Below, one piece after another: positions 1 to 64,000 of a stretch of 64,000 nucleotides of DNA. A program made the translations under genes and the position numbers. Origin of the DNA: a bacterium. GTDB lineage: Bacteria > Electryoneota > Electryoneia > Electryoneales > Electryoneaceae. Location of the stretch: contig CAXXKJ010000002.1 of assembly GCA_963675295.2 (NCBI GenBank), forward strand, positions 1,248,001 through 1,312,000, given 5' to 3'. Numbering within the stretch: the first letter of the stretch is position 1; the number at the start of each line of letters is the position of its first letter. The notes under the pieces are model-generated. The model was given only the letters and a program-made list of their open reading frames with translations, searched no databases and was not told where the DNA came from.

Positions 1-1
1 C

Positions 2-646
2 TCGTTCGTCGAAATCTCCGACACCGGGGCCGGCATGTCGCAGGAAACGATCAACAAGATGTTCGATCCATTCTTCACGACCAAGTTTACCGGCCGTGGT
101 CTGGGTCTGGCGGCGGTACTCGGGATCATTCGCAGCCATGGGGGCGCGATCAAGGTCTACAGTGAAGTCGGTAAGGGTACGACCATCCGGGTGCTGCTGC
201 CAGCCAGTGGTGAGGAGCAGATCGAAGAGTTGAACGACTTGAGCGCTGGTGAGGCTGTGTTTACCGGACCGGCGACGGTGCTGGTTGTGGACGACGACGA
301 AACCGTCCGTCAGGTCGCGCAGATGATGCTCGAAGGCCAGGGCTTCACCGTGTACACCGCAGAAGACGGGCAAGACGGCATCGACGTTTACCGTGAACAC
401 AGCGACGAGATCTCACTGGTCATCCTCGACATGACCATGCCGCGGATGGATGGCGAGCAGGCCTTCCAGCATCTGAAGGAACTTGACCCGAACGTACGCG
501 TGGTTCTGTCGAGTGGGTACAATGAGCAGGAAACGATGTCGCATTTCAACGGCGAAGGCTTGGCTGGATTCATCCAGAAGCCGTATCAGATGCATGAGCT
601 GATCGGACGTGTCCGGCAGGCCCTGGAGAAGCAGACGGACGGCTAG
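2..646 (+). CDS. Hybrid sensor histidine kinase, C-terminal part (HATPase + receiver); 5'-truncated by window edge
   Basis: Frame open from base 2 ([12 protein letters not shown]); [17 protein letters not shown]-box; receiver motifs [25 protein letters not shown]. Confidence 0.92.
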
Positions 647-812
647 GGAACAGGTTTTATCCCATACTTAGCTGGTGTTGGACCCTGTTTGTGCCAGGCT
701 GAGGGTGGGACGTGACAAGTCAGGATATAGCTGGCAGAGGATTCAGAGCACGCGAAAGCGTCTTCATGCAAGACGCGAAAGTCGCGCTAGCAGCTAACGG
801 GAAAGCTGCGAA

Positions 813-839
813 GACCCGTCCGCAAGGGCGGGTTTTTCT
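813..839 (+). terminator. Intrinsic terminator
   Basis: ACCCGTCC-GCAA-GGGCGGGT hairpin followed by a T-tract. Confidence 0.75.
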
Positions 840-864
840 GTGTTGGCCGAGGCCGGTTTAGCTT

Positions 865-914
865 CCGCAGCCCGCAGCCCGCAGCCCGCAGCCCACAGCC
901 CGCAGCCCGCAGCC
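865..914. repeat. Heptamer tandem repeat (CCGCAGC) x ~7
   Basis: Directly visible; other intergenic heptamer runs at ~12400, 13243, 14586, 20124, 20333, 43575, 43911, 62880, 63132. Confidence 0.9.
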
Positions 915-919
915 AATTG

Positions 920-1369
920 TCACACCAGCCCGATCAGCGTGATGCCGGGGTTGTGGCGTTTGTAATCGTGGTCGGCTTCGAGTTCCGGGTAGCGTTTCAG
1001 GAACCAGCGGCCTTTCTCGCCGTGCAGGTCGAACTCCTCGCCCGCCAGCCAGCCGAGGATCGCGCCCTGTTTCTCCATCTTGCGCAGTGATTGCCGCAGC
1101 TTCGAGCGCAGCACACCGCCCTGTCCGGACGATCCGTACCCGTGGATGACCTTCAGCACACGCGCTTTCGCCTGCCGGGCGGTCTGGATCTCGACACGCA
1201 TTCGTTCGCGCGCGACGTCGGCGGTGGGCATGTCGCCCTTGACGTTCACCTCACGCACCAGCGCCGTGCGCTTCTTGCGTGCGGGACGTGCGCCGCCCAG
1301 CTCCGCGCCGCAGAATTCGCAGCGGGACTTGGAGGAACTGGTCGGATTTCCGCAAACGGGGCAGTCCAT
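920..1369 (-). CDS. Smr/MutS2-domain protein with N-terminal zinc ribbon
   Basis: CPVC...CEFC, then VLKVIHGYGSSGQGGVLR and NPGITLI Smr motifs; ATG at 1369 preferred. Confidence 0.85.
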   Translation of the reverse strand: MDCPVCGNPTSSSKSRCEFCGAELGGARPARKKRTALVREVNVKGDMPTADVARERMRVEIQTARQAKARVLKVIHGYGSSGQGGVLRSKLRQSLRKMEKQGAILGWLAGEEFDLHGEKGRWFLKRYPELEADHDYKRHNPGITLIGLV

Positions 1370-1635
1370 CAAATGCGCTGTGGTTAGATTCGTATTCAGG
1401 CCAGCAAGGCAATCGCCACCCGTTCTCTTCACGACTCGTTCTCTTCACAATACGGGCGACTCTCCCACGACCGCCGTGGAACGGCGGCGCAAGTTAGCGT
1501 GTGGCTTCAGCCACACGGGACTGGGCGACCGCGACCATCTCTTGTAGATGCTACGAGCGTCCTGTAGGGACGCAGCAATTCACGTCCCTTTGACCAATAT
1601 AATGGAAGAATTTCGTCGTGGCGGGATGAAACAAC

Positions 1636-2088
1636 TCAGACGTCAAACTGGCGCAGGTGGTGCTCGAAATGCCGGCCCATGAATTTCGTCCACTGCTGCA
1701 TCGTCAACGGGCCGAACAGGGGGCTGGCGACGGTTCGGTTCGGATTTTCCTTCGCCTCGCGCACGAATTTCTGCATTGTATTCAGCAGCATCCGCCGTTC
1801 CGGTTCGCCCTCATGGGTTTCCGGGAAGAAGTATCCGGGCGATTTCATCCCGCGCGGCCACGGCAACGGCGAGTGCATGATCTTGCCGGACAGCCGTGTG
1901 ATCCACGTACTGCGATCCGGTTCCGGGTAGTCGCCGAGCGCGAGCTCGATGGACCGGCGCAGGTGGGCGAACATCTGGGTCGCGTCCATCCCGCCCCAAA
2001 TCGGGCGACGGTTCAACGGGATCGATTCCACCCGTCGCAGGTAGCGTTCGATGTGATCCACATCCAGCGGTTTGAACCGCACCAGCAT
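1636..2088 (-). CDS. DinB-like / DUF1569 family protein
   Basis: WGGMDATQMFAHL and PLFGPLTMQQW...HFEHHLRQF motifs; AGAAGGA RBS before ATG 2088. Confidence 0.8.
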   Translation of the reverse strand: MLVRFKPLDVDHIERYLRRVESIPLNRRPIWGGMDATQMFAHLRRSIELALGDYPEPDRSTWITRLSGKIMHSPLPWPRGMKSPGYFFPETHEGEPERRMLLNTMQKFVREAKENPNRTVASPLFGPLTMQQWTKFMGRHFEHHLRQFDV

Positions 2089-2197
2089 GAAAGGTGTCCT
2101 TCTGCAGTGACCGAATCTCGCCCCGCAATGTACACGCATCACTTTCGCTGACAAAAGTGTTAGGGTTGGCGTAATCGGTCCCCGGCGCCCTCATGGG

Positions 2198-2441
2198 ATG
2201 CCACGACATTCATGTCGTGGAATATCTCACGTCACATGCTGCAGAACCATGTGCCCCTGATGGCTCCGCCAGCAGGGATTGTCCGCCTACAGAAAATCCG
2301 CGTTGTCGGAGCCAAGACGGGCAAGAGTGAACCACTTTTGGATCGTCCGTGTCTGCAAGCGGACACGGGCACTTCCGTCATGTACGACATTCATGTCGTG
2401 GCTACTCAGACTTGGACGTGCCCCAGACATTCATGTCTGGG
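2198..2441. repeat. Cluster of REP-like hairpins (classes A, B, C)
   Basis: CCACGACAT-TC-ATGTCGTGG (2201, variant 2380); GTGCCCCTGATGGCTCCGCCAGCAGGG (2251); inverted RAYT-type REP (2344-2372); GTGCCCCAGACATTCATGTCTGGG (2418). Confidence 0.85.
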
Positions 2442-2491
2442 CCCATCCGTCGACCGTAGCCCTGTGTTCCGCACACCTCACACCTTAACAA

Positions 2492-4405
2492 TCACACCTT
2501 CTTCAGTTCTACCGCAAGTTGCGTCACCAGGTGGTCCAGCCGTCGCACGACCGCCTTGACCGTTTCCGGGTCGTTGAGATCGACGCCGGCGCGTTTCAAG
2601 AGTTCCATCGGGTGGTCGCTGCCGCCGGACTTGAGCAACGTCAGGTAGCGGTCCACGACTTCGGCCTTCTCCGTGTCGCCGGACGCCGACTTCATCGCGT
2701 CGAAGATCGCCGCCGAGGACGCGAAGCTGGTCGCGTACTGGTAGACGTAATACGGGCTGTGGAAGAAATGCGGGATGCGTGCCCAGGTGACGTGATACAA
2801 CTCTTCGTGGTCAATGGCGTCGCCGTACCACTCGGTGAGGATGCCGTGGTAGATGTCGCCTAGTACGTCGCTGGTGATCGGCTGCCCGGCCTCCGCCAGC
2901 TTGTGCGCTTCGAGCTCGTAATTGGCGAACAGAGACTGGGTATAGAACGTTCCGGCGATGGTGTCGATCGCGTGCTGCAGCAGCATGATCCGCTGTTCGG
3001 GTGAGGTAGCGTCCGCCAGCAACTGATCGAGCAGCAAGGCTTCGTTCAATGTGCTCGCGACCTCCGCGACGAAGATCGTGTAGCCGGCGTAGGTGAAGGG
3101 CTGGTTCGCGTCCGACAGCTCGGAGTGCATCGCGTGGCCCATCTCATGGGCGAGGGTGAAGACATCGTCCAGCGTGCCGTTGTAGTTCATCAGGATGTAC
3201 GGGTGCACGCCGTACACACTCGCCATGTACCCGCCGGACCGTTTCCCCTCGGTCTCGTAGACATCCACCCAACGATGCTTGAACGCCTCACGCACATGGT
3301 TCTGGTAGTCCTCGCCGAGATGCGCGACGGAGCTGACAATGTGCTGCGTCGCTTCGTCGAAGGTGTAGCGCGTGTCGTGGTCGATCAGCTGTGCGAAACC
3401 GTCGTAGAGGTAATAGTTGTCGAGGCCGAGGGTCTGCTTGCGCAACTGGTGGTAGCGGCGTAACGGCTTCATCCCGTCTATCGCTGCCTCGACCAGCGTG
3501 TGCACGACTGAGGTCGGGATCGCGTGACGGTGCAATTTGCGTTCGAGCACGCTGCCATACCCACGAGCCCGCGCGTTAAACCAGCCGCGTTGCAGGACGC
3601 CGTTGTAGATCGCGGCGTAGGTGTTGCCGAACTGTTTGTAGAGATTGAAATGAGCCTGGAAGACCGTCTGCCGGTCCTCCTGCTTCGGCAACGTGCGCAG
3701 CAGCGAGGAATAGGTGCCGGGGGTGACACGACGAGTGGACCCGTCCGACAGCTCAACCTCGGGGAAGGTCGCGTCCGCCGTGGTCAGCATGGAATAGGTT
3801 TGCGACGGCGACGCGCCGAATTTCGCCGCCAACGCCAGCAGGTGCTCGCCCTTTTCGTCGAGCACGTGTTCCGCCTGACGGAACAGCTCATCGAGGTGGA
3901 ACTTGTACAACGCGAGGTCGCTGTTTTCCTGCAGCCACTGGTTGACCGTTTCCTGCCCGATCTCGATCAGTTCCGGGTCGAACCACGAGGTCGCCGCCGA
4001 GTACCGCGCGGCGAGGTCTTCGACCTGTTGCCGGCGGGCGTTGATCTCGTTGTTCCGCTGGTCGAGGTCGAACGCCAGCCCCGGGTAGTACCACACCCGG
4101 TCGAACAACCGGCCGGCGTCGTCGGACAGCTTGAGGAATCCAAGCAGTTTCTCGGCGCCCTGGGTGATCGTACCCTGAAACGCGGCCAGCTGGCCGACAA
4201 ATGTCTCCAGCTTTTCCCGGTCCTGCTCCCAACCGGACCAGTCGTCGTAGATGTCGTTCAGGTTCCAGGTGTAACGTGGATCGATCTCACCTCGCGCGCG
4301 TGGACCGCTCTCGATTGCGGGGGACTGGCTGTGGAATGCAACTGGGACTCGCATGGTCTTTTCCGGTAAGCTGGCTGCCGAATTGTGGCTGTATCTTGTC
4401 GTCAC
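2492..4405 (-). CDS. pepF: Oligoendopeptidase F (M3B)
   Basis: GKRSGGY, HPYILMNY, TLAHEMGHAMHS, AEVAS, WARIPHF, YYVYQYA; true start may be 4354. Confidence 0.95.
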   Translation of the reverse strand: MTTRYSHNSAASLPEKTMRVPVAFHSQSPAIESGPRARGEIDPRYTWNLNDIYDDWSGWEQDREKLETFVGQLAAFQGTITQGAEKLLGFLKLSDDAGRLFDRVWYYPGLAFDLDQRNNEINARRQQVEDLAARYSAATSWFDPELIEIGQETVNQWLQENSDLALYKFHLDELFRQAEHVLDEKGEHLLALAAKFGASPSQTYSMLTTADATFPEVELSDGSTRRVTPGTYSSLLRTLPKQEDRQTVFQAHFNLYKQFGNTYAAIYNGVLQRGWFNARARGYGSVLERKLHRHAIPTSVVHTLVEAAIDGMKPLRRYHQLRKQTLGLDNYYLYDGFAQLIDHDTRYTFDEATQHIVSSVAHLGEDYQNHVREAFKHRWVDVYETEGKRSGGYMASVYGVHPYILMNYNGTLDDVFTLAHEMGHAMHSELSDANQPFTYAGYTIFVAEVASTLNEALLLDQLLADATSPEQRIMLLQHAIDTIAGTFYTQSLFANYELEAHKLAEAGQPITSDVLGDIYHGILTEWYGDAIDHEELYHVTWARIPHFFHSPYYVYQYATSFASSAAIFDAMKSASGDTEKAEVVDRYLTLLKSGGSDHPMELLKRAGVDLNDPETVKAVVRRLDHLVTQLAVELKKV

Positions 4406-4514
4406 TGCGGTGGCAAGGAGGCTCCCGCGAATCCCGGGAACAAGCCGCCGCCGCGGGAATGCACGGACTCCCGAGGTTTATCGTGCGTCAATCTGACCCT
4501 GACACGAGGCAGCG

Positions 4515-5219
4515 ATGGACTCGTTCCCCTTCACCGTGATCGACCTTACCCACCCGATCGGCCCGGAGACACCCCAGTGGCCGGGCGATCCAGACACCCG
4601 CCGTGAACCGCACGCCGGCCTGCCATCCCACGGCTACGCATTGAACGCGTGGCGGATCGGTGAACACACCGGGACGCATCTCGGCGCGCCGGGGCATCGT
4701 GTCCGGGACGGCGCAACAGTTGACCAGCTGACGGCGGATCAATTGGTCTGTCCGCTGGTGGTGGTCACGGCCGGGTTGCGCGCGGAAGACGGGCTGATGG
4801 TGACGGTCGCGGATCTGCTGGCGTTCGAAACGAAACACGGCGCGATCCCGGCGGGGGCGTGTGTCGCGTTGCATACCGGATGGGACAGGCGTTGGCCGGA
4901 TGCGAACCGGGTGTTCGAGCGCGGTACAGACGGCGGTTTCCTCTGGCCGGGCTGGTCACCGGAGGCGGTGGAGTGGCTGGTGGGTGAACGCAAGGCCGGG
5001 GTGATCGCCACCGACGCGCCCGACATCGGTGCGGGGGATGACAGCGACCTCACGGCCGGGTTGGTCTGCGCCGAACACGGGTTGCTGCATGTGGAAAACC
5101 TGGCGAACCTCGTCCGTGTGTCACCGTGTGGCTCGTTTATCGTCCTCGGCGCTCTGCCGTTTCGAGACGGTTCGGGCAGCCCCGTCCGCGCACTCGGGCT
5201 AACGCCGAACACTCCATAA
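4515..5219 (+). CDS. Cyclase / kynurenine formamidase family metal hydrolase
   Basis: IDLTHPI, EHTGTHLGAPGH, HVENLANL, DGSGSPVRA. Confidence 0.88.
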   Translation: MDSFPFTVIDLTHPIGPETPQWPGDPDTRREPHAGLPSHGYALNAWRIGEHTGTHLGAPGHRVRDGATVDQLTADQLVCPLVVVTAGLRAEDGLMVTVADLLAFETKHGAIPAGACVALHTGWDRRWPDANRVFERGTDGGFLWPGWSPEAVEWLVGERKAGVIATDAPDIGAGDDSDLTAGLVCAEHGLLHVENLANLVRVSPCGSFIVLGALPFRDGSGSPVRALGLTPNTP

Positions 5220-5474
5220 ACCACGGAATACACGGAATAAACGGAAAGAAAAACAACATCAAAACCTCTGAGTCCACGAAAGACACGAAAAAAAACGAAA
5301 ATAAAACCTGAAAAAATATTTAAACAAATAATAAGATAGATATAACTGGAAACTAGGTGGTATGGAATTTTAGCATCTAGTAGTTTCTGTTATCTTTTCT
5401 TTCGTCTTTTTTCGTGCCTTTCGCGGTAAGAGAGAGGTGTTTCAGTTTCCGTTTATTCCGTGTATTCCGTGGTT
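5219..5474. repeat. AT-rich nested inverted-repeat element (MITE-like)
   Basis: Perfect 29-bp IR AACCACGGAATACACGGAATAAACGGAAA (5219-5247 / 5446-5474) with further nested IRs inside. Confidence 0.8.
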
Positions 5475-5489
5475 AAGCGTCTGTTGTGT

Positions 5490-5685
5490 AGAGAGAGAAG
5501 CGGCCCGAGGGGGGGACTCGGACCGCGAGGGGATGCCTCATGCGAGGCATATGGCTGGGTTTCCCCAACCAAATCCAGGTACTTGAGTGCCACTTCTGTT
5601 TCATGCATGAGGGGGGACATGCACGAGATGAAGCCAAGAGATTTCAACCATTCTGCGGAGGTCAGGTTGTTCTGAAACACTCACC
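5490..5685 (-). ncRNA. Candidate sigma54-dependent sRNA with C-rich loops
   Basis: -24/-12 promoter immediately upstream, several hairpins, terminator-like stem at 5500-5526 with pyrimidine tail, no credible ORF. Confidence 0.5.
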
Positions 5686-5694
5686 CGGATAAGT

Positions 5695-5711
5695 AGCAAC
5701 TAACATGCCAA
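5695..5711 (-). promoter_or_regulatory. Sigma54 (-24/-12) promoter
   Basis: Minus strand TTGGCATGTTAGTTGCT fits TGGCAC-N5-TTGC with exact GG/GC spacing. Confidence 0.65.
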
Positions 5712-5825
5712 AGTTGAGTTTTCGCGTCAATGGTGGGTTCCTGGACCGGGGGGTGGGAAACTTGTCTTGAAAGGATACAATCGCTACGTTTCTCCACCAT
5801 CACAGGGGAGGGGAGGATTCGCGAG

Positions 5826-6890
5826 ATGAAACAGAATCGCAGGGAGTTCATCGGCACCTCTGCCGCGGTTGCGGCGGGGCTGACATTATCGTCCGGCTTG
5901 CCACAGGTTGCGCGGGCGAAAGGCATGACCGAATCCCGCACCGGTCGTGGTCCGATCGCGGTGGCTTCGGGGAACGGGGTCGAGGCGGTGCGTCGCGCGG
6001 TGGAAGGGATGACCTCGGGCGAGGACGCGCTCGACGCTGCCATCGCTGGGGTGAACATCGTCGAAGCTGATCCGGACGACATCACCGTCGGGTACGGCGG
6101 CCTGCCCAATGAACTTGGCGTGGTCGAACTGGACAGCGCGGTGATGCACGGCCCGACGCATCGTGCCGGCGCGGTCGCCAGCATCCGCAACATCATGCAC
6201 CCCTCGAAGGTGGCGAACCTGGTGCGTAAGACCACCGATCACGTGTTGCTGGTTGGCCAGGGCGCGCTCGATTTCGCGAAGATGCACGGCTTCAAGGAAC
6301 AGGATCTGCTCACCGACAAGTCCCGTGAGATCTGGCTGTTGTGGAAGCAGAAGATGTCGGACGCCGACGACTGGCTTCCGCCGCCGAAGGAGGAGGTCGA
6401 TCCGGGCCTGTGGAACATGGTCGAACGTTGGACCGGCACCATCCACCTCAGCGCGCGCGACACCTCGGGCGACATGTCCTGCGTCACCACCACAAGCGGC
6501 CTGTTCTTCAAGATTCCGGGCCGGGTTGGCGACAGCCCGATCATCGGCGCCGGCTTGTACTGCGACAACGACTACGGCACGGCGGGCTCGACCGGACGTG
6601 GCGAGGCCAATCTGCAGAATCTCTGCAGCTACCAGGCGGTGGAGTTCATGCGGCAGGGACTGGGCCCGACCGAAGCCGGGCTCGAGGTGCTGAAACGTGT
6701 CGCGGAAACGACCAAACGCGCCGACCTGCTGGACGAACAGGGCCGGCCCAACTTCGGCCTCAGCTTCTACCTGATCGACAAGCAGGGCCGGTACGGTGCC
6801 GCGACCATGTGGGGACCGTCCGAGTATGCCGTCGCCGACGCCGACGGGGCCCGCAAGGAAGAAGCGGCGTACCTGTTCGAACGCGACTAA
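5826..6890 (+). CDS. Tat-exported N4-(beta-N-acetylglucosaminyl)-L-asparaginase (Ntn hydrolase)
   Basis: NRREF twin-arginine signal; VGYGGLPN, ELDSAVM, TGTI, KIPGRVGDSPIIGAG, STGRGE; GGAGG RBS. Confidence 0.92.
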   Translation: MKQNRREFIGTSAAVAAGLTLSSGLPQVARAKGMTESRTGRGPIAVASGNGVEAVRRAVEGMTSGEDALDAAIAGVNIVEADPDDITVGYGGLPNELGVVELDSAVMHGPTHRAGAVASIRNIMHPSKVANLVRKTTDHVLLVGQGALDFAKMHGFKEQDLLTDKSREIWLLWKQKMSDADDWLPPPKEEVDPGLWNMVERWTGTIHLSARDTSGDMSCVTTTSGLFFKIPGRVGDSPIIGAGLYCDNDYGTAGSTGRGEANLQNLCSYQAVEFMRQGLGPTEAGLEVLKRVAETTKRADLLDEQGRPNFGLSFYLIDKQGRYGAATMWGPSEYAVADADGARKEEAAYLFERD

Positions 6891-6949
6891 GGGAGGTCTA
6901 GCCGCGATTGACGGAGTGCCAGCGGTACCGTTTGCCCCTGAGACTAGAC

Positions 6950-7320
6950 GTGCCCCAGGCATTCATGTCTGGGGTCATCCGCCAAAATGCTCCGCAACCG
7001 TACGTGCCCCTGTGACCCGCCGGTCAGTTTCGGCGGTTCGCAGGGGTAATTTCATGCTGCACCCCGTTATAAACCAGGGACAGACGGTAGAATTTGTGTG
7101 AAATATGGAACGTAAAAACCACCGTCTGTCCCCGATTAAAACCCCGTTGAGGCGAAGGACGGGTGGTCGATCTGTGGTGATGCCACCCCGTTGGGGTGGG
7201 ACTGGGGCGGAAGGGTTGGGGAACAGGGGGGGGCCGATCCTGTCCCCGGGTTGTCACCCGGAGCTAGTCAGATTCGACCCCTTCGGGGTCTACATCCGAC
7301 ACGTCCTCGGGCTTCAGTCC
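6950..7320. repeat. Cluster of REP-like palindromes
   Basis: Class B (6950-6974), class D (7004-7046), GGGACAGACGGT...ACCGTCTGTCCC IR (~7077-7133), GACCCC-TTCG-GGGTC hairpin. Confidence 0.75.
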
Positions 7321-7427
7321 GGGTTGGTCCACCGCCGGCCAAATCTGAGATAGGCCGGCCTCACACGTTGCGTACCGACCTGCTGTATTGACAGATTATA
7401 ACATGCACCTCAACACGTAACAGGACA

Positions 7428-9197
7428 ATGACACACAACCGTTCATCAACTTTCCCCCGATTCCCTCACCTCGCCGTGTTCACGTTGACACTGATGGCGA
7501 TGTTTTTCTTGCCGTTCCCGACCTCTGCCCAATGGTCTGGGGAGGGTGTTCTGCTGGTAGATCGAGGTCCGTTGTCAACGGACATGTGCCCGGACGGTCA
7601 AGGTGGACTGTGGTATGCTCAGCTTGCTACGGATCCTGTTGTTCAGCAGGTTGTCGTCCAGCATCTCGACAGCGAGGGATACCGGTCCTTTGATTTGCAG
7701 GGGATTCCCGTGGCGCGGGATTCGACGCACTACCTGTGTGGAATTCAGCCTGGTCCGGATGGTGATTGCATTGTTATGTATTCGCGTGGCTACCTCGACA
7801 ACCAGGAAGTGATCTATGATATTTACGCGCAACGGATCACCCAGCAGGGCGAACTCTTGTGGGGTGAGTTGGGCCTGGATATCAGTACCCATAGCCACAC
7901 ACACAAAATACCGTTGAGCTTCCTCGGCCATTGGACACTCTCCGATGGCGCTGGTGGATTGTGGGGGGTCTGGTGCATGGGTGTTGGCTACTACAACGCC
8001 TTCGTGTGTGGTGTCAACGCCGATGGCACACTGAAGTGTCCGGACGGCGATCTCCATGTTGGATTCGCTACTAACAATCTATTAACCTGCGAATTTGTTG
8101 ACGATGGCGCGGGGGGCATGGTCGTCCTTTACGGTACAGATGCTGACGGCTAATGGGGAGTTCGGCACATCTATGCCCAGCGAATCCTTGCTGATGGATC
8201 CACGTTGTATGATGACGCGTTGCTGGTAATGGACAAACCTCTGGGCAATGCTTTTGTTTATGGCACATGGCAAGACATCTATCTTCGCCGTGATCCCCAA
8301 GGTGGGTATGCGATCACCACACCGATCTATTGGCAGCGGCTTTCTGATGATCTCGTTCCGCAATGGGCGATCGAAGGTGTTGAGGTATATAATACCTGGG
8401 AGCCAACCTGGCACTATCGTGGTGATCAATCCAGCCCAGTAATCCTTGCGGATCGCACTGTACAACAACTCTGCCTTGACAGCCGTCATGCCCGCCCTCG
8501 TTTTGAACAACTGCTGCTGGATGGCACACGCCGTCACGGGACAGACTGGGGACCTGCCGCAGGTGACAGTACCGTCGAACAATACTCACCGGGACCGGAT
8601 TTGCTCTCTCCTGATGGTGAATCGGTCATTTGCTATTACAAAGGCGCTATTGGTTTCGAGGATTATCAAGAATTCCTGGTTCAACGGATCACACCGGATG
8701 GTGATAATATCTGGCCCCAAATCACAGTTCTTGGTGTTGATAGTTTTTCTTACGGAGTTAAGGAGTATGCTGGTTTCTATCTCGATGATGAAAGTGTTGC
8801 ATATGTAGCTGGTAGTGTTGATCCCTATCGTAATTTCGCGTTCAAAGTCTATATTGACGATGGTTCCGTAGCTGGTGATAATGATGTAGCATCTTCGCCA
8901 GCAACCGCCATTCTCCCTTCAGATTCACCTGTCCTGATTAGCAATGCCTATCCGAATCCGTTCAACAGCAGCATCGCTCTGACGATCTCGGTTCGCGATC
9001 CGGGTGTTTACGACCTCATCGTCCGCAATGTATTGGGACAGACACTCCACCGTGAAGCAGTGGACAGCCGCACGCCCGGCGAATTCGTTCAGACCCTGAC
9101 CCTGCCGGACGGGTGCGCGTCGGGGATCTACTTCCTCACGTTGCAGCACACGGATGGCCGCAACCTGAGCCAGAAGAAGGTCGTGTATCTGCGGTGA
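7428..9197 (+). pseudogene. Secreted repeat protein with C-terminal sorting domain, interrupted by in-frame TAA (8151-8153)
   Basis: ORFs 7428-8153 and 8205-9197 share a frame; the gap reads WGVRHIYAQRILADGST, matching the upstream DIYAQRIT repeat; signal peptide and AYPNPFN tail. Confidence 0.8.
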
Positions 9198-9219
9198 TGT
9201 GGATGGTTTTGGCCATCAT

Positions 9220-9393
9220 GTGCCCCAGGCATTCATGTCTGGGATACTCCGCGCCATGTGCCCCTGAACCATGTGACCCATGAGCCATGTGCCCCTGATG
9301 GCTCCGCCAGCAGGGGTCATCAGAGGATCGGATACAATTCGTTGAATGGTGCCTGTGATTGTCCGCCGGTCTGTTTCGGCGGCTATCGCGGGT
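9220..9393. repeat. Cluster of REP-like hairpins (classes B, C, D)
   Basis: GTGCCCCAGGCATTCATGTCTGGG 9220; GTGCCCCTGATGGCTCCGCCAGCAGGG 9289; CCGCCGGTCTGTTTCGGCGG-core hairpin 9349. Confidence 0.8.
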
Positions 9394-9634
9394 TATCTGC
9401 ATGGTTCCGTGGGACACCTGTCGGCACAGACCGTGTGGATTCCATCGGAACCTTCTGGGGTTGCCGTTCTACTCACACCAGTCCGCCCGTACCGAGTGCC
9501 GCCAGATGTCCCCCTGCAGAGTTTCCCCGGTATCACCATCGGCGGTACCGGGGGCTGTGCCGGGCGCCTGTCGAAACCCTACCTTACGTGCTTCGTTCAG
9601 CCGAGTTCATCAACCGTTTCAGCGTGATCCACCC

Positions 9635-12352
9635 ATGACCAGAAACTATCGTCAGCCTGTGTTCGCCGTCCTGCTTGCCGTCACGGCGTTTTTGCTCGTG
9701 TTCACCACTTCAGCTTTCGCCGGGGACATGCCCGCGATGGAGGCGGCGGACGCCGCGCATGATTCGTTGCGTCTCCGTTGGGCACGGTCGGACGGGTTCG
9801 AACACGCCGTGATGTCGGAGCAGCTCGGGGTCTGGGCGTACGATCCGGACTATGTGCTGCCGGGCGAGTGGAACGATCGCATCCAGGCGATCTACGAGAT
9901 CGCGATGTTGTCCGGGCGGCGGTTCGAGGTGGAACGACCGGGGTATCTCGCACGTCGTGGCGAGCCGGTGTTGCCGAGTGGGGTCCACTGGAGCAAGGCG
10001 CTCAGCGAACTGCACCGGGTGCTGTTGACGGAACGGTTCGAACGTCTCGACGACGCCTATTTCATGACGTGGACGGTGTTGCCGTCGATTCAGCAGCTGG
10101 CGTATGGCGAGCTGGCGATGCGGCGGCAGGAGGCCGATTCCGCGTTGATCGCCTTTTCGCTGGCGAAATACTACGCGCCGCACCCTCGTGTCGCGGGCGA
10201 GGCGACGGTCGGGATCGCGCGCGCGTTATATCAGAAGCGCGATTTCCAGGCGGCGCTGGACACGTTGCAGACGAACCTCGACCGGGGTGCGTTTGGTGCG
10301 GATGCGTTGCACTGGATGGGCTGGACACTGGTTCGGTTAGGACGTGTACGCGAGGCGACATCGTTGTTCCAGCTCGCGGTGGAAATCAACCCGTTGCACG
10401 AGCGCGCGCACTACATGCTCGGCAATGGCTATGCGCCCTACAACTACAGTCAGCTTGCGTACGAGTACCCGCACATTGTGCCGGAAGGGTCGGCGGCGGA
10501 ACGGTTGGAATCGGCGAAACAGCACCTGCGCGACGGCGAACGTGACCTCGCGCTGGCCACGCTGCAGTCGCTGGCTCTGGCACAACCGGCGCTGGTTGAG
10601 CCACGGGTGATCCTCGCCGAATTGTCGTGGATGCAGGGCAGCTACGACACCTCCGAACGGTTGCTGTTCGAAGCGCTGGAATCGTGTCCGGATTACGGCC
10701 GTGCCCATGCCGTGCTCGCACGGGTGCAGGAGATGCGGCGGTTGCAGCAGTCGGCACGCCGACAGGCGGTGCGTGATTCTATCCTCGCCAAGCCGATGGC
10801 GAAAATTGACGGCATTGAAACGTTCATCAGCAACTGGGACGCGCTCAATCCTGAGCTGAAGAAGATTGTCGCCAGTGCGGTGGAACCGTGGGCGGCGTTT
10901 GTCCCAGCGCTCAACGCCGCCGGGCAGACGCACTACATAAAACCGATGTATCAACTGCTGTCCGAAGCGCCGCACATGGAGTCGCTCAAGGATCAGCGCA
11001 TCAATCTCGATTCGCGCCTCTGGGATGATGTGCGCGGGGTCGGCGGTTTCCACAGCGTCACCGGTGTCGAAGATGTCCGTCGCATGGCGTACGGCGGCTA
11101 CAACACGCTGGTTCACGAGCTGACACACCAGGTTCACGGCATCTTCACCCCGGAGCAGCGGGAAGAGGTGGACGACCTCTACCGCGCCGCGAAGAACCGT
11201 GACGAAGCCGGTGTCGAGACCTTCATGAGCCGCTACCAGGCGTCCACGGTCTGGGAGTATTTCGCGGAAGGGGTGAACGCGTACGTCACGCAACGCATCG
11301 ACGAAAACGACGAACGCGAGATGCTGCATGACCGGCTGCATCGTCTCGATCCACAGCTGGAAAGCCTGGTGATTGATCTGCTGGCGGTGGACGATGTACG
11401 CGAAAATGTCGCCGTCGCACGCACCAATGCCGCGTTGCAGAACCTGGAAACCGGTGATGCCGACTCCTCCTGGGCGGAGCTCGCCCGGATCGACAACGAG
11501 TGGGCGGAGAAGCCGTACGTGCTCAGCGCGCGCGGGTATGTCGCGTCGATTCTGGATCGTGACGCGACCGCCGTCGAGGCCGGTCGGCGATTCGTCTGGC
11601 TGTATCCCCGTGACGGAGACTCGTGGACCACGCTCGCGTCCGCGTTGCAGTTCGCGCCAGGTGCGGGGGACACGTTGCCCGATTCGTTAGCGACGCCGTT
11701 GGCCGTGATGCAAGCCGGAGTGCGCAATGCCGGAAGCAGCGACGCGATCGAGGTACGTTTGGCGTTGGCCCGGTACGCGCATCAGGCGGGTGAGTTTGCC
11801 GAGGCGATTGCCCAGTGTGACACCGTGCTCAGCGACCTGCAGCCGAACCACCCGACGGCCCTGTGGCAACGCGCCAACAGCCGTGCGCGGTCGGCGTGGC
11901 AAACTGGGTCGATGGATTCAGCACGATTCGACGAGGCGGTTGCGGATTACGAAGCGGCGATCATGCAACGTAGCGGCGTGATGGAGTTGCGGTTGGATTA
12001 CGCGCGCGATCTGTTACTGGAGGGCAGCTTCGACGAGGCAGACAAGCAAATCCGTGAGGCGGAAACGTTGCATCCGAACGATCCGTTGCCGATGACCTAC
12101 CGCGCCGTGTGGTTGCGTGCAACGGGCGACGTCGAAGCCAGCGACCATTTGTTCTCGGACGCGCTGGCGATGGAACCCGCCCCGGACGACGCGATCATCT
12201 TCGCCGCGTACTACGGTATCGTCGACGCTCGCACGGTGGCGACCCTGATTAATCAGTGGGAGTCGGACGGCCCGGCGTACGTTTACAACCCACGCCAGTA
12301 CCGCTACGAAGCGCGGCAGGTGGTGCAACCGTGGATGCGAATACTGGATTGA
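9635..12352 (+). CDS. Secreted TPR-repeat protein with central zincin metallopeptidase domain
   Basis: Signal peptide ending SAFA; TPR-like helices either side of LVHELTHQVH and WEYFAEG. Confidence 0.75.
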   Translation: MTRNYRQPVFAVLLAVTAFLLVFTTSAFAGDMPAMEAADAAHDSLRLRWARSDGFEHAVMSEQLGVWAYDPDYVLPGEWNDRIQAIYEIAMLSGRRFEVERPGYLARRGEPVLPSGVHWSKALSELHRVLLTERFERLDDAYFMTWTVLPSIQQLAYGELAMRRQEADSALIAFSLAKYYAPHPRVAGEATVGIARALYQKRDFQAALDTLQTNLDRGAFGADALHWMGWTLVRLGRVREATSLFQLAVEINPLHERAHYMLGNGYAPYNYSQLAYEYPHIVPEGSAAERLESAKQHLRDGERDLALATLQSLALAQPALVEPRVILAELSWMQGSYDTSERLLFEALESCPDYGRAHAVLARVQEMRRLQQSARRQAVRDSILAKPMAKIDGIETFISNWDALNPELKKIVASAVEPWAAFVPALNAAGQTHYIKPMYQLLSEAPHMESLKDQRINLDSRLWDDVRGVGGFHSVTGVEDVRRMAYGGYNTLVHELTHQVHGIFTPEQREEVDDLYRAAKNRDEAGVETFMSRYQASTVWEYFAEGVNAYVTQRIDENDEREMLHDRLHRLDPQLESLVIDLLAVDDVRENVAVARTNAALQNLETGDADSSWAELARIDNEWAEKPYVLSARGYVASILDRDATAVEAGRRFVWLYPRDGDSWTTLASALQFAPGAGDTLPDSLATPLAVMQAGVRNAGSSDAIEVRLALARYAHQAGEFAEAIAQCDTVLSDLQPNHPTALWQRANSRARSAWQTGSMDSARFDEAVADYEAAIMQRSGVMELRLDYARDLLLEGSFDEADKQIREAETLHPNDPLPMTYRAVWLRATGDVEASDHLFSDALAMEPAPDDAIIFAAYYGIVDARTVATLINQWESDGPAYVYNPRQYRYEARQVVQPWMRILD

Positions 12353-12360
12353 GATCAAGC

Positions 12361-12397
12361 TGAAGCCCGGGCTCATCGAACCCGGGCTTCATTTTTT
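12361..12397 (+). terminator. Intrinsic terminator between convergent genes
   Basis: TGAAGCCCGGG...CCCGGGCTTCA followed by a T-tract. Confidence 0.75.
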
Positions 12398-12432
12398 AGC
12401 TCACAACTCATGGCTCATCACTCAGAACTGGT

Positions 12433-13140
12433 TTACTGAATCCCCTTCCCGAAGCGCTCCAACCGTGGTCCATCCAGCACATCCGGCCAGTGCCAGGACA
12501 TCGCGACGCCGACCACGCGTCCGATGATCGCATCGTCCTCGACCGGCCCGAAGTAGCGGCTGTCGAGCGAATTGTCACGGTTGTCGCCCATCAGGAAAAC
12601 CATGCCCTCGGGGACGGTGTACGGTCCCCAGTTGTCCCGGTTGCCCAGAGCGCGCGGGATGCCCGGTTGCGGGTAGCCGTCCGGGATGAGACGCTCGTCC
12701 AGATGCACGCCCTGCAGTTCGTCGGGCGCGCGTTCGCCGTCCACATACAGCACCTTGTCTCTGAGCTCGAGGATCTGGCCGGCGGTTGCGGCGACGCGTT
12801 TGACGTATGGCGTCATCTCATCCATCGGCGTCTCGACGACGACCACGTCACCGGATTCGACATCACGCAGCCCCGGCAGCTTCATCGCGGGAACGTGGAA
12901 TCCGAGCTTGGTGTATGGGACGCCGATCCAGTGGGGGGTGCGTGGCCCGAGGCTGACTTTTTCCGCGACGACCATGTCGCCAGGGAGGATGGTGTGTTCC
13001 ATTGAACCAGTCGGAACGTGGTACGCCTGCACCAGCCCGACCTGGATGACGGTGACCATGAGAATAACAAACGCCAGATCCTTCAAGCCCTGGAGGATGC
13101 TGGCGCGCCAGTTGATCGGGGTTTTGTCTGTCTTTGGCAT
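12433..13140 (-). CDS. lepB: Signal peptidase I
   Basis: VPTGSMEHTI, YVKRV, MGDNRDNSLDSRYFG. Confidence 0.93.
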   Translation of the reverse strand: MPKTDKTPINWRASILQGLKDLAFVILMVTVIQVGLVQAYHVPTGSMEHTILPGDMVVAEKVSLGPRTPHWIGVPYTKLGFHVPAMKLPGLRDVESGDVVVVETPMDEMTPYVKRVAATAGQILELRDKVLYVDGERAPDELQGVHLDERLIPDGYPQPGIPRALGNRDNWGPYTVPEGMVFLMGDNRDNSLDSRYFGPVEDDAIIGRVVGVAMSWHWPDVLDGPRLERFGKGIQ

Positions 13141-13365
13141 TGCTGCTCCACAAGTGTGGTTGGTCCTGCTTTTCTCCACTCGTTGGAGCGTGATTTGTTC
13201 CTCCGGGTTACAGCTTTTGATAGCCTGGAGAAGTCCCTCATACCTCACACCTCATACCTCACACCCGTCTCTCCCCTTGCCTGCGTGAAACCGTGGGCCT
13301 ACGTTGCGCGTTCGATGTGGGACACCGCGCACGCGGCCAAACGACAACCCGAAAGCCGAACCATC

Positions 13366-14358
13366 ATGCCCGACCGTGACGATCTGCAAACCCTTGAACG
13401 TGTCGCCCAGGCACGTCAGATCCTGAAAGACCAGCTGGCCAATGTCATCATCGGCCAGCATCATGTCATCGATCACCTGCTCGTATCGTTGTTGTGCAAA
13501 GGCCACGTGCTGCTGGTCGGTGTACCGGGGCTGGCGAAAACGTTGCTCATTCGCAGCCTGGCGGACGTGCTCGAGTTGAGCTTCAACCGTATCCAGTTCA
13601 CACCGGACCTGATGCCGACCGACATCACCGGCACCGAGGTGATCGAGGAGAACCGCACCACCGGCCGCAAGGAATTCCGCTTTGTGCAGGGCCCGTTGTT
13701 CGCGCAGGTAGTCCTTGCGGACGAGATCAACCGTACCCCGCCGAAGACGCAGGCGGCATTGCTGCAGGCGATGCAGGAGCATGAGGTCAGCGCGGCGGGG
13801 CAGACGTTCACCCTCGAGGAACCGTTCTTCGTGCTCGCGACGCAGAACCCGATCGAGCAGGAGGGAACCTACCCGTTGCCGGAAGCCCAGCTTGACCGCT
13901 TCATGTTCATGCTGAAGGTGGAATACCCAAGCGCGGCGGAGGAGTTGGAAATCATCACCCGCACCACCGCTGGCGACGCGAAACAGCTGAGCGTGGTGAT
14001 GAAGGGCGACGAGATCCAGGAGCTTCAGGGCCTGGTGCGGCGTGTGCCGGTCGCGGACACGGTGCTGAAGTATGCCGTCGCGTTAACACGGGCCACCCGT
14101 CCCGCCGAGGACGACGCGCCGGACTTCATCAAGAACTGGGTGCGATGGGGCGCGGGTCCGCGTGCCGGGCAGAACCTGATCCTCGGTGCGAAAGCGCGTG
14201 CGGTGCTGGATGGCCGTCCGACTCCGGAAGTCGCGGACGTGCAGGAATTGGCGAAACCGGTGTTGCGTCACCGGATTGTGCGCTCGTTCCGTGCCGAAGC
14301 GGACGCCATCGAGACCGACGACATTATCGAGAAGCTGCTCAAGACGATAAAGGTGTAG
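13366..14358 (+). CDS. MoxR family AAA+ ATPase
   Basis: GVPGLAKT, RIQFTPDLMP, LADEINR, ATQNPIEQEGTYPLPEAQLDRF. Confidence 0.95.
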   Translation: MPDRDDLQTLERVAQARQILKDQLANVIIGQHHVIDHLLVSLLCKGHVLLVGVPGLAKTLLIRSLADVLELSFNRIQFTPDLMPTDITGTEVIEENRTTGRKEFRFVQGPLFAQVVLADEINRTPPKTQAALLQAMQEHEVSAAGQTFTLEEPFFVLATQNPIEQEGTYPLPEAQLDRFMFMLKVEYPSAAEELEIITRTTAGDAKQLSVVMKGDEIQELQGLVRRVPVADTVLKYAVALTRATRPAEDDAPDFIKNWVRWGAGPRAGQNLILGAKARAVLDGRPTPEVADVQELAKPVLRHRIVRSFRAEADAIETDDIIEKLLKTIKV

Positions 14359-14473
14359 GTATGGGGACAGTCGGAAAAGAAGTACTGAGTACAACTGAAG
14401 TACGAAGTGAAAAGAAGTACTGAGTCGAGAAGAAGTCGAAAGTCGCAAAGAAGTACAGAGACTGAGCGAGCAT

Positions 14474-14503
14474 CGGGGACACTTACTCCGCTAAGTGTCC
14501 CCG
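14474..14503. repeat. CGGGGACAC...GTGTCCCCG hairpin family
   Basis: Also at 19862-19892 and 63038-63075, with different inner stems that still pair. Confidence 0.75.
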
Positions 14504-14725
14504 TTTTATTTGTCTTCAACACGTCCGAGTTCCGACTACCGTTTTTTCACCCATCCACACCCTCCCAGGTTGTTTCTTCTTTTCCTCACACCTCACACCT
14601 CACACCTCACACTTGCCTTTCGAGGCATCAACTTTGCAGTTAGGATAACCGAACTATTCCGCTGCTCCAGCGTGAAACAGGGCAGTGGACGACGGTGAAC
14701 CTTGAGACTGAGAGAGGTTGAGACG

Positions 14726-15517
14726 ATGAAACGGATGATGACTGGACTTACGCTGCTGGCGGCGGTGCTGTTGACCGTGTCGCCGGGGTATGCGTTGAAT
14801 GTCGGCGAGATGGCGCCGGACTTCACGTTGCAGGACACGGACGGCAACTGGCACACCCTGTCCGATTACGAGGGCAAGGTGGTGTTCCTCTTCTTCATGG
14901 GTGCCACGTGAGGCATCTGCCGGTCCCAGGCTGGGGCTGAAGAAGACAATATCTGGCAGGAATACATGGACGATCCGAACTTCGTCATGTTCGGACTGGA
15001 CCGCTGGGATCTGCCCGCGCCGTCGGTTGTCGACTTCGCGGATGATACCGGCTGCACATTCCCGTTCCTGACGATGGCGTACGAAACCGGGCTGGACTAC
15101 GAGAACAATATGAAGTACTGGGTGGTGGATTCGGAAGGGCTGATCGCCTACGAGTCCGGCACTCATGAACAGGACATTCCGGCGCAGCAAACCGCGATCG
15201 AAGCGGCGTTGTCGACGCTCGATGTGGACGAACCCGCGCCACGTGAACAGCCGTCGGAGTTTGTGTTGCTGAACGCCTACCCGAACCCGTTCAACAGCAG
15301 TGTGACAGTCAGCATGGAGCTGCCGGCGAGCGAAACAGTCCGTGTCAGCGTGCTGGACCTGCTCGGCCGTGAGCTGGCGGTGTTGCTGAATAACCGCCGC
15401 AACGCAGGCCAGACCGAGTTGAGCTGGGCACCGATGAATTTGGCGACGGGCGTCTACCTGCTGCGTGTGCAGGGCGAATCCTTCGCGGTGACGCGCAAGC
15501 TGATGTACCTGAAGTAG
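14726..15517 (+). CDS. Secreted selenocysteine-containing redoxin (AhpC/TSA-like, UxxC) with C-terminal sorting domain
   Basis: Signal peptide; VGEMAPDFTL...GKVVFLFFMGAT-TGA(14909-14911)-GIC; frame continues into ORF 14966-15517 ending in AYPNPFN...KLMYLK; hairpin just 3' of UGA. Confidence 0.85.
14916..14943 (+). promoter_or_regulatory. Bacterial SECIS-like hairpin
   Basis: CGGUCCCA-GGC-UGGGGCUG stem; G-starting apical loop begins 17 nt after the UGA. Confidence 0.6.
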
Positions 15518-15981
15518 CACAGTCGCGGCGATGACCGCGTTGAAAGACATCCCAACCCCGTCCATCTGGCCGGGGTTTTCTCGTACCCGTTTGAGCAGGT
15601 GGTCCGGTAGCGAACGCTGAAATTGATCCATAACGATACGAGTTAGTGTATCGTATTTAAACGAAAACCACATCATCTCTCCGAAGAGCCCTCCTGAAAC
15701 TGAGTATAACCAAAATTTCCGAAAACCGTCTTTGTTCGTTCAGGGCTTGGTTGTTCATGGGATGGCTTGACAGAATTTCGGATATTTATCGTATTAAAGG
15801 AGTACGAATCAGCAGTCGCTCCGCAAAAACTGGCACGCTGTCTGTACTACACCCACCCGACAAGCAAATCAGGCCTCCGCCGTTCGTGGCGGATGCAGCT
15901 AGACGGCGAATCCGTGAACAATCCTTGTGGGAAGGTTGGGATTCGTCATAAACAGACGGTCAACTTTTTAGGAGGACTGCC

Positions 15982-18900
15982 ATGATGAAGTGGCTGCGTG
16001 ACCTGAACAACACTCGCAAAACGATGTTGTTTATTGTGCCCCTGCTGGCGCTGTTGCTGGTGGTGAGTGGGTGCGATGATGATGACGATGATAACAACAA
16101 CGGCGTAGCGCCGGAGCCGGAAAGCGCTCAGCTGCGTGTGACGCATTTAAGCCCGGATGCTCCCCCGGTGGACATCTACGTTGACGGCGCGATGGTGCTG
16201 AGCAACGTCGACTACCTCGCGGTCAGTGAGTATCTCGAATTGGACGCCGGCATGCACAACGTGCAGGTGTACGCGACCGGCACAACAGACAACGCCGTGA
16301 TTGACGCCGACGTCAGCCTGATGGGTGAGATGGCGTACACCGTCGCCGCGGTTGGAAAGCTGGACAACATCCAGCCGGCGGTTTACGAAGACATGACCGA
16401 ACCCGGCGAAGATGTGATGCTGCGGTTCGTGCACGCCTCCCCGGACGCTCCGGCGGTGGACATCACTGATATGGACGGCAACGTGATCTTCGAGAACGTG
16501 TCGTTCACCGAAGCTGGCAACTACATCACTGTTCCGGAAGCCCAGTACAACCTGCAGGTGCGGGTCGCGGGCACGGAGACGATCGTGCTCACGCTCAGCA
16601 ACGTGATGCTGAACGCTGAGACGAACTACACGGTCTGGGCGGTTGGCCTGGCGGCTGAAGAAGGCGAAATGGGCCTGATGGCGGTCGCGACGGCGGAAAC
16701 CGGATCCGGTTCCACCTCGATGGTGCTGCCGACCGACACCGCGCTGCTGCGTGTCAGCCACCTGAGCCCGGACGCTCCCCCGGTGGACGTCTACGTTGAC
16801 AGCCGTAAGGTGCTGGAAAATGTGGCGTACCTCGGTGTCAGCAACTACCTGACGGTTGGTGCGGGTACGCGCAATGTGCAGGTGTACGCCACCGGTACGA
16901 TGGATAACGCAGTAATCGACGCCGATGTGACCGTGTCTATGGACATGGCGTACACGGTGGCTGCGGTTGGCGAACTGGCCAACATTCAGCCGGCGGTGTA
17001 CATGGATGATCGCACTCCGGCGGGCGACGTAAAGGTGCGCTTCATCCACACCTCCCCGAACGCTCCGGCGGTGGACATCACACTCGCCGACGGCACCCCG
17101 TTGTTTGAGAACGTCAGCTTCCCGGAAGCGGCAGAGTTCATCAACGTTACCGGCGGAACGTATGACCTGCAGGTTCGCGCCGCGGGCACGGACAACGTGG
17201 TCATTGGCTTCAACGGTGTCGGCCTCAGCGACGGTGACGTGGTCACCATCTGGGCGGTTGGCAAGCTGAACGGCGCTGAAGCGGAAATGCTGAAGGCCGT
17301 GGCGACGATTGACGCCCCGGGCAACGGCGCGGACGCGACCGTGATCACGCCGGACATGGCGAGTGTGCGTGTCGCGCACCTCAGCCCGGACGCTCCGGCG
17401 GTGGATGTTTACGTCGATGGCATGATGGTGCTGGAAGGTGTGGGTTACCTCGGCCTCAGCCCGTACCTGATGGTCAACAGCGGTTCGCGTCAGATTCAGG
17501 TCTTCGCGACCGGCACGGACAGCGATCCGGTGATAGATGCCGTGGTCAGCGTCGAAACCGACATGGCGTACACCGTTGCCGCGACCGGTTCGCTGGGCGA
17601 CAATGACCTCGCACCGATCGTGACCATGGACAGCCGTGAGACGGATAGTGGCGTTCAGGTTCGCTTCGCGCACACCTCCCCCGACGCGCCGGAAGTCGAC
17701 ATCACCCTGCCGGACGGCACGGTTCTGTTCGACAACGTCAATTTCCGTGAACTCAGCCCGGCGGACGGTTATGCCAGCCTCGGCGCCGGTACCTACGATC
17801 TGCAGGTTCGCACCAGCGACGGTGAGACCATTGTGCAGACCTTCGAAGATGTTGAACTGAGCAACGAAACCACGATCACCGTCTGGGCGGTGGACTTCCT
17901 CGCCGACGATGGCCTCGTGCGCGCCGTGGTGACGCGGGATGCCTTCGAGGATGGATCGACCGCTGCCGTGCTGACTGGTGTCGAATACGTTCCGCCGATG
18001 GCTGAGGTTCGTGTCAGCCACCTGAGCCCGGATGCACCGAATGTGGACGTCTATGTGGACGGCGCGATGGTGCTGGAGAATGTGGCTTACCTCGGCGTTA
18101 GCCCGTACCTCGAGGTTGAAGCGGGTGACCGCCAGGTGCAGGTGTTCGTGACCGGAACGAACAGCGATCCGGTGATTGACGCGACCCTGTCCTTCGAGAT
18201 GGACATGGCGTACACCGTCGCCGCGATCGGTTCGATTGACCTCGGCAACTTCGGCCCGGCGGTCAGCATGGACCAGCGCGACGGTGACAGCAACGTGCAG
18301 GCTCGTTTCGTGCACGCTTCCCCGGACGCCCCGGAAGTTGACATCACGTTGACTGACGGCACGGTCCTATTTGACAACGTTGACTTCGGTGAATTTTCGC
18401 CGGGTACGGATGCATACGCCGGTCTTGATGGCGGTACCTACGATCTGCAGGTTCGCACCAGTGATGGCATGACCATCGTGCAGCAGATTGACGGCGTCAG
18501 CCTCAGTGACGGCACGGTCTACACCCTGTGGGCGGTGGACTTCCTCAGCGATGATGGCTTGGTTCGCGTTGCCGCGACCGAGGACAACATCGCGGACGGA
18601 AGCAACGTTGGCCTGCTTGAAGGCTATGTCCCGATGGCCGAGCTGCGTGTTGGGCACCTGAGCCCGGACGCGCCGAACGTGGACGTCTATTTCGCTGGTG
18701 AGATGGTGCTTCAGAACGTGCCGTACCTGACCGTCAGCGACTATCTCGAAATCCCGGCTGGTACCAGCCAGGTCCAGGTCTTCGCCACTGGTGACATGGG
18801 CAGCCCGGTCATTGACGAGATGCTCACGTTCAATACCAGCATGGCGTACACCGTTGCCGCGATCGGTTCCATCGGCGAAGGCAACTTCCAGCCGGTGGTG

Positions 18901-19854
18901 ACGAACGATTCGCGCATGGGCAACGGCGAACCGTGGGTGCGTTTCGTGCACGCCTCGCCGGATGCTCCGGCGGTGGATGTCACCACGTTCACCGGTTCGT
19001 TCCTCGCGGACAATCTTGATTTCTCGGATGTGCAGGGCTACAGCGCGTTCAACGACATGGTCTATGACCTGTTCCTGCGTCCCGCCGGGACTGATGATGT
19101 CGCGGCCGGGTTCGCCGGGGTGCCGTTCGTCAGCAATACGAACATCACCATCTGGGTGGTTGGCTTCCTCGGTGGCGAGGGCAACGAGGCGCTGAAGGCA
19201 GTCATCACGGAAGAGACGATGGGCGGCATGTCGCCGATCGTGGCGGATGTGTCGGGCCTGACCGAGGTTCGTGTCGGTCACCTGAGCCCGGATGCTCCGG
19301 CGGTGAACGTCTACATCGACGGCATGATGGCGGTCGGGAATGCGTCCTACAAGGATGTCACTGGCTACCTCACGCTGACCGAAGGCGCGCACATGGTTGA
19401 GATCGAGCTGACCGACGGTACGCCGGTCTTGATGGAAACCGTGATGCCGGAAGCGGGCAACGCGTACACCGTCGCGGCGATTGGTTTCGCCGGTGGTGGC
19501 ATGAACCCGCTGATGCTGAACACGTGGATGGACGACCGGATGACAACCGGCGAGGCGAAGCTGCGGTTCGTGCACACCTCCCCGGACGCTCCGGCGGTGG
19601 ATGTGGGCGTGACCGATGGTCCGATCCTGTTCATGGATACGGCGTATCCGGAAGCGGCGGATGAGGGCTACATCGGAGTCGCCGGCGGCAGCTACAACCT
19701 GTCGGTGTACCTGTCCGGCACGGACACCGAGGTGTTGAGCCTGACCGATGTCGCCGTCATGGGTGGCACCAACTACAGCGTGTTCGCGATTGGCACCGCT
19801 GATGCGGAAGATGAGATTCCGCTGGAAGCGCTGATCGTGATCGATGCTGAGTAA
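15982..19854 (+). CDS. Large lipoprotein with six tandem DUF4397-like modules
   Basis: Lipobox VSG-C then acidic run; six HLSPDAP and six H(A/T)SP(D/N)AP motifs; AGGAGG RBS. Confidence 0.85.
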   Translation: MMKWLRDLNNTRKTMLFIVPLLALLLVVSGCDDDDDDNNNGVAPEPESAQLRVTHLSPDAPPVDIYVDGAMVLSNVDYLAVSEYLELDAGMHNVQVYATGTTDNAVIDADVSLMGEMAYTVAAVGKLDNIQPAVYEDMTEPGEDVMLRFVHASPDAPAVDITDMDGNVIFENVSFTEAGNYITVPEAQYNLQVRVAGTETIVLTLSNVMLNAETNYTVWAVGLAAEEGEMGLMAVATAETGSGSTSMVLPTDTALLRVSHLSPDAPPVDVYVDSRKVLENVAYLGVSNYLTVGAGTRNVQVYATGTMDNAVIDADVTVSMDMAYTVAAVGELANIQPAVYMDDRTPAGDVKVRFIHTSPNAPAVDITLADGTPLFENVSFPEAAEFINVTGGTYDLQVRAAGTDNVVIGFNGVGLSDGDVVTIWAVGKLNGAEAEMLKAVATIDAPGNGADATVITPDMASVRVAHLSPDAPAVDVYVDGMMVLEGVGYLGLSPYLMVNSGSRQIQVFATGTDSDPVIDAVVSVETDMAYTVAATGSLGDNDLAPIVTMDSRETDSGVQVRFAHTSPDAPEVDITLPDGTVLFDNVNFRELSPADGYASLGAGTYDLQVRTSDGETIVQTFEDVELSNETTITVWAVDFLADDGLVRAVVTRDAFEDGSTAAVLTGVEYVPPMAEVRVSHLSPDAPNVDVYVDGAMVLENVAYLGVSPYLEVEAGDRQVQVFVTGTNSDPVIDATLSFEMDMAYTVAAIGSIDLGNFGPAVSMDQRDGDSNVQARFVHASPDAPEVDITLTDGTVLFDNVDFGEFSPGTDAYAGLDGGTYDLQVRTSDGMTIVQQIDGVSLSDGTVYTLWAVDFLSDDGLVRVAATEDNIADGSNVGLLEGYVPMAELRVGHLSPDAPNVDVYFAGEMVLQNVPYLTVSDYLEIPAGTSQVQVFATGDMGSPVIDEMLTFNTSMAYTVAAIGSIGEGNFQPVVTNDSRMGNGEPWVRFVHASPDAPAVDVTTFTGSFLADNLDFSDVQGYSAFNDMVYDLFLRPAGTDDVAAGFAGVPFVSNTNITIWVVGFLGGEGNEALKAVITEETMGGMSPIVADVSGLTEVRVGHLSPDAPAVNVYIDGMMAVGNASYKDVTGYLTLTEGAHMVEIELTDGTPVLMETVMPEAGNAYTVAAIGFAGGGMNPLMLNTWMDDRMTTGEAKLRFVHTSPDAPAVDVGVTDGPILFMDTAYPEAADEGYIGVAGGSYNLSVYLSGTDTEVLSLTDVAVMGGTNYSVFAIGTADAEDEIPLEALIVIDAE

Positions 19855-20203
19855 CACAGATGCGGGGACACATTCTCCGAATGTGTCCCCGCGAATTCAA
19901 TCGAATAACTATCCCGGCTGCCAGTCAGCGGGCCGGATTGATGTAGACGTCAGCAAGCCGTGAACTCATGGGAGTGTGCTCCGGCTTGGTTGTCACCAGG
20001 GCTGAAAACTCTTCTCAGCAGATGTAGATCAGCCTCTCCGCAGACGGGTGGCCCAGCAGCGCCCGTCTCTTCCCACGACCACCGGCAGGTTCGCGAGAAC
20101 CTCGCCGGTGTGTCATTTTCGTGACCTGAGACGTGTGACCTGAGACCTGAGACCTGAGTCTTGAGACTTGAGTTCTGAGTTATGAAATGGTGATACCGAA
20201 GTG

Positions 20204-20331
20204 GTGTCATTCTGAACGGAACGAAGAGAAGTGAAGAATCTACCTGAAGATACGGGAGAGGTACACCGTCGATCCGTAGCCGGCGCATCCAGCAGATCCT
20301 TCATCCGATACACCCGGATTCAGGATGACAC
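20204..20331. repeat. GTCAT(T/C)CTGAA...TTCAGGATGAC inverted-repeat element
   Basis: Outer IR 20204-20216 / 20319-20331, inner TGAAGAATCT / AGATCCTTCA; half copies near 43723 and 62983. Confidence 0.7.
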
Positions 20332-20393
20332 ACCGACTATCGACTACCGACCACCGATTACCGACTACCGATTACCGGCCACCGGCCACCGCC

Positions 20394-20852
20394 TCACTTT
20401 CCCGTGCTGCCGAATCCGCCTGATCCGCGCTTGGTTTCCGGCAACTCGTCCCGCAGCACCCAGTCCGCGCGCACGACCGGCTTGATCACCAGCTGCGCGA
20501 TCCGATCCATGCGTTTGATGACAAACGGTTCGTTGCCCACATTCAGCATCAGCACCTTGACCTCGCCACGGTAGTCGCTGTCGATGGTGCCGGGCGCGTT
20601 GGGGATGATGATGTTGTGTTTCAGTGCGAGACCGGACCGTGACCGCACCTGGGCCTCGTACCCTTCCGGCACGGCAATCGCGAAGCCGGTCGGTACGGCT
20701 TGAGCGACGCCGGGATTGAGCATCAGGTCTTGCTCCACCGCCGCGAACACATCCATACCGGCCGAACCGGAACTCATGTACATCGGCAGCGGGATGTCAC
20801 TGGTTTTCGTCTCGTCCAGGCGGGTAATCGCTATCGTCAAGTCACGCTTCAT
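20394..20852 (-). CDS. dut: dUTP diphosphatase
   Basis: GSAGMD, RSRSGLA, GTIDSDYRGE, RIAQL, RGSGGFGSTG. Confidence 0.97.
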   Translation of the reverse strand: MKRDLTIAITRLDETKTSDIPLPMYMSSGSAGMDVFAAVEQDLMLNPGVAQAVPTGFAIAVPEGYEAQVRSRSGLALKHNIIIPNAPGTIDSDYRGEVKVLMLNVGNEPFVIKRMDRIAQLVIKPVVRADWVLRDELPETKRGSGGFGSTGK

Positions 20853-20934
20853 CGCAAGAATCTCCGGTTGTCAGGGCGAGCAATATACGGGTGGGGGGCG
20901 GTGCGGAGAAAGGCCGGGCTGACATGTACCGGCA

Positions 20935-21147
20935 TCACTCATCCTCCTCCTGGTAGTCCAGCAGGTCGCCCGGCTTGCACTCCAGCTCGCGGCATAACGC
21001 GGCCAGGGTGCTGAAACGGATCGCCTTCGCCTTGTTCGTCTTCAGGATCGAAAGGTTGGCGAGAGTGATCCCGACACGGTCGGCGAGCTCGGTAAGCGTC
21101 ATGCCACGTTCGAGCAGCAAACGGTCAAGGTTGACGTAAATCGACAT
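20935..21147 (-). CDS. XRE/Cro-type HTH regulator (YozG-like)
   Basis: LADRVGITLANLSILKTNKAKAIRFSTL...CKPGDLL. Confidence 0.93.
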   Translation of the reverse strand: MSIYVNLDRLLLERGMTLTELADRVGITLANLSILKTNKAKAIRFSTLAALCRELECKPGDLLDYQEEDE

Positions 21148-21160
21148 GCAGAATCCCTCG

Positions 21161-21820
21161 CTAGACCGTCAGGTCGCTTTCTCGTTGCAAACGTGCGCCG
21201 CGCCGGAAGATTTCGCCGAGCATGAAGAACACCAGCGCATACAGAAACGGCCACAGGGTGAGATAGCCGAACGACGCCTCGATGTCGAAACCGTTTCCGT
21301 TCAAGCCAACAATCTCCGCGACACGAAATTGTGTCCACACATGCGCGCCGAAATCGATCACCACCCGCAGCAGGATGAACCATCCGATCAGGTCGAGCCG
21401 TTTCGCGTTCGCCGGGTCGAACGGGTGATCGCGAACATATGATCTCGCCAGCCGGTGCACCATCAGCAGGATCAACCCCATCAACAGCATCAGCGCAGTG
21501 TACCGCAGCGTGCTCAGGTAGACGATACCACGCGGCGGATCGTACAGGATCAGACGGCCCTTGTCACCATACAGATTCCCGAACGCTGGCGGATCGTTAT
21601 CCCAGTCAACCGTTGACGGTTGCGGTTCGCCGTGAAGCAGATAGCCGCTCACATAATACTGCACGGTAACCGGAAAGCTGCGTTTGAAGTAGTCCGGGTT
21701 GAACACGTACACCACCGAACCATAGAGGAAGCCAACCGCTCCAAGGCCGAACAGAATCCACATCAGCCGCATCAACCACGGCAGAACTTTCGCCAGCGGA
21801 CGTTGAGGAAGTGAGATCAT
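21161..21820 (-). CDS. DUF2975 family membrane protein
   Basis: Multiple TM segments, PFDPANAKRL, C-terminal IFRRGARLQRESDLTV; usual partner of the YozG-like HTH. Confidence 0.85.
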   Translation of the reverse strand: MISLPQRPLAKVLPWLMRLMWILFGLGAVGFLYGSVVYVFNPDYFKRSFPVTVQYYVSGYLLHGEPQPSTVDWDNDPPAFGNLYGDKGRLILYDPPRGIVYLSTLRYTALMLLMGLILLMVHRLARSYVRDHPFDPANAKRLDLIGWFILLRVVIDFGAHVWTQFRVAEIVGLNGNGFDIEASFGYLTLWPFLYALVFFMLGEIFRRGARLQRESDLTV

Positions 21821-21860
21821 TTTGCGTTCCCCCTCAGTATATCGCATTCCCTCGGCATCC

Positions 21861-21917
21861 ATCGATTATCGATAAATCTATATTGAATATCAATAAAATC
21901 TTATCGAAAAACAATAT
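21861..21917. promoter_or_regulatory. AT-rich palindromic operator region for DUF2975/HTH operon
   Basis: TTATCGATAA, TATTGAATATCAATA and TTATCGAAAAACAATA repeats upstream of the operon. Confidence 0.55.
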
Positions 21918-22007
21918 GCCTCTCGAGCTGGAATATCGACTCATCGGAGTTCGAACGAAGTCACTCAGTAACTGCCGTTTGGGTGTCGGAAGCTTGGTAC
22001 GAAAGGT

Positions 22008-22754
22008 TTAGAACCGGTAGCCAAGCCCGGCGAAGATGAAGGCGTACAGCTCACTTCCGTTGTTGTGAAATTCTAAGGGTTGTTGTACCGTGGGAAGGTC
22101 GGTGGGCACGACGCTGCGATCTTCTTTGGGCTCGTTCACCACTCCTTGAACGGACAGCAGCAGATGCTCCGTCAGCGCGATATCGACAAAAGCCCGGCCC
22201 TGGAAACAGATCGTGTCCATGGCCCGGCCAAATGCCAGTTCCACGCGCGCATCACTGCGTTCGGCGAGTGCAAACACCAGGTGAACGCCGAACATGGCGT
22301 GGATGAAATCCTTGTCATCGCTCCGTGTTTCCTGCGTGTACTCGACAGGATCGCCTGTCTCGAGCCAGGCCTCGTACTCACGTGCCACACGACTCACACC
22401 CAGATCCGCCTGAACGCCGAATCCGAGGGCATGGTTCGCCGACGACATGTCGTTCGAGATGGAAAACGTGCTGACCAACGATTCAAGTCCATACCCATTC
22501 AATGCTGGAGAGTACTTGTCAGCATGGATGGCTAGCACGCGAAAATCGAACAGGTTGAATGTTCCAGGCACAGTGGTCAACAGGAACTGCAGATCGCCGG
22601 TCAGAGAGAACGCAGGACCTCGCGCGTCCGGATCAAGCGCACGTCCGGCACAGGCGGAGAGCTGGGTTCGGTGATACGAAAAGGCGTGGCTGGTTGCTGG
22701 AATGAGTAAAAGGATAGAGAGCAAGGCTGGAACGACGATAAATGTAGCACGCAT
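22008..22754 (-). CDS. Putative outer-membrane beta-barrel protein (paralog 1)
   Basis: Signal peptide, amphipathic strands, C-terminal FAGLGYRF. Confidence 0.7.
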   Translation of the reverse strand: MRATFIVVPALLSILLLIPATSHAFSYHRTQLSACAGRALDPDARGPAFSLTGDLQFLLTTVPGTFNLFDFRVLAIHADKYSPALNGYGLESLVSTFSISNDMSSANHALGFGVQADLGVSRVAREYEAWLETGDPVEYTQETRSDDKDFIHAMFGVHLVFALAERSDARVELAFGRAMDTICFQGRAFVDIALTEHLLLSVQGVVNEPKEDRSVVPTDLPTVQQPLEFHNNGSELYAFIFAGLGYRF

Positions 22755-22793
22755 GATTCCCCCGTATCAAAGCAGTGCAGGTGCGGGGATGAT

Positions 22794-23513
22794 TCAGAAC
22801 TGGTAGCCGACCCCCGCAAAGACAAACAGATACTGGCGGCTGTTTTCAAACATAATGTTGTTGACCGGCTCGACGCCACCGGAAAGACCATTTTCGAACA
22901 CGTGATTCGCGACGCCGTTGACATTCAACGAGATACCATCGCGCAGCGGAACATCCAGCATCAACCGCTGCTGCACACCGAACTCACCCATCACGATGCC
23001 AACCATCGTTTTCGAACGCAGCGAAAACAAACCGCTGGCATCCCAGTCCATCGCCATTCCGGTGAGTACGACGGGGAAGGTGGTCTGATCCTGCACGGTC
23101 TCCACGGCATTCTCGACGCTCGCACTCGGGGCGGCGCGTTCCACGTACGTCAATCCGACCTCGACCGCCGGCATGAAATGCAGGTTGCTGTGCCGCGGGT
23201 CGGTCATCAGGTGCCAGGTGAAATCGCCGGTGACGGAACTGAGGCTGTAGTTGCCATACGTTTGCGAGCTGTAGTAACGGTCGGCGTGGATCAGGTGCAG
23301 CTGGGCGCTGACGAACTCGGCTTCGGGCACATACTTGCCGACACGCAGGCGCGCGGACGCATCCATGGCGTACACACCATCTTCGACACCCGCCATGTAG
23401 GATTGTCCCACCATCGGGGTAACGTGGACGTTGTCCATTTCGATCGCCGCGGCGGGGCTCAGGAACGCAGCTGCCAGCAGCAGGGCGCAGGTAAGACCGA
23501 TTCGAGTAGCCAT
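22794..23513 (-). CDS. Putative outer-membrane beta-barrel protein (paralog 2)
   Basis: Signal peptide, IHADRY motif, C-terminal FAGVGYQF; start uncertain (23513 or 23528). Confidence 0.7.
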   Translation of the reverse strand: MATRIGLTCALLLAAAFLSPAAAIEMDNVHVTPMVGQSYMAGVEDGVYAMDASARLRVGKYVPEAEFVSAQLHLIHADRYYSSQTYGNYSLSSVTGDFTWHLMTDPRHSNLHFMPAVEVGLTYVERAAPSASVENAVETVQDQTTFPVVLTGMAMDWDASGLFSLRSKTMVGIVMGEFGVQQRLMLDVPLRDGISLNVNGVANHVFENGLSGGVEPVNNIMFENSRQYLFVFAGVGYQF

Positions 23514-23837
23514 GTTCGTCACCATCATTAGTCCGTGAAACCAAGATAACACCAAAGACAACTTCCGTCTCGACTTTTTTCCCGCCCCACTCAATTTTTC
23601 GAATTCGCCGTTTCCCGTCCGCTTGTTCAAACATACGAAATACTTTTACAAAAAAGACGAAATACCGAGAACTGATTATAAATAAGTTGATTTTATGCTC
23701 AACCTCCCGGAGGCTGACAGGAGAGCCAGGGAGAAATCAAACAGCGGGCCGGGCGAGGGTGTTGTGGAAACATGTGGTGGAGCTGCCAGAAAGCGGGTGC
23801 GATTGGCAGGGTCAAACGGCCCGGTTACCCGAGATGA

Positions 23838-24578
23838 TCAGAAGACGAGCTGCAACCCGGCGAAGAGAAAGCCCCAGCCTTCCCAGCCACCGGTGGAAAA
23901 GACCGAGGTACCGAGGTACTTGCTGTCATAATTCGGGTAATTTCCTTCCTTGATGTTGCAGAACTGGCCGCTGACAATGGCTGACCACCATTCGTTGAGT
24001 TGCACATCAACCGCAGCTTCAGCCAGCAGAGCTGTATTTTTGATCACGCCGCCGTAGGCTTCGATACGGATACTTGTTCGCGGGAACAAAGGGCCTTGCA
24101 ACCGCAACCCACCCATCAACGCGCCGGTAAAATCCTCGGCATCGGGGTAGTATGAGATCGTTTCATCCGGAAGACGTCGATAATTGGGGATTCCGGTGTA
24201 TTCTCGCGTGAGTTTGTACGCGCCGAATAGAACGGAAGGTAAAACACCGAATTCACCACGCCGCAAATTGCCGCTAATGTCAATGCTTGCCCCGGCGAGA
24301 ACGCCGGTCATGCCGTATTGGTAGTCCGTGATACTCTGGTAGGCGTTCGCGGTCAGGAAGCGGACGTGGAACAGTTGGAATGCGCGGTCATGCCGCAGGT
24401 TGTGCGTATCATTCAGCCCGAATTGGAATTGCCCGATAATCCCGTACTCCGCGCCGGAGTCCAGCATCGCCGGTCCGGCCTGCACGTCGAGCCGTGCATG
24501 GCTGAACTCAAGCTTTGCCCAGGCCTGTGAGACCGACAAGCAGATAAGTGTGAGGATGACCCAGAACCGAGCGTGCAT
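23838..24578 (-). CDS. Putative outer-membrane beta-barrel protein (paralog 3)
   Basis: Signal peptide ending AWA, C-terminal FAGLQLVF. Confidence 0.7.
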   Translation of the reverse strand: MHARFWVILTLICLSVSQAWAKLEFSHARLDVQAGPAMLDSGAEYGIIGQFQFGLNDTHNLRHDRAFQLFHVRFLTANAYQSITDYQYGMTGVLAGASIDISGNLRRGEFGVLPSVLFGAYKLTREYTGIPNYRRLPDETISYYPDAEDFTGALMGGLRLQGPLFPRTSIRIEAYGGVIKNTALLAEAAVDVQLNEWWSAIVSGQFCNIKEGNYPNYDSKYLGTSVFSTGGWEGWGFLFAGLQLVF

Positions 24579-24703
24579 AAGGCTTCCCGTCAGTTGGTCC
24601 CTGTAATCTATATGCACAAAAAGGGGACGGCAAATCGGGACACCGTTTCCGGTCATCCCGTGCCATCCCCTCTCGTAGCTCAGTAGTTGCGGTCCCGCTA
24701 CGT

Positions 24704-26515
24704 TTACCTCACAAGCATCACCTTGCGCACGGCGTTCAGCTCACCTGGCACCGTGGCGCGGACGAAATACAGACCGCTGGCGAGGGTGGACGCATCAAAC
24801 GTCAGACGGTGTTCGCCGGCGTTATACGTACTGTTCGCCACTGTCGCCACCTGCTGGCCGGTGATGTTGTAAACGGTCACCTTCAGCTCGGCCATTTCCG
24901 GCAGCGTCACGTGGATTGTCGTCGCGGCGTTGAACGGGTTCGGATACACAGCTGTCAAGGCGTACTCGCCCGGGAGGGCCGCATCCGCGATAATCGGCTC
25001 AGGCTGGTCGCCGAGCAGCGTGCCGCTAAGCTCTGCCGGTCCATCGGTTGCGCCGGTTTTGGTAAACGTCATGATTGAACGTCCGCGCGGCACATCTCCG
25101 GATCGCAGGGTCAGCTCCAGCGCGTATTCACCTGCGGGAGCTCCACCTGGAACTTGCACCGAACACGACTGGAGGCGTACCGGCTCCCCGGGTTGAAACG
25201 TCCTGGTAACCTGGTCGATCAGCATGGGATCGCCGTCAGGCATTATGGCATCGAGCCTGATCGTGTAATTCATGGGCGTAGCGAGACCATTTCGCACCAG
25301 CACATTAAAACTGACCTGTCCGCCCTGCGGGGTGAAATCATAGCGGTCTTTCAGATGTGCCAACAGCTCAAGTTGTGGGACGCCAATTCCCGGTTCCAGC
25401 TTGATCAGCCACGGTTCGTTCTCCGGCGTCATGCCGAGGCAGATGAAGCCGCCGTCAATCGTGCGCTTAATGCTGGTTAACACCCCGTCTCCGGGAAACA
25501 GTTCCCAGCTCTGGTTGCTGGTTGTGGTGAATTCGGTGATATAGGCGTGCTGGGTTGGAGAATCGACCGGAGTGTTTTCACCGACGACAAACGCTGAGTA
25601 TTCATCGCCATAATAGGACTCAATAGCAACGTCATGTCCTCGGCGAATATGGTCATCCTGCCAGTTGCCGACGGTCTGCGCCCACAGGATATCGCCTTCC
25701 TGTGTCGTCCGCATGACATACAGTCCATAGTCGGTCGGATCGTTGAATCCACCTTCGATGTAGGTATCCCCGACCGTAATCAACGTGCCGTCTTGCAGCT
25801 GCTCGGTGGCATAGCTGCGATAATCTGCAGCGGTGACGTGCGCATCATAATCCAGCTGCGTGCCGTCCTCGAGGAACCAGACGTAATAAACCGCCCAGTT
25901 CATGTCGTTTGTGTACCAACCGGCGGTGAGATACGATCCATCGTTCAATTGTTCGATGTCTTCCGCGTGCGCGACGTGCCCGCCAGGCTCGTAGGCATAC
26001 TCAATCGTCTCCGGATTCAAACCGAATCGATCCAGCCGGTTCAGGAACATTGATCCCATGGAATGCAGCAGGAAGTTGCCCCTGGCTGTTTGGTGCAGGT
26101 CACGCGGATAAACTGCACCCGCGAAATTGAAGTTTGGCCGGACCCAGATTGGGTTCGGATTTCCCGGCTGGAACTTGACGTCGAACGCGTCGTGCCCGCC
26201 GGTGAAGGTTCCGGCGACGAAGTAGTTGCCGTCAAAAGTCGGCGTGCAGATGGCGTTGGCGATGTCATTGCCCCAACTGATCGTTTCGATCTCGTTGCCG
26301 TCCATGTCAAAGCGATGGAGACGCAGCTGGCTACCGTCCGCGCTGGAGGTCGCGTAAGCGAGCAGGATGTCGCCATTGTGACAGATTTCCACCGACAACG
26401 GAGTCTGGTAAGGATCTGCTGGCACGGGAATAATCGTTTCCCACTCAATGTCGGGCTGGGCGTTGACGGTGATGGCGAGGAAAAGTGCTGCGATACAGAC
26501 GAGAATAGTCTTCAT
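24704..26515 (-). CDS. Secreted beta-propeller-like protein with adaptor and C-terminal sorting domain
   Basis: Signal peptide; DGxY/F...G repeats; VPGGAPAGEY; VYPNPFN...KVMLVR. Confidence 0.85.
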   Translation of the reverse strand: MKTILVCIAALFLAITVNAQPDIEWETIIPVPADPYQTPLSVEICHNGDILLAYATSSADGSQLRLHRFDMDGNEIETISWGNDIANAICTPTFDGNYFVAGTFTGGHDAFDVKFQPGNPNPIWVRPNFNFAGAVYPRDLHQTARGNFLLHSMGSMFLNRLDRFGLNPETIEYAYEPGGHVAHAEDIEQLNDGSYLTAGWYTNDMNWAVYYVWFLEDGTQLDYDAHVTAADYRSYATEQLQDGTLITVGDTYIEGGFNDPTDYGLYVMRTTQEGDILWAQTVGNWQDDHIRRGHDVAIESYYGDEYSAFVVGENTPVDSPTQHAYITEFTTTSNQSWELFPGDGVLTSIKRTIDGGFICLGMTPENEPWLIKLEPGIGVPQLELLAHLKDRYDFTPQGGQVSFNVLVRNGLATPMNYTIRLDAIMPDGDPMLIDQVTRTFQPGEPVRLQSCSVQVPGGAPAGEYALELTLRSGDVPRGRSIMTFTKTGATDGPAELSGTLLGDQPEPIIADAALPGEYALTAVYPNPFNAATTIHVTLPEMAELKVTVYNITGQQVATVANSTYNAGEHRLTFDASTLASGLYFVRATVPGELNAVRKVMLVR

Positions 26516-26740
26516 GGTACGCTCCGGTTATTCGGTAAAGTTTTTATCCACTGGAAAATAGGTCGTTTCAGATCTCCGGACAATTGGATTTGGGGTTTTG
26601 TTTCATTTCATGCAAGCTCCCGGAGATCGCTTCGAACCGCGTGCAATCACTCAAAACAGCCCGGTGTCAATCTGACACCGGGCTGTGGATCGACTACGTA
26701 TCGGACCAGTAACCGATTACCGACGACCGATTTTTCCCGC

Positions 26741-29200
26741 TTACCGCACGAGCATCACCTTCTGCACGGCGTTCAGTTCGCACGGCACCTCGGCGCGGAC
26801 GAAATACAGCCCGCTGGCGAGAGTGGACGCATCAAACGTTAGCCGGTGTTCGCCGGCGTTGAACGTACTGTTCGCAACCGTCGCCACCTGCTGGCCGGTG
26901 ATGTTGAAGACGGACACATTTAGCTCAGCCGTTTCCGGCAGAGTGATGTGAATCGTCGTCGCGGCGTTGAACGGGTTCGGGTAGACACCCACCAGCTCAT
27001 ACGCGGACGGCAGATCAACACCCTCGGTTTCAGCAGCCATGAGGTCCGGCCATGGCGTGCTGGATTTCCAGTCCACCGGATCGAACTCGTAGTCTTCCCC
27101 GCCAACGCCGGTCGCGAGCTTGTTGAACGGGAACGAGTCGTGAATGATGCTGTTCGGGTAGTAACCGAGGTGGCCGTAGAAGGTGTAGTTCCCGGCCGGA
27201 GCCATCGCGGGTACTGACAGCGACATCTGCGGAACAGTGATGTTCGCCATCGCCGGAATGTTGACCGAGATCTGCGACACCGGGCCGTAATCCGAACCGT
27301 TCGGCAGCGTAACCATGGTCCAGTAGTTCACGTTCTGGAACGACTGGTTGACGTAGGTTTCGAGGTGTGCGCTGTAGGTGACGTTGCCACCATTGGCGCC
27401 GACCGTGGTGTTGATGCCGGTCAGCTCGAGGTCGGCGTACGGGTTGCCGCCACCGTCCGGGTTCCAGAAGCCGTTCCATTCCCAATCGTCCGCGGACTGG
27501 AAGAAGCCGCTGCTGTCCACGTGCATCGGGTAGTTGACCAGCCACTCGGCGTTGGATTCGAACAGATCGATCAGTTCCTGCTTGCCGATACGGTGGTAGA
27601 TGACTTCGTTGTCGGTCGCATCACCGATTGGGTCTGTACCGCCCGGGCAGGCAACGCCGGGGTCGAAATCGTTGGTGTAGGTCAGGTGCAGGAAATCGCC
27701 GCCCTCGTCCGGTGCGAGGCTCATCTCCCGTTCGCTCTGGGTCGCATAGGGCAACAGGTTGGTTCCCATGTTACGGGTGTTGGTAATGTTCACGCCCTTG
27801 GTCCAGTGCTTTCCGTTGTTCGGTGAGGCGGAGATGTAAATGTCGGACGCAGCATAGCCTTCATCCGAACAGTCATAGCCATACTGGCCGTTGTTGTCGC
27901 CTTCCTCGCCGTACTGCACCCAGGCGACCCAGAGCAGATCGTTTTCCATGTCCCACGTGATCGACGGGTTGCAGACAATCCGTTCCCACACCGCCGGGTA
28001 GGCGAAGTTGAAGAAGTTGCCGTCCGCGACCAATGTCACGTACTGGTCCACACTGTTCCAGTAATAGATCCGCGAGGTGTACGTGATCGTGCCTTCGTAG
28101 AAGAAGTAACCGGCGACGGTGAAGACAACGTGCAGCGTGTTGTCGGCGTCATACACCATGTCGGTTTCGCAGTAGGCACGCATCGTGTCCTGGTTGGCGG
28201 TGGTAGTATCCGGCAAAGCGTTCGGATCCGGCGGGAGGAAATCGGTCACATTAAACGCGTTGTTCACACCCCAGTTCCAGTTGTCGCCTCCGTCGGTGCT
28301 TTCCCAGATGTAGACGTCATTGTTGAACTGTGTTGACTGGTCGCCTTCACCGAGAGTGTTGAAGCGGCCGATGGTCTGCGCGATGGCGACATGTTCACCG
28401 TTCGGCGAAACCGCGACGCTTCCCGACAGGTTCATCGCGATGTCGGTGATCAGCGCCTGGTCGGAACCGCCCGGGGTGGTGGTAGTGAAGATTGCGCCGG
28501 TATCTTCGTACGTCGCCCGGTGGTAGTAGAGGCCGTCTTCCAGCAGGTTGTCCGGGTCGTACTCGTTGAGGATCGTGTGCAGTTGATAATCCGAGTTGTA
28601 CATCCCGCCCGCGCCATGTGGCCACATGGTGACGACGGCAACTTCCGGGATCGCATACTGGTTGAACAGGTTTGGCACGAACGGATTCGGTGCCGCGTGA
28701 TATGAAGTGTAGTCGTCATTGCCGTGATAGGTCATCAGGACATCTTCATTCGTCGCGCTCATCTCGACGACGGTGTACGCGCTCCACCAGGACGTGGAAA
28801 CCTGGGTTGGATTCGTTGACCAGGTCATCGTGCCGTCGTAGGCCATGTAGCCTTCGCGGGTGTAGACATACGAGGTCGCGGTCGGTGTTGCCCGGTAGGT
28901 ATAGGCAAACTGGACGAGCTGCGAACCGCCATTCTCCGGATCGTCAACTGCGATCATGCGACCCACCGCAGAGTTGTGCTGCATGTCGCGCCAGGTCATC
29001 CCGACCACGAGCGTATCGCCGACGATTTCCTCCAGCTGGTTGGTTGGACGCTGCCCGTAGACGGCGGCACCGTTGAGTCCGTCATCCGTGGCGATCTTCT
29101 GGTACAGTGTGTTGGCCGGCAGTTCAGGTGATGGTGTTGCGAATGCGACTCCAGCGAGCAGTAACAACAGTGCAGAAAGTAGAATGGATGTGGCTTTCAT
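26741..29200 (-). CDS. Secreted protein with Asp-box/BNR-like repeats, adaptor and C-terminal sorting domain
   Basis: Signal peptide; STDGGDNW and SPNNGKHW Asp-boxes; VYPNPFN...KVMLVR. Confidence 0.85.
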   Translation of the reverse strand: MKATSILLSALLLLLAGVAFATPSPELPANTLYQKIATDDGLNGAAVYGQRPTNQLEEIVGDTLVVGMTWRDMQHNSAVGRMIAVDDPENGGSQLVQFAYTYRATPTATSYVYTREGYMAYDGTMTWSTNPTQVSTSWWSAYTVVEMSATNEDVLMTYHGNDDYTSYHAAPNPFVPNLFNQYAIPEVAVVTMWPHGAGGMYNSDYQLHTILNEYDPDNLLEDGLYYHRATYEDTGAIFTTTTPGGSDQALITDIAMNLSGSVAVSPNGEHVAIAQTIGRFNTLGEGDQSTQFNNDVYIWESTDGGDNWNWGVNNAFNVTDFLPPDPNALPDTTTANQDTMRAYCETDMVYDADNTLHVVFTVAGYFFYEGTITYTSRIYYWNSVDQYVTLVADGNFFNFAYPAVWERIVCNPSITWDMENDLLWVAWVQYGEEGDNNGQYGYDCSDEGYAASDIYISASPNNGKHWTKGVNITNTRNMGTNLLPYATQSEREMSLAPDEGGDFLHLTYTNDFDPGVACPGGTDPIGDATDNEVIYHRIGKQELIDLFESNAEWLVNYPMHVDSSGFFQSADDWEWNGFWNPDGGGNPYADLELTGINTTVGANGGNVTYSAHLETYVNQSFQNVNYWTMVTLPNGSDYGPVSQISVNIPAMANITVPQMSLSVPAMAPAGNYTFYGHLGYYPNSIIHDSFPFNKLATGVGGEDYEFDPVDWKSSTPWPDLMAAETEGVDLPSAYELVGVYPNPFNAATTIHITLPETAELNVSVFNITGQQVATVANSTFNAGEHRLTFDASTLASGLYFVRAEVPCELNAVQKVMLVR

Positions 29201-29541
29201 CAGAACCCCCTCTTTGTAGAAAAGTGATTGGTTACCGACAAGACACTCAATTGTGTCTGCGCAATGCTATCATTTAACATAACACAGTAGAGCGTGAATA
29301 CCATGAATATTCCGACATTTTTGTCAGTATTTCATCTTGTACGACGAAGATTTTCCTCTCCTAACTTGGAAGTCGTTCGCATTTGTACATCTGCGGTTAC
29401 TCGGCGAGATACAGATTCAGCGAGGCAGGTGAGCGCAAAACGAGTCCTCCCGGAAGGAGGAACCCGGCATTGTCGTTGAATCGGCAGGTGGGGTTCTAAT
29501 GTTGAGGCAGTCGGAATCAGATTCCAATGTCGGCAGCGGTG

Positions 29542-31011
29542 CTAGTGCTTTCCTGAGGTGTTTCCCGCGACAACCTCAAACGGGAAGTCATCCTCACCCA
29601 GCACGACAGTCGAATTGAACCCCGCTTTCATGCGGAAAGTGTAGTGTCCGACGGGTGCGAATCCGGGTACCGCCTGCACAATGGCCGGCACCGTGATCGC
29701 GGTGTTGGGCGTGAACGGCAGCGGCGGAGTCTGAACGATGGGACTGAACACGGTGCCATTCGGAAGCACGGCTTCTGTCCAGATAATTACACCGGCCGGT
29801 TCCGGCAAATGGCTGACCAGCGTGGCTGAATAGGTGAAGCTGCTGGACGGTGTGACGATGACCGGGTCGGTCGCGGGTAGCAGCGTGATGGTAATATCGT
29901 CCGAGGAAACGACCTGAAACCAGATTGCAATGGTGTTGGACGCATTGGAAGCGCCGACCACATCCAATCTGCCGTCGCTGTTAAAATCAGCTGGAAAGAT
30001 CCCGTTGAACTCATCCAGCGAGTCATCGATAATCCAGCTCTCCCAGGTCAGACCATCGCCCGACGCATTTTCCCACCACGTGAATCCGCGTCCCCACTGG
30101 CTGCCAAGGATGTCAAGATCGTTGTCGCCATCCAAGTCAATGATGGACAGCTCATACGCAAACCATGTCTCAGCGACAACATGTGGGACCATGTTCAAGC
30201 CGGATCCGTATACGTTTGCATACCAGGTCAGATCTTCATTTTCGCCAGAACTGATTAGATCTATCGTTCCGTTTGCATCAATATCGCCGGATCGGACTTG
30301 GATAATATCATACATGACGCCAGAGGCAGTGTGCTGTTGCCAATAGGTTTCGTTGATATTCTCCCACCAGAACACATAGGTGTGACCGGCATCGCTTCCC
30401 GCAACATCGACATCACCATCGCTATCGATGTCAGCAGCATCCACGGTATTGATATGCCAATGCAGACCATTTATCAGATGAGTTGTCCAGACTGAACCAT
30501 CTCCATTCTCATTCTCCCACCAGCAAACTTCCCATCCACCAGCGCCGAGAACATCCATGTCGCCGTCACTGTCAATGTCGGAAACGGCGATTTCCCGGAC
30601 ATTGTAGAAATTGTCAACAAGGTGGGGTATCCACGTTGAACCACCATCGGCGACTTCCCACCAGACAATCGTCTCGGTGTCGAGCTTCCAGGTCAGCAGA
30701 TCAGGATCACCGTCGGAATCCATATCGGCGGGAAGCAGATCGGAAGAGGTGACGAAGCTTTCAAGGGTTGCGCGCAAGGTCCAGGATTGGCCTTGACCAT
30801 CTGTGTTTTCCCAATACCTCAGGCCGGCGGTGGTTGATCCACCGACGATGTCGGCATCGCCGTCGCCATCAAAATCGGCGGCGCAGACCCCTGTCGCATC
30901 CGGAAAATTCCCGGTGAGCAGTACTTGTGACCATTGGATCTGTGCGTAGGTGACGCTTGCGTGGCAACAAACGGCAACGACAAACAGGGTCATCATCCTC
31001 GTCGATTTCAT
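29542..31011 (-). CDS. Secreted FG-GAP/VCBS repeat protein with adaptor domain, no sorting tail
   Basis: Seven DxDxDGDxD-type repeats with WWEN; GGAGG RBS before 31011; ends after VPGFAPVGHYTF domain. Confidence 0.85.
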   Translation of the reverse strand: MKSTRMMTLFVVAVCCHASVTYAQIQWSQVLLTGNFPDATGVCAADFDGDGDADIVGGSTTAGLRYWENTDGQGQSWTLRATLESFVTSSDLLPADMDSDGDPDLLTWKLDTETIVWWEVADGGSTWIPHLVDNFYNVREIAVSDIDSDGDMDVLGAGGWEVCWWENENGDGSVWTTHLINGLHWHINTVDAADIDSDGDVDVAGSDAGHTYVFWWENINETYWQQHTASGVMYDIIQVRSGDIDANGTIDLISSGENEDLTWYANVYGSGLNMVPHVVAETWFAYELSIIDLDGDNDLDILGSQWGRGFTWWENASGDGLTWESWIIDDSLDEFNGIFPADFNSDGRLDVVGASNASNTIAIWFQVVSSDDITITLLPATDPVIVTPSSSFTYSATLVSHLPEPAGVIIWTEAVLPNGTVFSPIVQTPPLPFTPNTAITVPAIVQAVPGFAPVGHYTFRMKAGFNSTVVLGEDDFPFEVVAGNTSGKH

Positions 31012-31108
31012 TGTAGCCTCCATTCTCAGGATCATCCCATCAGGGACACACCATTGGATCCAAACTAAGGGTACGATGAAAAACACGAAAAAAGTACTCA
31101 CAACGAAT

Positions 31109-31138
31109 AAAAAGTCCCGACGATTTCGCCGGGACTTG
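31109..31138 (-). terminator. Intrinsic terminator
   Basis: AAGTCCCG...CGGGACTT hairpin with T-tract on minus strand. Confidence 0.7.
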
Positions 31139-31170
31139 AGTTTGCTGAGACTCGCTGTATAAACCAGAGC

Positions 31171-32373
31171 CTACCCATTCCATTTGACCATGAACTCGCC
31201 GATCTGGTCGTAGGCTTTCGCCAGCACATCTTCCGGCGGCAGGAACACGATCCGGAAGTGGCTGGTGCCGGGTACTTGCCCAAAGCCCATGCCGGGCACG
31301 ATCACGACACCGGTTTCGCGGATCAGTGCTTTCGTCCACTCCTCGTCATTCCCCTCGATCTCGAGCTTCGGGTAGGCGTAGAACGCGCCGCCTGGTTTGA
31401 CGCAGGAGATGCCCGGGATCTCGTTCATGCGCTGGTACGTCAGATCACGGCGGCGGTGCAGCTTTTCCATCACGCCGGGCAGGTGGCTCTGGTCGCCGTC
31501 GAGGGCGGCGGGGATGGCGTACTGCAACGGGTGGTTCGCACACAACCGCGCGCGCAGCAGCTTATTGACCGCTTCCACAAACGGTCGCAAAACGTCTTCC
31601 GGGCCGCTGACAATGCCCCACCCGATCCGCCAGCCGGGGCTGATGTAGTTTTTCGCGAGACCGTTGAACGTGACCATCGGCGCGTCCGGATCGAGCGACG
31701 CGATGCTGACGTGCTCGTTGCCATCGAACAGCAGCCGGTCGTAGATCTCGTCCGCGAGGATGATGATGTTGCGTTCCTTCGCGATCTCGATCAACCCTTG
31801 CAGCGTTTCACGCGAACAGTTCGACCCGGTCGGGTTGTTCGGATTGATGATCACGATCGCCTTGGTGCGGTCGTTGATCTTCTCTTTGATGTCCTCAAGG
31901 TGCGGCTGCCAGCCATTTTCCTCGTCGAGGAAGTACGGGTTCTCCTCCGCTTCCAGCTTCGCCATCACGGCGGTGTAGAGCGGATAGCCAGGGGACGGCA
32001 GCAGCACATTGTCGCCACGATTCACCAGGCTGGTCAGCACCAGCTCAATCGCTTCCGAGCCGCCGGTGGTGATGAAGATGTCGCGGATGTTCCGGATACC
32101 CTTGGACGCGGCGTAGCGTTCAATCGACTCCAGCGCCGGCTTCACGCCCGAGCTCGGGCTGTAGCCGCACTGGTTCTCGTTCATCGCCTTGATCGCGGCG
32201 TCGATCATCGGCTGCGGGGTGGTGAAATCGTACTGGTTCGGATCACCGATGTTGAGGTACAGCATCTCTTTCCCGGTCTTGCGGGTCTCATCGGCAACGA
32301 CGACGATATCACGGACGGCGTACTTGATATGCTCGGTACGCAGGGCGGGCTCAATCACATGCTTCTCTGGCAT
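31171..32373 (-). CDS. PLP-dependent aminotransferase class I/II (AlaA-like)
   Basis: LNIGDP, INPNNPTGS, ADEIYD, NGLAKNY-PGWRIGW. Confidence 0.92.
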   Translation of the reverse strand: MPEKHVIEPALRTEHIKYAVRDIVVVADETRKTGKEMLYLNIGDPNQYDFTTPQPMIDAAIKAMNENQCGYSPSSGVKPALESIERYAASKGIRNIRDIFITTGGSEAIELVLTSLVNRGDNVLLPSPGYPLYTAVMAKLEAEENPYFLDEENGWQPHLEDIKEKINDRTKAIVIINPNNPTGSNCSRETLQGLIEIAKERNIIILADEIYDRLLFDGNEHVSIASLDPDAPMVTFNGLAKNYISPGWRIGWGIVSGPEDVLRPFVEAVNKLLRARLCANHPLQYAIPAALDGDQSHLPGVMEKLHRRRDLTYQRMNEIPGISCVKPGGAFYAYPKLEIEGNDEEWTKALIRETGVVIVPGMGFGQVPGTSHFRIVFLPPEDVLAKAYDQIGEFMVKWNG

Positions 32374-32481
32374 CGGACAGCTCTCCGCTTCACTGGTAAT
32401 CAACGTGGAATGTGAAGGTACGAACAAGCGCTGGATCGGTCCAGAGCGGAGGAGCTGCGTGACTGGTGGAAATCGTTGCAG

Positions 32482-32516
32482 AAAAAACCGCCCATCCCGG
32501 GGGGAGATGGACGGTT
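32482..32516 (-). terminator. Intrinsic terminator
   Basis: AACCGCCCATC...GATGGACGGTT hairpin with T-tract on minus strand. Confidence 0.7.
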
Positions 32517-32574
32517 GAACCGTCAAGTGAACCGTCTTATTTCAAGCAAACCGTCTTGCCTTCACGTCCTGCGA

Positions 32575-34389
32575 TTACTGTACCGTAACCACCGGGCAGT
32601 TCACGAACGCGACACCCATGTCGAGGATATTCGCCATCAGCGCGCTGTCCAGATCCATCACGTCCGCGAAGTCAGCGTTGTCATACGGCGACACCGACCA
32701 CAGCGGGGAATAGGCTTCATCCATCGGGACAGTCGCGATCACGTTATGTGTCTGGGACGAACCCATCTCGGTCTTGAAACCGGAAGCCGGGCCACCATCC
32801 GGCTGATCCGGATTGATGTTGAAGCAGACATAGATCGGGGACAGCGGGACCATGTCACTACCTGTCGGCGCGAGATCCTTCTCTGCGAAGTTGAAGTAGT
32901 AAACCACCTGGTCCTTGTACCAACCACGGGTCAGGCCGTTGTCTTCACCACCGTAACGCTTTGAGGCGGTGCTGCCATCCGGCACGATCGGGCAATTCAC
33001 CAACACACCAGCTTCTTCGATCTCGTAGCCGCCGTCCATGATCTGGTCGTAGCTGTGGATCGTGTTCGCCAGGTAGTTGGCGGGGACGGTGACAAAATGC
33101 ACGTCCCAGAAGTCGTTGTAGCCATCATCACCGGGGATGACGTCGACGATGTTCAACTGGCCTTCGACCGGGTCGGATTCGCCTTCACGGAACAAGACAT
33201 AAATCGGAGCCGGGGTGGTGGACTGAACGTCAAAGTTGTAGTACTCGACCATCTGGCCGTCCGGGCCGAGACCCTGGGTGATGAACGGTTCGTTGTCAAA
33301 GTTGATCGGCTCGTTCGCTTCCGGCAGACCGTTCGACGCATCACGCACCATCAGCATGCCGGTGCCTTCGGCGAAACGGTCAATGCTCGCCTTCGGGGCG
33401 TCATCCGGATCCATCGGCAGGTTGCCAGCCGGTTCCACCGACACGACCGGGCAGTTGACCGTGGCGACACCCATGTCGAGGACGTTCGCCATCGAGGCGC
33501 TCATCAGGTTGTAGACGTCGTTGAAGTCAGCGTTGTCGTAGGGATTGACCGACCACAGCGGGGAGTAGGACGCGTCTTCCGGCAGGGTCGCGATCACGTT
33601 GTGCGTCTGCGCCGTACCCATCTCGGTCATGAAACCGGAGGCCGGGCCACCATCCGGCTGATCCGGATTGATATTGAAGCTGACATAGATCGGGGACAGC
33701 GGGACCATGTCGCTACCGGTCGGCATCAGGTCCTTCTCGGCGAAGTTGAAGTAGTAGACCACCTGGTCCTTGTACCAGCCACGGGTGAGGCCGCTGTCGC
33801 CACCGTTGTAACGCTTGGACGCCGTGCTGCCCATCGGAACCACCGGGCAGTTCACAAGCACGCCGGCCTCGTCGATCTCGTAGCCAGCTTCCATGATCTG
33901 GTCGTAGCTGTGGACTGTGTTGGCGACGTAATCCGCTTCCACCGTGACGAAATGGACATCCCAGAAGTCGTTGTAGCCATCGTCGCCCGGGATGACGTCA
34001 ATGATGTTCAGCTGGCCTGCGACCGGTTCCATCTCGCCTTCACGAATCAGAACGAAGATCGGAGCCGGGGTGGTCGGCTGCACGTCAAAGTTGTAATACT
34101 CAACCATCTCACCATTCGGGCCGAGACCTTGGGTGATGAACGGTTCGCCGCTGTCAAAATTGATCGGCTCGTCTGCTTCCGGCAGGCCGTTCGATCCGTC
34201 ACGCACCATCAGCATGCCGGCGTCGGCGCTGAAACGGTCAACGCTGACCACCGGTGCATCGTCCGGGTTCAAGCCTTCCGTTTCGCTCGGGCCGGTCATC
34301 GAATCATCATTGTCTTCAGAACAACCCAGGGAAATCGCCATCACGACGATAAGCGCAAGTAACAGAGTAAGTCGGAGTGTACTCTTCAT
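32575..34389 (-). CDS. Lipoprotein made of two near-identical ~280-aa modules
   Basis: Lipobox SLG-C; duplicated YNDFWDVHFVTV, YSPLWSV; four VNCP(V/I)V motifs. Confidence 0.85.
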   Translation of the reverse strand: MKSTLRLTLLLALIVVMAISLGCSEDNDDSMTGPSETEGLNPDDAPVVSVDRFSADAGMLMVRDGSNGLPEADEPINFDSGEPFITQGLGPNGEMVEYYNFDVQPTTPAPIFVLIREGEMEPVAGQLNIIDVIPGDDGYNDFWDVHFVTVEADYVANTVHSYDQIMEAGYEIDEAGVLVNCPVVPMGSTASKRYNGGDSGLTRGWYKDQVVYYFNFAEKDLMPTGSDMVPLSPIYVSFNINPDQPDGGPASGFMTEMGTAQTHNVIATLPEDASYSPLWSVNPYDNADFNDVYNLMSASMANVLDMGVATVNCPVVSVEPAGNLPMDPDDAPKASIDRFAEGTGMLMVRDASNGLPEANEPINFDNEPFITQGLGPDGQMVEYYNFDVQSTTPAPIYVLFREGESDPVEGQLNIVDVIPGDDGYNDFWDVHFVTVPANYLANTIHSYDQIMDGGYEIEEAGVLVNCPIVPDGSTASKRYGGEDNGLTRGWYKDQVVYYFNFAEKDLAPTGSDMVPLSPIYVCFNINPDQPDGGPASGFKTEMGSSQTHNVIATVPMDEAYSPLWSVSPYDNADFADVMDLDSALMANILDMGVAFVNCPVVTVQ

Positions 34390-34657
34390 GGTTTCCTCGT
34401 CTCTTTCTTTCTCTTCTCAGCAGTTGTTGTGTAGGCCGCTCGATGCAGCCTGGTAAAAACCGTCATTCAACCGTGGTCAGAACACCTCCTGTCTTGCGCG
34501 ATCTTTTTGTCGTAATGCTTTCGAATATGACTTGTTTTGATACAACATTCGTCTTGCCTTCCATCGCATCCAGTCCTGCTTCTGACACCCACACAAGCCG
34601 ATGGCACCGGCAAAGTGCTTCAAAAAGTGTCAATTTGTTAAACTCGCCTAACAATTT

Positions 34658-34673
34658 TGCAAACGCGGTGCCG
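34658..34673 (-). promoter_or_regulatory. Sigma54 (-24/-12) promoter candidate
   Basis: Minus strand CGGCAC-CGCGT-TTGCA with exact spacing, upstream of the 34389 lipoprotein. Confidence 0.55.
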
Positions 34674-34840
34674 GAATCCTGAAAAGAGAGTAATCTTGTG
34701 TCTCTAGTATAAGTATTCGGCGTTAGCGTGGGCTGGAGAGATCGGGCAACTGGACACTATTTCATTCGTTTACCCGGAGATGAGGAGTATTCGGGTTCAT
34801 GCTCTCGCACACTGTCTCAAGAAAATCTCGGAACATGGAC

Positions 34841-34875
34841 AAAAAAAACCGTTTCCGGAAAATCCGAAAACGGTT
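34841..34875 (-). terminator. Intrinsic terminator
   Basis: AACCGTTT...AAACGGTT hairpin with T8 on minus strand. Confidence 0.7.
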
Positions 34876-34906
34876 AAGTGTTGCGGGACTGAATCACGGT
34901 TCATGT

Positions 34907-37435
34907 CTACTTCACCAGCATCAGCTTCCGCACCTCGTTGAGCTGACCCGGCACAGTCGCCTGCACGAAATAGATCCCGCTGGACAGCTTCGACCCATCA
35001 AACGAGAACGCGTGCGATCCGGCGGTGACTGACCCACCGTCAGCCAGCGTCACGACCGTCCGCCCCTGAATGTCGAACACGCGCACTGTCAGCGGCGCGG
35101 TTTCGGGCAGCGTCACGTTGATCGTCGTCGTCGGATTGAACGGATTGGGGTACGGCTGGCTAAGTTCAAACTCCCCCGGCAATCGTGAATCAGCCACAGC
35201 GTTGGCACTGGCAAAGTCATCTGTGGATATCCACTCTGACGGGTTGAAGACATAGCTTCGTGCCTCTATTGTTCCTCCCTTATGGAAGACAAAGCTGCTC
35301 GATTCCTGAAGGTTCGGGTCGGTTTGATAGCCCACGAATCCCCGGAACTGATAGTACCCCGGCGGCGCACCGGCTGGAACCGTCAACTGTTGCCCGATCG
35401 CGGTGATCTCTTCGAACGGTTGCAGGTTGAATACAACCTGGGAGGCTAATTCGTGGATTGACCCGTCCGGCAGCTCAACCTCACACCAGTACCTCACATT
35501 CGGCATCATACTCGGCAGGTTGGATTCCAGATGGACGTCATACACGAGCGTTCCGCCTCCGACGGGAATTTCCGTTTGCACGGGTGCATAGGTCAGGACC
35601 ACCGGCGGCACCGACATGGTGACCGTGACGTCATCTACCGCCCACGCATGGAATCGTCCCTCCCCGGTACCGTCGAATCCAATCCACATCGAATCCGCAT
35701 CTGTGACAAAGTCGGTCAGGTCGAAATGCTGAAATTCCATTCCACCATCTACGTATGTACGGACCGTGTTCCACGTTTGCAGTGAATCGGTGGACACCAG
35801 CAGTGAAACCGTACTCCTGTTTGACTGCCGGAACACATGCTGGAAGGAAAGTTCCACGCGCGTATTTTGGATCACGCGGATCGCTGGAGAGGCCGCGATG
35901 CCCAGGAAGTCGTCGTATTCTTCCTCCGCTTCCTCGGGGTAGTGGTAGCCGATGAACAGGTTTCGCGCGGGCAACATAGGCGAATACGTCGCGCCCCAAG
36001 TCCCGATATTCGGACCGCTGACGACATATTGCTCAATCGTCCAGCTGTCCGGAAATCCTGATTCGAACTCTTCCAGTAGCACAACATCGTCCGGATCGGT
36101 AAAGTGAACCGTAGCGGGATATGAAGGTTTGACCGGCCCACCGTCCGGCGGTGCTGACAGGATGGTGTATTCATAGATTCCGTGGACCGTAACGTGGTCG
36201 ACATGCGCTGTGTTGCTGGTTACAGTGATCGGGATCCCGTTGCGGCGGACAACGAACTGGTCCGATCCCAGTCCGTTCCACGCCAGGTGTACCCAGCCCC
36301 ACGGGTCCACGTCGGCGCTCAGCCCCATTCCCGGCCGGTATTCCGGATTCTCCCACCAGGATAACGTATACAGGTAGTGATTTCGTGCAACACGTACCAC
36401 CCCGGCAAGATCGATGTCGCCATCTCCGTCCAGGTCACCTGCGGTAAGAATGCCGTAAGCAGTCTCTGTGTTCATGATGTACCGAACGTCATCGTAGTCC
36501 GGGTTCGGCAAGGGAAGCCATCCGATACTGCCGGGAGCATGCGTCATGAAAACCAGTTCGTCCTGATTGTCGCCGTTCAGATCCAGAATCAGCATCACTT
36601 CAGGCAGATAATGGTGGACCAGGTCTTCTTCTTCCCACGTGTTACCATTGTACGTAAAGCTGTGAATTGCACGAAGATCTATCAGGCTAAGCAGTACATG
36701 AAATCCGTTCTCATCCTCATAAGTGACCAGACATGCTATCGTACCCTGGTTGTAAATCAGCTGGGGCTCGGTGAAGACCATGTCGCCGGTGTTTTCCATC
36801 CAGTAGAAGCTGTACCCCGTAAAGATCTGGTAGGCATAGTAAACGATATCCATATCACCATCACCATCGACATCGCCGGCTTCTGTGCTGTGATTCGTAC
36901 TCATTCCAGGCAACAGGTGCGAGGTGTAGGTTCCATCCAGATTGTTTTCGTACCAGTACACATCGTCCCCGTAGTCCGAAATGATATCGTTGTCACCGTC
37001 CCCATCCAGGTCGAACACACGATTCCATCTACTTTCCGGTATGTTTTCTACCACGGGTACGATTAAAAACCCACCGGACGGTTGGATGATGTAGACGACG
37101 AGATCGTGCTCGAATGTGAACACGATATCCTGAACACCATCTCCGTCCATGTCCGCAATCGAAATGTTCTCCAGGTTGCCATAAGGGGGATTGGTCTGTT
37201 CAAGCTGGAAGGAGCCTGTGCCATCGTTCCGGTGCCAATAGATATAGGGGTAGTTGTGGTGGCTCCGGACGAGGTCGAGATCTCCATCGAGATCGAAATC
37301 CACGCATTCGAGATCATCGGTAAGTGCGTCGCGATTCAGTTCGTGCCATTGCCAGTCGGCTTCGTACGAGGCGTACGCTGGAAGGGTACAGAGCAGCGTT
37401 GTCATCAGTAGAAAGGTCAGAACGTAGCGCTTCAT
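34907..37435 (-). CDS. Secreted FG-GAP repeat + Fn3-like + jelly-roll-like + adaptor + sorting-domain protein
   Basis: DxDGDGDxD repeats, RRNG..YEY, LEEFESGFP...WAVDDV, PYPNPFN...KLMLVK. Confidence 0.85.
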   Translation of the reverse strand: MKRYVLTFLLMTTLLCTLPAYASYEADWQWHELNRDALTDDLECVDFDLDGDLDLVRSHHNYPYIYWHRNDGTGSFQLEQTNPPYGNLENISIADMDGDGVQDIVFTFEHDLVVYIIQPSGGFLIVPVVENIPESRWNRVFDLDGDGDNDIISDYGDDVYWYENNLDGTYTSHLLPGMSTNHSTEAGDVDGDGDMDIVYYAYQIFTGYSFYWMENTGDMVFTEPQLIYNQGTIACLVTYEDENGFHVLLSLIDLRAIHSFTYNGNTWEEEDLVHHYLPEVMLILDLNGDNQDELVFMTHAPGSIGWLPLPNPDYDDVRYIMNTETAYGILTAGDLDGDGDIDLAGVVRVARNHYLYTLSWWENPEYRPGMGLSADVDPWGWVHLAWNGLGSDQFVVRRNGIPITVTSNTAHVDHVTVHGIYEYTILSAPPDGGPVKPSYPATVHFTDPDDVVLLEEFESGFPDSWTIEQYVVSGPNIGTWGATYSPMLPARNLFIGYHYPEEAEEEYDDFLGIAASPAIRVIQNTRVELSFQHVFRQSNRSTVSLLVSTDSLQTWNTVRTYVDGGMEFQHFDLTDFVTDADSMWIGFDGTGEGRFHAWAVDDVTVTMSVPPVVLTYAPVQTEIPVGGGTLVYDVHLESNLPSMMPNVRYWCEVELPDGSIHELASQVVFNLQPFEEITAIGQQLTVPAGAPPGYYQFRGFVGYQTDPNLQESSSFVFHKGGTIEARSYVFNPSEWISTDDFASANAVADSRLPGEFELSQPYPNPFNPTTTINVTLPETAPLTVRVFDIQGRTVVTLADGGSVTAGSHAFSFDGSKLSSGIYFVQATVPGQLNEVRKLMLVK

Positions 37436-37658
37436 GAAAGCCCCCAACGGATAATTGCAGACAGCCCGGCAGTTTGAGTCATACGCCGGAAATAACGTAC
37501 ATCTGTAGAATTCAGACTTCAAGACAAGTCACCTGGTATTGCGAAGCCCTTCACATGATCACCCATGACGACCGGCATGCTGAAGGACATCGCGCGTCGT
37601 TTCGAATTACCATTTCCATAATGCAAAGCCAGATCCTCAACCTAGCGATCGCCACCTT

Positions 37659-39401
37659 CTACTTCACCAGCATCAGCTTCCGGACTTCGTTGAGCTGACC
37701 CGGCACAGTCGCCTGCACGAAGTAGATCCCGCTGGAAAGATTCGACCCATCAAACGAAAACGCGTGCGATCCGGCGGTGACTGACCCACCGTCAGCCAGC
37801 GTCGAGACCGTCCGGCCCTGGATGTCGAATACGCGCACGGTCAACGCAGCCGTTTCCGGCAGCGTCACCGATATCGTTGTCGACGCGTTGAATGGGTTGG
37901 GGTAGGGATCCATAAGCATGATGCTGTCCGGCTGTGGTGGGTGGTTTCCATCTTCCACGCTTAAAAAGTTGCCGGTGGCAGCCTTGACAAATGTTTGGAA
38001 GCTTTTGCTGAGCAACGAGCCGTTCTCGTCGAAAGCACGCAGGATCAAGGCGTACTGCCCAGCAGGAAGCAAGCCGGGGATGTGCTGTTGCAGCTGCGGC
38101 AGAATGAGTGGTTCCTGAGGTTGCAGGACACGCGGTCTTTCCCAAAGCAGATTTTCTGCCCCATTGGGCATTTCAAGCGACATCTGGAACACGATCTCAG
38201 AGGCTTCGTCAAGAGCGTTCCCTGTCAGTGTGCGATAATGGATAACTCCGCCTTGGGCGGAAACTTGCCGGGGTGCGTCGTAGATCCACATCCCGACGCG
38301 GACAGGCAGGTGAGTGTTTCCATTCTCGACCCGTGTCACCAGCAGTTCGTCCTCGTTCTGCAGGTTTTCACGGTATCCAATGCACAGGGTGCTTCCATCC
38401 AGCAGTGCGACAGCACGGGTATAGCGTCCATCCCCGTTCTCCAGCACATCGACTTCCTGACCAGTCGCTGAAACTTCCACGATGAGTTCGTCATACGAAT
38501 AGTCATTCTGAATCCAACGATAGCCGGCGCAAATATAACCAGGAATTGCATTCATATCGGCCAACCCGAAAAACTGTTCATAGTCGAACGGTGTCCCGTT
38601 CTCACCTAGTTGAACCTGCCAGTTTGTTGGTGGGCCGCTGTATCTTAGGTATGAGCGGTTATTTGTGAAGGAGAGAATGGCGTTTTCGTCGGGTGCGATC
38701 ATTCCCAGAGAGCCGGTGAAATACAAGTCTTGTGGGAAGAAGTGCCCGGCTGCAGTAAACCTCCGGCCGTAGTGCGTGAATTGTGAATAGTTACTGGCTT
38801 CAATCCCTGCAAAATATCGTCCATCATGCAGCCGGCCGATGAAGTACAGATGGGTTCCGTCGTAGTCGTAGGGAGGGGAAAAATCATGTGACCAGCTGAT
38901 AGTCTGATCGGCATTCAGCTTGATGATATCAGTATCGTACCCTCCGCAGAACATGACGGAATTGTCCGGTTCCTGGGCGGAAACACGGTAGATATACTGG
39001 TTGTCTGGCCGCTGAAAGCTGAGCGTTTCCGTGATATCACCGGTGTGATCAAGCCTGTTCACGATGTATTGGTTGTCTGAGTAATAAACGATCAGAGCGC
39101 CGCCCGATACTGTCCCAGCCACGGCATCTTGAACAGGAGCTGTTAATGGTGGTTCAAGCCGTTCCGTGGAGACGATATCCCCGCTGTGATTGAGCACCAT
39201 TTTGTGCATGTACAAGCTGTTATTGGTTGCCTCAGCGGCGTAACAGACGAGAATGTTTCCGCTTGCCAGCTCCAGCGTCTTTGGATACAGGGACGCGGTC
39301 GGCTCGACAGTGTACAGGTTCTCCCAAATGATACTTAGTTCGGCAGTTGCCGACGACGCCAGGACGCAAGACAAAAACAGGATGAAAAAGATGTTCTTCA
39401 T
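37659..39401 (-). CDS. Secreted protein with adaptor and C-terminal sorting domain (distant relative of 24704)
   Basis: Signal peptide; IPGLLPAGQY; PYPNPFN...KLMLVK; GAAGGA RBS. Confidence 0.85.
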   Translation of the reverse strand: MKNIFFILFLSCVLASSATAELSIIWENLYTVEPTASLYPKTLELASGNILVCYAAEATNNSLYMHKMVLNHSGDIVSTERLEPPLTAPVQDAVAGTVSGGALIVYYSDNQYIVNRLDHTGDITETLSFQRPDNQYIYRVSAQEPDNSVMFCGGYDTDIIKLNADQTISWSHDFSPPYDYDGTHLYFIGRLHDGRYFAGIEASNYSQFTHYGRRFTAAGHFFPQDLYFTGSLGMIAPDENAILSFTNNRSYLRYSGPPTNWQVQLGENGTPFDYEQFFGLADMNAIPGYICAGYRWIQNDYSYDELIVEVSATGQEVDVLENGDGRYTRAVALLDGSTLCIGYRENLQNEDELLVTRVENGNTHLPVRVGMWIYDAPRQVSAQGGVIHYRTLTGNALDEASEIVFQMSLEMPNGAENLLWERPRVLQPQEPLILPQLQQHIPGLLPAGQYALILRAFDENGSLLSKSFQTFVKAATGNFLSVEDGNHPPQPDSIMLMDPYPNPFNASTTISVTLPETAALTVRVFDIQGRTVSTLADGGSVTAGSHAFSFDGSNLSSGIYFVQATVPGQLNEVRKLMLVK

Positions 39402-39452
39402 GACACATTCCTTCACGGGTGATTTAAGGTTTGTATTCAGAACTCATGTCGT

Positions 39453-41972
39453 TTACTTCACCAGCATCAGCTTCCGTACTTCGTTGAGCCGTCCGGGCAC
39501 CGTCGCCTGCACGAAATAGATCCCGCTCGACAGGTCCGACCCGTCGAACGAAAACGAGTGCGATCCGGCGGCGACGGAAGATCCATCCGCAAGCGTCGCG
39601 ACCGTCCGGCCCTGGATATCGAACACGCGTACTGTCAGCGGCGCGGTTTCGGGAAGTGTCACGTTGACGGTCGTCGCCGGGTTGAACGGATTCGGGTACG
39701 GCTCGCTCAAGGCGAAATGGTTGGGCGAAGACGATGCAACAGTTTTTGATTCCAGATCGAAGTTGCCGGTCACCGTCCAGTCCGCCGGATTAAAAACAAA
39801 TCCCTGTCCGGTCGATGATGCACCCTGCTTGACAAAGACGAAGCTGCTTGCTATCTGCAGGTCTGGATTGTTCGGGTATCCGACATACCCCGTGAACGTG
39901 TACTCACCAGCAGGTGCTCCGGCGGGAACCGCCACAGTCATCCCTGTCGCGATTCGTTCGGCGTACGCCGGCAGGTCAAAGATCAATTGTCCCGGCAGAT
40001 CGTATGTCCCGCCATTGGGGAATTCAACGGTGCGCCAGAAGTGAAGATTTGTCAATGGGGTTGCGATGTTGGATTGCAGCAGGCCGTCAAACACCACCGT
40101 TCCGCCTTCCGCCGGGACCTGCGAGATTTGCGGGGTTAGCGTCAGCACGACGGGTGTCGGAGTCATGGTAACAGTCACATTGTCAATCGACCAGGCGTAA
40201 AACAACGTGCTGTAGCCGCTGCTTTCGAATCCAATCCGAAAACTGTTCGCATCGGCGACCAGGTCGGTAATATCAAATTCTTCGAGGCTGGATTTGCCAA
40301 CGTGGAATGTCTCAATGGTGATCCATGGATCGCCGTCCACTGATACCTGCAGCATGCCTTCATCACTGGTCGATCTGCGCATAGCGTGATCAAAGGAGAC
40401 GGCGACCCGTGAGCCCGGTTCGATTCCGATCGATGGCGTGACCGCGCGTCCAAAGAAATCGTATTCCTGCAACCAGGCCTCTTCGGGAACCGGGAATCCG
40501 GCCATCAGGTTGCCCGAACGCAGCATCGCATCAATCTGTGCGTGCCATGTTTGGTGCCACGATTGCGTCGCAACGAAATCCTCGATGACCCAGCTGGCAG
40601 GCATTCCGTCCTCAAAATCTTCCAGAAAGACAACATGATCCGGATTGAGGTACTGCACGCTGCGTGGATAGGAAGGCTTCGGCGAACCGGACACCGGTTC
40701 GCAACTAACCTCGTACTCGTAGGTCCCATACGCTGGGAGCGGATCGAAATACTCCGCTTCGGTAGTGGTGGTGAGCGGATCACCATTCCGATAGATCAGA
40801 GACTCAGCAGCGTTCAACGGATCCCAGGTGAGATGCGCCACCCCGCCCTCATTCAGATCAACCCGCAGGTCCTGTCCAGCTCTGTAATCCGGGTTTTCCC
40901 ACCAGATCAGGCTGTCGTACCACAGTCCGAAGGACATCGCACCTTGAAGCATGAAGTCCGTATCACCATCCGCATCAAAGTCGCCGAGGACGGGATAGTT
41001 GGACACATAGGCCGGGCCATCGATGTACAGGAACCGTTCGTTGTCCGGATGGTCGATCGGAAACCAGGCGACGACGTTGTTGGTCGTAAACAGAATGTCG
41101 GACGAGCCGTCGTCATTCACATCCAGCGTTGCCAGGTGCCACGGTGACCGGTCTGTTAACAGCAACTCGGCCGTGTAATCGGTGCCGTCGTGATACAGTT
41201 GACAGATGCCCGAGCCTTCTCCTGGAATCGTTGCGTAGAACACAACGCGTAAGGCACCATCCTGCGTGTACCCGGTAATACCACTTCGCGGCCCGATCAT
41301 TGAATACAGCATCTCTTCGACAAATGTCATGTCGCCCTGGTTTTCGAGAAGACGCAAATACGAAATATCTCCTTCAGATTTGAAGAAGATGTCCAGATCG
41401 CCATCAAGATCAGCATCACCGATGACCGGTTTTGTCTTGATTTCAGAGTCGGACAGCGTGAATCGTGTGAAGTTCAACCCCCCGTCATTTTCATAGAAGT
41501 TGAGGCCATCTTCTTCGCAGCTCAGAATATCCGGATCCCCGTCGTTGTCGAGGTCAACGACGACATGTTTCCACTTCAAGGGGTTGGCTGTCGCGATAAC
41601 CTGATCCAGGAACTGTTCGTCACCCTGGTTCAGGTACAGGACGAGATAGAGGTCATAGGTCGCGACGATGTCCATTTCCCCATCACCGTTCATGTCGGCA
41701 ATGGAAAAATCACCGGGGTCGCCGTAATCAGACGGGATCACGATATCGGTGAACGATCCACCTCCCTGGTTGCGATACCAGTTAAAATTCGTGGAGTTGT
41801 CCATCATCAGCAGCACATCATCCAGACCATCATTGTTCAGGTCGCCACTGGTGAAGCTGTTCGAAACAGACAGGCTGGCTACGCTGTGATGCGGCCAGGT
41901 GGCTTCCGTGAAAGCATGCACTGATGAGGCGGTGCAGAACAGGACAACGACGAAGAAAAGCAGGCGTTTCAT
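39453..41972 (-). CDS. Secreted FG-GAP multidomain protein, paralog of 34907-37435
   Basis: Same domain order; shared WWENP(D/E)YR and KPSYP; PYPNPFN...KLMLVK. Confidence 0.85.
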   Translation of the reverse strand: MKRLLFFVVVLFCTASSVHAFTEATWPHHSVASLSVSNSFTSGDLNNDGLDDVLLMMDNSTNFNWYRNQGGGSFTDIVIPSDYGDPGDFSIADMNGDGEMDIVATYDLYLVLYLNQGDEQFLDQVIATANPLKWKHVVVDLDNDGDPDILSCEEDGLNFYENDGGLNFTRFTLSDSEIKTKPVIGDADLDGDLDIFFKSEGDISYLRLLENQGDMTFVEEMLYSMIGPRSGITGYTQDGALRVVFYATIPGEGSGICQLYHDGTDYTAELLLTDRSPWHLATLDVNDDGSSDILFTTNNVVAWFPIDHPDNERFLYIDGPAYVSNYPVLGDFDADGDTDFMLQGAMSFGLWYDSLIWWENPDYRAGQDLRVDLNEGGVAHLTWDPLNAAESLIYRNGDPLTTTTEAEYFDPLPAYGTYEYEVSCEPVSGSPKPSYPRSVQYLNPDHVVFLEDFEDGMPASWVIEDFVATQSWHQTWHAQIDAMLRSGNLMAGFPVPEEAWLQEYDFFGRAVTPSIGIEPGSRVAVSFDHAMRRSTSDEGMLQVSVDGDPWITIETFHVGKSSLEEFDITDLVADANSFRIGFESSGYSTLFYAWSIDNVTVTMTPTPVVLTLTPQISQVPAEGGTVVFDGLLQSNIATPLTNLHFWRTVEFPNGGTYDLPGQLIFDLPAYAERIATGMTVAVPAGAPAGEYTFTGYVGYPNNPDLQIASSFVFVKQGASSTGQGFVFNPADWTVTGNFDLESKTVASSSPNHFALSEPYPNPFNPATTVNVTLPETAPLTVRVFDIQGRTVATLADGSSVAAGSHSFSFDGSDLSSGIYFVQATVPGRLNEVRKLMLVK

Positions 41973-42197
41973 AACTCCCCCGAGTGATGATCAAAATAGA
42001 TCGATAATCGTTCAGTTTTGCATACAACATCATCATCTAACATAATCGCTGTAGGGCGGCACCGCAATTTCACGAGTCTCATTCGCCAACAAAACCACCC
42101 GGTCTCCAGAACCCGTCTTGACCTTGTGAAATCGGGCTCGTATTCTTGCTCTTCACGACGAATACGACCACATCCAGTTTGGGGAGAACATCGGATC

Positions 42198-43571
42198 ATG
42201 GCCACGATTTCCCAGCAGATCGCCGAGTGGGCGGCGAATACGACGTACGACGACCTCAGCGACGGCGCTGTCGCGATGGCGAAGACCATCCTCTACGATT
42301 CCATCGGCTGCGCGTTGGGCGGCTCGAAGACGCATGACGTCGGCATCATGCACGGCTACCTCGCGAACAAGGGTGGCAAGTCAGAGGCGACGATTATCGG
42401 CTCCGGCATCAAGCTGCCGGCGGTGGAAGCGGCGCTGCTGAACGCCTTGATGGTACGCGCGCTCGACTACAATGACATCTACTGGAAGCAGGACCCGAGC
42501 CACCCCAGCGACATCATCCCCGGCCCGTTGGCATTGGGTGAACGGTTGGGCAAATCCGGCAAGGAGCTGCTGCTCGCGATCGCCATCGGCCACGAAGTCG
42601 AGATGCGGCTCTGCGAAGCCGGCTTCCCGGGCATCCGTGAGCGCAAATGGCATCATGCGACGTTGACCGCGTTTGCGTCCCCGTACGCCTGCGGCCGGAT
42701 GATGGGCCTCAGCGCCGACCAGATCGCGCATGCGGTCGGGATCAGCGGCAGCCGTCACGCCACCTTCGGCGCGATCACCGCCGGCCACCTCACCATGATG
42801 AAGAACACCGCCGATCCGATGGCGACGCAGTCCGGCGCGATGGCGGCGGAACTGGCGGAATTGGGCTACGAAGGCCCGGCGCATGTGATCGACGGCAAGG
42901 AAGGATTGTTTGACGCGTACGGCCCCGAGTGGAAGGGCGAGATCCTGACCGATGGCTTGGGCGAAACTTGGCGCATCGAACAGTGCGGTCTGAAATCGTT
43001 CCCGACGGAAGCGTTGACGCACGCGCCGTTGACCGCGGTCATCGAGCTGATCACCGAACACGACCTGCAGCCGGATCAGATTGAAGGCATTCACCTCAAG
43101 ACCATCGCCCGCGCGGCGGACATTCTGTCTGACCCGAGCAAGTACAACCCGCAGACCCGTGAGTCGGCCGACCACAGCCTGCCGTACTGCATCGCGGTGG
43201 CGGTCGTTGACCGCAAGATCACCCCGGCCAGCTTCGACGAATCGAAGATTTTCGATCCGACCGTGCGTGCCCAGCTGAAGAAGCTGACTGTGTCCGGCGA
43301 ACCGTCCTATGAAGCCCTGTTCCCGGCGAAGCAGCCGAACGAGATCACCATCACCACGACCGACGGTGCCGCACACGTCAAGTACGTCGAGTACCCGATG
43401 GGTCACCCGGAACACCCGATCAGCGAAGCGGCGTTGGACGCCAAGTTCGGTTCGTTGGCGGAAGGCGTGTTGACCGCGGATCGCCAGGCGCAGGTGAAGA
43501 CGATGGTGAACGGACTCGATAACGTCGGCAACCTGTCCGAGCTGATGGCGCTGCTGGTCAAGGACGCGTAA
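42198..43571 (+). CDS. prpD: MmgE/PrpD family protein (2-methylcitrate dehydratase-like)
   Basis: RALDYND, SHPSD, RESADHSLPY, YPMGHP. Confidence 0.85.
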   Translation: MATISQQIAEWAANTTYDDLSDGAVAMAKTILYDSIGCALGGSKTHDVGIMHGYLANKGGKSEATIIGSGIKLPAVEAALLNALMVRALDYNDIYWKQDPSHPSDIIPGPLALGERLGKSGKELLLAIAIGHEVEMRLCEAGFPGIRERKWHHATLTAFASPYACGRMMGLSADQIAHAVGISGSRHATFGAITAGHLTMMKNTADPMATQSGAMAAELAELGYEGPAHVIDGKEGLFDAYGPEWKGEILTDGLGETWRIEQCGLKSFPTEALTHAPLTAVIELITEHDLQPDQIEGIHLKTIARAADILSDPSKYNPQTRESADHSLPYCIAVAVVDRKITPASFDESKIFDPTVRAQLKKLTVSGEPSYEALFPAKQPNEITITTTDGAAHVKYVEYPMGHPEHPISEAALDAKFGSLAEGVLTADRQAQVKTMVNGLDNVGNLSELMALLVKDA

Positions 43572-43574
43572 GGA

Positions 43575-43950
43575 CGGCTGCGGGCTGCGGTCGGCGGACT
43601 GCGGTTAAAGGGCTGTAGACGAATGGTTTTAAGTGGCCGTGTTTGCTTGCAAACGCGGCTACTCCGTCCGTGCCCGGGTAAACTTACCACGGACTTAAGT
43701 CCGTGGTAAGAAGGAAGTCTTCCTTAACGCAGTGAAGGATCTCGTCGTTATCTACCGCGAGGTTCAGAATCGAACTTCAATATCTTGCCCGTGTTGGCTC
43801 TGCCAACGCGGGTTTGTTATCTGGAGCGGACCGGGAGATTCCGGCTGGGATCGTGGGTCCGCTGGTGCTACTTTCCGTGTTCGACCAACCTGCTTTTTGT
43901 GTTGGTGATTAGCTCATTGCTCACAGCTCACAACTCAGAACTGAAGTCAC
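43575..43950. repeat. Mosaic intergenic repeat element
   Basis: Heptamers, REP variants (43633, 43785), perfect 28-bp palindrome CTTACCACGGACTTAAGTCCGTGGTAAG (43683-43710), GCAGTGAAGGATCTC module. Confidence 0.8.
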
Positions 43951-43954
43951 ACCC

Positions 43955-44752
43955 ATGCGCATTTTGATCACCAACGATGACGGGTATCAGTCGCCCGGCA
44001 TCCGCGCGTTGTACGACGCGCTCAACGAGCTTCCGGAGACGGAAGTGATTGTCGCGGCGCCGGACCGGGAACGGTCGGCGGTTTCACTCGGCATCACGTT
44101 GCAAGACCCGCTTCGTGCCTGGTCGCTGGAGCATACCGGGATGAACGGGTGGAGCATCAACGGCACCCCCGCCGACTGTGTCAAGCTGGCGGTGAGCGAA
44201 CTGTTGAAGGACAACCCGCCGGATGTGGTCTTCAGCGGGATCAACCGTGGAAGCAACGTCGGCCTCAACGCCAATTACAGCGGCACGGTCGCCGGTGCGG
44301 TCGAAGGCGCGATGAATGGGCTGCCGTCCATTGCGGTGTCGCTGGCGTCGTACACGTTCGAGGATTTTTCCGGTGCGACGAAAGCGGCGAAGTTCGTGCT
44401 CGAACGCATTGCCGGGTATCAGCCGGACGGCTACGAGGTGCTGAATGTGAATGTGCCGCCGGTGACCGCGGACGACTTGAAGGGTGTGCGGGTGACGCCG
44501 GTATCGCATGTCGTGTACCGCGAGGTGGTGTCCAGCCGGCTGGACGCGCACGAGCGTCCCTACTACTGGCTCGGCGGCGAATGGTCGAACATCCGTGAGA
44601 TCGAGGATGGCGACGACGCTGCGACCAGAGCGGGCTACGTCGCGGTGACACCGTTAAAGATTGACTGGACCAGCCTCGCCAGCGTTGAGCGGATGCGGGC
44701 GGACGGCTGGCAACAGGATTGGATGCGCAACAAGGAAAATGGCCGTGGCTGA
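43955..44752 (+). CDS. surE: 5'/3'-nucleotidase SurE
   Basis: ILITNDDG, GTPADCV, SGINRGSN, YSGTVAGA. Confidence 0.96.
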   Translation: MRILITNDDGYQSPGIRALYDALNELPETEVIVAAPDRERSAVSLGITLQDPLRAWSLEHTGMNGWSINGTPADCVKLAVSELLKDNPPDVVFSGINRGSNVGLNANYSGTVAGAVEGAMNGLPSIAVSLASYTFEDFSGATKAAKFVLERIAGYQPDGYEVLNVNVPPVTADDLKGVRVTPVSHVVYREVVSSRLDAHERPYYWLGGEWSNIREIEDGDDAATRAGYVAVTPLKIDWTSLASVERMRADGWQQDWMRNKENGRG

Positions 44753-46289
44753 GTACGATCACGTTCTCGTCATCGACTTCGGGTCGCAGTACACGCAACT
44801 GATCGCGCGCCGCATTCGTGAGCGCGGAGTGTACGCCGAAATCCTGCCGTGCACGGCGAAACTGGACGACATCAAGGCGCACAACCCCGTCGCGTTGATT
44901 CTCTCCGGCGGACCGGCCAGTGTCTATGACGACGACGCGCCGAAGGCCGACCCGGCACTGCTCGAGCTGGGCGTGCCGATCCTCGGTATCTGTTACGGGC
45001 AGCAGTGGCTGGCGTTGGAGATGGGCGGCGAGGTGAAGGGCGCGCACGCGGCGGAGTATGGCCGACGCGTGGTCAATGTGCTCGACCAGCACGGCCCGTT
45101 GTTCGAGAATGTCCCCACCGAGACGACGACCTGGATGAGCCACGGTGACCAGATCGAGCGTCTGCCCGACGGCTTCACCCTGATCGGCAAATCGAACACC
45201 TGCCCGGTTGCGGCGATGGCGGACGAAAAACGCAAGATCTACGGCCTGCAGTTCCATCCGGAAGTGCGGCACTCGGTGGACGGTTCGACGATCCTCGAGA
45301 ATTTCCTCTTCAAGATCGTCGGCGCACAGACCGGCTGGTCGATGGCGGCGTTCGAGGAAGAGGAAATCCGCAAGATCCGGGAACAGGTTGGTGACGGATT
45401 CGTCGTCGGCGGTGTCAGCGGTGGGGTCGACAGCACAGTGATGGCGGCGCTGCTGCACCGTGCGATCGGCGAGAAATTCCTCGGCGTGTTTGTTGACAAC
45501 GGCCTGTTGCGCAAGGACGAGGTCGCGCAGGTGTACGATATCCTGCACACGCAGCTGGGGGTCAACCTGCTCGTGGTCGATGCCTCGGATCGCTTTTTGT
45601 CTGCTCTTTCCGGCGTGACCGACCCGGAGAAAAAGCGCAAGATTATCGGACACACGTTCATCGACGTTTTCGACGAGGAAGCAACACGGCATTCCGAGGC
45701 GCAGTGGCTGGCGCAGGGGACGCTGTATCCGGACGTGATCGAGTCTGTCAGCTTCAAGGGTCCATCGGTCACGATCAAGTCGCATCACAACGTCGGCGGC
45801 CTGCCGGAAACGATGAAGCTGAAGCTGATCGAACCGTTGCGCGAGCTGTTCAAGGACGAGGTCCGTGAGCTCGGCACACGGCTCGGCATTCCGGCGCACA
45901 TTGTCAACCGGCACCCGTTCCCGGGCCCGGGGCTGGCAGTGCGGATTCTTGGCGAGGTGACCTCCGAGCGGCTCAAGGTGCTGCGTGAGGCGGACGCCAT
46001 CTTCATCGAGGAGTTGCGGAACTCCGGCTGGTATGACAAGGTGAGCCAGGCGTTGGCGGTGCTGTTGCCGGTGAAATCGGTGGGTGTGATGGGGGACGCG
46101 CGCACGTATGCCGACGTTATCGCGCTACGTAGCGTCAACACGTGGGACTTCATGACGGCGGATTTCAGTCCGTTGCCGCACGATCTACTCGGCACGGTTT
46201 CCACCCGCATCATTAACGAGGTGCGCGGAGTGAACCGTGTGGTGTATGACGTCAGCAGCAAACCGCCGGCGACGGTGGAGTGGGAGTAA
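44739..46289 (+). CDS. guaA: GMP synthase (glutamine-hydrolysing)
   Basis: DFGSQYTQLIARR, GICYG, SGGVDS, IKSHHNVGG, KPPATVEWE; start ATG 44739 or GTG 44745. Confidence 0.97.
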   Translation: MAVAEYDHVLVIDFGSQYTQLIARRIRERGVYAEILPCTAKLDDIKAHNPVALILSGGPASVYDDDAPKADPALLELGVPILGICYGQQWLALEMGGEVKGAHAAEYGRRVVNVLDQHGPLFENVPTETTTWMSHGDQIERLPDGFTLIGKSNTCPVAAMADEKRKIYGLQFHPEVRHSVDGSTILENFLFKIVGAQTGWSMAAFEEEEIRKIREQVGDGFVVGGVSGGVDSTVMAALLHRAIGEKFLGVFVDNGLLRKDEVAQVYDILHTQLGVNLLVVDASDRFLSALSGVTDPEKKRKIIGHTFIDVFDEEATRHSEAQWLAQGTLYPDVIESVSFKGPSVTIKSHHNVGGLPETMKLKLIEPLRELFKDEVRELGTRLGIPAHIVNRHPFPGPGLAVRILGEVTSERLKVLREADAIFIEELRNSGWYDKVSQALAVLLPVKSVGVMGDARTYADVIALRSVNTWDFMTADFSPLPHDLLGTVSTRIINEVRGVNRVVYDVSSKPPATVEWE

Positions 46290-46317
46290 CGGTCGAGTGG
46301 GAGTAGGGGGTAGAGGG

Positions 46318-48474
46318 GTGACTTTGCGGAACCGGTATACCAGTCGTACCAACAGTCTTGCCCGTGTTGGCTTCGCCAATGCGGATGGGCGTCGCCAGTG
46401 TACAGGTCTTGCCCGTGTTGGCTTTGTCAACGCGGCCTTGCTGGCGATTCTTTTCGTCGTGATGGTGGTTTCGTCTGGCTTCGCGCAGGACCTGCCGCGC
46501 GACCTGTCGTTGGCGACGACCATGTTGGAACAGGGCAACGCGAAGGGCGCGCTGAGCGCGACGGAAAACTATCTCGTGCTCAACTCGGGCAGCGAATACG
46601 CCCTCGCGGCGCGTTTGCTCGCAGGCCGTGCCGAGCTGGCGTTGAACCGTGCCGGGGACGCGTTGCAGCGTGGCTACAGCGTGCTCGACGCGGCAGATGC
46701 CGACTCACCCTACCGCGCGGACGCCCACTACCTGATCGCGACCGTGCACCAGGCGCGTGGTGATTATGCTGAGGCGGCGAAGGAACTGGTCGCGGTACTC
46801 GACAGCAATCCGGCGCGAAATGTCGAAGAGGACGCTCTCGCGCACCTGGACGAGCTGCTGGACGGTCCCGCCGCCTACCGTGCCAACGAGCTGATGCTGC
46901 TCGCGCGTTCCGAGGGCACACGCCGGGCATTGCGTCACCTGCTGCCGGTATCTGCCGAGACGCCGACCATTGGTGTGCTGATCCCGGACGAAGACAGTAA
47001 TTGGGAACAGGCGGACGATTTCCTCGCCGGAATTCAGGCGGCGTTGGACCTGTGGGAGATGGACGGCGGCGACCCGGTAACGTTGGAGATCAAGCATGTC
47101 GCCAACGAGCCCGCGCGTGCGGTGATGGCAGCCCGTGAGTTGGTGCGCGAGTACGGTGTCTGGGCGTTGATCGCGGCGGGTCCGGAAAACCTGATTGTCC
47201 CCGCAGCGGTCGAAGCGCAGGCGGCGGGTGTGCCGGTGATGTTGCCCGGCGAAGGCCGTACCGCGCTGGAGGGGATTGGTCCGAGCATCGTCCGCACCAT
47301 TGCGGACTGGCGGCTGGAAGGCGAACTGGCCGCGACGTACGCCGCCGATGTGCTCGGTCTCAAGACGTTCGGAATTGTCGCGCCGTTCACCGACCGGGGA
47401 CGGGAAACTGTCGCCGGATTCCTCAGCGTGCTGGAAGAACGCGAAGACGTTGAGGTGCTCGACCAGGAATGGTACCGTCCGGAGGAAGGCGTCAGCCTCG
47501 CGGTACAGTTCAAGAATCTGCGCACCATCGGATTCCGTCGTGTCTTCCTCGAGGAATTGATCGAGGAGAAGATTGCGTTCATGGATTCGGTCGCCAACTC
47601 GCTGGACAGTTTGGGGTTGGTGGAGGTGGACGCGCGAGTGGATTCGTTGCGCTGGACCGTGGTCGACACCCTCAACGACAAGATCGTGCTCAAGTCACAG
47701 TCGATTGACAGCCTGACCATCCCGGACGAGGATTTCGAACAGGCGTGGCAGCAGCATCTGATCGAGGGCCGGCAGACCATCGAATTCAAGACCGGCCAGG
47801 TCGATTCCAACGCCATCGCACTGGACGTGTACGACGGCCTGTATCTCCCGATCGAACCGGGCACGTTGCCGTTTTTCGCGCCACAGTTCGCGTTCTACGA
47901 ATTCAACACCTTCCGTTTCGGCAATAGCGCGTGGCATGATCCCGCCGAATTACTGCGGCACAAACAATATGTGCAGCGGGTGATTTTCACGACATCCATG
48001 TTCCTGCGGGCGGAAAACAAGGCGATGCTCGACCTCTACGGACAGCTCAGCGATTCGCTCAACTCGGCGGTCAGCCAGTGGAACGTGCATGGCTACGACG
48101 CCACGCGGCTGATCCTCTGCGCAATGACCGAGGGTGGACTGGACAAACCGGACGCCGACCTCGATATCGTGCGTAAAGGGCCGCTGTCGCTGGCGATGGG
48201 GCTGCGCGGGATGACACGGGCCGAACTGGCCAGCGGTTCGCAGGTGTTTGACGACGAAACCCCGGTCGCGCGCGGCCTGTGGCTGATGGATATCCTTGGT
48301 GGTGTCGCGTCACCGTTGGTGCGCGGATTGATCACGCCGGACAGCTTGGCGAATGTGACGCCGCCGGACTGGGCGATACCACTGCTGCCGGCGACGCTCG
48401 ACTCGCTCGCACGCCAGGCCGAACTCGAAGCGGATTCCTTGAACACCATTTCCCAACCGGGAGCGTCTGAATGA
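46318..48474 (+). CDS. TPR + type-1 periplasmic binding protein domain protein (LpoA/LppC-like architecture)
   Basis: Hydrophobic signal ending GFA, TPR-like helices, TIGVLIP...GYDA; GTG start inferred from a purine-rich RBS. Confidence 0.7.
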   Translation: MTLRNRYTSRTNSLARVGFANADGRRQCTGLARVGFVNAALLAILFVVMVVSSGFAQDLPRDLSLATTMLEQGNAKGALSATENYLVLNSGSEYALAARLLAGRAELALNRAGDALQRGYSVLDAADADSPYRADAHYLIATVHQARGDYAEAAKELVAVLDSNPARNVEEDALAHLDELLDGPAAYRANELMLLARSEGTRRALRHLLPVSAETPTIGVLIPDEDSNWEQADDFLAGIQAALDLWEMDGGDPVTLEIKHVANEPARAVMAARELVREYGVWALIAAGPENLIVPAAVEAQAAGVPVMLPGEGRTALEGIGPSIVRTIADWRLEGELAATYAADVLGLKTFGIVAPFTDRGRETVAGFLSVLEEREDVEVLDQEWYRPEEGVSLAVQFKNLRTIGFRRVFLEELIEEKIAFMDSVANSLDSLGLVEVDARVDSLRWTVVDTLNDKIVLKSQSIDSLTIPDEDFEQAWQQHLIEGRQTIEFKTGQVDSNAIALDVYDGLYLPIEPGTLPFFAPQFAFYEFNTFRFGNSAWHDPAELLRHKQYVQRVIFTTSMFLRAENKAMLDLYGQLSDSLNSAVSQWNVHGYDATRLILCAMTEGGLDKPDADLDIVRKGPLSLAMGLRGMTRAELASGSQVFDDETPVARGLWLMDILGGVASPLVRGLITPDSLANVTPPDWAIPLLPATLDSLARQAELEADSLNTISQPGASE

Positions 48475-49250
48475 CACTCTGGCAGGCGTTACTGCTCGGT
48501 CTCGTCCAGGGCTTGACCGAATTTCTACCCATCAGTTCGTCCGGACACCTCGTGCTGGTCAACCACCTGCTCGGGATTGCGGACGATTCCATCGTTTTCG
48601 AAATCGCGGTCCATCTCGGCACACTGGTCGCGGTGCTGATCTATTTCCGCCGCGATCTGGCTGAGATTATCGGCGGGTTCTTCCGCGGTGGACGGGGGAT
48701 GCGTGTTGGCTGGATGCTGATCATCGCAATGGTGCCGACGGCGATCATCGGCTTCGGCTTCAAGGATTTCTTCGAAAGCATGTTCACCGCACCGAGGTAT
48801 GCGTCCGCCGGCCTGCTGTTCACCTCTCTGATCCTGTTCCTCTCGGAACGGGTCCGTCAGGGCACCCGCGGCTTAACAGGCATTCGTGTCATCGACGCAT
48901 TGCTTATCGGCACCTTGCAGGGGCTGGCGATCATGCCGGGTGTCAGCCGTAGCGGCTCAACCATCGCCGCCGGTCTGTTTGCCGGGCTCGACCGGGATAC
49001 CGCCGCCCGCTTCTCCTTCCTGCTGGCGATTCCGGCAATTCTGGGTGCGGCCGTACTGCACGCCAAGGACTTTGTCACCTTGCCGATTGACATGATGGTT
49101 CCGTCCGTGGCCGGCTTCCTCGTCGCGATGTTCAGCGGCTACATCGCCATCGAAGTGCTGATGCGGATCATCCGACGCCGCAAGCTGTATGTCTTCGTGA
49201 TTTACACCGCGATTGTCGGGATTATTGGACTGATTTTCCTGCCCGCCTGA
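48471..49250 (+). CDS. uppP: Undecaprenyl-diphosphate phosphatase
   Basis: QGLTEFLPISSSGHL, PGVSRSGSTI, AARFSFLL. Confidence 0.96.
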   Translation: MTLWQALLLGLVQGLTEFLPISSSGHLVLVNHLLGIADDSIVFEIAVHLGTLVAVLIYFRRDLAEIIGGFFRGGRGMRVGWMLIIAMVPTAIIGFGFKDFFESMFTAPRYASAGLLFTSLILFLSERVRQGTRGLTGIRVIDALLIGTLQGLAIMPGVSRSGSTIAAGLFAGLDRDTAARFSFLLAIPAILGAAVLHAKDFVTLPIDMMVPSVAGFLVAMFSGYIAIEVLMRIIRRRKLYVFVIYTAIVGIIGLIFLPA

Positions 49251-49444
49251 GTTTCGATTCTTCAAGCCATCGGTGAACGTTTAGAGTTTTTGGAGGTTTC
49301 CTGCGGGAAACCTCTGCTTGTTTTATGATAATTATATTAATTCTAAGAGTACACAATCACCTTATTGCCTGTGTTTCGCTAGCAATGTGCTAAGGTTTTT
49401 TGTCGATTTCTCGCCTCGATTGCTCTCTTTCGTCTCTTTCGTAT

Positions 49445-49472
49445 TAATCAAAACTTTTTCTCAAGCCGATAA
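49445..49472 (+). promoter_or_regulatory. Sigma28 (FliA)-like promoter
   Basis: Consensus -10 GCCGATAA at 49465-49472; only an imperfect -35 (TAAT/TCAA). Confidence 0.5.
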
Positions 49473-49514
49473 GGAAGAAGAGACATAGCCTCGTTCAAAA
49501 TAGAGGAGAACAGT

Positions 49515-50279
49515 ATGCTCGAGGGTATAAGCGCGGAAACGGGTGTGCTGCAGACTCAGGTTGCACCGGTTGAGGAGCAGCAGGAGAATGCGGTTCGGCA
49601 AAATGCTCCCAAGGGGTGGGGTGTTCCGGATCACGCGAAGGCATGGGGATTCCGTCGGCAGACGGATTCGGTCTCGATTTCGGAGGAAGGCCGCGCGTTG
49701 GTCAATGGTACCGACGACGACCGCGAAAAGCCACCGAAACGTGGCACCGACGGCATTACCACCGACGATGACCGTGAAAAGCCGCCGAAACGGACCGGCG
49801 ACGGCATTGGCGGGTTGGATGACGACCGCGAAAAGCCGCCGAAACGGACCGGTGACGGCATTAGCGGGTTGGATGACGACCGCGAGAAGCCACCGAAACG
49901 GACCGGCGACGGAATTGGCGGGTTGGATGACGACCGCGAGAAGCCACCGAAACGGACCGGCGATGGTGTAGCGGTTGCGGCGGGTGATCCGGCGACAGCC
50001 CCCACGGGTGGCTTGGTCGTGGACGACGATCCGGGTGGCACCGGCGAGGATGATCGCGAGAAGCCGCCGAAACGTCGTGGCGGTGATGGTTTCGGGCATG
50101 GCGGTCCGAACCCGGCGGTGAGCACGATGGAAACCGGTGGCATGGTGCTGGACGATGATCCGGGCGGCACCGGCGAGGATGATCGCGAGAAGCCGCCGAA
50201 ACGCCGTGGTGATGAAGTGATCGATTTCGGGCAGGCGATGATGACCAAGATGGTCAACCAGTATCGCATGTTCGGGTAA
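49515..50279 (+). CDS. Low-complexity repeat protein with 7x DDREKPPKR
   Basis: GAGGAG RBS; in-frame repeats varying at synonymous sites; DSVSISEEGRAL motif; terminator follows. Confidence 0.8.
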   Translation: MLEGISAETGVLQTQVAPVEEQQENAVRQNAPKGWGVPDHAKAWGFRRQTDSVSISEEGRALVNGTDDDREKPPKRGTDGITTDDDREKPPKRTGDGIGGLDDDREKPPKRTGDGISGLDDDREKPPKRTGDGIGGLDDDREKPPKRTGDGVAVAAGDPATAPTGGLVVDDDPGGTGEDDREKPPKRRGGDGFGHGGPNPAVSTMETGGMVLDDDPGGTGEDDREKPPKRRGDEVIDFGQAMMTKMVNQYRMFG

Positions 50280-50300
50280 CCGCGAAGAGCGGGGCGAATC

Positions 50301-50333
50301 AAAAACCCGGGTCCAATCGGATCCGGGTTTTCT
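50301..50333. terminator. Bidirectional terminator
   Basis: AAAAACCCGG...CCGGGTTTT between convergent genes. Confidence 0.75.
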
Positions 50334-50357
50334 CTGCTTCGGACTGTAGCAACTGCA

Positions 50358-52937
50358 TCAGGCCACTTCCTCGGCGGCACCGCTCATTTCCATGGCGGCT
50401 TCACGACCATTGGATGTGACCAGAGCCAGCACCATTGTGCAGTCGTCCTCGAGGTTCGGTTTGCCGTGGAAGCGCAGGACTTCGTTTTCCAGGCTTTCGA
50501 CCAGCGTGCTGCAGCTGTGCTGGTTGTTGTTCGCGAGGAACTCGTAGATGCGGTCCTCGCCGAACTCTTCCCCATTGGCGTTCATTGCTTCCGAGACACC
50601 GTCGGTATAAAAGAACAGGCGGTCACCGTCCCGCAACTCAACCTTGCCGACATCGTAGTCGAATCCCGGCATCACGCCGAGAACGATGCCGCCCTCGTCC
50701 AACGTTTCAACCTCGCCCGTGGAACGGAACACCAGCGGCGGATTGTGGCCGGCGTTGATGTAGGTGAAGGCGGACGTGGTCGGGTCAAACATTCCAGTGA
50801 CGAAGGTGATGTACTCCTCGACCGGAGTGTTCTGGCAGATGATATCGTTGATGCTGGCGACCAATGCTGCAAGGTCGGCGTTCACTTTCACCAGCGCCCG
50901 CAGGCTCGCCTGCAGGTTGGCCATGATCAACGCTGCACCCGCGCCCTTGCCGGACACATCTCCGAGCGCGATCACGGTGCGGTTGTCCGGCAGCGCGATC
51001 ACGTCAAAGTAGTCGCCCGCCACCTCAAGGCTGAAGCGACTGCGTGCGCCGATGTCGAGGCCCGGTGTGTCGGGAATGTTCTGCGGCAGGAAGCCTTCCT
51101 GGATGCTGCGGGCGAGCTTGAGTTCTTCCTCCAGCCGTTTCTTCTCGAGATTGTCTTCGAGCAGCCGCAGGTTGTCCGCGCTCAGTGCGACCTGTTGCAT
51201 CATCGAATGCAGGCTCTGGACGATTTCCGGCGTGTAGTCCTGTCCCCGTGTCGAGCGTCCGAGTGCGACAAATCCGGCCAGCCGTCCGCGCACAAACATT
51301 GGCAGCAGCAGGTTGACCTGGTTCTGGCTGATCCAGCGGATCTGGCCGTCGGTGAACGGAATCCGCATACTCGCCATCGCTTCGTCGAGCAGGATCGGAC
51401 GGCGGTCGCCTTCCAGTCGTTTGATCAGGTCATCGTTCATCGTGAACGGGCTGATCTCGCCCTGGAACACGGTGAAGTGATTTTCCAGGGTACGGATGAC
51501 CGGCAGCACGCGTTCCACGCCGACCGCATGCCGCAGCCGTGAGCTGATCTGCTTCCACAGCATGGCGCGATCGGGGAACGACGACAGCCGTTCGGTGAGA
51601 TCCTCGAGCATCGCGTTCAGCTGGTACCGTGCGGGATAGAATTGGCGTTCGATAATCTCGGTCAGTTTCCGCTGGGCCGGGTGAACCGCGAGGGTCAGAA
51701 CCATCGCGATCAGGATCGTCGGGGTGCGGCTTTCCATCTGCAAATTGCCAATCAGCAGGTCGCCGGCGAAGTAGACGATGGTGAAGAAGGACGCCAGCAC
51801 GCCGGCGGTAATCAGGAAGTGACGGGTGCCGCGACGCAGCTTTGCCTCGACATCCAGCAGACCGTAGCGTGTGATCGCGTACAGGATGGTGATCGGCATT
51901 GCCAGCAGGCAGAGCATCACCACATTCAGCATCAGCAGCGCGCCTTCAAGGCCCATCTCGTTGAGGTAGTTCGGGAACGGCAGCGAGATCAGCAGCATCA
52001 TCAGCAGCGGCGAGAAGGCAATCGCCGCGCCGTACAGCACCAGCTTCGTCTGACGTTTCTCGAGGGCGCTTTTCGCACGGCTGTAGTGAATCGAGAGCAA
52101 CGTGAATCCGACCGCCATCTGGAGGCCTAGGTTGACCGAAGCGAACGTATCGGTGAAACCCGCGTTCATCCGGTCAACGACAAACACCAGGATTGGGGTG
52201 ACGTAACAAATGAGATACCCGAGCCATGGCGTCCGCTCCATGATCTTCGACTTGTGCGGGAACAGCAGGTTCAAATTGATCCAGAACGCACCGATGAACA
52301 CGGTGAAGAAGCTGAGCGAGTCGACAATCCACGGCGGAGCGTTAACCCAGACGTTGATGTAATAGTCGTTCAGGTAGCTGATCGCGAACAGGGCGAAGGA
52401 GGCCATACCGAAGGTGAACAGCACCAGCGCCCGTGCCCCGGCGGCGGCATATTGCCGGCTCAGGGCGATGAATCCGATCACGAGGAAGGTGTAGCCGATC
52501 AGGAAGCGCAGCACATGCATGCCGAGCATCATGTAGAACTGGCCGCGCGGAACAGGGCTGGTGATCATCTCGGCATCGTAACTCTGACCATTGTGCTGAT
52601 AGGTCATCGTCAACGAATAGCCGATCGGTTTTGCAAAGGAGATCAGCGAATCGCGTAGCGCGATGGTCGCGGGACTGGCATTGATCGCGAGCAGCGTGTC
52701 GCCGTCTGAGGGAATCCGGCCTTCGGCGAAGTCTGCGGCTTCAACGTCCCGGAAGACGAGCACGCTGTCTTCACCGGAAACGGGAATGTTGGTATCGTAT
52801 TCGCCCGCCCGCCCCCAGTTCGCCACCTTGCTGCTGTCGCGGACCAGAGAGACGAACATCCCGACGCTCATCCAGACACCGATGATGATCAGCAGCGTGA
52901 GGTATATTCGTGTTTTCACCGAAGGTCGATCGTTCAT
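50358..52937 (-). CDS. Membrane sensor PP2C/SpoIIE (RsbU-like) phosphatase with PDZ-like and GAF domains
   Basis: Many TM helices; ARSIQEGFLP, GDYFD, GDVSGKG, NAGHNPP, YTDGVSE, EDDCT. Confidence 0.9.
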   Translation of the reverse strand: MNDRPSVKTRIYLTLLIIIGVWMSVGMFVSLVRDSSKVANWGRAGEYDTNIPVSGEDSVLVFRDVEAADFAEGRIPSDGDTLLAINASPATIALRDSLISFAKPIGYSLTMTYQHNGQSYDAEMITSPVPRGQFYMMLGMHVLRFLIGYTFLVIGFIALSRQYAAAGARALVLFTFGMASFALFAISYLNDYYINVWVNAPPWIVDSLSFFTVFIGAFWINLNLLFPHKSKIMERTPWLGYLICYVTPILVFVVDRMNAGFTDTFASVNLGLQMAVGFTLLSIHYSRAKSALEKRQTKLVLYGAAIAFSPLLMMLLISLPFPNYLNEMGLEGALLMLNVVMLCLLAMPITILYAITRYGLLDVEAKLRRGTRHFLITAGVLASFFTIVYFAGDLLIGNLQMESRTPTILIAMVLTLAVHPAQRKLTEIIERQFYPARYQLNAMLEDLTERLSSFPDRAMLWKQISSRLRHAVGVERVLPVIRTLENHFTVFQGEISPFTMNDDLIKRLEGDRRPILLDEAMASMRIPFTDGQIRWISQNQVNLLLPMFVRGRLAGFVALGRSTRGQDYTPEIVQSLHSMMQQVALSADNLRLLEDNLEKKRLEEELKLARSIQEGFLPQNIPDTPGLDIGARSRFSLEVAGDYFDVIALPDNRTVIALGDVSGKGAGAALIMANLQASLRALVKVNADLAALVASINDIICQNTPVEEYITFVTGMFDPTTSAFTYINAGHNPPLVFRSTGEVETLDEGGIVLGVMPGFDYDVGKVELRDGDRLFFYTDGVSEAMNANGEEFGEDRIYEFLANNNQHSCSTLVESLENEVLRFHGKPNLEDDCTMVLALVTSNGREAAMEMSGAAEEVA

Positions 52938-52980
52938 GGGCGTTCACCGCTGCGGCGATCCTTCGCCAGTTCACTCGGCC

Positions 52981-53628
52981 TTATGCGATGCCGTGTTCTT
53001 CCTTGTATGCCAGCCAGTTCTTTTTCAGCTCAAGAAACTCGTCGAAAGTACTCCGCAACAGAAATGGATTGGTTTCTTTCTCATGCCCGATGGTTGAATG
53101 CGGCTTGACGCCGACATCATGCCCGGGAAAGACTCGGGTGTCGTCCGGCAGACGCATCAACTTATCCCGCAGCGACTGGAATTCCGCTCTGGCTTCGGTG
53201 TCGAATTCTGTGCCGCCGATCTTACCGACGAACAGCGTGTCGCCGGTGAACAACGCATCCCCGATCAGGAAGCACACGGAATCCTCGGTGTGGCCGGGGG
53301 TGTGAATCACCTTAACACCGAGTCTGCCCAGCGGCAACTCACCTCCGTCCACGAGCTGCACGCCACTGTCCTGATCGGTCATCTTGTAGCCGAGCGCACC
53401 ACGTCCGCATAGCTGCTGCATCTCGTCATTACCGTTGGTGTGGTCGCTGTGGCTGTGCGTGTTCAACACATACCGGATCTGCACTCCGAGTTCGAGCGCA
53501 CGGTTGTAAACCACCTTCGGCGCATAGCTGGGATCGATCACCGCGGCAAGGTGCGAGGATGGGTCAGCGGCGATGTACGCAAAGTTCCGGTCTCCGCCGG
53601 TTTTAATCTGTTCAACAATCATGGGCAT
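52981..53628 (-). CDS. MBL-fold metallo-hydrolase (glyoxalase II-like)
   Basis: THSHSDH, HTPGHT, FTGDTLF, PGHD. Confidence 0.92.
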   Translation of the reverse strand: MPMIVEQIKTGGDRNFAYIAADPSSHLAAVIDPSYAPKVVYNRALELGVQIRYVLNTHSHSDHTNGNDEMQQLCGRGALGYKMTDQDSGVQLVDGGELPLGRLGVKVIHTPGHTEDSVCFLIGDALFTGDTLFVGKIGGTEFDTEARAEFQSLRDKLMRLPDDTRVFPGHDVGVKPHSTIGHEKETNPFLLRSTFDEFLELKKNWLAYKEEHGIA

Positions 53629-53855
53629 GGGATCTGTTCATGTGACAAATGGAATTCTGAAAAGTAACACCGTTTGCGGCCTGTTTTCAGCACTGGAATG
53701 TATTTATCTGAAAATGTGTTCCCGCACCACGCCGGTCCAGATGGTGAGGTGGGAACCCGGAGCGCTCCACCGGGTATTCCAACTGTACACATTCGGCATC
53801 AGCTTTGCCCCAAGTTCTGCACTGTATCCAACTCAACCAGTGGTGACGTTTCATC

Positions 53856-54536
53856 ATGCCGATAGATCCGATTGTCCGACTGACGAAGTTGCGCAAGGAA
53901 TACCGTGGCGGTGGCGGGGTTGTTGTCGCGGTGAACAACCTCACGCTTGACTTGTCCCCGGGAATGACAGTGCTCACCGGCCCATCCGGCTGCGGTAAAT
54001 CCACGCTGATCAACCTCGTTGGCGCGTTCGACCGGCCCACCTCCGGCACCATCGATGTCGCTGGAACCCGTGTCGACACGCTCGAGAACAGCAAGCTGGA
54101 CCAGTACCGCCGCACCACGGTCGGCATCGTCTTCCAGTTTTTTCACCTGATGCCGGCGTTGACCGTGCTGGAGAATGCGGCGTTGCCCGGCGAACTTGCG
54201 GGGATGAGCACGAAGCAGGCGCAGGATCGCGCGCGTGAGCTGCTCGACAAGGTCGGGATGGTGCATCGTGTCGATCACCGTCCGCACGAATTGTCCGGCG
54301 GCGAGATCCAACGCACCGCCATCGCCCGCGCCCTGGTCAACCATCCGAAGCTGGTGCTTGCGGACGAACCCACCGGCAACCTCGACAGCACCGCCTCCGA
54401 ACGGGTGATGAACCTGTTCGCCACGATCACCGCCGAAGAGGGCGCGAGCGCATTGGTCGCAACGCACGACCCCGACGTGGTCACCCGCGCCGACCGCATC
54501 ATTCAACTCCGTGACGGCCAGGTGGTGAGCGGATGA
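53856..54536 (+). CDS. ABC transporter ATP-binding protein (LolD/MacB-like)
   Basis: GPSGCGKS, LSGGE, LADEPTGNLD. Confidence 0.95.
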   Translation: MPIDPIVRLTKLRKEYRGGGGVVVAVNNLTLDLSPGMTVLTGPSGCGKSTLINLVGAFDRPTSGTIDVAGTRVDTLENSKLDQYRRTTVGIVFQFFHLMPALTVLENAALPGELAGMSTKQAQDRARELLDKVGMVHRVDHRPHELSGGEIQRTAIARALVNHPKLVLADEPTGNLDSTASERVMNLFATITAEEGASALVATHDPDVVTRADRIIQLRDGQVVSG

Positions 54537-57097
54537 CGTTGACGACTCGCATCGTCCTTCGCGGCTGGTCGACCCGACCGCTGCGCACCGCGCTCGCGAT
54601 CCTGGGGGTTGCGGTCGGGGTTTCCGTGCTGCTCGCGATCCGGCTGGCGAATTATTCCGCGGTTGAAGCGTTTGGCCGTACGCTGGAGATGGTATCCGGG
54701 CGTGCGGACGCCGAGATCTTCGCGGACGGCGAGGGCTGGCTCGACGCGGATCTGTTTGCCCCGTTGACCCGCATGTCTCAGGTCCAGTCCGCCGCGCCAG
54801 TGTTCATCCTCGATGGCCGTGACGAATCCAGCGAACGCCGTGTCCGGCTGCTCGGTGTCGATCTCGCCACCGACGCCGAGATGCGGCCGTGGTACCGCGC
54901 TGAGATGGATGAAACCATGGACGCGCTGTCGTTGTTCGTGCATCCGCGCGGCGTGTTGATGACGCCGATGCTGGCAGATGAACTGCAGCTCGAGTCCGGC
55001 GATTGGTTCGGGTTTCGGCATGACGGCGTCATTGATTCGATTCAGGTGATCGGTCTGCTCGAGGGGGAAGACGTCGCCAAGGCGCAGACGCGGGACGTGA
55101 TGGTGATGGATCTGCCACGAGCGTGGCAACTGTCCGGCACGCCGGGACGGCTGCATCGCATTGACGTCATCTTCCGCGAAGGGGTTGACCGTGACGCAGC
55201 GATTCTCGCGTTGCGTCAATGGCTTGGCGACGGGGTCCGTGTCGAACTGTCCGGCTGGAGGCGTCCGCAGGCGCAGAAGCTGCTCGCCTCGTTCCAGCTC
55301 AACTTGACCGCGCTGGCATTTGTCGCGCTGCTGGTCGCGGGTTTCCTCGTCTTTCAAACCGTCAACACCACCGCCGTCGAACGCCGTAAAAATGCCGGTT
55401 TGATCCGTTCGCTGGGCGGATCGGCGGGTTTTGTCCGCCGGATCTTCCTCGTCGAAGGGCTGGGCATCGGGTTGATTGGTTCGACGCTCGGCGTCGGGCT
55501 CGGCATGTTGCTCGCACGAGGAGCGGTGATCGCGGTGTCGCAGACTGTTGAGTCGGTCTACCTGCTTGAGACAACGGCGGCGTTGTACATCAACTGGGAG
55601 GCGGTGTTCACCAGCTTCCTGCTTGGCGTGGTGGTGTCGCTGCTGTCAGTGGGGCCGGTGGCGCTGGAAGCGTCGCATGTTCCTCCGCGTGAATCCATGA
55701 GCCGGCAGGTGCTGGAACAGCGCATCCGTGTCGGCCTGTTTGCGTTTACCGGACTGGCGCTGCTGCTGATCGGGCTGTACCTGCTGTGGAAACCTTGGAC
55801 CGAACATCCGATCGTCTCCGGCTACACCTCGGCGGCGTTGTTCATTCTCGCGGGTGCGTTGACGACGCCGTGGGGGCTGGGTGTCGCGCATGCCATCCTG
55901 ACCCGTCTGCTCGGACGCCGGCTCGGCTCGTTCGGACGCCTGGCGCTGGGAGTGTTGAAACGGTCGCGGCATCGTGTCGCTCCGGCGGTCGCTGCACTGG
56001 CGACGGCGGTCGCGATGTGGCTCAGCATCGACATGATGGTCGGCTCGTTCCGAAACACGGTCGAAACCTGGGTCACAAACACCGTCACCGCTGATCTGAT
56101 CGTCACCACCGGAACGTACTTCGGTGTTGGCAAACCGGAATTGATTCCGATGGAAGCGTTCGACCGGCTGGTCGGCGCGGAGGGAATCGCGGACGTTGAC
56201 CACTTCCGCAGCGTACGGGTGCCGATTGACGGCCTGCCGACCGTGGTCGCGATGGTCGATATGGAATCGGTGCGCAAGCAGAAACGGTTGAGCTGGCTGG
56301 ACCGTGGGACGATCCGTGGTTCACCCGCCGATCCGCTCGTCGCGGGCGAAAACCAGGTGTTCATCAGTGAACCGCTCGCGTTTCGAACCGGCTGGGGAGT
56401 CGGCGACTCGCTGGACATCCCGACACCGTCCGGCACCGAACGCATGCGCATCCGGGCGATCTATTACGATTACGCCAGCGACACCGGTATGATCCTCGTC
56501 CACCGTCCGTGGTTTGTTGAGCATTGGGGCGATGACCGGCTCGAGTCAATTGCGGTTTACCTGCCGGACGGAATGTCGCTTGCCGAGGGACGGGAGCATG
56601 TCAACGCCGCGCTCGGGGACGATTTCGAGGTCAGCGTCTTCTCCAACCGTGACCTGCGGGATTCGGTGTTGCAGGTGTTCGACAACACGTTCGCGATCAC
56701 GTATGCCCTCCGCGCGGTGGCGATTCTCGTCTCGCTACTCGCGGTCTGGGGCGGTATGATGGCGCTGGTGGTCGAACGCCGGCGTGAGCTGGCGATTCTG
56801 CGCGCGGTCGGCGGCAGTGAAAAGCAGGTGATGGGAAGAATTTACGTCGAGTCTGGCCTGATTGGCACCATTGGTTGGGGGCTGGGTACGGTGCTCGGGA
56901 TTCTGCTCAGCCTGGTGCTGACGTTCGTGGTCAACAAGTACAGCTTCGGCTGGACCTTGGCGCTGCGGATGCCGTGGGGCCAGATCGCGTTGTCGGGCGT
57001 GTTGATGATCGGCGCGGCGTTGCTGGCGGGAGCGTTCCCGGCACGTGACGCCGCCAGGCAGTCCATCGCGCAGGGAGTTCGTGTCGATGCGGAATAG
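54533..57097 (+). CDS. FtsX/MacB-type ABC permease (duplicated architecture)
   Basis: Two TM/periplasmic modules with ERRK and ERRRELAILRAVG motifs; ATGA overlap with the ATPase. Confidence 0.92.
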   Translation: MTLTTRIVLRGWSTRPLRTALAILGVAVGVSVLLAIRLANYSAVEAFGRTLEMVSGRADAEIFADGEGWLDADLFAPLTRMSQVQSAAPVFILDGRDESSERRVRLLGVDLATDAEMRPWYRAEMDETMDALSLFVHPRGVLMTPMLADELQLESGDWFGFRHDGVIDSIQVIGLLEGEDVAKAQTRDVMVMDLPRAWQLSGTPGRLHRIDVIFREGVDRDAAILALRQWLGDGVRVELSGWRRPQAQKLLASFQLNLTALAFVALLVAGFLVFQTVNTTAVERRKNAGLIRSLGGSAGFVRRIFLVEGLGIGLIGSTLGVGLGMLLARGAVIAVSQTVESVYLLETTAALYINWEAVFTSFLLGVVVSLLSVGPVALEASHVPPRESMSRQVLEQRIRVGLFAFTGLALLLIGLYLLWKPWTEHPIVSGYTSAALFILAGALTTPWGLGVAHAILTRLLGRRLGSFGRLALGVLKRSRHRVAPAVAALATAVAMWLSIDMMVGSFRNTVETWVTNTVTADLIVTTGTYFGVGKPELIPMEAFDRLVGAEGIADVDHFRSVRVPIDGLPTVVAMVDMESVRKQKRLSWLDRGTIRGSPADPLVAGENQVFISEPLAFRTGWGVGDSLDIPTPSGTERMRIRAIYYDYASDTGMILVHRPWFVEHWGDDRLESIAVYLPDGMSLAEGREHVNAALGDDFEVSVFSNRDLRDSVLQVFDNTFAITYALRAVAILVSLLAVWGGMMALVVERRRELAILRAVGGSEKQVMGRIYVESGLIGTIGWGLGTVLGILLSLVLTFVVNKYSFGWTLALRMPWGQIALSGVLMIGAALLAGAFPARDAARQSIAQGVRVDAE

Positions 57098-57152
57098 TTG
57101 GCGATGCGGAATAGTTGGCGATGTGGAATTGTTGTCGATGTGGAATTGTCTC
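57085..57152. repeat. 17-bp tandem repeat x4 copying the permease 3' end
   Basis: CGATGCGGAATAGTTGG x2, then two diverging copies. Confidence 0.85.
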
Positions 57153-57157
57153 CGCAA

Positions 57158-57861
57158 GTGCCCGTGTCTGCTTGCAGACGCGGACGCGGTAGAGTAGATG
57201 GTACGTGCCCGTGTCTGCTTGCAGACGCGGACGAGGGGAGGCTGAATGCGTTACTCAAATGAGATGAACTTCAACAAAACCAAACACTATGATGAGATTG
57301 GCCACGCTCATTTCGTGACCTTCTCGTGTCACAAGGAACTACCACTTTTCAAAGATCCGTACCTGTGTGACATGTTCGTGAAGCAGCTTGGGCGAGAGCG
57401 TGAGAAAGGACGATTCAGCCTGTGGGCGTTTGTTGTGATGCCGGAACATGTTCATGTATTGCTGTATCCGCATGCTGAAATGAGTGCCATCCTCCGCGGG
57501 TTGAAACAATCGTTCAGCTTTCACGCTCTGCAGTATCTCGAATCAAATCATCCTGACCTGTATGGTCAGCTACACGTTGCCACAGGAAGACGGGCAAATC
57601 ATCGGTTCTGGATGAAAGGTGGAGGACATGACCGAAACATACAGGATCAGGAAGCGTTGAGGTATTTCATGGAATACATCCATAACAATCCAGTAAAACG
57701 TGGGCTGGTCAATCTGCCGGAAGAGTGGAACTGGTCTAGTGCGAGGTGCTGGGTGACAGGTGAGAACAAGCCACTTCAGACGGATGAAATCCCATGGTGA
57801 AGGTGAAGAACAGGTGTTGGGCACCGTTGTTTCGTCCGCGTCTGCAAGCAGACACGGGCAC
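57158..57861. mobile_element. REPtron: RAYT flanked by REPs
   Basis: GTGCCCGTGTCTGCTTGCAGACGCGGACG at 57158 and 57205, inverted copy at 57833-57861; lower-GC transposase gene between. Confidence 0.88.
57246..57800 (+). CDS. REP-associated tyrosine transposase (Y1 HUH)
   Basis: HFVTFSC, VVMPEHVHVL (HUH), YIHNNPVKRGLV, WNWSS. Confidence 0.92.
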   Translation: MRYSNEMNFNKTKHYDEIGHAHFVTFSCHKELPLFKDPYLCDMFVKQLGREREKGRFSLWAFVVMPEHVHVLLYPHAEMSAILRGLKQSFSFHALQYLESNHPDLYGQLHVATGRRANHRFWMKGGGHDRNIQDQEALRYFMEYIHNNPVKRGLVNLPEEWNWSSARCWVTGENKPLQTDEIPW

Positions 57862-59029
57862 GTTTGCCGCACTCGTTTTAGGGCTATTGCTGATTCTTGG
57901 AGCCCGTTCCATCGCCCAACCACCCGGCGAGGCACCGAACTTTCTCGTCCCGGAACCTGGGTATGAGTGGTCGTTCCCGCGTGATCACGCCAACCATTCC
58001 GAGTATGCCCTCGAGTGGTGGTATTATACCGGCCACCTGTTGCCGGAGGGCGCGGATGCGTCCGTGGACGCCAACTGGATCCACCTGCAGCTGACCTTTT
58101 TCCGTAACGCGATCCCCGCCGCGGGTGCGGGCCAATTGTACTTCGCGCACTTGGCGATCAGCGGGCCGGAGATGCCGTTCGCGTTCGCCGAACACATCGC
58201 GCGCGGCACCTTGGGTGAGGCCGGCAGCGACGAAACGGTGCAGCATGTCTGGCTCGACACATGGCGCGCCAGCCTGATGCCGGACGGTAGCCACCTGCTC
58301 GAAGCTGAAGCGGACGGCGTCGGCGGAATCCGTCTGCTGGCGAAACCGACGCTCGGCCCGGTGTTGAACGGCGACAACGGTTTTTCCCGTAAGGGTCCGG
58401 GCGGCAGCGAGGCGTCCTACTACTACAGCCTGCCACGGATGGAAACCGAGGGGTGGTTTTACCCTCGCGACGGTTCCGCCCCGAAATCCGTTTCCGGCAC
58501 ATTGTGGATGGATCACGAGTTCGGCAACCAGCAGCTCGGCGAAGGCTTGACTGGCTGGGACTGGTGGGGCTTGAAACTGCCCGGTGGGGAAGCGTTGATG
58601 TTGTATCGGATTCGTCGCGGCGCGGACGGGTTCATCTCCGAATCGGAGGGCACGTTCACCGCCGCCGACGGCTCAACGGTACGGATTTCGTTCGCTGAGG
58701 TGAACGTTGAACCCACCGGCGAGTGGACCAGTCCACACACCGGCGTCGTCTATCCGCATGGCTGGACGATAACAATCCCCGAGTTTGTGCATCCAACCAG
58801 CGGCAAGCGTGGATTGACATTGACGGTTACGCCGGTCACAGCCGATCAGGAGTTGCGGACTGATCGCTCGACCCGTGTCACATATTACGAGGGCGCGGTC
58901 AGCGTCAACCGGGACGGTTTCAGTGAACGTACGTTCGGGTTTGTTGAGCTGGTTGGGTATGACACCGAACAGGCGAAGGCGCAGCCGCTTGACCTGCCGG
59001 TCAGCGGTGGTTCGGACGGAGGTGAATGA
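57794..59029 (+). CDS. AttH-like / lipocalin-like (CrtC-related) secreted protein
   Basis: FPRDH, EWWYYTG, SYYYS, WMDHEFG, GWDW, YYEGAV, GFVELVGY; usual partner of this ABC pair. Confidence 0.88.
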   Translation: MVKVKNRCWAPLFRPRLQADTGTFAALVLGLLLILGARSIAQPPGEAPNFLVPEPGYEWSFPRDHANHSEYALEWWYYTGHLLPEGADASVDANWIHLQLTFFRNAIPAAGAGQLYFAHLAISGPEMPFAFAEHIARGTLGEAGSDETVQHVWLDTWRASLMPDGSHLLEAEADGVGGIRLLAKPTLGPVLNGDNGFSRKGPGGSEASYYYSLPRMETEGWFYPRDGSAPKSVSGTLWMDHEFGNQQLGEGLTGWDWWGLKLPGGEALMLYRIRRGADGFISESEGTFTAADGSTVRISFAEVNVEPTGEWTSPHTGVVYPHGWTITIPEFVHPTSGKRGLTLTVTPVTADQELRTDRSTRVTYYEGAVSVNRDGFSERTFGFVELVGYDTEQAKAQPLDLPVSGGSDGGE

Positions 59030-59135
59030 ACATCGTCTCTGGATCTCGCCCGACCGTGGTGAGTCTGGATCAAGGCGGGTCGGGGCGTGGACGGGCAGTA
59101 TATTTGAGCGATTCAGCGACAACGGGGGATAACTG

Positions 59136-59831
59136 GTGGCGCGCACGGTGTTCAGCATTCGTTGGACCGCATTCCTTTTCATTCTGGCCATGCTGTGGGT
59201 TGTGCCGCAGGCGAATGCCGGTACAATCACCGGTGAGGTACGTGTGCTGGTCGAATCACAATCCAGCCACGCTCCGCGCAGCCCCTTCGCTCGCCGCCGT
59301 CCGGTGGAGGAATCGTCGCAAACCCCAATGCCCAGCGAGGAGATGCAGAAGGTGATTGTATTCCTCGCGGATGACCCATCGTTGAAACCCGCGCAACCGT
59401 TACCGGAAAAGCCGATTGTCAACCAGAAGGATCTCGAGATACAACCGGGTTTTCTGCTGGTGCCGGTTGGGACCACCGTGCGCTTCCCGAACAGTGACGA
59501 CGTCTACCACAACCTGTTCAGCGTCTCGTCGGCGAAACGGTTCGACCTCGGCCGCTACGGCCAGGGCAAGGAAAAAGAGGTCATCTTCGACAAACCCGGC
59601 GAGGTGCGCATCTTCTGCGACATTCACCCGCACATGAACGCGATCATCTTCGTCGTCCCCAACGAGTACTACACCGTGCTCGGCGAGGACGGCAGCTTCA
59701 GCCTCGAGAATGTTCCGGCGGGTGAGTACGAGCTTCATGTGTGGCACGAGTCGCTCGGGGAACAGACGAAACGGGTAAATGTGCCCGACTCCGGCGTGTC
59801 CACGGTCGATTTTGTCTTCGCCCGCAACTGA
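59136..59831 (+). CDS. Secreted cupredoxin-like + carboxypeptidase-regulatory-like domain protein
   Basis: FPNSDDVYHNLFS, FCDIHPHM copper-ligand pattern, VPAGEYELHVWH. Confidence 0.82.
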   Translation: MARTVFSIRWTAFLFILAMLWVVPQANAGTITGEVRVLVESQSSHAPRSPFARRRPVEESSQTPMPSEEMQKVIVFLADDPSLKPAQPLPEKPIVNQKDLEIQPGFLLVPVGTTVRFPNSDDVYHNLFSVSSAKRFDLGRYGQGKEKEVIFDKPGEVRIFCDIHPHMNAIIFVVPNEYYTVLGEDGSFSLENVPAGEYELHVWHESLGEQTKRVNVPDSGVSTVDFVFARN

Positions 59832-59844
59832 GAGAGGCTGACCC

Positions 59845-61635
59845 GTGTCCTTCCGCAGCCGTCTCTTTTTCTCCTTTGTCGTGCTCGCCGCCGTGCTGGT
59901 TGGCGGATCGGTGCTGATGGTCAACTACCAGTTCGGCGATCTCGTGCAACGGGATGTGCTCAACGAACTGGCGCATTCCCCGGAACGCTTCGACGCCTTC
60001 CTCGCGTCCCAGATGGACATCCTGATCACGCAGGCGGTGAACATTTCGACGTCGCCGACGTTGCGTGGCACGATGTCGACAATGGACCGTCCCACCATCA
60101 TGCAGGCGGCGGAGGAGACAAATGTCCTCTACGGCTATGACCTGTTCTGGGTGCTGGACACTCGCGGCACGGTCGTCCATCGCGTTGATGAGCCGCACCA
60201 CTGGGGTGACAGCATCGATCATCTGCCGCTGATTCAGGATGTGGCGAACGGGTACGACAGCGGCGACATCTGGCTCAAGGACGGGATGCTGTACCAGGTC
60301 GCCGCGACACAAGTCCGTTCCGGCGACCAGTGGCTCGGCAGCATTGTCATCGGGGTTCGCTTCGACACTGGCATCAACGCCGAGTTCGCCGAACTGACCC
60401 ACCTCGACGTCGCCTTCGCCACCGTGGACACCATCGGCATCGCCTCACTCAGTGACATTTCCGGCTTCCCCTTACGCACGATTTACTACGAAAAACGAGA
60501 CGAACTTGCACGGGACAAGCGATCCGTGCCCAGTGTGCCGTGGCAGATGACCGGCCCGGACTCACGCATGCCGAACGCACCGACCTTCGAGTTCCGTAAC
60601 GCCGGGATTCACTATGCCGGAGCGCTATTCCGGCTAAATGACGTCAAGCATGACCAGTTGGCGTATGCGATGGTGTTCCAGCCGTTGACCAATGTCCGCG
60701 AACTGCAGCAGCGCATTCGCAACGGCCTGGTCGCCGTTGGTGTCGGCGCGATGTTCTTGTCGCTGCTGGTCGCCTACCTGCTCTCGCGTGGGCTGGCGCG
60801 TCCGATCAACCGGCTGGTGTCGGCGTCGCAACGCCTGGGCCGCGGCGATCTTGAAACGCCGGTGCCGGTGTCGAGCAATGACGAGATCGGTGTTCTCGCC
60901 CGTGCGTTGGAAGAAATGCGCGTGTCGCTGCGGGATGCCCGAGCGGAAGCGTTACGCAACGAACGGTTGACCACGATCGGACGGATGGCGTCTACGATCA
61001 CCCATGATTTCCGGCAGCCGATCACCTCGATTTACGGTTACATCCAGCTGATCACGTTGCCCAGCGCCGACCGTGAGATGCAGCAGGAATTCGCGCAGCA
61101 GATTATCAAGCAGATCGACCGCATGCAGGGCATGATCAACGAGCTGCTCGACTATTCACGCGGTGAGTATGTGCTGAATAAGCAGGAGGTTCAGCTCTCC
61201 ACCTTCCTCGAACGGGTGCGGCAGAACTTTGACCTCTCGGCCAGTAAACAGCACATTGAGCTGGTGCTCAAGCAGGACTGGGACGGAACGGTTCAAATCG
61301 ACAGCGGCCGGTTCGAACGGGTACTCGACAACCTCATTCGTAACGCGATGCAGGCGATCAAGAACGATGGATTGATCAAGCTCAGCGTGGCTCGTGACGG
61401 CGACACCATCGCCATCGAAGTGCAGGACACCGGGCCGGGCATCCCGGAAGAAATCCGCGAAAACCTGTTCGACGCATTCGTCACGCACGGCAAAGCCGGC
61501 GGCACCGGCCTCGGGCTGGCGGTGACAAAGAAGGTCGTCGAGGAACATGGCGGCACGATTTCCGTCGCCAGCGAAGTCGGTTCCGGCACTACCTTTACCA
61601 TACGCATTCCGGTAACCCCCACCACGGAGGCCTGA
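59845..61635 (+). CDS. HAMP-domain sensor histidine kinase
   Basis: Two TM segments, HAMP DEIG, HDFRQP H-box, NLIRNA, DTGPGI, GTGLGL. Confidence 0.93.
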   Translation: MSFRSRLFFSFVVLAAVLVGGSVLMVNYQFGDLVQRDVLNELAHSPERFDAFLASQMDILITQAVNISTSPTLRGTMSTMDRPTIMQAAEETNVLYGYDLFWVLDTRGTVVHRVDEPHHWGDSIDHLPLIQDVANGYDSGDIWLKDGMLYQVAATQVRSGDQWLGSIVIGVRFDTGINAEFAELTHLDVAFATVDTIGIASLSDISGFPLRTIYYEKRDELARDKRSVPSVPWQMTGPDSRMPNAPTFEFRNAGIHYAGALFRLNDVKHDQLAYAMVFQPLTNVRELQQRIRNGLVAVGVGAMFLSLLVAYLLSRGLARPINRLVSASQRLGRGDLETPVPVSSNDEIGVLARALEEMRVSLRDARAEALRNERLTTIGRMASTITHDFRQPITSIYGYIQLITLPSADREMQQEFAQQIIKQIDRMQGMINELLDYSRGEYVLNKQEVQLSTFLERVRQNFDLSASKQHIELVLKQDWDGTVQIDSGRFERVLDNLIRNAMQAIKNDGLIKLSVARDGDTIAIEVQDTGPGIPEEIRENLFDAFVTHGKAGGTGLGLAVTKKVVEEHGGTISVASEVGSGTTFTIRIPVTPTTEA

Positions 61636-61636
61636 T

Positions 61637-62872
61637 ATGACCGCCCGTTGGATCTGGATTCCGATGATTGTGCTGGCGATGGCCGGCAGTGTGTTCGCAA
61701 AGTCGTACACCCTCGGCAGCACCGGCTTCGAGATGAGCGGCGACATCTCCATCGTCTTCCGCGAACTGGACAAGGACACTGAGCTGAACACGAACAGCCG
61801 TGGCGACGATCCGTACAACAACGTCCGCGCACGCCTGTTCTTCCAGAAGGCGTGGACCGAGACCATCGACTTCTACCTCGAGCTGCTCTGGGATGTTGGC
61901 GCTCCGGCACGTATCCAGGGAGCGTATCTCACCTTTTACGACCTCTGGACCGAATCGCTGGCGCTGAAGGTGGGGATGATCCCGTCACCGTTCGGCAATT
62001 ACGGCCATCGTTCAACGTACTTCAACCAGAACGCGCTGATCGGTGTCCCGGCGATGTGGCTGACCGAAACGCCGCTCGCCACGAACGGTTCGACGCACAA
62101 CGAAGACCTGTTCCCGTATGGTCCCGCCGGACTGGGCGGAGTCTACGCCGGGGGGTATGACGCCTGCTGGGATTATGGCATGAACCTGATGTTCCAGCGC
62201 GGGATTGTCGAGGCGCAGCTGGCGTGGACACTGGCGGTGCTGTCGAGCCCGTACGCGGCCTCCAACGACGGCTACCAGGGCATCCTCAACCTTGGCCTGA
62301 ACCCGATCACCGGCCTGCGGTTCGGCGGCAGTGTCGCCTACGGCCCGTGGCTGACCGGCAGCGCCGAGATCCATGAATACGACCCGGTGGGCAGTTACGG
62401 GGCATCCTCCCTCGCGGGTGTGTCGCTGTCTCGTTCAACGTCCGCCACCTACGGCGACGCTGTCGATCCCGAGGAGTTCATGCAGACAGCGTTTGGCGGG
62501 TATGCGGAATACTCGTTCGGCCTGTTCCAGTTCTTCGGCGAGTTCATGACGATGACGTGGGAAACGCCCTACATCTACGAGGAAGAGCTGACAGCGAACT
62601 CGGCGTACCTCGAAGGGATCTGGAAGTTTGTCCCGGGCTGGGAATTTGCGTCCCGCTTTGACCGCACGTGGTACAGCGAAATCGCGCCGGTGAACGACGG
62701 AACGGGCGAAGAACTTCCGTGGGCGCCGGACTTCAGCCGCATCGAGGCGGCGGTCGGGTATCGCATCATCCGCGAAGGCTTTATCCGTCTCGATTACCAG
62801 CACACGATGTTCGACTCCGACCAAATGGACGACGTCGACCTGCTCGCGCTGCAGTTCCTGTTTGCGTTTTAG
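61637..62872 (+). CDS. Putative outer-membrane beta-barrel / porin
   Basis: Signal peptide, LKVGMIPSPFG, amphipathic strands, terminal Phe. Confidence 0.7.
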   Translation: MTARWIWIPMIVLAMAGSVFAKSYTLGSTGFEMSGDISIVFRELDKDTELNTNSRGDDPYNNVRARLFFQKAWTETIDFYLELLWDVGAPARIQGAYLTFYDLWTESLALKVGMIPSPFGNYGHRSTYFNQNALIGVPAMWLTETPLATNGSTHNEDLFPYGPAGLGGVYAGGYDACWDYGMNLMFQRGIVEAQLAWTLAVLSSPYAASNDGYQGILNLGLNPITGLRFGGSVAYGPWLTGSAEIHEYDPVGSYGASSLAGVSLSRSTSATYGDAVDPEEFMQTAFGGYAEYSFGLFQFFGEFMTMTWETPYIYEEELTANSAYLEGIWKFVPGWEFASRFDRTWYSEIAPVNDGTGEELPWAPDFSRIEAAVGYRIIREGFIRLDYQHTMFDSDQMDDVDLLALQFLFAF

Positions 62873-62877
62873 GGAAG

Positions 62878-63146
62878 GACTGCGGGCTGCGGTTTCCGAG
62901 CTGCGGGTGGTGGACGGCTGTGAACATGAAGTGCCCGTGTTCGCTTGCGAACGCGGCTACACGGCACTTGGGTAGCGCGAGGGTGTCATCCTGAACGCAG
63001 TGAAGGATCTCCTAGTTATCAGCTGTGATACAAGATAGAACCGGGGACACTTTCAGGAGAAGGTGTCCCCGGTTCATCTCTGTTTCATGCCTTCTTACCA
63101 CGGACTTAAGTCCGTGGTAAGAACGTAGTATGCTCACAGCTCACAG
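62878..63146. repeat. Mosaic intergenic repeat element (same modules as 43575-43950)
   Basis: Heptamers, REP variant at 62931, GCAGTGAAGGATCTC, GGGGACAC hairpin, palindrome 63092-63123. Confidence 0.8.
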
Positions 63147-63147
63147 C

Positions 63148-64000
63148 CTACCGTTCCCGACTCCTTAGCACCGCCAGTGGCAGCACCATCTCTTCCAGCG
63201 AAATCCCGCCGTGGACAAAGTTGTCCCGGAATTTTTCCGCATACTTGTTGAAGTCGGTCGGGTAGACGAAGTAGTTGTCGCTTTTCGCGAGGATCAGGTC
63301 GTCGTTGAGGCCGGTCGGTCCGATGCCCCAGGTGTCCGGCTGACGCACTCGCACGGCCGCCTTCGGGTCCACCTTCAGGTTGCGGCCGATCTTGTAGCGC
63401 AGGCTCGGGGACGCTTCCCGGTCACCCATCACCTTGACCGCGTTCCTTGCACGTTTCGAGCCGTGGTCGCTGGTCAGCACGATCGTCACGCCACGCTGGC
63501 CGAAGGTCCGCATCAGCTCGAGTAACGGGCTGTGTTCGAACCACGATTTGACGACGGAACGGTACGCGGCTTCGTCCGGGATCAGGGTCTGGATCACTTC
63601 CTCGGTGCTGCGGTGGTGCGCGACGATGTCGACGAAATTGAAGACCATGCTCACCAGCGGCAGGTCGAAATAATCGCTCGCCTTGCGCAGGATGCGTTGC
63701 GCTTCGTCCTGGTCGAGGATCTTGGCGTACTTCGGTTCCGGGTTCGGGAAAATGTGCATCTTCTGGAGTTGGCGGTCGAGCAGCTGGCGCTCGAAGCGGT
63801 TGACGTTTGTGTCGCCGTCCCACTCGAGCTTGTTGTAGAGGTCGCCGTGCACACGCGGATAATCATTCGGCAGCAGGCCGGAGAAGATGCTGTTGCGTGC
63901 GAACGGTGTCGCGGTCGGCAGCAGCGAGAAGTACGGCTCGGTCTCGATGTCGAAGTGTTCACGCATCATCGGTTCGACCGCCATCCAGTGGTCGTAGCGC
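63148..64000 (-). CDS. PorX-like PglZ-domain protein; 5'-truncated by window edge
   Basis: RYDHW, SLLPTATPFARNSIFSG, FNFVD, TSDHG, LRYKIG, HGGISLEEM. Confidence 0.85.
   Translation of the reverse strand, partial: RYDHWMAVEPMMREHFDIETEPYFSLLPTATPFARNSIFSGLLPNDYPRVHGDLYNKLEWDGDTNVNRFERQLLDRQLQKMHIFPNPEPKYAKILDQDEAQRILRKASDYFDLPLVSMVFNFVDIVAHHRSTEEVIQTLIPDEAAYRSVVKSWFEHSPLLELMRTFGQRGVTIVLTSDHGSKRARNAVKVMGDREASPSLRYKIGRNLKVDPKAAVRVRQPDTWGIGPTGLNDDLILAKSDNYFVYPTDFNKYAEKFRDNFVHGGISLEEMVLPLAVLRSRER

Follow-up and report, generated by a model that had tools for sequence, protein, structure and literature searches.

Does the TGA codon at positions 14909-14911 of the window (the whole 64,000-nucleotide stretch of bacterial DNA analysed here) terminate a gene, or does it stand for selenocysteine (Sec) inside a longer protein? 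On the forward strand, which carries all features described below, positions 14726-15517 form a single frame of 263 codons that is interrupted solely by this TGA and followed by the stop codon TAG (15515-15517). We read 14726..15517 as the complete coding sequence of a selenoprotein. Taken as a whole, the explanation that we consider likely is an exported ResA/TlpA-like thiol-disulfide oxidoreductase, with a Sec residue decoded via a SECIS element and with a T9SS sorting signal that sets its route. The initial annotation had already proposed one 263-aa protein with Sec62 and Cys65, a signal peptide, a UxxC thioredoxin fold and a T9SS-like sorting tail, a composition that the sequence supports.

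A reading frame interrupted by one TGA

Under translation table 11 the locus appears as two same-frame open reading frames (ORFs): 14702..14911, which gives 69 aa from a TTG or 61 aa from the ATG at 14726, and 14966..15517, which gives 183 aa. That the two belong to one frame split by one TGA, as had been suggested, is confirmed by 14909-14911 being the only break. Reading through it yields 263 residues, with U62 and C65 in the motif FLFFMGAT-U-GI-C. The start at 14726 is consistent with the N-termini of the orthologs, and a Shine-Dalgarno-like purine-rich stretch read from the sequence, GAGAGAGG (14710..14717), ends 8 nt before this ATG.

The splitting of such a gene by automated annotation, foreseen in the initial annotation, was found in the databases: the closest entries (P0002-P0004) are fragments of 177-183 aa that start after the TGA, and P0002 is labelled only 'T9SS type A sorting domain-containing protein'. 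Because the entries of its relatives are fragments labelled for the sorting domain only, the protein is missed both by surveys of secreted proteins and by surveys of selenoproteomes.

At the protein level, the Pfam domains AhpC-TSA (residues 26-115, 49.1 bits, cut-off 26) and Redoxin (residues 26-123, 41.5 bits, cut-off 26.6) both span residue 62. Since both matches cross the TGA, the sequences on either side of it belong to a single domain. The codon itself is reproduced in other assemblies. It is not an assembly error, because it recurs in 13 of the 14 orthologs from the phylum and because a contig from a second sample spans 14600-14975 with 0 differences, TGA included.

A true stop, which would leave a pseudogene or two genes for a 61-aa peptide and a 183-aa protein, agrees with the table 11 reading and with the way in which relatives are listed in the databases, but it is extremely improbable and already contradicted by the comparative data: orthologs with as little as 36% identity keep the TGA in this place, both halves are conserved at the protein level, one Pfam domain runs across it, the 183-aa ORF would begin within strand 86-92 of the modelled fold, and its product would be a sorting tail without any signal peptide.

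Decoding of the TGA codon

In a search of 41 related genomes, each of the 8 best orthologs (36-91% identity) carried exactly one TGA, which falls on the first position of the motif [ST]-U-x-x-C-R-x-Q. A sample of 79 genomes from the phylum contained 14 orthologs at E<=1e-20, with TGA in 13 and Cys in one. Across 20 related loci we counted U in 14 and Cys in 5; L053, a Bcp-type protein without CxxC, was left out of this count. A search of genome contigs gave two loci, L054 and L055, which are, judging by percent identity and coordinates, apparently the same contigs as the matches in genomes G001 and G002. The remoter homologs L042, L047, L049, L050, L052, P0005 and P0006 have CxxC at the UGA position. 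The homologs thus have either Cys or Sec at this codon, the alternation that the initial annotation had named as a check, and its placement of the TGA at the first Cys of a CxxC holds: the codon is the first position of the UxxC in the Redoxin/AhpC-TSA domain. The predicted Sec62 (14909..14911) would be the attacking residue of this centre and Cys65 (TGC, 14918..14920) the resolving one; both columns are invariant in alignment A2, with U read as C.

Downstream of the UGA, folding and homolog comparison point to a SECIS core hairpin at 14922..14938. It consists of a 7-bp stem, GGUCCCA/UGGGGCU (14922-14928 paired with 14932-14938), and a GGC triloop (14929-14931); in the minimum-energy prediction it is extended by an outer stem (14917-14921 with 14955-14959). 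The stem coincides with the codons for R-S-Q-A-G-A. A hairpin with a G-starting loop had been placed 17 nt downstream in the initial annotation; this distance is correct for the first loop G, but the stem already starts 10 nt after the UGA. In bacterial SECIS elements, as described for bSECISearch, approximately 16-37 nt separate the UGA from the loop.

Taken alone, the hairpin in the window does not exceed shuffled sequence in stability (z -0.47 and z -0.30), and its significance comes only from the comparison of homologs. It is present at a fixed offset in all 14 aligned UGA forms, on which the helix is 96.7% paired, compared with 67.6% for shuffles and 33-48% for slid partners. Six of the seven base pairs covary, with both partners changing, whereas A20 and G21, the latter being the first loop base, are invariant across the 14 forms. 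Part of this covariation is entangled with protein constraint, as the stem lies within conserved codons. Four of the five Cys forms have no comparable hairpin, and their folding energies in the hairpin window are just -0.5 to -4.5 kcal/mol; the fifth, L050, reaches -9.9 kcal/mol with a differently placed stem. An Rfam scan of 14500-15700 returned five chance-level matches (E 1.3-5.6), none of them SECIS and all far below the gathering scores.

Two broader scans were also carried out. Metagenome contigs were scanned at the DNA level for F-x-G-x-x-TGA-x-x-C-R-x-Q-x-G, which gave 81 stretches, 80 of them examined. Sixty-two passed a loose blastp filter and three of these (L115, L126 and L150; E 2e-31 to 5e-33) are true family members; they are 401-403 aa long, carry U61 and have both a signal peptide and a sorting tail. 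Because the scan pattern includes part of the stem, these three are not independent evidence for the SECIS element. The other 59 were rejected, as their frames of 11-232 aa owe their similarity to the pattern; many of them are copies of one unrelated recurring sequence. Secondly, a genome-wide scan for UxxC/CxxU read-through followed by a hairpin gave 937 candidates, and for 452 of these the energy was <= -9 kcal/mol. In this GC-rich genome the scan was too noisy and was therefore used for the stop-codon tally only.

The genome encodes the complete Sec machinery that the initial annotation had proposed to look for, with selA, selB, selC and selD all present above the cut-offs. Profile scores were 524.7 bits for selA, 324.4 bits for selB, 370.1 bits for selD and 68.6 bits for tRNA-Sec, which ARAGORN calls as tRNA-SeC with anticodon tca. 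selD carries an in-frame TGA of its own, followed by a SECIS-like element with a 9-bp stem and a GGU triloop 20 nt after the UGA. Among the stops of long frames in the genome, 986 are TGA, 614 TAA and 502 TAG; since TGA is the commonest of them and also terminates two of the ortholog genes, it is not reassigned.

If the TGA instead encoded a standard amino acid (Trp, Gly or Cys), by a changed code or near-cognate read-through, the frame would likewise be open, but this reading has nothing specific in its favour and is very improbable given this stop usage, the full Sec machinery and a covarying SECIS element that accompanies the UGA and is absent from four of the five Cys forms. The conditions that the initial annotation had set for its own refutation (a genome lacking Sec machinery, homologs with Trp or another non-Cys residue at this position, a TGA due to a reading error) were checked, and each check turned out in its favour. 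The comparative evidence strongly supports the selenoprotein reading, and insertion of Sec at UGA-62 is, in our judgement, very probable.

Export signals and cellular location

By inspection, residues 1-23 (MKRMMTGLTLLAAVLLTVSPGYA, 14726..14794) form a putative signal peptide with likely cleavage after GYA. A basic n-region, a hydrophobic core and an AxA-like site directly preceding the conserved VGxxAPDFTL are kept in the orthologs, and all 8 orthologs inspected have signal peptides. In the AlphaFold model, most of residues 1-21 have a pLDDT below 50. The redoxin domain is followed by a low-confidence, probably flexible linker (residues 167-189, 15224..15292) and by a T9SS type A sorting domain (Por_Secre_tail, 15278..15514), which runs from YPNPFN to KLMYLK. 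This domain matches PF18962 (residues 185-259, 41.6 bits, cut-off 27) and TIGR04183 (40.1 bits, cut-off 23), is modelled as a beta-sandwich (residues 193-261) and is retained in all 13 UGA-bearing orthologs.

With its signal peptide and a C-terminal domain of about 75 residues, the protein resembles other T9SS type A cargo, and the genome has at least 150 matches to sorting tails. PorU was found in the genome with 708.7 bits against a cut-off of 420 and SprA with 830.1 bits against 200, whereas GldK, GldL and GldM were not found: the NCBIfam models for GldL and GldM matched nothing, and the one for GldK matched only in part, with 86.8 bits as the highest score (cut-off 350). The GldL and GldM models stayed silent in every control genome as well, which makes the missing matches weak evidence. 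A PorV-like gene that follows porU scored 153.7 bits, below the cut-off of 250. The proposed routing to the surface or outside is a reasonable inference; the sorting tail, PorU and SprA speak for it, the results for GldK/L/M and the low score of the PorV-like gene against it. Going by these signals, the selenoenzyme is probably displayed on the cell surface or outside it; that it crosses the outer membrane we regard as moderately probable.

An alternative that we consider unlikely is a real selenoprotein whose place of action is the periplasm or the inner side of the outer membrane. In this phylum the C-terminal domain would then bring about no full T9SS secretion, and DsbD/CcdA proteins would reduce the enzyme as they do ResA, TlpA and CcmG. 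The Gld results fit such a location, as do two DsbD/CcdA-type (DsbD_TM) genes in the genome (166.9 and 86 bits) and the nearest solved relatives, which are periplasmic or membrane-anchored reductases. Against it stand a sorting domain that exceeds both curated cut-offs and is kept with the UGA, the scores of PorU and SprA, the number of sorting tails, which argues for a working pathway, and the weakness of the GldL/GldM silence. The DsbD/CcdA-type genes could serve only a periplasmic form of the enzyme.

The gene neighbourhood gives few clues to function. Upstream, an intrinsic-terminator-like hairpin with a 12-bp stem and a T run (14474..14503) follows a MoxR-type ATPase gene and sets it apart from the redoxin gene. 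Downstream, 37 nt after the stop codon, folding suggests a second terminator-like hairpin (AACCCCG...CGGGGUU, then UUUCU; 15554..15577), which a consensus terminator scan missed. The TPR-LepB-MoxR-redoxin order is found only in the closest family (G000, G002 and G011) and contexts elsewhere differ; we rejected the neighbourhood as a clue to function. A role as redox partner of the adjacent secreted-protein block, suggested initially, is not supported: terminator-like hairpins flank the redoxin gene on both sides, and the DUF4397 gene lies 3' of it in only two of the eight genomes whose contexts were compared (G000 and G001). The DUF4397 protein has a single Cys, C31, by eye in an apparent lipobox.

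Fold and active-site chemistry

Pfam, a PDB profile search, the AlphaFold model and Foldseek all place a thioredoxin-fold redoxin domain of ResA/TlpA type at residues ~26-163 (14801..15214). In the profile search 2LS5 scored 104.5 bits, 3KCM 80.6 bits and ResA ~70 bits, and Foldseek gave TM values of 0.83-0.86 to ResA chains (normalised to ResA). The model (mean pLDDT 82.5) puts U62 directly before helix 63-80. Together these results show a ResA/TlpA-like fold in which helix α1 begins at Sec62.

The domain shares with ResA, TlpA and CcmG (e.g. PDB 1SU9, 1ST9, 4NMU, 1JFU) the thioredoxin fold with an extra N-terminal hairpin and a central insert, a redox pair at the start of helix α1 followed by Arg, and export. 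It differs in having Sec for the first Cys, so that W-C-x-x-C becomes [ST]-U-x-x-C, in a basic residue that replaces the cis-proline loop, and in a T9SS sorting tail instead of a membrane anchor. The best solved relative is 2LS5, a putative protein disulfide isomerase of Bacteroides thetaiotaomicron (33% identity by Foldseek). The CxxCR motif is common to both, and on inspection of the alignment 2LS5 has T-R-N where the family has D-R-Q instead of cis-proline; it carries Cys rather than Sec, however, and its solved chain of 159 residues has no sorting tail. Etrx1 and Etrx2 of Streptococcus pneumoniae (PDB 4HQZ, 2YP6; Foldseek TM 0.75-0.77) have a ResA-like fold on the outer cell face; unlike the protein described here they use Cys and a lipid anchor, and their host has no outer membrane. 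They receive electrons via CcdA proteins.

No curated NCBIfam redoxin model attains its cut-off on this family. The ResA model (NF002854) was matched by all 12 aligned members (best E-value 1.7e-18), and the protein encoded in the window scored 40.1 bits against a cut-off of 170. NF053656, named for a TUGYCR motif thioredoxin-fold (seleno)protein, has a T-U-G-Y-C-R motif that nearly equals the T-U-G-I-C-R found here, and it weakly matched 7 of the 12 members; we rejected membership at 21.3 bits (cut-off 100) over residues 32-71 only. A literature search found no publication on this family. NF038285 (deiodinase family protein) also weakly matched 7 of the 12 members. A deiodinase-like reading was dropped, as the score was 33 bits (residues 25-88) against a cut-off of 250 and there was no deiodinase among the PDB and Foldseek matches listed.

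TlpA/ResA proteins typically have a cis-proline loop opposite the active site. By inspection, 11 of the 12 aligned members have no Pro in the stretch before V-[IV]-D and carry R or K instead, and this conserved basic residue is reminiscent of peroxiredoxins, in which a conserved Arg accompanies a peroxidatic Cys in PxxxTxxC spacing. The enzyme could accordingly be a seleno-peroxidase and not a disulfide reductase, with Sec62 as peroxidatic and Cys65 as resolving residue in peroxide removal at the cell surface. The basic residue speaks for this chemistry, as do AhpC-TSA as the best Pfam match and the occurrence of peroxiredoxins (AhpE, Bcp) in the PDB and Foldseek results. We consider it somewhat unlikely, since T or S directly precedes U in the family and the PxxxTxxC spacing is absent, the ResA/TlpA-type structures score above the peroxiredoxins (62.8 and 59.5 bits), and the basic residue in the protein of the window is K and not R. 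This alternative concerns the chemistry only and is compatible with export.

In the mechanism that we propose, the gene would give one exported extracytoplasmic ResA/TlpA-like thiol-disulfide oxidoreductase with the centre U62-G-I-C65. SelB and Sec-tRNA(UCA) would decode UGA-62, guided by the SECIS hairpin in the RSQAG codons. The signal peptide would take the chain through the Sec translocon, the thioredoxin fold would form in the periplasm, and the type A sorting domain would direct the protein into a T9SS-type outer-membrane route with the SprA translocon, a PorV-like shuttle and the PorU sortase, by which it would be displayed on the surface or released. There Sec62 would attack its substrate, a disulfide or perhaps a peroxide, and resolution of the adduct by Cys65 would give a selenenylsulfide.

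To our knowledge, thioredoxin-fold UxxC proteins are the commonest kind of bacterial selenoprotein, and the chemistry is therefore familiar; the unusual part is the T9SS address label. Our literature search found no selenoprotein described as T9SS cargo. SaoB and SaoC are bacterial selenoproteins with signal peptides, described in a preprint by Haft as exposed to the extracellular milieu and as truncated in databases (doi 10.1101/2022.07.06.499078). They differ from the protein of the window in having unrelated folds and CU motifs, in being lipoproteins of mostly Firmicutes, hosts without an outer membrane, and in lacking a T9SS tail.

The redoxins of this family occur as the plain 263-aa form, as a 400-aa form with an insert and as fusions to LVIVD repeats or Ig-like domains. 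We tentatively suggest, as an idea falling slightly short of even balance, that the phylum runs a set of selenoenzymes outside the outer membrane, in which a reduced T9SS that has SprA, PorU and PorV but no recognisable GldKLMN would sort Sec-redoxins of several architectures, and the SECIS RNA, not the enzyme, would dictate the C-R-x-Q-x-G after Sec. We know of no electron donor outside an outer membrane. If the protein reaches the surface, it would be a bacterial counterpart of the extracellular selenoenzymes of animals, it would show that selenium goes into redox defence or substrate processing outside the cell, and the question would arise of how such an enzyme is recycled. If the suggestion for the phylum is true, the cell surface would be a place where resistance to irreversible over-oxidation matters and for which no classical electron donor is known, and selenium would be exported in protein form for Sec-based redox chemistry there.

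A redoxin gene divided at an in-frame TGA

On the plus strand of the window, the 263 codons at 14726-15517 share one reading frame, which is interrupted only once, by the TGA at 14909-14911. As the initial annotation had expected of automated gene calling, translation table 11 cuts the gene into two ORFs (14702..14911 and 14966..15517), while the read-through product carries U62 and C65 within FLFFMGAT-U-GI-C. In Pfam, AhpC-TSA (residues 26-115, 49.1 bits, cut-off 26) and Redoxin (residues 26-123, 41.5 bits) both match across the TGA, confirming one frame split at the first UxxC position. The proposed C-terminal sorting tail was recovered above cut-off by Por_Secre_tail (Pfam, residues 185-259, 41.6 bits, cut-off 27) and by TIGR04183 (40.1 bits, cut-off 23).

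A sequencing error at the TGA is contradicted by a second sample (run X4, record 5), whose contigs cover 14600-14975 without a single difference. In a relative from another study (run X5, record 7), there are 101 differences over 14624-15517, and among 40 differences listed (58 more besides) none lies within 14870-15027. Runs X1 and X3 were not counted as independent, because this assembly possibly derives from them.

The Sec machinery was found in the genome holding the window (G000; 4.81 Mb, 2 contigs, 92.8 % complete), with all four components above curated cut-offs: selA (524.7 bits), selB (324.4 bits), selD (370.1 bits, with its own in-frame TGA) and a tRNA-Sec (68.6 bits, gathering score 47), for which ARAGORN reports the anticodon tca. 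The selD gene (G000:C2:1038834-1039763, locus L010, outside the window) is itself a selenoprotein gene, with U in TRCAGUASK. TGA is not reassigned, because among frames of at least 400 codons more end in TGA (986) than in TAA (614) or TAG (502), and the coding sequences of two orthologs themselves terminate with it.

With the redoxin part as query, a search of 41 related genomes returned 20 loci. The best eight matches (E-values from 1.8e-120 to 1.3e-29, identity as low as 36 %) each contain exactly one TGA, which in translation always takes the first position (U) of the motif in [ST]-U-x-x-C-R-x-Q. Across the 20 loci, the residue at this site is U in 14 and Cys in five (L042, L047, L049, L050, L052); L053, a Bcp-type protein without CxxC, was set aside. 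In a phylum sample of 79 genomes, 14 encode an ortholog at E ≤ 1e-20 and 13 of these keep the TGA, the sole Cys ortholog lying at a contig end in genome G064. CPPC and CSSC stand at this site in the full-length metagenomic homologs P0005 and P0006, respectively, both with the sorting tail. This pattern is the classic Sec/Cys alternation. Taken together, the redoxin locus is very probably a real, conserved selenoprotein gene divided by annotation.

Relatives encode further UGA-containing redoxins with signal peptides, in which the layout of UGA and hairpin is identical throughout. Between the redoxin domain and a C-terminal Por_Secre_tail, L046 has an ASH/Ig-like domain (364 aa) and L041 an insert (401 aa), while LVIVD repeats in L043 (795 aa) and an Ig-like domain in L044 (667 aa) precede the redoxin domain and the tail; L048 and L051 are forms without tail (172 aa). 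In genome G009, a second redoxin, a 499-aa Cys-type Redoxin/Thioredoxin protein (L065:1617-3116), adjoins the Sec-redoxin ortholog in divergent orientation. A highly recurrent sequence in many metagenome contigs, some labelled gut, matched the degenerate search pattern by chance in short frames and was rejected as unrelated to the family (L077, L084-L086, L089, L090, L096, L099 and many others).

The SECIS hairpin and the peptide motif after Sec

All 14 UGA forms fold a hairpin of 6-7 bp at a common offset (-8.6 to -14.9 kcal/mol, window +10 to +40 from the UGA), whereas folding of the Cys forms in the same window yields only -0.5 to -4.5 kcal/mol for four of the five and, for the fifth, L050, -9.9 kcal/mol with a differently placed stem. 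In a gapless RNA alignment of the 14 UGA forms, 96.7 % of the cells in the helix (columns 14-20 with 24-30) are paired, compared to 67.6 % in column shuffles, none of 500 of which reached the observed value, and sliding the 3' partners by 1-3 columns lowered pairing to 33-48 %. Six of the seven pairs show changes on both sides; A20 and G21, the first loop base, are invariant. The same hairpin is found in five more orthologs outside this alignment (L069-L073, -5.9 to -10.6). By itself, the window's hairpin does not exceed shuffled sequence in stability (z -0.47 and -0.30). The initial description of the locus is accurate with one clarification on the hairpin: at 17 nt after the UGA it is the loop that starts, not the stem. 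This loop is a GGC triloop; the element of selD, serving as internal control, has a 9-bp stem and a GGU triloop 20 nt 3' of its UGA.

The SECIS stem overlaps the codons for R-S-Q-A-G, so that constraint on the RNA is mixed with constraint on the protein. The closest UGA-bearing orthologs share C-R-x-Q-x-G after Sec (codons 66-70, 14921-14935), and the Cys forms have CISDGP, CMANAV, CKTHGP or CKSIGN. Because the Cys forms are without R-x-Q-x-G and, in four of five, without a comparable hairpin, we infer that the peptide motif may follow from, or be imposed by, the RNA stem.

Fold and genomic neighbourhood

The product is a UxxC redoxin of the ResA/TlpA-like kind that begins with a signal peptide and ends in a T9SS type A tail. 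A profile built from 12 members of the family matched TlpA/ResA-type PDB chains (2LS5, 104.5 bits; 3KCM, 80.6 bits; ResA, about 70 bits) above peroxiredoxin-like chains (62.8 and 59.5 bits). The AlphaFold model (mean pLDDT 82.5) has three parts, a thioredoxin fold (residues 28-163) in which U62 immediately precedes helix 63-80, a low-confidence linker (167-189) and a beta-sandwich (193-261). Foldseek matched the model to 2LS5 and ResA (for ResA, TM 0.83-0.86 and rmsd 2.0-2.2) as well as to Etrx2, a surface thioredoxin of pneumococci. TlpA-like proteins carry a cis-proline at a site where, on inspection of the protein alignment, 11 of the 12 members have R or K, a replacement that would be compatible with peroxidase-type chemistry. 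The specific NCBIfam models all stayed below their cut-offs (ResA, 40.1 bits, cut-off 170; deiodinase-related, 33 bits, cut-off 250; TUGYCR selenoprotein, 21.3 bits, cut-off 100).

Around the redoxin gene, the order is TPR protein, signal peptidase I (minus strand), MoxR-type ATPase, a strong terminator-like hairpin (14474-14503), redoxin, a second terminator-like hairpin (15554-15577), a DUF4397 protein (15982-19854, plus strand; 1290 aa, 12 repeats, 724.9 bits) and a dUTPase (minus strand). A role of the redoxin for the neighbouring secreted block is not supported, because only G000 and G001, of eight genomes whose context was examined, have the DUF4397 neighbour 3' of the redoxin, and its single Cys, C31, lies by eye in an apparent lipobox. 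In G002, the dUTPase directly follows the redoxin, and the surroundings in G009, G040 and G034 are unrelated; the DUF4397 gene looks like a lineage-specific insertion between redoxin and dUTPase. Elsewhere in G000, at least five sites carry identical frames of roughly 500 codons, all ending in the same strong hairpin (G000:C2:142854-144467, 218342-220060, 854974-856587, 1778586-1780232, 4380883-4382538 and others), with overlapping identical frames of 75 and 125 codons on the opposite strand; they are probably a multi-copy insertion element.

Proposed export of the selenoprotein

By inspection, the N-terminus of all eight orthologs examined is basic, then hydrophobic and ends in an AxA-like site immediately before the conserved VGxxAPDFTL, in agreement with the predicted signal peptide. 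The sorting tail is kept in all 13 UGA-bearing orthologs, and G000 encodes at least 150 Por_Secre_tail-like C-terminal domains. Two further proteins in the window match this model, at 8205-9197 (plus strand) and 24704-26515 (minus strand), with 21.8 bits (under cut-off) and 47 bits; one has 603 aa and also matches FlgD_ig. PorU (708.7 bits, cut-off 420) and SprA (830.1 bits, cut-off 200) are present, a PorV-like gene immediately 3' of porU stays under the cut-off (153.7 bits, cut-off 250) and GldK gave partial matches only. GldM and GldL had no match in G000, a weak test as both models are silent in every control genome, too. The T9SS of this phylum may be reduced or divergent. Since this evidence is mixed and the products of two DsbD/CcdA-type genes in G000 could reduce a periplasmic redoxin, we infer secretion across the outer membrane only as plausible.

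Literature searches, with most subscription journals outside their scope, returned incidental mentions for selenoprotein or selenocysteine with type IX secretion and nothing for TUGYCR and related phrases. On selenoproteins that are extracellular, secreted, periplasmic or exported, the matches listed concern animal GPX3 or SELENOP. The Haft preprint (doi 10.1101/2022.07.06.499078) describes the selenoproteins SaoB and SaoC, mostly from Firmicutes, as exposed to the extracellular milieu, so that exported selenoproteins have precedent in bacteria.
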